The translations under genes were made by a program, and so were the position numbers. This document shows, one piece after another, positions 1-64,000 of a stretch of DNA of 64,000 nucleotides. Origin of the DNA: Octopus vulgaris (Eukaryota); contig OX597842.1 in assembly GCA_951406725.2 (NCBI GenBank), positions 25,792,001-25,856,000 on the forward strand. Reading direction: 5' to 3'. Numbering within the stretch: the first letter of the stretch is position 1; every line of letters begins with the position of its first letter. Under the pieces are notes generated by a model that was not told the origin of the DNA, did not search any database, and worked only from the letters and a program-made list of their open reading frames with translations.

Positions 1-493
1 ACAATTAAAAGAGCAAAGAGAGTCGTAAGTTGACAGAATTGCTACCATGTCCATTAAGATGCTTAACGACAACTTGTTTGTCTTTATGTTCTGAGTTCAA
101 ATTCCGTTGAGGTCGACTTTTCCTTTTATCCTTTTAGGGTCAAAAACTGGAATGGATGTAACTGACTAGTTTGCTACCCCAAAGTTAAAGGCCTTGAGCC
201 TGTTGTTTTAGGGATCATTTATAGCTTTATCTACTTTGAGTTCTGAAGTTACAAACAAATTGTTTCACGTTCTCTCGTTGTTTCGAACTTCTTAAGACTT
301 AAGCAAAAATATATAAATATATAAATATATAAAATACGTATAAAAAATAGGCATGGAAAGAACGTAAGTAATGAAAATACCAATAAATACCAATTAATTA
401 ATTAATTAAAAAAAAAAAAAAGATACGGTAAAATGAACAACATCAACAACAACAATAACAACAACAACAACGGCAACAACAGCAACCACAGAC

Positions 494-598
494 CTGGAGG
501 AGGATAAGGTATAATTGAGATCCACTTGTCTACGCTTCTGTTCCTGTCGAAATTCCATTAGCTCCCGAGCGAAATCATCGAAGGGATCGGATTTCTTC
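494..598 (-). CDS. RBBP6: RBBP6 exon, coiled coil (KKSDPFDDFARELMEFRQEQKRRQVDLNYTLSSS)
   Basis: Acceptor gatttcag, donor gtctgt; 105 nt, phase 2-2; similar to human DEFTNDFAKELMEYKK. The donor position is less certain. Confidence 0.85.
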
Positions 599-1495
599 CT
601 GAAATCAGGAACCGACATTATAACGGACAGCCACCACCAGCACCACCACCACCACCACCACAACCATCGCCACCACCACCGCGACTTAACATCACTTACC
701 CACCACTTGACCAAAGAGCTATACCAAGCTACTGACCAACCAACCTACCTACCAACCTACCTACCTACACGACTGCTGCTGCTGCTGCTGCCGCAGTAGC
801 CTACACTTCAATGTACACACGCACACACACACACATGCAGTCATATCCACATACAAGCTGACCACACCCTTATAAAATATTTGCACTTGCATACCTTCAT
901 ACATGTACATACATATATATATATATATATATTATATTAAATTAGAGACAAAACCACTATTATGCAAATCAAACAATGAAAAACTTAAGCCAATACATAT
1001 GATTAATTTATATTATATAACAAAATGCAACTCAAAAATTTGAAGATGTTAGCAGGCATGAAATGATCGTAGTGTGATATTAATTATATTTTTTTAAATA
1101 ATTTTGTTATATATTTAAATAATATAAATTAATCATATGTATTGGCTTAACTTTTTCATTGTTTGATTTGCCTAATAGTGGTTTTGTCTCTAATTTAATA
1201 TAATATAATATTTTACTATAAAATTGGATTCAATCCTAAATCTGATTTTTCCCTGTAAGTTTGGATTTATTCCCTAATATTTTATTATATATATATATAT
1301 ACATGTACTAACATATATCAATAAATATGTAAGCATATATGTATGGGTGTATGCATGCATATATATGTATATATGTATGTATATCCATGTGTATATATGT
1401 GTGTATGTGTATATATAATTATTTAAAACAGTCGGATTTGGACCCCTGCAGCTTAGTTTCATAGCCTTACTATAGGAACCTAGCTAATTGGACTC

Positions 1496-1553
<58 letters not shown>

Positions 1554-2220
1554 ATGTATATATATATACACACGTGTGTGTGTTACTTGTATCTACACAG
1601 TAATAAAGAAAACTGCTTATTAATTAGTTAGGAGTATGTAACTTTCACTAAAAGAAAGCAATTATTCAAGTCTATACTGTCAAGAAAATACATAAAATTT
1701 CCAATATATTTTTATCAAAATGTGGCTTTCCAACTTCTTTTATCACTGACTTCAACTACAGAAAACTAATTTTAACTCAATGCAAGACAATGTTCTTTCT
1801 TTCTCTCTCTCTCATACATTTAGAACTTCAACTTGAAATCTTTTATACATTTCTGATAATTCTTTTGCAGTAGCTTGCACTCTTCATACTATCATAGTTC
1901 ATATGATGAATGACAATAAAAAAAATCTGTTTTCTGTCTCGATATATCTGTAATTGTATGTTTATATCGGTTATTAATACTGAAATGTACAAAAATATAT
2001 CTGTATATATGAAAGTGTGTGTGTGGGGGGTGTTTGTGTGTGTGAATATATATACAGAGTCGGCCAAAAAATGTATACACACTTTTTATATAGGAAAAAA
2101 TCTGTATAAATATTATAATTCAGTGTTATTGCAATTTGATAAAATGATATATTCATATTTATAGGGGTACTTATACAAAGTTAAATATCTATACAAATTT
2201 TTCCTTTTCTCAAGTACATA

Positions 2221-2717
2221 CCGTAAATCCTCAAGTATAGTCCGCCCTTGAGTATAATAAGCAGGGGATTTTTAGGGGACTGTACCTCTGAAAACCCTAA
2301 ACCTTGTATATAATACGCACCCCTTCTCTAACTTGAGTCAAGGAGGTCTATATAACGTCCTTGGTTTGTAAAACTGTATACGGTAACGTTCTTTATTATT
2401 ATTGTATATATAACATGATGCAAACATGTAGCTTTTTTGTGCATTTTGTTTGCAGAAAATAAAGAAATAACAGTAATAACGTTTAATAAATGTTGCTTAC
2501 TGCAAGTTATGGATGATTCTTTTATGACTTCATTGCTTTCAGGCTTAGCTTAAGGCATTTTCGTGTCTGACATCACAAAATTTGCCGGACAGCAAATAGA
2601 GACTCGGACATTGCTTAGAAAATAATTTTCATTTTAAACTTCGTATATAGTACGCACTAGGGATTTTGACCTTTGAATTTTGGGAAAAAAATTCAGATTA
2701 TACTCAAGGATTTACGG
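2221..2717. mobile_element. Tc1/pogo-like MITE, copy 1
   Basis: TIR CCGTAAATCCT..AGTATA, TA on left flank; near-identical to 7775-8286. Confidence 0.75.
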
Positions 2718-3297
2718 TGTACATTTTTTTGCTGGACTCTATATGCATGTACATGTGTGAGAATGTATCTATACATTTATAAATATGTAAGTATGTATAT
2801 AAAATAAAAATAAAAAGCACACAGTTTACGTCTGTATCAAAATACACCAGGCCAACAAGAAAGCTTTTTGATCAGTATTGAACTCCAGATAATCAGAAGT
2901 TGAAAGCTACAGTCAAATTTATAAATCCATCATTCCAATACCCAGCTACGATAGTAGGCTTTTAGAGAGTGGTATATATATAAAATAGAGAGAAATAATT
3001 GGTTATATACATATATTTATACATTATAGGCTTACAGCCGTTTCAGGTATGCGTTATCAATTGATCGACTGACTAACAATATAGGGAACCAGCAGCACAA
3101 TGTTATCTTTCTCAAAGCCAGACCATAACAACTGCCAACGAAAAAGAAAAGGAAAGAGGATCGAAATTGGTTAGTTTGGCATTTATACAGAACTAAGTTA
3201 CCTGTTTCTAGTCATGAACACACCCAAATGCATATCTGAAACAGCTGGAAGCCTATATAAATAAATGCCTATCACCCACTATTTCTCTCTATTTTTT

Positions 3298-3309
3298 GTA
3301 CATATATAC

Positions 3310-3354
<45 letters not shown>

Positions 3355-3451
3355 AATATATATACACACACACATATATATATATACACACACACACATA
3401 TATATACACACACACATATATACACACACACACATATATACACACACACAC

Positions 3452-3514
<63 letters not shown>

Positions 3515-3583
3515 CACACACACATATACACACACACACACACACATATATACACACACACATATATATACACACACACACAC

Positions 3584-3676
<93 letters not shown>
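3298..3676. repeat. (AC)n/(AT)n compound microsatellite
   Basis: Direct inspection. Confidence 0.95.
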
Positions 3677-3679
<3 letters not shown>

Positions 3680-4060
3680 AGAATTCACAAAAAAAAAGAC
3701 GAAGACAGGTGGTGTAGACAACAGGGATGAATAAGTTTAACGCTCGGGAATTGAAAAATATAGGGTGGTGTGTGTGTATGTATATATATATATATATATG
3801 TGTGTGTGTGGGTGTGTGTATGTCTGCGTATGTGTGCATATATATATATATATGATGTGTGTATATGTGTGTGTGCATGTGTGCATATATGTAATTTCAT
3901 TATAAGAACATATTCGAAATAATTCAAGAACAGAGCAGAGTGAATTATGTGATCACAGAGTATTGCAAAGCACAATCTCTGTGGGGCCAGACATGTCGCA
4001 AAGTTCACAAAACAGGTCGCTGGATTTACTTCAGTAATTCCTCAGTCTATACATAGATGA

Positions 4061-4107
<47 letters not shown>

Positions 4108-4514
4108 GCATGTACATGGGTGTGTGGATACACATGTGTATGTAAAGACACACGCATTTACGCAATTACTATGAACATTTTTACTCCCTAACCTTTACTC
4201 CCTCTCCTCACTTAGGGGTCATTCGAATAGCTCTTTTGTCTTAATAATCGTTAATCACACAGTAATTTCCCTTTGTTTTAACGGTCCTTTTCATAGTATT
4301 TTTTTCAATGGCCTGATAACTGAAGAGATGCCGGCGTGGGTTTCTGCCCCGACATTGGAGTTTTATCATGGCTACCAAATAATTGTCACATATTATATTC
4401 ACAGATATATATACACACACACACACACAATTGGCTTGTTTCAGTTTTCTTTTACAAAATCCACACCTAGGGCTAAATTAACCCCATTTATATATCTACT
4501 ATATAGGAAAAGAT

Positions 4515-5345
4515 AATATAACATGTAGCTGCAGAGAAAAAAAAAAGGAATGCAAGTTTAACAACAACTGCATGATAAAGAATGTTGTTTACAAATGTGA
4601 GATGAAAGTGGGTACACGGAAATACTTGTACATTGGTGGTGCCAGAGACACCATGAAAAATCGTTTGCACAAACCATCTTACATCATTTTCCAATGTAAA
4701 ACAAAAGGCATCCACATCATTATCTAACCTCATCTGGAGGCTCAAACAGAATAGCGTGGTGCATACGACTCACTGGTCTATAATAAAAAGTTCTTCACTG
4801 CCGACACATTGATCGGGTTCTTACAGCCGGTCTTCGTCATCGCCTGAATCTCCGGCCCCTCCCTTCGGTGCTTCTACAATGGCGCTTAAAGTGGTTCGGT
4901 CATGCGGCCCGGCATCCAGAGGGTGAGCTGATTCGCAATGTCCTCTTCCCACCTCCACTTCCCAGTTAGTGCAAACGCACGGGCCGGAGGCTGAAGACCT
5001 GGGCAACGACGATAAAGGAGGACCTCTCCGAACTCTCAGGTCCACAGGTGGTGGGTCTGCGCAGATGGAACCGCGAATGGCTCGCTATCTTCAGTGACCT
5101 CGCACAGGACCGTCGAGTGTGGGCCACCATGGTTTGTGATGCCATCAGGACCAGAGAAGAAACTGGCTAAACCCGCCCTGGGTGAACACCGTCACAAGTA
5201 CAAGTAGTAAGTAATAAAAAATTTTGCACCATACAACTTATGTCTAGAGGAAACCCTGGAGATCATCACATCCAGAGAAATCATAATAGACACTCCAAAG
5301 TTATTATACCATGCAAGCATAAAAGCAATGCATCATTCCTAGAAT
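4515..5345 (+). mobile_element. Penelope-like retroelement remnant (GIY-YIG endonuclease), split by an RTE insertion
   Basis: Frameshifted CSCREKKKEC..NNCMIKNVVYKC..YLYIGG..NHLTSF..TSLSNLIWRLK..WSII, resuming after 5214 as NLCLEE..PCKHK. Confidence 0.8.
4801..5214 (+). mobile_element. 5'-truncated RTE-clade LINE 3' end
   Basis: RLKWFGHAARHPEGELIR..LKTWATTIKEDL..DLAQDRRVW with one internal stop; tail caagtacaagtagtaagtaa. Confidence 0.85.
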
Positions 5346-5448
5346 TTGAGAGAGAAAAAACCACTTTGAAACAGAGAAACGCAAACTGCCTTTACCAAAT
5401 AATAAAACAAAGGAAGAACATATAAATAAATAAACAAAATATTCATTA

Positions 5449-5838
5449 CTAGTAGTATCGCCTGGTGTTGCTCGGGTTTGTTTCGACCCTTTAGAATTGG
5501 AATTTTTGAAAAGTAAAAATTTTGCACTGTGTAGCTTGTTATTCTTTAAGTGAACATTTTTCTGGTTGAAATACACCGAAAAATGACGACACAGCAGTCA
5601 AAAAATCGTAAAAAATAAGGATTTTCATAGAAAAAAAGCACCTTTTTGATGTAAATAATTTTTGGTGTTAACATGGTCCGATATGAATTTTATCTTCTAC
5701 GGAAGGAAGAGCAAGCCTTCTTCTATCATACTCTCAATTTTGGTCAACTTGCACTGCAGGGTCTCGAAGGAGATGGTGTTAGTTGAAGGCTACCAAACCT
5801 GACACACACAGACAACTTCAGCTTTATATATAGAGAGA
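5449..5838 (-). mobile_element. Non-autonomous Helitron
   Basis: 5' TC, 3' hairpin plus CTAG, inserted in A|T; homologous to 18450-18838. Confidence 0.75.
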
Positions 5839-6242
5839 TTCTTATGCTATATGCTAAACCAGGCCTGGCCAACTTGAATTACATTGCAGGCCACTTTAAT
5901 CATAGAAAGATTTTTGAGGGGTTACTTCTATACTGACAGAATTGAAAGGATTTTGCTTTCTCGTGCTATTATCAAAAATAATGAGTGAATGATGGTTGAT
6001 TCAACATGAAATATTATCGTTGCAAAAACAATACTCTTTACTCTTTTACTTGTTTCAGTCATTTGACTGTGGCCATGCTGGAGCACCGCCCTTAGTCGAG
6101 CAAATCGACCACAGGACTTATTTTTTGTAAGCCTAGTACTTAGTCTATTGGGCTGTTTTGCCAAACTGCTAAGTTACGGGGACGTAAACACACCAGCATC
6201 GGTTGTCAAGCGATGTTGGGGGGACAAACATATACACACACA

Positions 6243-6278
<36 letters not shown>

Positions 6279-6442
6279 GTGATGTATATTTGCCATTTAA
6301 ATATGGCTAACCCCTAAGGGTGGATGCTACTGTAGCTTGTAGCCCCAGGAGGACACCTCCTCCAGCTGGCTACTGACACACTTTCTGTGCCCTATCAGTA
6401 TTTGCAAAGGGAAGCCATCCTTCCCGTCTTCAACCTATGATA

Positions 6443-6487
6443 CACACGGACTCGAGTTTCCGGGTATTGACCCGTCATCGGCGTGTG
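6443..6487 (-). ncRNA. Minimal type I hammerhead ribozyme (CCGAUGA variant)
   Basis: cacacg-CCGATGA-cgggt caat acccg-GAAA-CTCGAG-TC-cgtgtg; perfect stems I and II, palindromic loop III. Confidence 0.8.
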
Positions 6488-6878
6488 ACAATCACAGTCG
6501 TCGATGAAAAGTAGGTTCCCTTCACAAATACATATCCTTTTTTCCAGTATCGTAAAGACACTGATATCGAAAAAGTGTAAAGAAGCAATAATAAGATTTA
6601 TTATATATATATACATACATACATATTCACACACACACACACAATCTGTCTATATATTAGTATAATAAAATAACAAATGGACAGGCGGTTGCTAATGGCA
6701 TCAAAGCATTTATAAAATTGTTATATAGAGGCAAGAATAAAATATAAATATTGGATACAAAAATAGAAAAAAATCAAGAAAGCAAAAGCTCATAGTAATC
6801 CTTCTAGGTATATATCCTGAAAATTCATTCTCCTATACCATAGTATATACACCTTATGTGTGTGTGTGTGTATGTGTG

Positions 6879-6928
<50 letters not shown>

Positions 6929-7421
6929 TATACACACACAAATTATGTATATATATCTCTCTCTCTCTCTCTCAATATATATATACACACACACACACAT
7001 GTACACATGCATTCATGCAACTGTGTATGTATGTATATGTATGTATGTATGTATACACACAGACAGACACACTAACACACACACACACAGAGGGAGAGAA
7101 ATACATACACATATGCTCTGCCTGATCCAGAAATTGAACCTACAACCACATGCTCATGTGCTTTCCATTCTAACCAATAAGCTACATGCCTTCACATGAA
7201 AAATAAAGTAAAAGGACAAAGATAACTAGGTCATATATATATATATGTATGTATGTATATGTATATATGTATGTGTCTGTGTGTGTGCGTGTGTGTATAT
7301 ATATATAAACGGTGTGATGGCCATATTTGGATCCACTATCATCAAGAGTCCCATTTGGGAGGGTTGACTCGGGGATAAACGACGATAAGTGTAACATGAC
7401 TTATCTGCCATCGTTCAGAAC

Positions 7422-8675
7422 AATACTTCTCATCCAGGGTCCATATATTTGGGGGGGGGGGGTCCCTATATCAAAATAGCAAATTGAGGAACCACAGTAG
7501 AATTATAAGGGCCCTTCGAAAAAATTCTGTTTTTGATGGATGTATTGGAATGTATTGCAAGAAACAGCAAGGTTCCTTTATCTAATGTCTTATATAATGT
7601 AACCCTACACAAGTTAATGTTTGAAAAACAAAACAAGAATTTTGAAAGAAAATGGCTTTGGGGGTCGACCAGAATAAGATAATAACCAAACAGTCCAAAC
7701 AAGCAAAATAGAAGTTGGGAATCTATGCTGGTATTTATTTTAAGGGCCCCTGAAAAAATTTTGTTTTAGATGTACCGTAAATCTTCGAGTATAGTCCACC
7801 CTCGAGTATAATACGCAGGGCATTTTTAGGGGACTGTACCTCTGAAAACCCTAAACCTTGTGTATAATACGCACCCCTTCTCTAACCTGAGTCAAGGAGG
7901 TCTATATAACGTCCTTGGTTTGTAAAACTGTATACGGTAACGTTCTTTATTATTATTGTATATATAACATAATGCAAACATGTAGCTTTTTTGTGCATTT
8001 TGTTTGCAGAAAATAAAGAAATAACAGTAATAACGTTTAATAAATGTTGCTTACTGCAAGTTATGGATGATTCTTTTATGACTTCATTGCTTTCAGGCTT
8101 AGTTTAAGGCATTTTCGTGTCTGACATCACAAAATGCGTCTGAATAAACATTGCAGGACAGCAAATAGGGACTCAGACATTGCTTAGAAAATATTTTTCA
8201 TTTTTAACCTCGTATATAGTACGCACTAGAGATTTTGACCTTTAAATTTTGGGGACAAAATGCGGATTATCCTCGAGAATTTACAGTAGGTTTCTTTCTC
8301 TAACATTTTACATAGTTCAACCTACACAAGTTAATGTGCGAGGAACAAAATAGGGATTTTGAAAGAAGTGTCTATAAAACTAGTTTTAAACATCAAATGA
8401 CTACAGGGATCCACCAGAACAAAATAGTAATCTAAGAAAAAGGATTAGGACTCTATGGTAGTATATTAAGGGTCCATGAAAAAATTTTGCTTTAGATTTA
8501 TTGCAAGAAACAGCTAGGTTCCTACACGTGTGAATGTATGAAAATCAAAATAGGAATTTTGAAAGAAGTTTCTATAAAACTAGTTTGTAAACAACAAATG
8601 GCTCTGGGGTCCACTAGAATAACATAGTAATCAAACGGGGTCCATAGATAAAAAAAAAAAAGGTTGAGAACCTCG
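7422..8675. mobile_element. hAT-like non-autonomous element with internal tandem units
   Basis: Right end ggggtccatag..aaaggttgagaacc, degenerate left end, internal ~250-bp repeats; boundaries approximate. Confidence 0.5.
7775..8286. mobile_element. Tc1/pogo-like MITE, copy 2
   Basis: Same TIRs with TA on both sides; nested in the 7422-8675 element. Confidence 0.75.
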
Positions 8676-8779
8676 GAGTTAGAACCATGCAATGCCATTA
8701 AATCACACACACACCTCATCCACAGCAAGCCACCACAAAGTTGCAACACCACTCCATGCTGACACCACGTCCCTATACC

Positions 8780-9011
8780 TATTTCTTTACTACCCACAAG
8801 GGGCCAAACACAGAGGGGACAAACAAGGACAGACAAACGGATTAAGTCGATTATATCAACCCCAGTGCGTAACTGGTACTTAATTTATCGACCCCGAAAG
8901 GATGAAAGGCAAAGTCGACCTCGGCGAAATTTGAACCCAGAACCTAATGGCAGACAAAATACCGCTAAGCATTTCACCCAGCTTGCTAACGTTTCTGCCA
9001 GCTCGCCGCCT
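8780..9011 (-). mobile_element. tRNA-derived SINE family C (Meta-like core)
   Basis: gcctttcatcctttcggggtcgataaattaagtaccag core; many further copies (e.g. 20, 17640, 18230, 38100, 50945, 52400, 54980). Confidence 0.7.
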
Positions 9012-9319
9012 TGCCACATCCCCATACCATCATCTCAACACACAAACACCCTACCACTACAATCACACTGCCGCTACTACTAGCCATTGCACTATTACGA
9101 CACTACTATGGGCCACACGACCACACCAACATACCACTGACACTGCTCCATGCATGCTACCACCAACACACTGTCACACCACCATCATAATCTCACTACA
9201 AATGACAGCGCTCCATACCACCCTCTCCGTCATATGGCCACACCTCATGATACCACCCTCGGTATCGCACCACCACGCCACACCACACAATAATAAAAAT
9301 GTTTTAAACACCAACTTAC

Positions 9320-9491
9320 TTATCCTCTTCAATCAGTCGCTGTTTCTCCCGGTAAAACTCCTCCGGTGTCAAAGGTCGTGGCCCCGTGGGCACTGAGCGG
9401 ATCTGGTAGAGTCGCGGTCCAGCACTGTACGGAGCTATAGGCGGCGCTATGAAACCAGACGGGGGTGGCATCACTGGTCCTGTAGACACAC
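9320..9491 (-). CDS. RBBP6: RBBP6 exon, Pro-rich to PLTPEEFYREKQRLIEED
   Basis: Acceptor ttaccag, donor gtaagt; 172 nt, phase 1-2; conserved EEFYRE-QR-L motif. Confidence 0.92.
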
Positions 9492-9591
9492 CTGGTAATG
9501 GGAGAAGAAATTGAGACAGTCAGTGGAGGTTTGAGAGAAAGAGAAGGGGGGAGTACATAAAAGGGGACAAAGGGAAAGAGGTGGTAGAGCA

Positions 9592-10006
9592 AAATTCAAA
9601 TTCAAATTCAATTTTTATTGGCTCAAAAAGCAAAAGCAAGGCCATGTAGGGGGACAGGGAGTTATGTACAGGGAAGGTGGTCATGCAAAGAGTTCAGGCC
9701 ATTTCTGGTCAAGAGAGACTTTGAATCGAGCAGTCGTCGGCATCTTTACTATCTCGTCCGGTAGCTTATTCCACGGATCTGCAACCCGGATGGAGAAAGC
9801 ACCTCTCCTTCGATTGAGATGAAATCGTCATAGATAGAGCTTTTCGGAGTGACCCCGCAGCCGACGCTCTGGAGCAGGAGTGAAGAACAGCTCTTCCGAG
9901 AGGTTACACTTTCCGCTAATGATGTTGTGAGTGAGAATGAGATCACCACGGGGGTGTCGTTTTTCTAGAGAATAAAGGTCGAGCGTCTTCAGCCTTTCTT
10001 CATAAG
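9592..10006 (-). mobile_element. CR1 LINE 3' fragment
   Basis: YEERLKTLDLYSLEKR..RGDLI..LRGHSEKL..FSIRVADPWNKLP..FKVSLD; (ATTTGA)n tail. Confidence 0.88.
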
Positions 10007-10069
10007 GAAAGATAGAGATGCAAAAGAAAGATCAAGGTGGGGGGAGAGAGCAAAAGTAGGGGCAGAGAG

Positions 10070-10463
10070 ACTGAAAGATGGGCAGAGAGACTGAAGGAAG
10101 GGCGGAGAGACTGAAGGAAGGGCGGAGAGACAGAAGGAAGGGCGGAGAGACTGAAGGAAGGGCGGAGAGACTGAAGGAAGGGCGGAGAGACAGAAGGAAG
10201 GGCGGAGAGACAGAAGGAAGGGCGGAGAGACTGAAGGAAGGGCGGAGAGACTGAAGGAAGGGCGGAGAGACTGAAGGAAGGGCGGAGAGACTGAAGGAAG
10301 GGCGGAGAGACTGAAGGAAGGGCGGAGAGACAGAAGGAAGGGCGGAGAGACAGAAGGAAGGGCGGAGAGACTGAAGGAAGGGCGGAGAGACTGCAGGAAG
10401 AGCGGAGAGACTGCAGGAAGAGCGGAGAGACTGAAGGAAGGGCGGAGAGACTGAAGGAAGGGC
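10070..10463. repeat. 20-bp minisatellite (GGCGGAGAGACTGAAGGAAG) x ~20
   Basis: Exact 20-nt periodicity visible. Confidence 0.95.
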
Positions 10464-11023
10464 AGCTTTCATGATGTGCAAGAAATGCAAGAAGCAATCT
10501 GATTGGCTGGTATAGAAACCAGCCAGGTAATCTCAAAGGTTGTATTATCAGGCTGATAGAATCAGTCCAGTCATTTTCTTTTTTGGCCAATGGGTCAGCT
10601 CTGTTGTCTCTTAAGGGTTAAGGGTCTTAATGCATTGACTGTTACATAAAACACCGCTGCCGGTGGTTCATCACAAACTTCACACAATCTCCGTATGCAT
10701 TACTGGCAGAACCTTTACTTAATTTGAAAAAATATTTTATTCTGTATCGCTGACATGGTTTTGAGGATATTTAAATAACATGAGTACTAAATCATCATCA
10801 TCATTGTTAACATTCATTTTCCATTGACTGGAGGGACAGCCTTGGAGGGGAACTTTCTAGGTGCAATCCTGTGGTCATTAGTATCGAGAACATGCTACCT
10901 AACAATGCTCATCTTGTTCTTAGAGGGATTAATGAGCTTGCAATAAGGATTAAACACAAAGAAAGCAAACAAACAAACAGAGGCAGACAAAGAAATTCAT
11001 CTCTTTTACTCTCTTTTACTTGT

Positions 11024-11395
11024 TTCAGTCATTTGACTGCGGCCATGCTGGAGCACCGCCTTTAATCGAGCAAATCTACACAGGGCTTATTCTTTGGAAG
11101 CCTGTACTTATTCTATCAGTCTCTTTTTGCTGAACTGCTAAGTTACGGGGACGTAAACATACCAGCATCGGTTGTCAAGCAATGTTGGGGGGAACAAACA
11201 CAAACATATATATATATATATACACACATATATACAATGGGCTTCTTTCAGTTTCCATCTACCAAATCCACTCACAAGGCTTCGGTCGGCTTGAGGCTAT
11301 AGTAGAAGACACTTGCCCAAGGTGCCACGCAGTGGGACTGAACCCGGAACCATGTGGTTGGTAAGCAAGCTACTTACCACACAGCCACTCCTATG
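11024..11395 (-). mobile_element. tRNA-derived SINE family A
   Basis: Reverse-complement match to 57461-57851. Confidence 0.8.
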
Positions 11396-11459
11396 CCTAT
11401 GTGAAAAACATTAAAGTAAAAAAAAATAAAAAAGGTATTGGGGTTAGTAAGAAACTGAC

Positions 11460-11653
11460 CTGGCGGTGGAGGGTGTGGCATCCTGTATGTGGGGCCAGGC
11501 ATCGTGGCGGCAGGCAAGCTGGCTCTCGACGGGATATATGAGGCAGGGGTCTGTTGCTGTGCTGACGTGAGCACCTGGGGCATGTGTTGCATCACAGGTG
11601 CAACTTGGTGTGGGTGGCCTGGGTTGCGCACAACGGCAGATCGATCAGCCATT
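11460..11653 (-). CDS. RBBP6: RBBP6 exon, Pro/Gln-rich (MADRSAVVRNPGHPHQ...MPHPPPP)
   Basis: Acceptor gtttcag, donor gtcagt; 194 nt, phase 2-1 fits both neighbours. Confidence 0.88.
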
Positions 11654-11937
11654 CTGAAACAGAAACAGCAAAGAGATATAGTATCATAAACACTTGTCAT
11701 CAGCATCTTTTATGTCCCTATTTGTCATCACATAATCCTTCAGCATCCAGATTACTCTGTCACATGTAATGCTTATATATTCACATTTGTTTTCAATTAA
11801 TCATAAATTATATCAAAACTTTGAGATTTCTATGATGTGATTGCTTCTTTTTAGAATGACATTGTAGGGTAGTGTAAGAGGCCAGATATGGCTGGTTTAA
11901 ACAGGCACAATATTTAAATGTAATATTTATTCACATT

Positions 11938-12412
11938 ATAATGGTTGTATACTGTCAACTTAACGTGACAGTAGGGGATTACACCACCTCTGTTTAACCC
12001 TAGGAAGCATCGACGCTTCTTGTCGGCTTCGACACACTTACTGTGACAATATTTCTGATTTTGGTGATCAGTGAATATACTTCACTGAAAATTTGATATA
12101 TATATTTGCGAAATCGAGACGAATATCCGCAGCTAGCAGGCTTATGCTACTCTAGACCGATGATGGGCAAAGACCCTGAAACATGCGTGTCTCTAGATGC
12201 AGGCCTAGCTGTTGGGGGTGTTTGTCCCCCTTCGTAAATATATAAGGACACAGTAAGTGTGTCGAAGCCGACAGGAAGCGTTCGATGCTTCCTAGGGCTA
12301 AACAGTGGTGGTGTAATCCCCTACTGTCACGTTAAGTTGAAAGTATACAACCATTATATTGCCCCACCACCGTACATATCTCTATGAGATATTTAGAAAT
12401 TTAATATTTCTA
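11938..12412 (+). mobile_element. Non-autonomous Penelope-like insertion (inverted arms plus hammerhead)
   Basis: ~109-bp inverted arms 11937-12045 / 12249-12358; 13-bp direct repeat ATTTATTCACATT at 11925-11937 and 12413-12425. Confidence 0.7.
12151..12197 (+). ncRNA. Type I hammerhead ribozyme (CCGAUGA variant) inside a Penelope-like insertion
   Basis: tctaga-CCGATGA-tggg caaaga ccct-GAAA-CATGCGTG-TC-tctaga; stem I extends further with bulges. Confidence 0.7.
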
Positions 12413-13884
12413 ATTTATTCACATTGTTTTGAATTAATTATGCATTATCTCATAGCTTTGAGATTTCAATGATGCGATTGTTCACTTTAGACTGAAATTG
12501 TTGGGTAAATATGAGAGGCCGGATCTGGGTGGTCTGAACATAAAACAGAATATTTGATCCACATATGGTCAGTTTAACCCTCCTCCCAACATTCAGATTA
12601 CTCTCAAATGTAAAGCTCATTTATTCATCATCATCATCATTTAGTGTCCGCTTTCCATGCTAGCATGGGTTGGACGGTTCAACTGGGGTCTGGGAGGCCA
12701 GAAGGCTGCACCAGGCCCAGTCTGATCTGGCAATGTTTCTACGACTGGATGCCCTTCCTAACGCCAACCACTCCGTGAGTGTAGTGGGTGCTTTTTACGT
12801 GCCAGACGGGGCTGGCAAATGGCCATGGTCTGATAGTGCTTTTTACATGCCACCATTAATTATGCATTATGTCATAGCTTTGAGATTTCAATGATGTGAT
12901 TGTTTATTTTTAGAGTGACATTGTAGGGTAGGTGTAAGAGGTCAGATATGGCTGGTTGAAACAGGTACAATATATTGGCCAAATATGTCCAGTTTAACCC
13001 TCTAGCATTCAGATTACTCTGCAAAATGTAATATTTATTCAGATTGTTTTGAATTAATTATGCATTATCTTATAGCTTTGAGATTTCAATGATGTGATTG
13101 TTTATTTTTAGAGTGACATTGAAGGTTTGGTGTGAGAGACCAGATCTGACCAGTTTGAACATAAAACAGGTAGAATATCTGGACCAGATATAACCGGTTT
13201 AACCCTCAGGCATCGAGATTGCTGTCAAATGTAATATTTATTCACATTGTCTTGAATTAATCCTGTATTTCTATATTTGAGAGATGAGGAATTATGAACA
13301 CTATTTACATTTGATGGATATTTCTCCTCATCTTGTCTTTTGTTAACACAAAGTTTCGGCTTTCATAGTTGACTATACTGCAGTGGTTAATGCAGTATGG
13401 TCAACTAGAGGTTCTGAGTTCAATTCCAAGCAAGACACTATTTATGTGTGTGTGTTAGTGAAGATTTGTGGTTTAGTAGTTAGGGTGTTGTACTCGTGAT
13501 TGTAAAATTGTGGTTTCAATTCCTGGATTGGGCAACACATTGTGTTCTTGACCAAAACACTTCAATTCACATTACTCCAGTCCAATCAGCTGGCAAAAAT
13601 GAGTTATCCTGTGATGGACTGGTGTCCTATCCAGGTGGGGAATATATATGCTATGAAATCAGGAAACTGGCCCTTAGGAGTCAGTATGGCACAAAAGGTA
13701 AGTTTACCTTTTTTACCAATGGCATGTAAAAAGCACCCACTACACTCTCGGAGTGGTTGGCGTTAGGAAGGGCATCCTGCTGTAGAAACCTTGCCAGATC
13801 AGACTGGAGCCTGGTGCAGCCTCCTGGCTTGCCAGTCCTGAGTCAAACCAGCCAACCTATGCCAGCATGGAAAACGGATGTTAA

Positions 13885-14952
13885 CCCTTTCGTTACTATA
13901 TTTCTGACCAAAATACACCCCTTATGTGTTTCAATTAATTTCTAACGTAATCATAAATTTAGTCTGGTTTCATTAAACAACAATAACTTTTTTATTTATC
14001 AATATATTAACGTGAATTTTGGAAGATAATTTAATGAAATGTTCTCAACCAATTCTATACTATAATTTTTGTCACAAAGTGACTCTAATTGCAGGTAGAT
14101 ACAGGTAAATTCCACAAAATATAAAATTATTAAAATTTTGTTCAAACATCGCTATAGAAAATGGGTTATTAGCTAATATTCAGTTGGGTATACAAGAAAA
14201 TTTTACGATAGAATTTGTTATTCTGGGTAACTTTCTGATACCCATAATAATATTTATGGCAAAATAGGCCTTAATTTCATTTAAGGTTGTGGGAAACCAC
14301 TAACTATCGTTTTGTTTACGTTTAGCGTAACGGTTCGTTTCCGCCGTAATGATTTCAAATAGGCTCATTCGAAAAAGTAAAAAGAAATAGTCTAAGGCTT
14401 TACTCTTCTGGGAAAGTCTGTGGCTTGGTCCAGTTTCTTCAGAAAAATCACCGAAAGAAACAGTTTTTAAATTTTCACTCCATTCAGGTGCCAATTCGTT
14501 TTCTTTATCGCTGTCGGAGCTCTCGAATTCACTGTTTTCACTTTCGGAAAATGAAACATCAGATTCATTATCAAATACCACATGCTTTTTTTTTTCAGTC
14601 ATAGAGTTAGATTTATGAAGGTCTTCAGTAGAAAATCCTTCGAATTCTGACTTGCTGCTTGATATAATGAAATTCGTATCCATTTTTTGTCAGAATTACA
14701 AATTTTGAAAACACAATAGGAACAAATTTCGGAAAAAAATCTCCCAAAATTCACGGAATTAAAATTACACTTCGATTGTTGTACAAAACTGTAGATGAAC
14801 TGTTTACGAAATATAATACGTGTTTTCACGAATGTACTAAAGAGATTTGCTCTGATATTCTCATTTATATATGAATAGGTAAATTCGGGCGGTTTGGTCA
14901 CATTAACCAAAATTTTTTTCGGGCGGCTTTGGGTGGTTTGGTATCGAAAGGG
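13885..14952 (-). mobile_element. Internally deleted piggyBac transposon
   Basis: TTAA|CCCTTTCG...CGAAAGGG|TTAA; ORF 14300-14683 has an acidic N-terminus and ETGP..ALDYFFLLF..ETNRYA typical of piggyBac transposases. Confidence 0.88.
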
Positions 14953-14960
14953 TTAAATGT

Positions 14961-14998
<38 letters not shown>

Positions 14999-15250
14999 TG
15001 TGTGTGCATATATGAATTATATATGTGTGTGTGCTTTTGAGTCTGTCTGTCTGTCTCCCACCACCACTTGACAACTGGTGTCCCTTTCAGTCCTTGTAAC
15101 CCATAGAATAAGGACCAGGTTTAGGCTTAAAAACACAAAATAAGTGCTAGGGTCGATTCATTCGATTAAGAAATCCTTTGAGGTGGTGCTGCAGCATGGT
15201 CGCAATTTAATGCCTAGAACAAGTAAAAGATTTTAAAAAATAGTAGTTAC

Positions 15251-15290
15251 CTGTTCCTCATGGGGCCAGGCATTCTATTCATGTCGCGAA
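15251..15290 (-). CDS. RBBP6: RBBP6 small exon (VRDMNRMPGPMRN)
   Basis: Acceptor ctctttgcag, donor gtaact; 40 nt, phase 1-2 bridges the flanking exons. Confidence 0.8.
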
Positions 15291-15678
15291 CTGCAAAGAG
15301 AGAACATAATTCTGTGGGTTACCATAGAGAAAGGATGAGAGAAAAATGAAAAACAACAGAAACTAAAAGATGAAGGCAAACCTATAAGAAGATGGGTTTG
15401 GGTGGAGATTGCAAGATGAGAAAACAACGCAAAGCCCTTGTGAGTGGATTTAGTAAACGGAGACCAAAAGAAGCCCATTGTGTATGCGTCAGTGTGTGTG
15501 TGTGTATGTATGTATTTATATACAAATAAGAAAATGGAGGAACAGATTCCTTTCAATCATCAACTTACAGATAATACCAATTCATATAATTTATTAACTA
15601 ATTAAATAGGAACATCCAAATCCAACAGAATAAAACAATAAGTAAGATAATACCATAAAAATATTACATGTAAAATGG

Positions 15679-16053
15679 ATCTTACAGCTGTTTCAGCCTG
15701 TAGATAAAGGTATCTCATTGTGCCTATATTATTCAAATGTATTGAGGTAATATGCAGTTAAAAATGAGTTACTTATATATGTCTTGCAAACAACTTGCAC
15801 ATGCAAGTGCTACCAGTTAAAAGCTCCGTATACCGGAAGCTAGCAAGTGTATGGGGTCATCAGGAGAGAATGCGCGCTGTTTCGGGGCCTACCTCTCGAC
15901 GGCATCAATGCGCACCAGCCCCCCTCACTGATATGAGGCCCCGCTTGCTAGATCAGCTGGTTATGAAGAACTCAATATACTTCTAGCCATCGCTCATCGT
16001 CTCTTTTTAACCAAATCCAGTGGCTAGCCTAGCCTCAAGGCCTCGTCAGAGAT
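15679..16053 (-). ncRNA. Putative hammerhead ribozyme with ~338-nt insertion in loop II
   Basis: atct-CTGACGA-ggcct ... aggct-GAAA-CAGCTG-TA-agat; stems are short, so chance pairing is possible. Confidence 0.45.
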
Positions 16054-16491
16054 TATAAAGTAATAACCCCTATCTCACTTTGTACTTTTATGTACTTATA
16101 TATATACTCTTTTACTTGTTTCAGTCATTTGACTGCGGCCGAAGCCATATTGCACTAACTAATCAGTACCTTTATGTTTTAGTAAGGTCTGACTTGATAG
16201 AAAAACCTTTCATTGTTGAGTTTATTATTCAAAGACAACACAATATAGAGTGTAATGAACTGGTGGGCTTCTTTCAGCCTCCATTTACTAAATCCACTCA
16301 CAAGGCTTTGGTCAAGCCCCCCCGAGGGTGTAGTAGAAGAGACTTGCCCAAGGTACTTCACCGTGGAACTGAACCCAGATACATATGGTCGGGGAAGCAA
16401 TCTTCTTAACACACACACACCCAAGAGAAATTTCTCTTTCATGACACAGACACTACTCTGAATATTATTGTCACAAACAAAATACACTTAC

Positions 16492-16549
16492 CTAGCTGTA
16501 ACGGTCGTATGTTCCGCAGTCGAGCTCCCAACACAGGAACAGCCATACC
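16492..16549 (-). CDS. RBBP6: RBBP6 small exon (GMAVPVLGARLRNIRPLQL)
   Basis: Poly-T acceptor ttttatcag, donor gtaagt; 58 nt, phase 0-1. Confidence 0.85.
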
Positions 16550-16962
16550 CTGATAAAAAAAAAAGTTGATATTACTAATTGAAATTTTATAATGAGAGTC
16601 ATCATCATAATTAAACATCCACTTTCTCCATGCTTGCATGGGTTGGAGTGAGGCAGATCTTCCTACGGTTTGATATCCATCCTGTCACCAATCTTCACCT
16701 GCTTCCAAATAAGGTAATGTGATGGAATTCTGGTGTAAGGGTGCCATATAAACCTTGATAACTTTTATACTATTCGTATTCTTCAGAAATTTTTGGTGAA
16801 TTTCTATTCTATATGTGGGAATTGATACAATGAGGCAAAAACCAAAATAAAAAATTTTGTTGTGTGATTTAAAGGTTATTTAGCTCCTATTTTTTGCACA
16901 TCTCACAACCACCTGACACCCTCCTTGTTTGTTTGTCAGTCAACATACTGATGTTCATTATT

Positions 16963-17430
16963 TACATTATTTACATTTGACATATTTGTCCTCATCTTGT
17001 TTGTTGTTAACACAGTGTTTCGGCTGATATACTCTCCAGCCTTCATCAGGTGTCTTGGGGAAATTTCGAACCTGGGTTCTCATTTCAATATTATTATTAT
17101 TATTATTATTGTTAGTGTTGAGGTCACTGCTTGGAATTGAACTTGGAATCTTGGGGTTAGTAGCCCGCACTCTTAACCACTACGCCATATGCCCGTGGTT
17201 ATGGGTGCTGGCTACTAACCCCAAGATTCCGAGTTTGATTCCAAGCAGTGAACGACGACAAGGACAACGAAAAATACCTTAGGAATGAGAACCCAGATTT
17301 GAAATTTCCCCAAGACACTTGATGAAGGCCGGAGGGTATATCAGCCGAAACGTTGTATTAACAACAAACAAGATGAGGACAAATATCCATCGAATATAAA
17401 TAATGTAATTAATTCATCTCTTAAATATAG
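16963..17430. mobile_element. Head-to-head palindromic element: tRNA-like head plus minimal hammerhead
   Basis: Inverted arms of ~125 bp each carry (C/T)TGATGAaggc..gccGAAAC; tRNA-like head with A/B boxes at 17122-17194 (-). Confidence 0.65.
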
Positions 17431-17882
17431 AAGAACTATATTGATGTTCTTCAATATCTTTCTCCCCCATAAGTATATTTAATGGTCTATTACTGAGATT
17501 TAAGCTAAAACTTCGGACTATCCATATTTTAAACTGATTTTATTTGTTTTTTTTTAATTTTGCAAAAATAAATAAAATAGTTTTGGGAGGAAAAATTTTT
17601 TTTTTGTTTCATAGTCTTGTGAATTCCCTAACCCTAAAAATCCTTTCTGCTATAGGCACGAAACCTGAAATTTGGAGGAGAGGGAAAATCAATTACACTG
17701 ATGCCAGCGCTCAACTGATACTTATTTTATCAATCCCAAAAGGATGAAAGGCAAAGCCGACTTAGGTGGAATTTGAACTCCGAACGTAAAGATAGACAAA
17801 ATGCTGCTAAGAGTTTGCCCGGCATGCTAACAATTCTGTCATCTCGCCTCCTTAATAATACTACAAATACTAATAACAATAA

Positions 17883-18218
17883 AGGTGCATGGCTCAGTGG
17901 TTAGAGTGTTGAGCTTACGATCATGAAGTTGTGAGTTCGAATCCCAGACCAGTCTGCGTGTTGTGTTCTTGAGCAAGACACTTTATTTCGTGTTGCTCCA
18001 GTTCACTCAGCTGTAGAAATGAGTTGTGATGTCACTGGTGCCAAGCTGTATCAGCCCCTTTGCCTTTCCCTTGGATAACACTGGTGGCATGGAGAGGGGA
18101 GGCCAGTATGCATGGGCAACTGCTGGTCTTCCACAAACCACCTTGCCCGGACTTGTGCCTGGGAGGGTAACTTTCTAGGTGCAATCCCATGGTCTGTGTC
18201 ATGACCGAAGGGGGTTTC
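17883..18218 (+). mobile_element. tRNA-derived SINE family B
   Basis: tggctcagtgg/gttcgaatcc boxes, ttgagcaagacacttt core; inverted copy at 49892-50225. Confidence 0.8.
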
Positions 18219-18449
18219 AGACTAATAACAATAATGGTTTCAAATTTTGCCACAAGGGCAGCAATTGTAGGGTAGGCGATAATTCAATTACATTGACCCC
18301 GAAAGGATGAAAGGCGAAGTTGACCTCACCAGAATTTGAACTCAGAACGTAGCGACAGGCAAAATACTGCTAAGCATTTCATCCAGCGTGCTAACAATTC
18401 TGCCAGCTTGCCACCTTAATAATACTAATGCTAATAATAATAATAATAA

Positions 18450-18838
18450 TCTCTCTCTATATAAAGCTGAAGTTGTCTGTGTATGGCAAGTTTGGTAGCC
18501 TTCAACTATTACTATCTCCTCCGAGACCCTGTGGTGCAAGTTGACCAAAATTGAGAGTATGATAGAAGAAGGTTTGCTCTTCCTTCTGGGGAAGAAAACT
18601 TCAAATCAGACCATGTTAAGACCAAAAATTATTTTCATCAAAAGGTGCTTTTTTCTATGAAAATCCCTATTTTTTACAATTTTTTGGCTGCTGTGTCGCC
18701 ATTTTTTGGTGTATTTCTACCAGAAAAATGTTCACTTAAAGAGAACAACAAGCTACATAATGCAAAATTTTTACTTTTCAAAAATTCCAATTCTAAAGAG
18801 TCGAAACAAACCTGAGCAACGCCAGGCGATACTGCTAG
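18450..18838 (+). mobile_element. Non-autonomous Helitron
   Basis: TC...cctgagcaacgccagg..CTAG between A and T, no TSD. Confidence 0.75.
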
Positions 18839-18888
18839 TAGTAATAATAATACTGTTGCTAGTAATAATAATAATAATAATCCTTTAC

Positions 18889-18967
18889 CTTATGTGGTTC
18901 TCCAGGTCGGTGGCTAATGGGTTTATCATCGTGAAGTGGATTCGGTCCCTGCTCACCAGAGGGCAGC
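18889..18967 (-). CDS. RBBP6: RBBP6 small exon (LPSGEQGPNPLHDDKPISHRPGEPHK)
   Basis: Acceptor ttttcag, donor gtaaag; 79 nt, phase 2-0. Confidence 0.82.
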
Positions 18968-19225
18968 CTGAAAATTGATCAAAAGAGAGAGAGAGACCCA
19001 GAGTTTAGCAGATCAGAAACAAACAGCTCCACAGCTGGCAACCCGTCATTAAACAGTAAGGCAACTGCCACCCAAAGACACATCTAAACCATTTAGCAAA
19101 CCACCCAATGTAACCTCTAAGTGGTTGTCAGAAATAACAGCCAACTACTGAATTAGAAGAAGCTCTGATAATATAAGCATTACCAATGCCGCATACTTAA
19201 CGAAGGCCCAATTTTCAACACACAC

Positions 19226-22600
<3,375 letters not shown>

Positions 22601-22602
22601 TA

Positions 22603-24120
22603 TAAAAATTTATCTTAATATTTCCATTCGTTGTTACTACGTTTATTCATACATTGTTACGAAAATTTAACCTTTAAGGCTACTTTCAAGCCTTCGCCAT
22701 AACTTGATTTATCTTTCTATCTCTCTCTCTACAAAATTTAACCTTAGGCGAGGCTACCTCAAGCCGTAATCCCATCTCTTCCCATCTTTCAGCCATCTTT
22801 CAGCCATCTTTCAGCCTTGGCGGTCTTTTTTTTTTTTTTTTTTTTTTTTTTCCTCCTCTTACCATTACGATTCTACAATTTAAATTCCCAATTCAACTAA
22901 CTTACTTCTTAAATTTCAACTCCCGATCGATGTCCGCAGCAAGTTCTTTAAAAATTTATCTTAATATTTCCATTCGTTGTTACTACCGTTTATTCATACA
23001 TTGTTACGAAAATTTAACCTTTTAAGGCTACTTTCAAGCCTTCGCCATAACTTGATTTATCTTTCTATCTCTCTCTCTACAAAATTTAACCTTAGGCGAG
23101 GCTACCTCAAGCCGTAATCCCATCTCTTCCCATCTCTTCCCATCTTTCAGCCATCTTTCAGCCTTGGCGGTCTTTTTTTTTTTTCCTCCTCTTACCATTA
23201 CGATTCTACAATTTAAATTCCCAATTCAACTAACTTACTTCTTAAATTTCAACTCCCGATCGATGTCCGCAAAAGTTCTTTAAAAATTTATCTTAATATT
23301 TCCATTCGTTGTTACTACGTTTATTCATACATTGTTACGAAAATTTAACCTTTTAAGGCTACTTTCAAGCCTTCGCCATAACTTGATTTATCTTTCTATC
23401 TCTCTCTCTACAAAATTTAACCTTAGGCGAGGCTACCTCAAGCCGTAATCCCATCTCTTCCCATCTCTTCCCATCTTTCAGCCATCTTTCAGCCTTGGCG
23501 GTCTTTTTTTTTTCCTCCTCTTACCATTACGATTCTACAATTTAAATTCCCAATTCAACTAACTTACTTCTTAAATTTCAACTCCCGATCGATGTCCGCA
23601 GCAAGTTCTTTAAAAATTTATCTTAATATTTCCATTCGTTGTTACTACGTTTATTCATACATTGTTACGAAAATTTAACCTTTTAAGGCTACTTTCAAGC
23701 CTTCGCCATAACTTGATTTATCTTTCTATCTCTCTCTCTACAAAATTTAACCTTAGGCGAGGCTACCTCAAGCCGTAATCCCATCTCTTCCCATCTTTCA
23801 GCCATCTTTCAGCCTTGGCGGTCTTTTTTTCCTCCTCTTACCATTACGATTCTACAATTTAAATTCCCAATTCAACTAACTTACTTCTTAAATTTCAACT
23901 CCCGATCGATGTCCGCAGCAAGTTCTTTAAAAATTTATCTTAATATTTCCATTCGTTGTTACTACGTTTATTCATACATTGTTACGAAAATTTAACCTTT
24001 TAAGGCTACTTTCAAGCCTTCGCCATAACTTGATTTATCTTTCTATCTCTCTCTCTACAAAATTTAACCTTAGGCGAGGCTACCTCAAGCCGTAATCCCA
24101 TCTCTTCCCATCTTTCAGCC
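22603..24120. repeat. ~330-bp tandem repeat, ~4.6 copies
   Basis: Units start at 22603, 22949, 23281, 23611 and 23928 and are nearly identical. Confidence 0.95.
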
Positions 24121-25117
24121 ATTGGCGGTGCGCCCCGCCCCCCCACCCCCACCACCAATACCGATGAACACTGTTCTCACCCCCACCACCAATACCGGTG
24201 AACACTGTTCTCACCGCCAACACCACCAATACTGGTGAACACTGTTCCTCACCCCCCACCACCAATACCAGTATACCCTGTCCTCACCATCTACACCGGA
24301 TACGCCTTACTCATCTACACCGGGTAAGCCCTACTCCCTCCTCCTCCCCCACTACCCCTTCTCCTCATATGCTTTCACTGTGAAAAGACAAGCTGCTAGC
24401 GCCATAGCTCATCAACTGCCCACCGATCTTACGCTTCCTCCGGACACTGCTTCATTCCGACTATCCCCCTTTAGCACCCTCCCGCCTCGTAATATCCTAC
24501 GTTTTTATTTCTTAGGAACCTACACCAACCCTTCCTGCCATCGTTCCTCCTTACCCCAACCTTCCCCACTGGTTGCTCCCCTATATTACCCACCTCAACT
24601 GGACCCCCCTCCCCAACTCAACTCTAGAATATCTGTATTCTTTCCTCTACCTAATAACGTTACTCAGTGATGATAACGAATGTCTTTATTTCTTAGGAAC
24701 CTACACCAACCCTTCCTTACTCAGTGACGATAAATGCTGTGACTACAAAGACCTGGGCTGCTTTCTGCAGCAATTCCACATACCCCCTACTCATTCTAAG
24801 TACCCCAGATCCCCAAAGTACCCTGGATCCCCAAAGTACCCCGGACCTCGTTGCCCCCGTGCCGCTGACACGTTAAAATGCTCGAACCGATCGTGACGAT
24901 GCCGGACCCTCCGGCCCCTGTGCAGGTGGCACGTAAAAAGCACCCAATCCACTCACGGAGTGGTTGGCGTTAGGAAGGGCATCCAGCCGTAGAAACTCTG
25001 CCAGATTCAGACTGGAGCCTGGTGCGGCCCCTGGCTTCCCAGACCCGGTCAAACCGTCCAACCCGTGCTAGCGCGGAAAGCGGACGTTAAACGATGATGA
25101 TGATGATGATGATGATG

Positions 25118-25580
<463 letters not shown>

Positions 25581-26000
25581 GATATATATATATATATATG
25601 CACATATGGGTACAGGTCATCAAAAAAACGTTGAACACAATGAGAAACGAAAGCATAAAAACATGGAAACAAACTTTTTTCAAACAAAGAAAATACAGAG
25701 TACAAGACATACAACACAAGGAATATTCCCCTTCTTCAGTTGTCCCTGTTTCGTCTACTCCGTGCTTCGAAGGTAAGGACAAGTACTTTATATATATATA
25801 TATATATTGGTAAAAACGGTAAGATAACAAAAGAAAGAAAGAGACGTCAATATTATGTAAATAGAGGACAATTATTCAATATATACATATATATGTATAT
25901 ATATATATAGAGATGGCCAGATAACCGAAGAGATGGTGTTGTGGATTTCCACCTCAGCATCCAAAACTCAGAGTTTTATCTTGGCTATTGAATAATTGTC

Positions 26001-26039
<39 letters not shown>

Positions 26040-26161
26040 ATATAAAGTACTGCAGTTAATTTCTTCAACTAAGTTCCTTCAAAGCAGTGCTATGCTCCGG
26101 CATGGCCACAGTCCAAAGGTTGAAAATAAGTAAAAGATAAGAGGTACAAGATAGAAGATAC

Positions 26162-26693
26162 CTTGAATCTGTTGGCGCAACTAACGGTGTGTGAACCGGA
26201 TGCTGAGGATGTGCTCCAGCAGGGGGTGCAGCCAGTGGAACCCCTTCCGCTGCCGTAGCAGTTGCTGCTGCCGCTGGTGCCGGTGCAGGGGCCACCACCG
26301 CTGCTGCTGCCGCTGTCCCTAGCGGAGCGGAGGTAGCAGCGGCTGGCGGCAAGGCCTGTGCAGCGGACTTCTGCATCTGCTGCGGCATACCGGGGAGTTG
26401 CGCACTTGGCTGCAGCTGGTTCATCTTCAGTTGGGCCGGTTGTTGTTGTTGCTGCTGCGGTGGTTGTTGTTGTTCCTGCTGCTGTGATGGTGGTGGCTGT
26501 GGCTGCTGCTGTTGTTGCTGCTGCTGGGCTACTATCTGGTCCCGTTTCACCTTGGTGTAACCGGTCTGATTGTGGTAGTTGATGACCGCCTGACGTAGGA
26601 GGATGTTGCTGATCAGCTTGTCTGGGGAGACATCTATCTCGTGGCAAGACGGGCACTCGTGGTCCTCGCTGTCCAGGAGGGCATTGCGCACAC
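26162..26693 (-). CDS. RBBP6: RBBP6 exon: RING C-terminal half plus polyQ/Ala/Pro region
   Basis: VRNALLDSEDHECPSCHEIDVSPDKLISNILLRQAV; acceptor tttgcag, donor gtatct; 532 nt, phase 1-2. Confidence 0.93.
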
Positions 26694-26699
26694 CTGCAA

Positions 26700-27214
26700 A
26701 TGGGAGAAGACAAAGGCTTAGGGTTAGAGACTGAGAGAGAGGGGGAGAGAGAGAGAGAGAAGAGGGAGAATGGAGAAGAGAGAGAGAGAGAGAGAGAGAA
26801 TGCAAAAGATAGAGAGAATAGAGAAGAGAGAGACATGGAGAATAGAGAAAGACAGAGGGAAAGAGAGTCAGATAGAGAAGGGGAAAGAAAGACAGATGGG
26901 GAAGAGAGAGGGAGAGAAAGAAAATGGAGAGAGATGAGAAATAGAGACAGAATAGGGAAGAGAGAGATGAGGACAGAGATAGGAAAAGAGAGAGAGAGAG
27001 AGAGATCAGGGAAAGAGGAGAGAGAGATGGGGAAAGTGAGAGGACATTGGATGAAGAGAGACATGGATAGTGATGGGAAAAGAGGAAAAATAGAGAATAG
27101 AGAAAAATAGGCAAAGAGAGAGAGAGAGAGAGATATGGGAAAAGAGAAAGACAGAGCTGAGGAAAGAGAGAGAGAGAGAGAGATGAACAGAGAGAGGCAG
27201 AGATAGAGAGTAAG

Positions 27215-27259
<45 letters not shown>

Positions 27260-27545
27260 CACACAGATGGTGAGAGATGGGAAGAGAGAGAAACAGACAG
27301 AAATAGGGAAAAGAGAGAGACAGACAGAGATGAGGGAAAGAGAGAGACAGAGATGGGGACAAAGAGAGACAGATAGAAAGAGAGTAAGACTGGCAGAGAG
27401 AGAGAGAGAGAAAGAGAGAAACACACACAGATGGTGAGAGATGGGAAGAAAGAGATACAGAGATGGAGAGAGAGAGAGAGAGATGGAGACACACACACAC
27501 ACACAAACAAACAGAGATGGTAAGAGAGGTGAAAGATGGGAGAAA
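26700..27545. repeat. GA-rich low-complexity intron
   Basis: Almost entirely purine on + strand with (GA)n runs. Confidence 0.9.
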
Positions 27546-27551
27546 ACTTAC

Positions 27552-27724
27552 ATTCGTCACAAAAGCTGTTACCACAGCATGGTATGACCACAGCATCGGT
27601 CAGCAATTCATTACAGAGAGGACAGAGGAGCTCACTAGGGGCAGATACAACGGCAGCAGTGGTCACTGGGGTCGGGTCAGGCAGGAATGGCGGGCGTTCC
27701 TTCTTGCCCATCTTGTAGGCCATT
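27552..27724 (-). CDS. RBBP6: RBBP6 exon: GKKERPPFLP plus RING N-terminal half
   Basis: ELLCPLCNELLTDAVVIPCCGNSFCDE; acceptor caacag, donor gtaagt; 173 nt, phase 2-1. Confidence 0.96.
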
Positions 27725-58964: not shown

Positions 58965-61900
58965 TGGACACTGGACCTCACTGAAGAAATGACAAGGGAA
59001 TGGGAGAAGTGGCAATTAGCTACACTTGATAAGACATCAAGTGTAGCTAAGTAAAATCAGTCTTTCACACATGCAGGCTTGTCTTTTCAGGCGTTGTTGG
59101 TGCCACGCCACATAAAAACCACCCGTGCAGTGCTGCATTAATGCACCTGTGCTGATGGCATGTAAAAGGCACCCAGCACACACTGCTATGTGGTGGGCAT
59201 CAGGAAGAGCATCCAGCCGTACAGATCATGCCACAACAAATAGTTGGAGTTTGGACTGCTCCATGCCAGCATGGAGAGCAGATGTTAAATGATGATATAT
59301 ATACACACATGCATACTCATGGATGGTCTGTAAGGTATTGTGCTAAGCCTCATGGGACCTAAAATTTTAGGTTGTGCAATCACCAGTATGCCTAGTTGAA
59401 TAGGAGGAGGGCATCATGTTGAGCATGGAAGCCAACTGTGGGTGCAAATAACCTCATACATGGGCACTACCAAACATTTTCTTTGTGCTATGGTCAGTGA
59501 TGGTCATCCTCAGACACAAGCTGAGCACCTGCATGCATGCATGTACATTTTTTTTTTGTGGGTTAACCAGGCTACCATAGGTTTCATGTTGAGAGATTTC
59601 AACAATGGGCCAAGAGGAGCAGCAATATGCTACCCAATTAGTACTGAAGTGTGTTGGTCATAACCAAAACACTAGCTTAGCCAACCAGATATAAAGAATT
59701 GAAAGAGTACCCAGTTAGCAGCAAAGTACCCAGCTGACCATAGCAATGGCTCCATCAACTAGATATAAACAAGTACAGTAGAGTAGAGCTGTAGTAATGC
59801 CAAAGAAAAACTATGGGGATCAGTGGGGCTGGCACAAGAGAAAAATATATGCACAGGGAGCCAATCTGTCCCAAATAAAAGTAAGAAAATCCTTCATGCA
59901 AAGACAGATGAAGGATTAGGTTGCCTCAGGTGGACACATGCATACATACACAGAAGAGATAGGAGTCATGTGAGGGCCAGCTCACTTATTTACACACACA
60001 GAGAAAGCAATTCAACACACAGGTAAACCAACGAGGAAGGCTCTGTATGGTTTTGTGTGGCCTGTTACAAATAGTAGCTAAATCCACTTGGACTACAGCC
60101 TGCAATTTAATAACACAAAAAAAAAAAAAGGAAGTGTCTGGAAAAAAAAAAAGAGCTGAGGTGGTCATGGTTAGAGTGACCTTGACCACAGGTCTGCTTG
60201 ATCAGGGTTGACTTGGCGGTAAACAACAACACACTTGAGGACATTGAGAGGGACATTGTGTGCATGGAAGACAGCTTCCATCTTTGCAAACAAGCCAATT
60301 CAAAGACATATTTATATATAAATATATATATATTCACACACAAAAAAATTATAATTTAGGAGTACAATCATTGGCTGTCATTAAGACAGGTGTTAAAAAA
60401 AATATAATTTTTTTTCTTTTATTATTAATCAAACTCTTACAATATTTCCTGCAAGAGACACAAAACACCCCCAAAAATAAATTTTAAAAATTAAGATAAT
60501 ACATCACCCCCTTCAATTTCCTGAATTCTCCCAAAATTAATTAGAATTTTAAAATTAACTAAAACACAGGCTTTTTGGGGGTTTATTACTAATTATTTGT
60601 AGAACAGTGTCTTGAGCAAATCCTGAGAGTGGGCCTCATGGTTATACTGGCCACACACAGAATACAGTAATTTAAATTTAGCAATCCTGGGTGGAATTCT
60701 GCTTCAAACACCCTATCTTTTGCATTTTAGAATTTTCAGAAAATTTTAGCAAATTTCTTTTTTACAGATGGGAATTCACAACTATGAAAAAAAATTTCAA
60801 TTTTTTTCAATCTCTTAATTAAAAAAATTTTTTTAACCCTTTAGCATTTTATCCAGCCAAAAGTATTCTACCTGTTTTATGTTCAAACTGGTCTCTCACA
60901 CCAGCCCTACAATATCGTTTTAAAAATTAACAGCTACATCATCAAAATCTCATAACTACAAGATAATGCCTGATTAGTTCAAGGCAATGTGGATAAAAAA
61001 GGATTAATTTTGGCAGAATAATGTTAACACTAAAGGGTTAAACTCTTCGTAAAAATCTGGACAGTCCAAATTTTTGGCTTAAATCCCAATGGACCATTAA
61101 ATGTGCTTATGGCAAGAAAGATATTGAAAAAATTCAAAACATCAAACTGACAGAGGACAGTATAAGATGGTCATGAGATGTGTTAAAAACAACAGCTCAA
61201 TGTACCTTAATCACAATTTTTTGGGGGGGGTTGTTGACTAATCATGTAAATTCCTGTGTATAAAACACAAATTCGCAAGAAATTTCTGAAAAAAATTCCA
61301 AAACCAAAAAGTTACAAGGAGTTATAATAGGGGGTCCTTAAAGCAAAATTCCACCCAGGAAAGGATGATCTCAGTGGGATTTGAACTCAAAATATAAAAG
61401 GGCTGTTTGTTCCTAAAAACTGCAACATGACATTCATCCTGATGTTGGTTCTGCCACTTGCAGACTCCAACAATTAAGATGAAGACTGGGTATTTGGATT
61501 CACAAATTGCAGTCTGCTATTTTTTTTTAGCCCCTTTTTTTTTTAAGTATTTCCTCCACCTCTGTTCTACCAGAATCTGAAGACAAAATTAGGGAGTGCT
61601 GATCATCCCAATCAACCCTGGTCATTTCCTTAACCCTTTAGCATTTAAACCAACCATGTCCAGCCCAAACATTCAACCATTTCTATGATCGGGCCGACCA
61701 GATCAGGCCTCTCACACCTCCCCGACAATGCAGTTCTGAAACTAATCCTGCTGACATTTTTGAAGCTATCAAATAATGCAGGATTAATTCAAAACAATGA
61801 ATGAATAAGCATTACACACTTGGTAGAGAAATCTATATGCCAAAGGGTCAACAAACAACCCTTTCCTTGTTCCACCCCAACCTCATGAAAAAAAAAAAAA

Positions 61901-62181
61901 AAACCTTCTGAATCACAAATTAAAAAAATAAATATCCCCATCAGTGATGACATCACATATACAAAGGGTCAGAAATGTTGACCCTTGAAAACACAAATAT
62001 TTAAACAAAAGCAAATGATGTATGTATACATACATATACACACATACGTATACACATATGTATGTATGTATATATATATACACACACATACGTATACACA
62101 TATGTATACATGTATACATGTATGTATATATATATATACACACACATACGTATACACATTGATGTGTGTGTGTGAGTGTGC

Positions 62182-62308
<127 letters not shown>

Positions 62309-62611
62309 TATGTATACATATATATATATATATGTATTGCATAAAGAGCAATGATATAAAAATATTGCAGACGCGCGTGCACTCAAATCTCTCGTACACA
62401 CAGAAACACACACATGCGCACGCGCGCGCTTGCCATTTTAAAGGCTACATTTTTTCGACCAAATAACTTTTGATCATTGACTGAGGGGTTGTTTTTTTTT
62501 TTTTGCGATGTTGACCGCTAAGAAACAGGGCTAACACGCATCGACGAACCCCAACTTATTTTTTTTTTGGTTTGTTAACGGTGCAAAAATGGAAAAAATC
62601 AAAATACATAC

Positions 62612-62642
62612 ACTTTTTCGGTAGTCATCACTTCGTGGTAGC
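62612..62642 (-). CDS. RBBP6: RBBP6 microexon (LPRSDDYRKS), exon-3 equivalent
   Basis: Very strong acceptor cttcctctttttcttccacttctttccctag, donor gtatgt; 31 nt, phase 2-0 like the short vertebrate exon 3 (from recall). Confidence 0.7.
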
Positions 62643-62854
62643 CTAGGGAAAGAAGTGGAAGAAAAAGAGGAAGACTATGTAAAAAGAACAATCTGAGAAC
62701 AAAATCTTTCTAGAATGTCGAAATAAGGGTTCATAAATTTAATGAAGAAAGGGACTAACTAAACAAGCAGCAGGACTTGCTGTCACTACACGCCACTAAC
62801 TGATACACAGAAAATGCAGGAAATCAAAAACACACAAGTATGCAAAATTCTGTT

Positions 62855-63249
62855 CTATATTTAAGAGATGAGGAATTATGTACATTATTTACATTTGATG
62901 GATATTTGTCCTCATCTTGTTTCTTGTTAACACGTTTCGACTGATATACCCTGCAGCCTTCATCAGGTGCCTTGGAGAAATTTCGAACCTGGGTTCTCAC
63001 TCCTAAGGTATTTTTTCGATGTAATTAACCATTACGTCATATGCCCGTGTGCATATGGTGTAGTGGTTAAGAGCGCAGGCTACTAAACCCAAGATTCCAA
63101 GTTTGATTCCAAGCAGTGACCTGAACAATAATAATAATATCGAAAAATACCTTAGGAATGAGAACTAGGTTCGTAATTTCCCCAAGACACCTGAAGAAAC
63201 ATGTTAACAACAAACAAGATGAGGACAAATATCTGTCGAATGTAAATAA
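62855..63249. mobile_element. Second copy of the palindromic tRNA-head/hammerhead element
   Basis: Same arms and the same centre atatgcccgtg; 16-bp TSD TATGCAAAATTCTGTT at 62839-62854 and 63250-63265. Confidence 0.7.
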
Positions 63250-63863
63250 TATGCAAAATTCTGTTGTACACAACAGACAAGGATTCTTGCAGAACAATCT
63301 CCATAGACAGGTTCTTTAGTGACCAAATGTTTTTGCCATATATTAGCTCATTCCTACCATCAAACTGACATTGCCTATATACCTCTCACTATCTATATGT
63401 ATGTAAAATAGAAGCACCAGCCCTCACTAAACCACAACTGCACAAGTGCCCACTACATAATGCCCTTAAATATACATCTCATGTTCTCACAATACAACCA
63501 CCACAAACTTGCTATACTAAACCAAGTATCAGCCCTCATTACACCTCAACTACACAAATCCTCGCAATACAAGGCTTTTATATATCCCTTGTCTTCTCAA
63601 TACTATCACCACGCAGGTCCTAAAGTTCACCAGTACACAAACCCATACTATATTGCCACAGGCACCAGCCCTCACTACACTGCAACCACAAAAACCTCGC
63701 CACACCCCTGCAACAGAATGCTCTTAAATATGTTCTCACAACATATTTTCATTCCAACACAAGCCCTTGGCATACCACTGCATAAGCCTTCACTTCACCA
63801 CCACATAATAGCCAACTTCAACGCACAAGCCCTTGAAAAACCGCCACTACACAAAGCCCTCAA

Positions 63864-63898
<35 letters not shown>

Positions 63899-64000
63899 AT
63901 TTTCTTACAATACAATCCCACAAAGGTACTCACCCTCAACAATACAAACAAAACCTTCACAACACCACTACAACAATGCCCTTAAATGTACACCCAATGT

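Follow-up and report, generated by a model that had tools for sequence, protein, structure and literature searches.

The window analysed here, a stretch of 64,000 nucleotides of the Octopus vulgaris genome (G000:C29:25792001-25856000), carries part of the RBBP6 gene on its minus strand. Near the end of the window lies RBBP6 exon 3, 31 nt at 62642-62612, which is preceded by a polypyrimidine tract and TAG and followed by GTATGT. The exons and introns considered are the following.

G000:C29:25874840-25875008, minus strand: exon 1 coding sequence, 169 nt, DWNN, 19 kb beyond the window
G000:C29:25856088-25856184, minus strand: exon 2, 97 nt, 88-184 nt past the window end
62643..64000 in the window, minus strand: intron 2, 1,445 nt in total with 87 nt past the window end; internal control
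62612..62642, minus strand: exon 3, 31 nt, phase 2-0, counterpart of human exon 3; exon 2-3 joint in 4/4 runs
33958..62611, minus strand: intron 3, 28,654 nt, the longest of 13 introns measured
33919..33957, minus strand: exon 4, 39 nt, phase 0-0, with a strong donor CAG/GTAGGA (the slash marks the boundary)
32977..33062, minus strand: exon 5, TPDLANADASENDKIEAM..., matching vertebrate TANLAEANASEEDKIKAM

The reading frame stays open across the joined exons of 169, 97, 31, 39 and 86 nt, later exons supply the zinc knuckle and RING, and an annotated Octopus protein (P0193) maps onto the exons residue for residue. The gene belongs to the RBBP6/Mpe1 family, with PF08783 above the cut-off, a match to 2C7H (E 7e-19), and knuckle and RING exons within the window. 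Phase 2-0 agrees with the coding lengths, since exons 1 and 2 amount to 266 nt (169 + 97) and exon 3 brings them to 297. Read in the frame of exon 2, exon 3 gives (W)LPRSDDYRKS, and an unspliced donor continues as VCILIFSIFAPLTNQKKNKLGFVDAC up to a stop at 62533-62531. The initial annotation had described a 31-nt phase 2-0 exon with donor GTATGT, a tail closed by a stop if the donor is unused, and a 28.6-kb intron, all of which agree with these data; the DWNN exons 1 and 2 that it placed beyond position 64000 were both located, with exon 2 spliced to 62642. Exon joints, frame and P0193 rule out that the acceptor belongs to another gene or another phase, and given the residue-for-residue map and the 2-0 phase, the ATTK-stop frame is therefore excluded. 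A processed copy as the origin of the spliced contigs was likewise rejected, as just one strong DWNN locus (exon 1) was found in the octopus genome among 10 candidates scored. Elsewhere on the minus strand, broken intronic frames at 14689-14303, 30542-29811 and 10031-9684 look similar to piggyBac-, mariner- and LINE-type fragments.

The donor behind exon 3 is unusual in strength.

62606..62614, minus strand: intron 3 donor AGT/GTATGT, non-G at -1 and T at +4

With duplex energies computed against the U1 end, its predicted pairing is the weakest of 14 octopus donors (-4.5 kcal/mol, the next being -5.4), and the weakest scored donor of octopus RBBP6 opens the longest of its measured introns. Reading past this donor involves three features.

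62531..62611, minus strand: read-through tail, 26 codons plus TAG, jointly spanned by records 17 and 18 of run X4
62559..62568, minus strand: A10 run in the tail, crossed gap-free by X4 record 18
62492..62504, minus strand: A13 run past the stop, a possible oligo-dT mispriming site; X1 record 1 starts here

Four runs from four studies were compared over exon 2 to the first 270 nt of intron 3. These runs are assembled contigs whose RNA status is a guess, supported by the spliced exon 2-3 joint, and their depth gives no isoform ratio. The joint to 62642 is present in all four, and the unique parts of intron 2 are without cover in all four. The boundary between exon 3 and intron 3 is crossed in one run (X4), and the start of intron 3 is covered in two (X4 and X1); X7 and X14 have zero cover over its first 270 nt. 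X4 record 18 is a contig of 124 nt, of which 73 nt belong to intron 3 and 51 nt to the exon side, and 21 letters of the latter form its link to exon 2, as placed by the joint table; record 17, a second contig, continues past the tail stop. X4 cover of intron 3 then drops within 220 nt, and the X1 contig covers the intron downstream of the A13 run. Read-through RNA running from exon 3 into intron 3 up to the in-frame stop, without which the initial annotation would have failed, is supported by these contigs, and the A10 run on which the tail length had been said to depend aligns gap-free between genome and contig. Since the boundary between intron 2 and exon 3 is uncovered, the X4 molecules had likely already lost intron 2. 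Translation of such a read-through would close a predicted DWNN-only protein of 125 aa.

Several further observations concern exon 2 and intron 2. The intron 2 donor at the end of exon 2 (G000:C29:25856087) reads ATG/GTGTGT, with T at +4, and belongs to neither main class, yet it is spliced in all four runs. Exon 2 has an A>G difference on the plus strand (L001:3178) in X1, X7 and X14 that is absent in X4, likely an allele because its direction is wrong for A-to-I editing of this gene. Intron 2 also contains, 230 nt before exon 3, an inverted pair of a highly abundant interspersed repeat (62873-62938 and 63196-63261); the two copies show 88% complementarity across 66 nt and could form double-stranded RNA, a possible editing substrate.

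The octopus branch point is also that of the human short form. Human isoform 3 (NP_116015.2, P0394) reads ...TTKA/VCKNT..., and the end of octopus exon 3 matches this human KA/VC branch point; as in RBBP6 isoform 3, exons 1-3 are spliced and branch in phase 0 at the end of exon 3. Vertebrate boundaries, inferred from alternative protein models and not from vertebrate DNA, fall after YVI, after KA and after LTK, which match the ends of octopus exons 2, 3 and 4, and human, shark, snake, bird, frog and fish proteins all fork at one place, K[AS]/VC versus K[AS]/ID. The DWNN domain is 59% identical over 94 aa between human and O. bimaculoides (P0194), and human D43 and R74 are E and R in octopus. 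Vertebrate models P0137, P0139, P0144, P0150 and P0156 contain extra cassette exons in RBBP6 introns 2 and 3, and birds have many DWNN-containing partial copies.

Read-through proteins with V-C at the exon 3 junction were found in squid, nemertean, crustaceans, chelicerates, myriapods, dragonfly and vertebrates. A query of exon 1 only, blind to the junction, gave 273 matches, and inspection by eye of the 120 listed identified 22 read-throughs with exons 1-2-3 spliced: 19 with VC (10 from ticks) and 3 with VR, spanning about nine VC lineages and one VR lineage. The VC set comprises squid/cuttlefish, centipede-like, millipede-like, tick, scorpion-like, dragonfly, branchiopod-like, annelid-like and echinoderm-adjacent sequences, and the VR lineage is sea-urchin-like; lineages were placed by named neighbours in a tree of 97 columns with many open forks, so the -like labels are approximate. 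This count leaves out short proteins ending in ...DPSK or ...TKEG-x, which are read-throughs of other introns and mostly come from genomic contigs; read-throughs of introns 2 and 4 also occur (e.g. P0124, P0222 and P0152). Later, partly biased searches add VC proteins from Lineus, a Lingula model, Penaeus, Cherax, a mite and a protein grouping with cnidarians (P0293, which reads KE/VC and groups with Nematostella), examples rather than counts, as some of these searches used a profile that included the VC column; other proteins from these searches have VR, VH, VG or VS at the junction. Automatic NCBI models of the short form already exist for Penaeus, Cherax, Ixodes, Ladona and Diadema. A read-through protein is visible only where read-through occurs, so this sample favours weak donors. 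As a control, 48 intron 1 read-through proteins were compared at their second residue, which varies among 9 amino acids, M (GTATG) accounting for 7 of the proteins.

Beyond VC the tails vary from 3 to 103 aa and their sequences differ. The 16-aa tails of Penaeus and Cherax (P0384-P0388) are near-identical, and conservation at the RNA or protein level is possible. Most tails are hydrophobic (GRAVY > 0 in 21 of 22), probably because of U-rich sequence after the donor, which could affect stability. At the exon 3 junction no intron is present in genomic loci L017 and L038 or in fly-like, beetle-like and other insect proteins, and several insect lineages thus appear to have lost intron 3. The deep conservation proposed in the initial annotation proves wider than was claimed, reaching many invertebrate groups; given this recurrence, the DWNN-only short form is, to judge from these sequences, likely far older than vertebrates.

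The donor itself was compared in DNA, using those of 80 metagenome loci found to reach exon 3, one locus per lineage, together with octopus. Intron 3 opens with GGA/GTATGT in L012 and L070, GGY/GTATGT in L013, L014, L019 and L020, ACA/GTATGT in L061 (mayfly-like) and ACA/GTACGT in five worm-like loci; ordinary donors occur in L059 (AAT/GTAAGT) and L021 (TCT/GTAAGT), both genomic loci with short introns. The type GTAYGT or non-G/GTAYGT is found at intron 3 in 6 of 8 lineages versus 2 of 39 other donors (Fisher p 7e-5), the control donors being few and not independent. A non-G at -1 is present in 8/8 intron 3 donors versus 12/39 others, and the mean predicted U1 duplex is -4.9 versus -7.7 kcal/mol. 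Restricted to genomic loci and excluding octopus, GTAYGT occurs in 4/6 intron 3 donors versus 2/26 others (p 0.006). Weak GTAYGT donors are also found at L061 intron 5 and L021 intron 1. By length, intron 3 ranks first among 9 measured in L020 and third among 7 in L061, where it has 240 nt and its neighbours 53-58 nt; the first 45-80 bases of intron 3 are conserved within the water-flea-like loci and within the worm-like loci. In L014, L019 and L020, conserved blocks also lie deep inside intron 3 and before its acceptor. The metagenome set further holds intron-poor DWNN genes of non-animal look (L025, L029, L036-L037, L039-L058 and L062-L064).

Across the bilaterian intron 3 starts, which the initial annotation proposed to compare, the weak donor type recurs, and we are highly confident that its conservation is real. 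A weak, conserved 5' splice site on a large intron, of the kind known from CSTF3 and PCF11, is thereby found at RBBP6, the exceptions being the short introns of L059 and L021. The shared VC start had been noted before and does recur, human included, but the tails beyond it are unlike. Since a phase 0 GT always gives V, C comes from T at +4 and the tails differ, what is conserved would most likely be the weak donor and not the dipeptide; VC as a protein motif is disfavoured also by the worms, which have the same donor type (GTACGT) and read VR.

How the read-through RNA ends is a separate matter. In octopus, the following candidate sites were listed in intron 3.

62333..62338, minus strand: AATACA; a scan for 12 poly(A)-hexamer variants gave no other in the initial 1.7 kb of intron 3; candidate
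60582..60587, minus strand: first AATAAA, 2,025 nt into intron 3, with a second at 60423; candidates
58596..58601, minus strand: AATAAA with TGTA upstream and, downstream, a flank richer in T/G (0.72) than at any other listed site; candidate

The initial annotation was right that poly(A) signals follow in intron 3, but the density of AATAAA is that of background (31 copies, with 37 on the other strand; 1.08 per kb versus 1.07 in intron 1) and the first copy lies 2,025 nt in, so we set the octopus hexamers aside as evidence. In other animals, 3 of the 4 worm loci of sufficient length carry an aligned AATAAA 288-339 nt into intron 3, and in 3 of 5 worm loci AATAAA or ATTAAA is also present in the initial 400 nt of introns 1-2; L061 has three AATAAA in its 240-nt intron 3, and L012 has one, with the contig extending 427 nt beyond. 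Intron 3 of L013, L014 and L020 contains neither AATAAA nor ATTAAA, and the water-flea-like L014 has exons 1-2-3 spliced and runs on through all 739 nt of intron 3 to reach exon 4; L015, by comparison, is spliced throughout. The evidence is thus mixed, the worm loci, L061 and L012 suggesting polyadenylation and L014 retention. For octopus we lean slightly towards a discrete polyadenylated short isoform.

The whole intron kept in L014 makes regulated retention (detention) of intron 3 a live rival, in which transcripts would stay nuclear or be destroyed via the early stop, RBBP6 dose would be controlled and little short protein made. It would fit the three hexamer-free introns, the conserved intronic blocks of water-flea-like loci and the unconstrained tails. 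We nevertheless consider it rather unlikely, because stable RNA from a retained intron of 28.6 kb would be surprising, the worm loci share an aligned AATAAA, and human isoform 3 ends by polyadenylation in intron 3 and has been detected as protein (PMC4201286); moreover, an assembler may fuse a polyadenylated form and pre-mRNA into one contig. Improbable, in our estimate, is that octopus makes no regulated product and the contigs are nascent RNA of a late-spliced long intron, helped by the A-runs, with the donor kept for timing or for alternative exons in intron 3. Such an account would cover the patchy signal (2/4 runs, falling within 220 nt in X4), the position of the A10 and A13 runs in the covered stretch, and the shark and ray models (P0137, P0139 and P0144) in which additional exons are included after exon 3 and before exon 4, but it leaves read-throughs at this junction in many phyla, even with introns below 1 kb, an X1 contig downstream of the A13 run and so on the wrong side for priming there, and the free drift of the intron 1 donor. 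A donor tuned to U6 snRNA m6A, in which a +4 pyrimidine with a poor exon end would be better spliced at low METTL16 activity and would link full-length RBBP6 to that pathway, is very improbable: GTAYGT intron 3 donors do fall outside both the AG//GU and //GURAG classes, and +4U sites are used more upon U6 m6A loss (PMC11732430), but the C at +4 in worms is unpaired with A43, and simple weakness accounts for the pattern.

We therefore prefer, at a probability of roughly 0.55, the reading that octopus exon 3 is read through into intron 3, with a likely intronic poly(A) end and a DWNN-only product. The weak donor and the long intron would delay splicing, letting 3'-end processing compete with it, and in part of the transcripts intronic cleavage would win; these transcripts would likely end at a poly(A) site within intron 3 and yield a DWNN-only protein resembling human isoform 3. 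The free, ubiquitin-like DWNN domain and full-length RBBP6 might then be competitors for the cleavage machinery, as human work suggests. Of this chain, the present data show the donor weakness, the intron length and the contigs that read through; the other steps are carried over from human work, CSTF3 and PCF11. In the accessible parts of the human studies, RBBP6 is needed for activation of the CPSF73 endonuclease, and the short isoform blocks cleavage and declines in several cancers (PMC4201286, PMC11331416 and PMC8887125); D43 and R74 are required for CPSF activation (PMC8887125), and autoregulation is put forward only as 'an attractive idea' (PMC4201286). By analogy, an inhibitory short protein in octopus is possible, at somewhat less than even odds, and autoregulation by it is more tentative still. 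Equally tentative is the idea that the weak intron 3 donor, kept since the bilaterian or perhaps cnidarian ancestor, is a feedback switch working through a DWNN-only inhibitor, and that this switch disappeared together with the intron from flies, beetles and other insects; such a loss would explain why the switch was taken for a vertebrate invention.

The octopus feature is real, of a kind known from human isoform 3, and its conservation is broader than reported. A donor weak across phyla points to a control element and to long-term selection on the switch, and bears on how the RBBP6 isoform ratio is set, a question left by the 2014 work. Introns of 240 to 800 nt, as in mayfly- and water-flea-like loci, offer compact natural test systems, and flies and beetles apparent natural losses. 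Among titles and abstract beginnings, with most subscription papers outside this scope, we found no published report of an invertebrate DWNN-only isoform or of conservation of the intron 3 donor. The finding would correct the statement, from a 'preliminary analysis' of 2006, that the short form occurs in vertebrates and not in invertebrates (PMC1360078).

Compared with human RBBP6 isoform 3 (NP_116015; Pugh 2006, Di Giammartino 2014), the octopus form has the same gene, three exons, phases, branch point, VC start and short tail, with a predicted 125 aa against 118 aa and interface residues kept or conservatively changed; the tails are unrelated after VC. The human form has a 1.1 kb mRNA, a known intron 3 poly(A) site and a detected protein, whereas octopus has candidate hexamers only, the first AATAAA 2 kb in. 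Drosophila SNAMA-B, a shorter invertebrate RBBP6 isoform, keeps the zinc finger and U-box and is not DWNN-only (PMC4463644). The nearest parallels in design are CSTF3 (CstF-77) intron 3 and PCF11 intron 1, where, as in octopus RBBP6, a 3'-processing factor gene has a weak donor on an early intron; for CSTF3 intronic polyadenylation, the intron is large and the donor weak, and the PCF11 donor is also weak (PMC6428223 and PMC3708835; PMC7471841, PMC9934614 and PMC13226542 were also consulted). Feedback has been demonstrated for CSTF3 and PCF11, and the CSTF3 short forms are without apparent protein product; conservation of the CSTF3 donor has been shown across vertebrates, and the site in fly su(f) autoregulates too. 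RBBP6 differs from both CSTF3 and PCF11 in having one donor type at one and the same intron in different phyla, and in a predicted product that is a folded domain.
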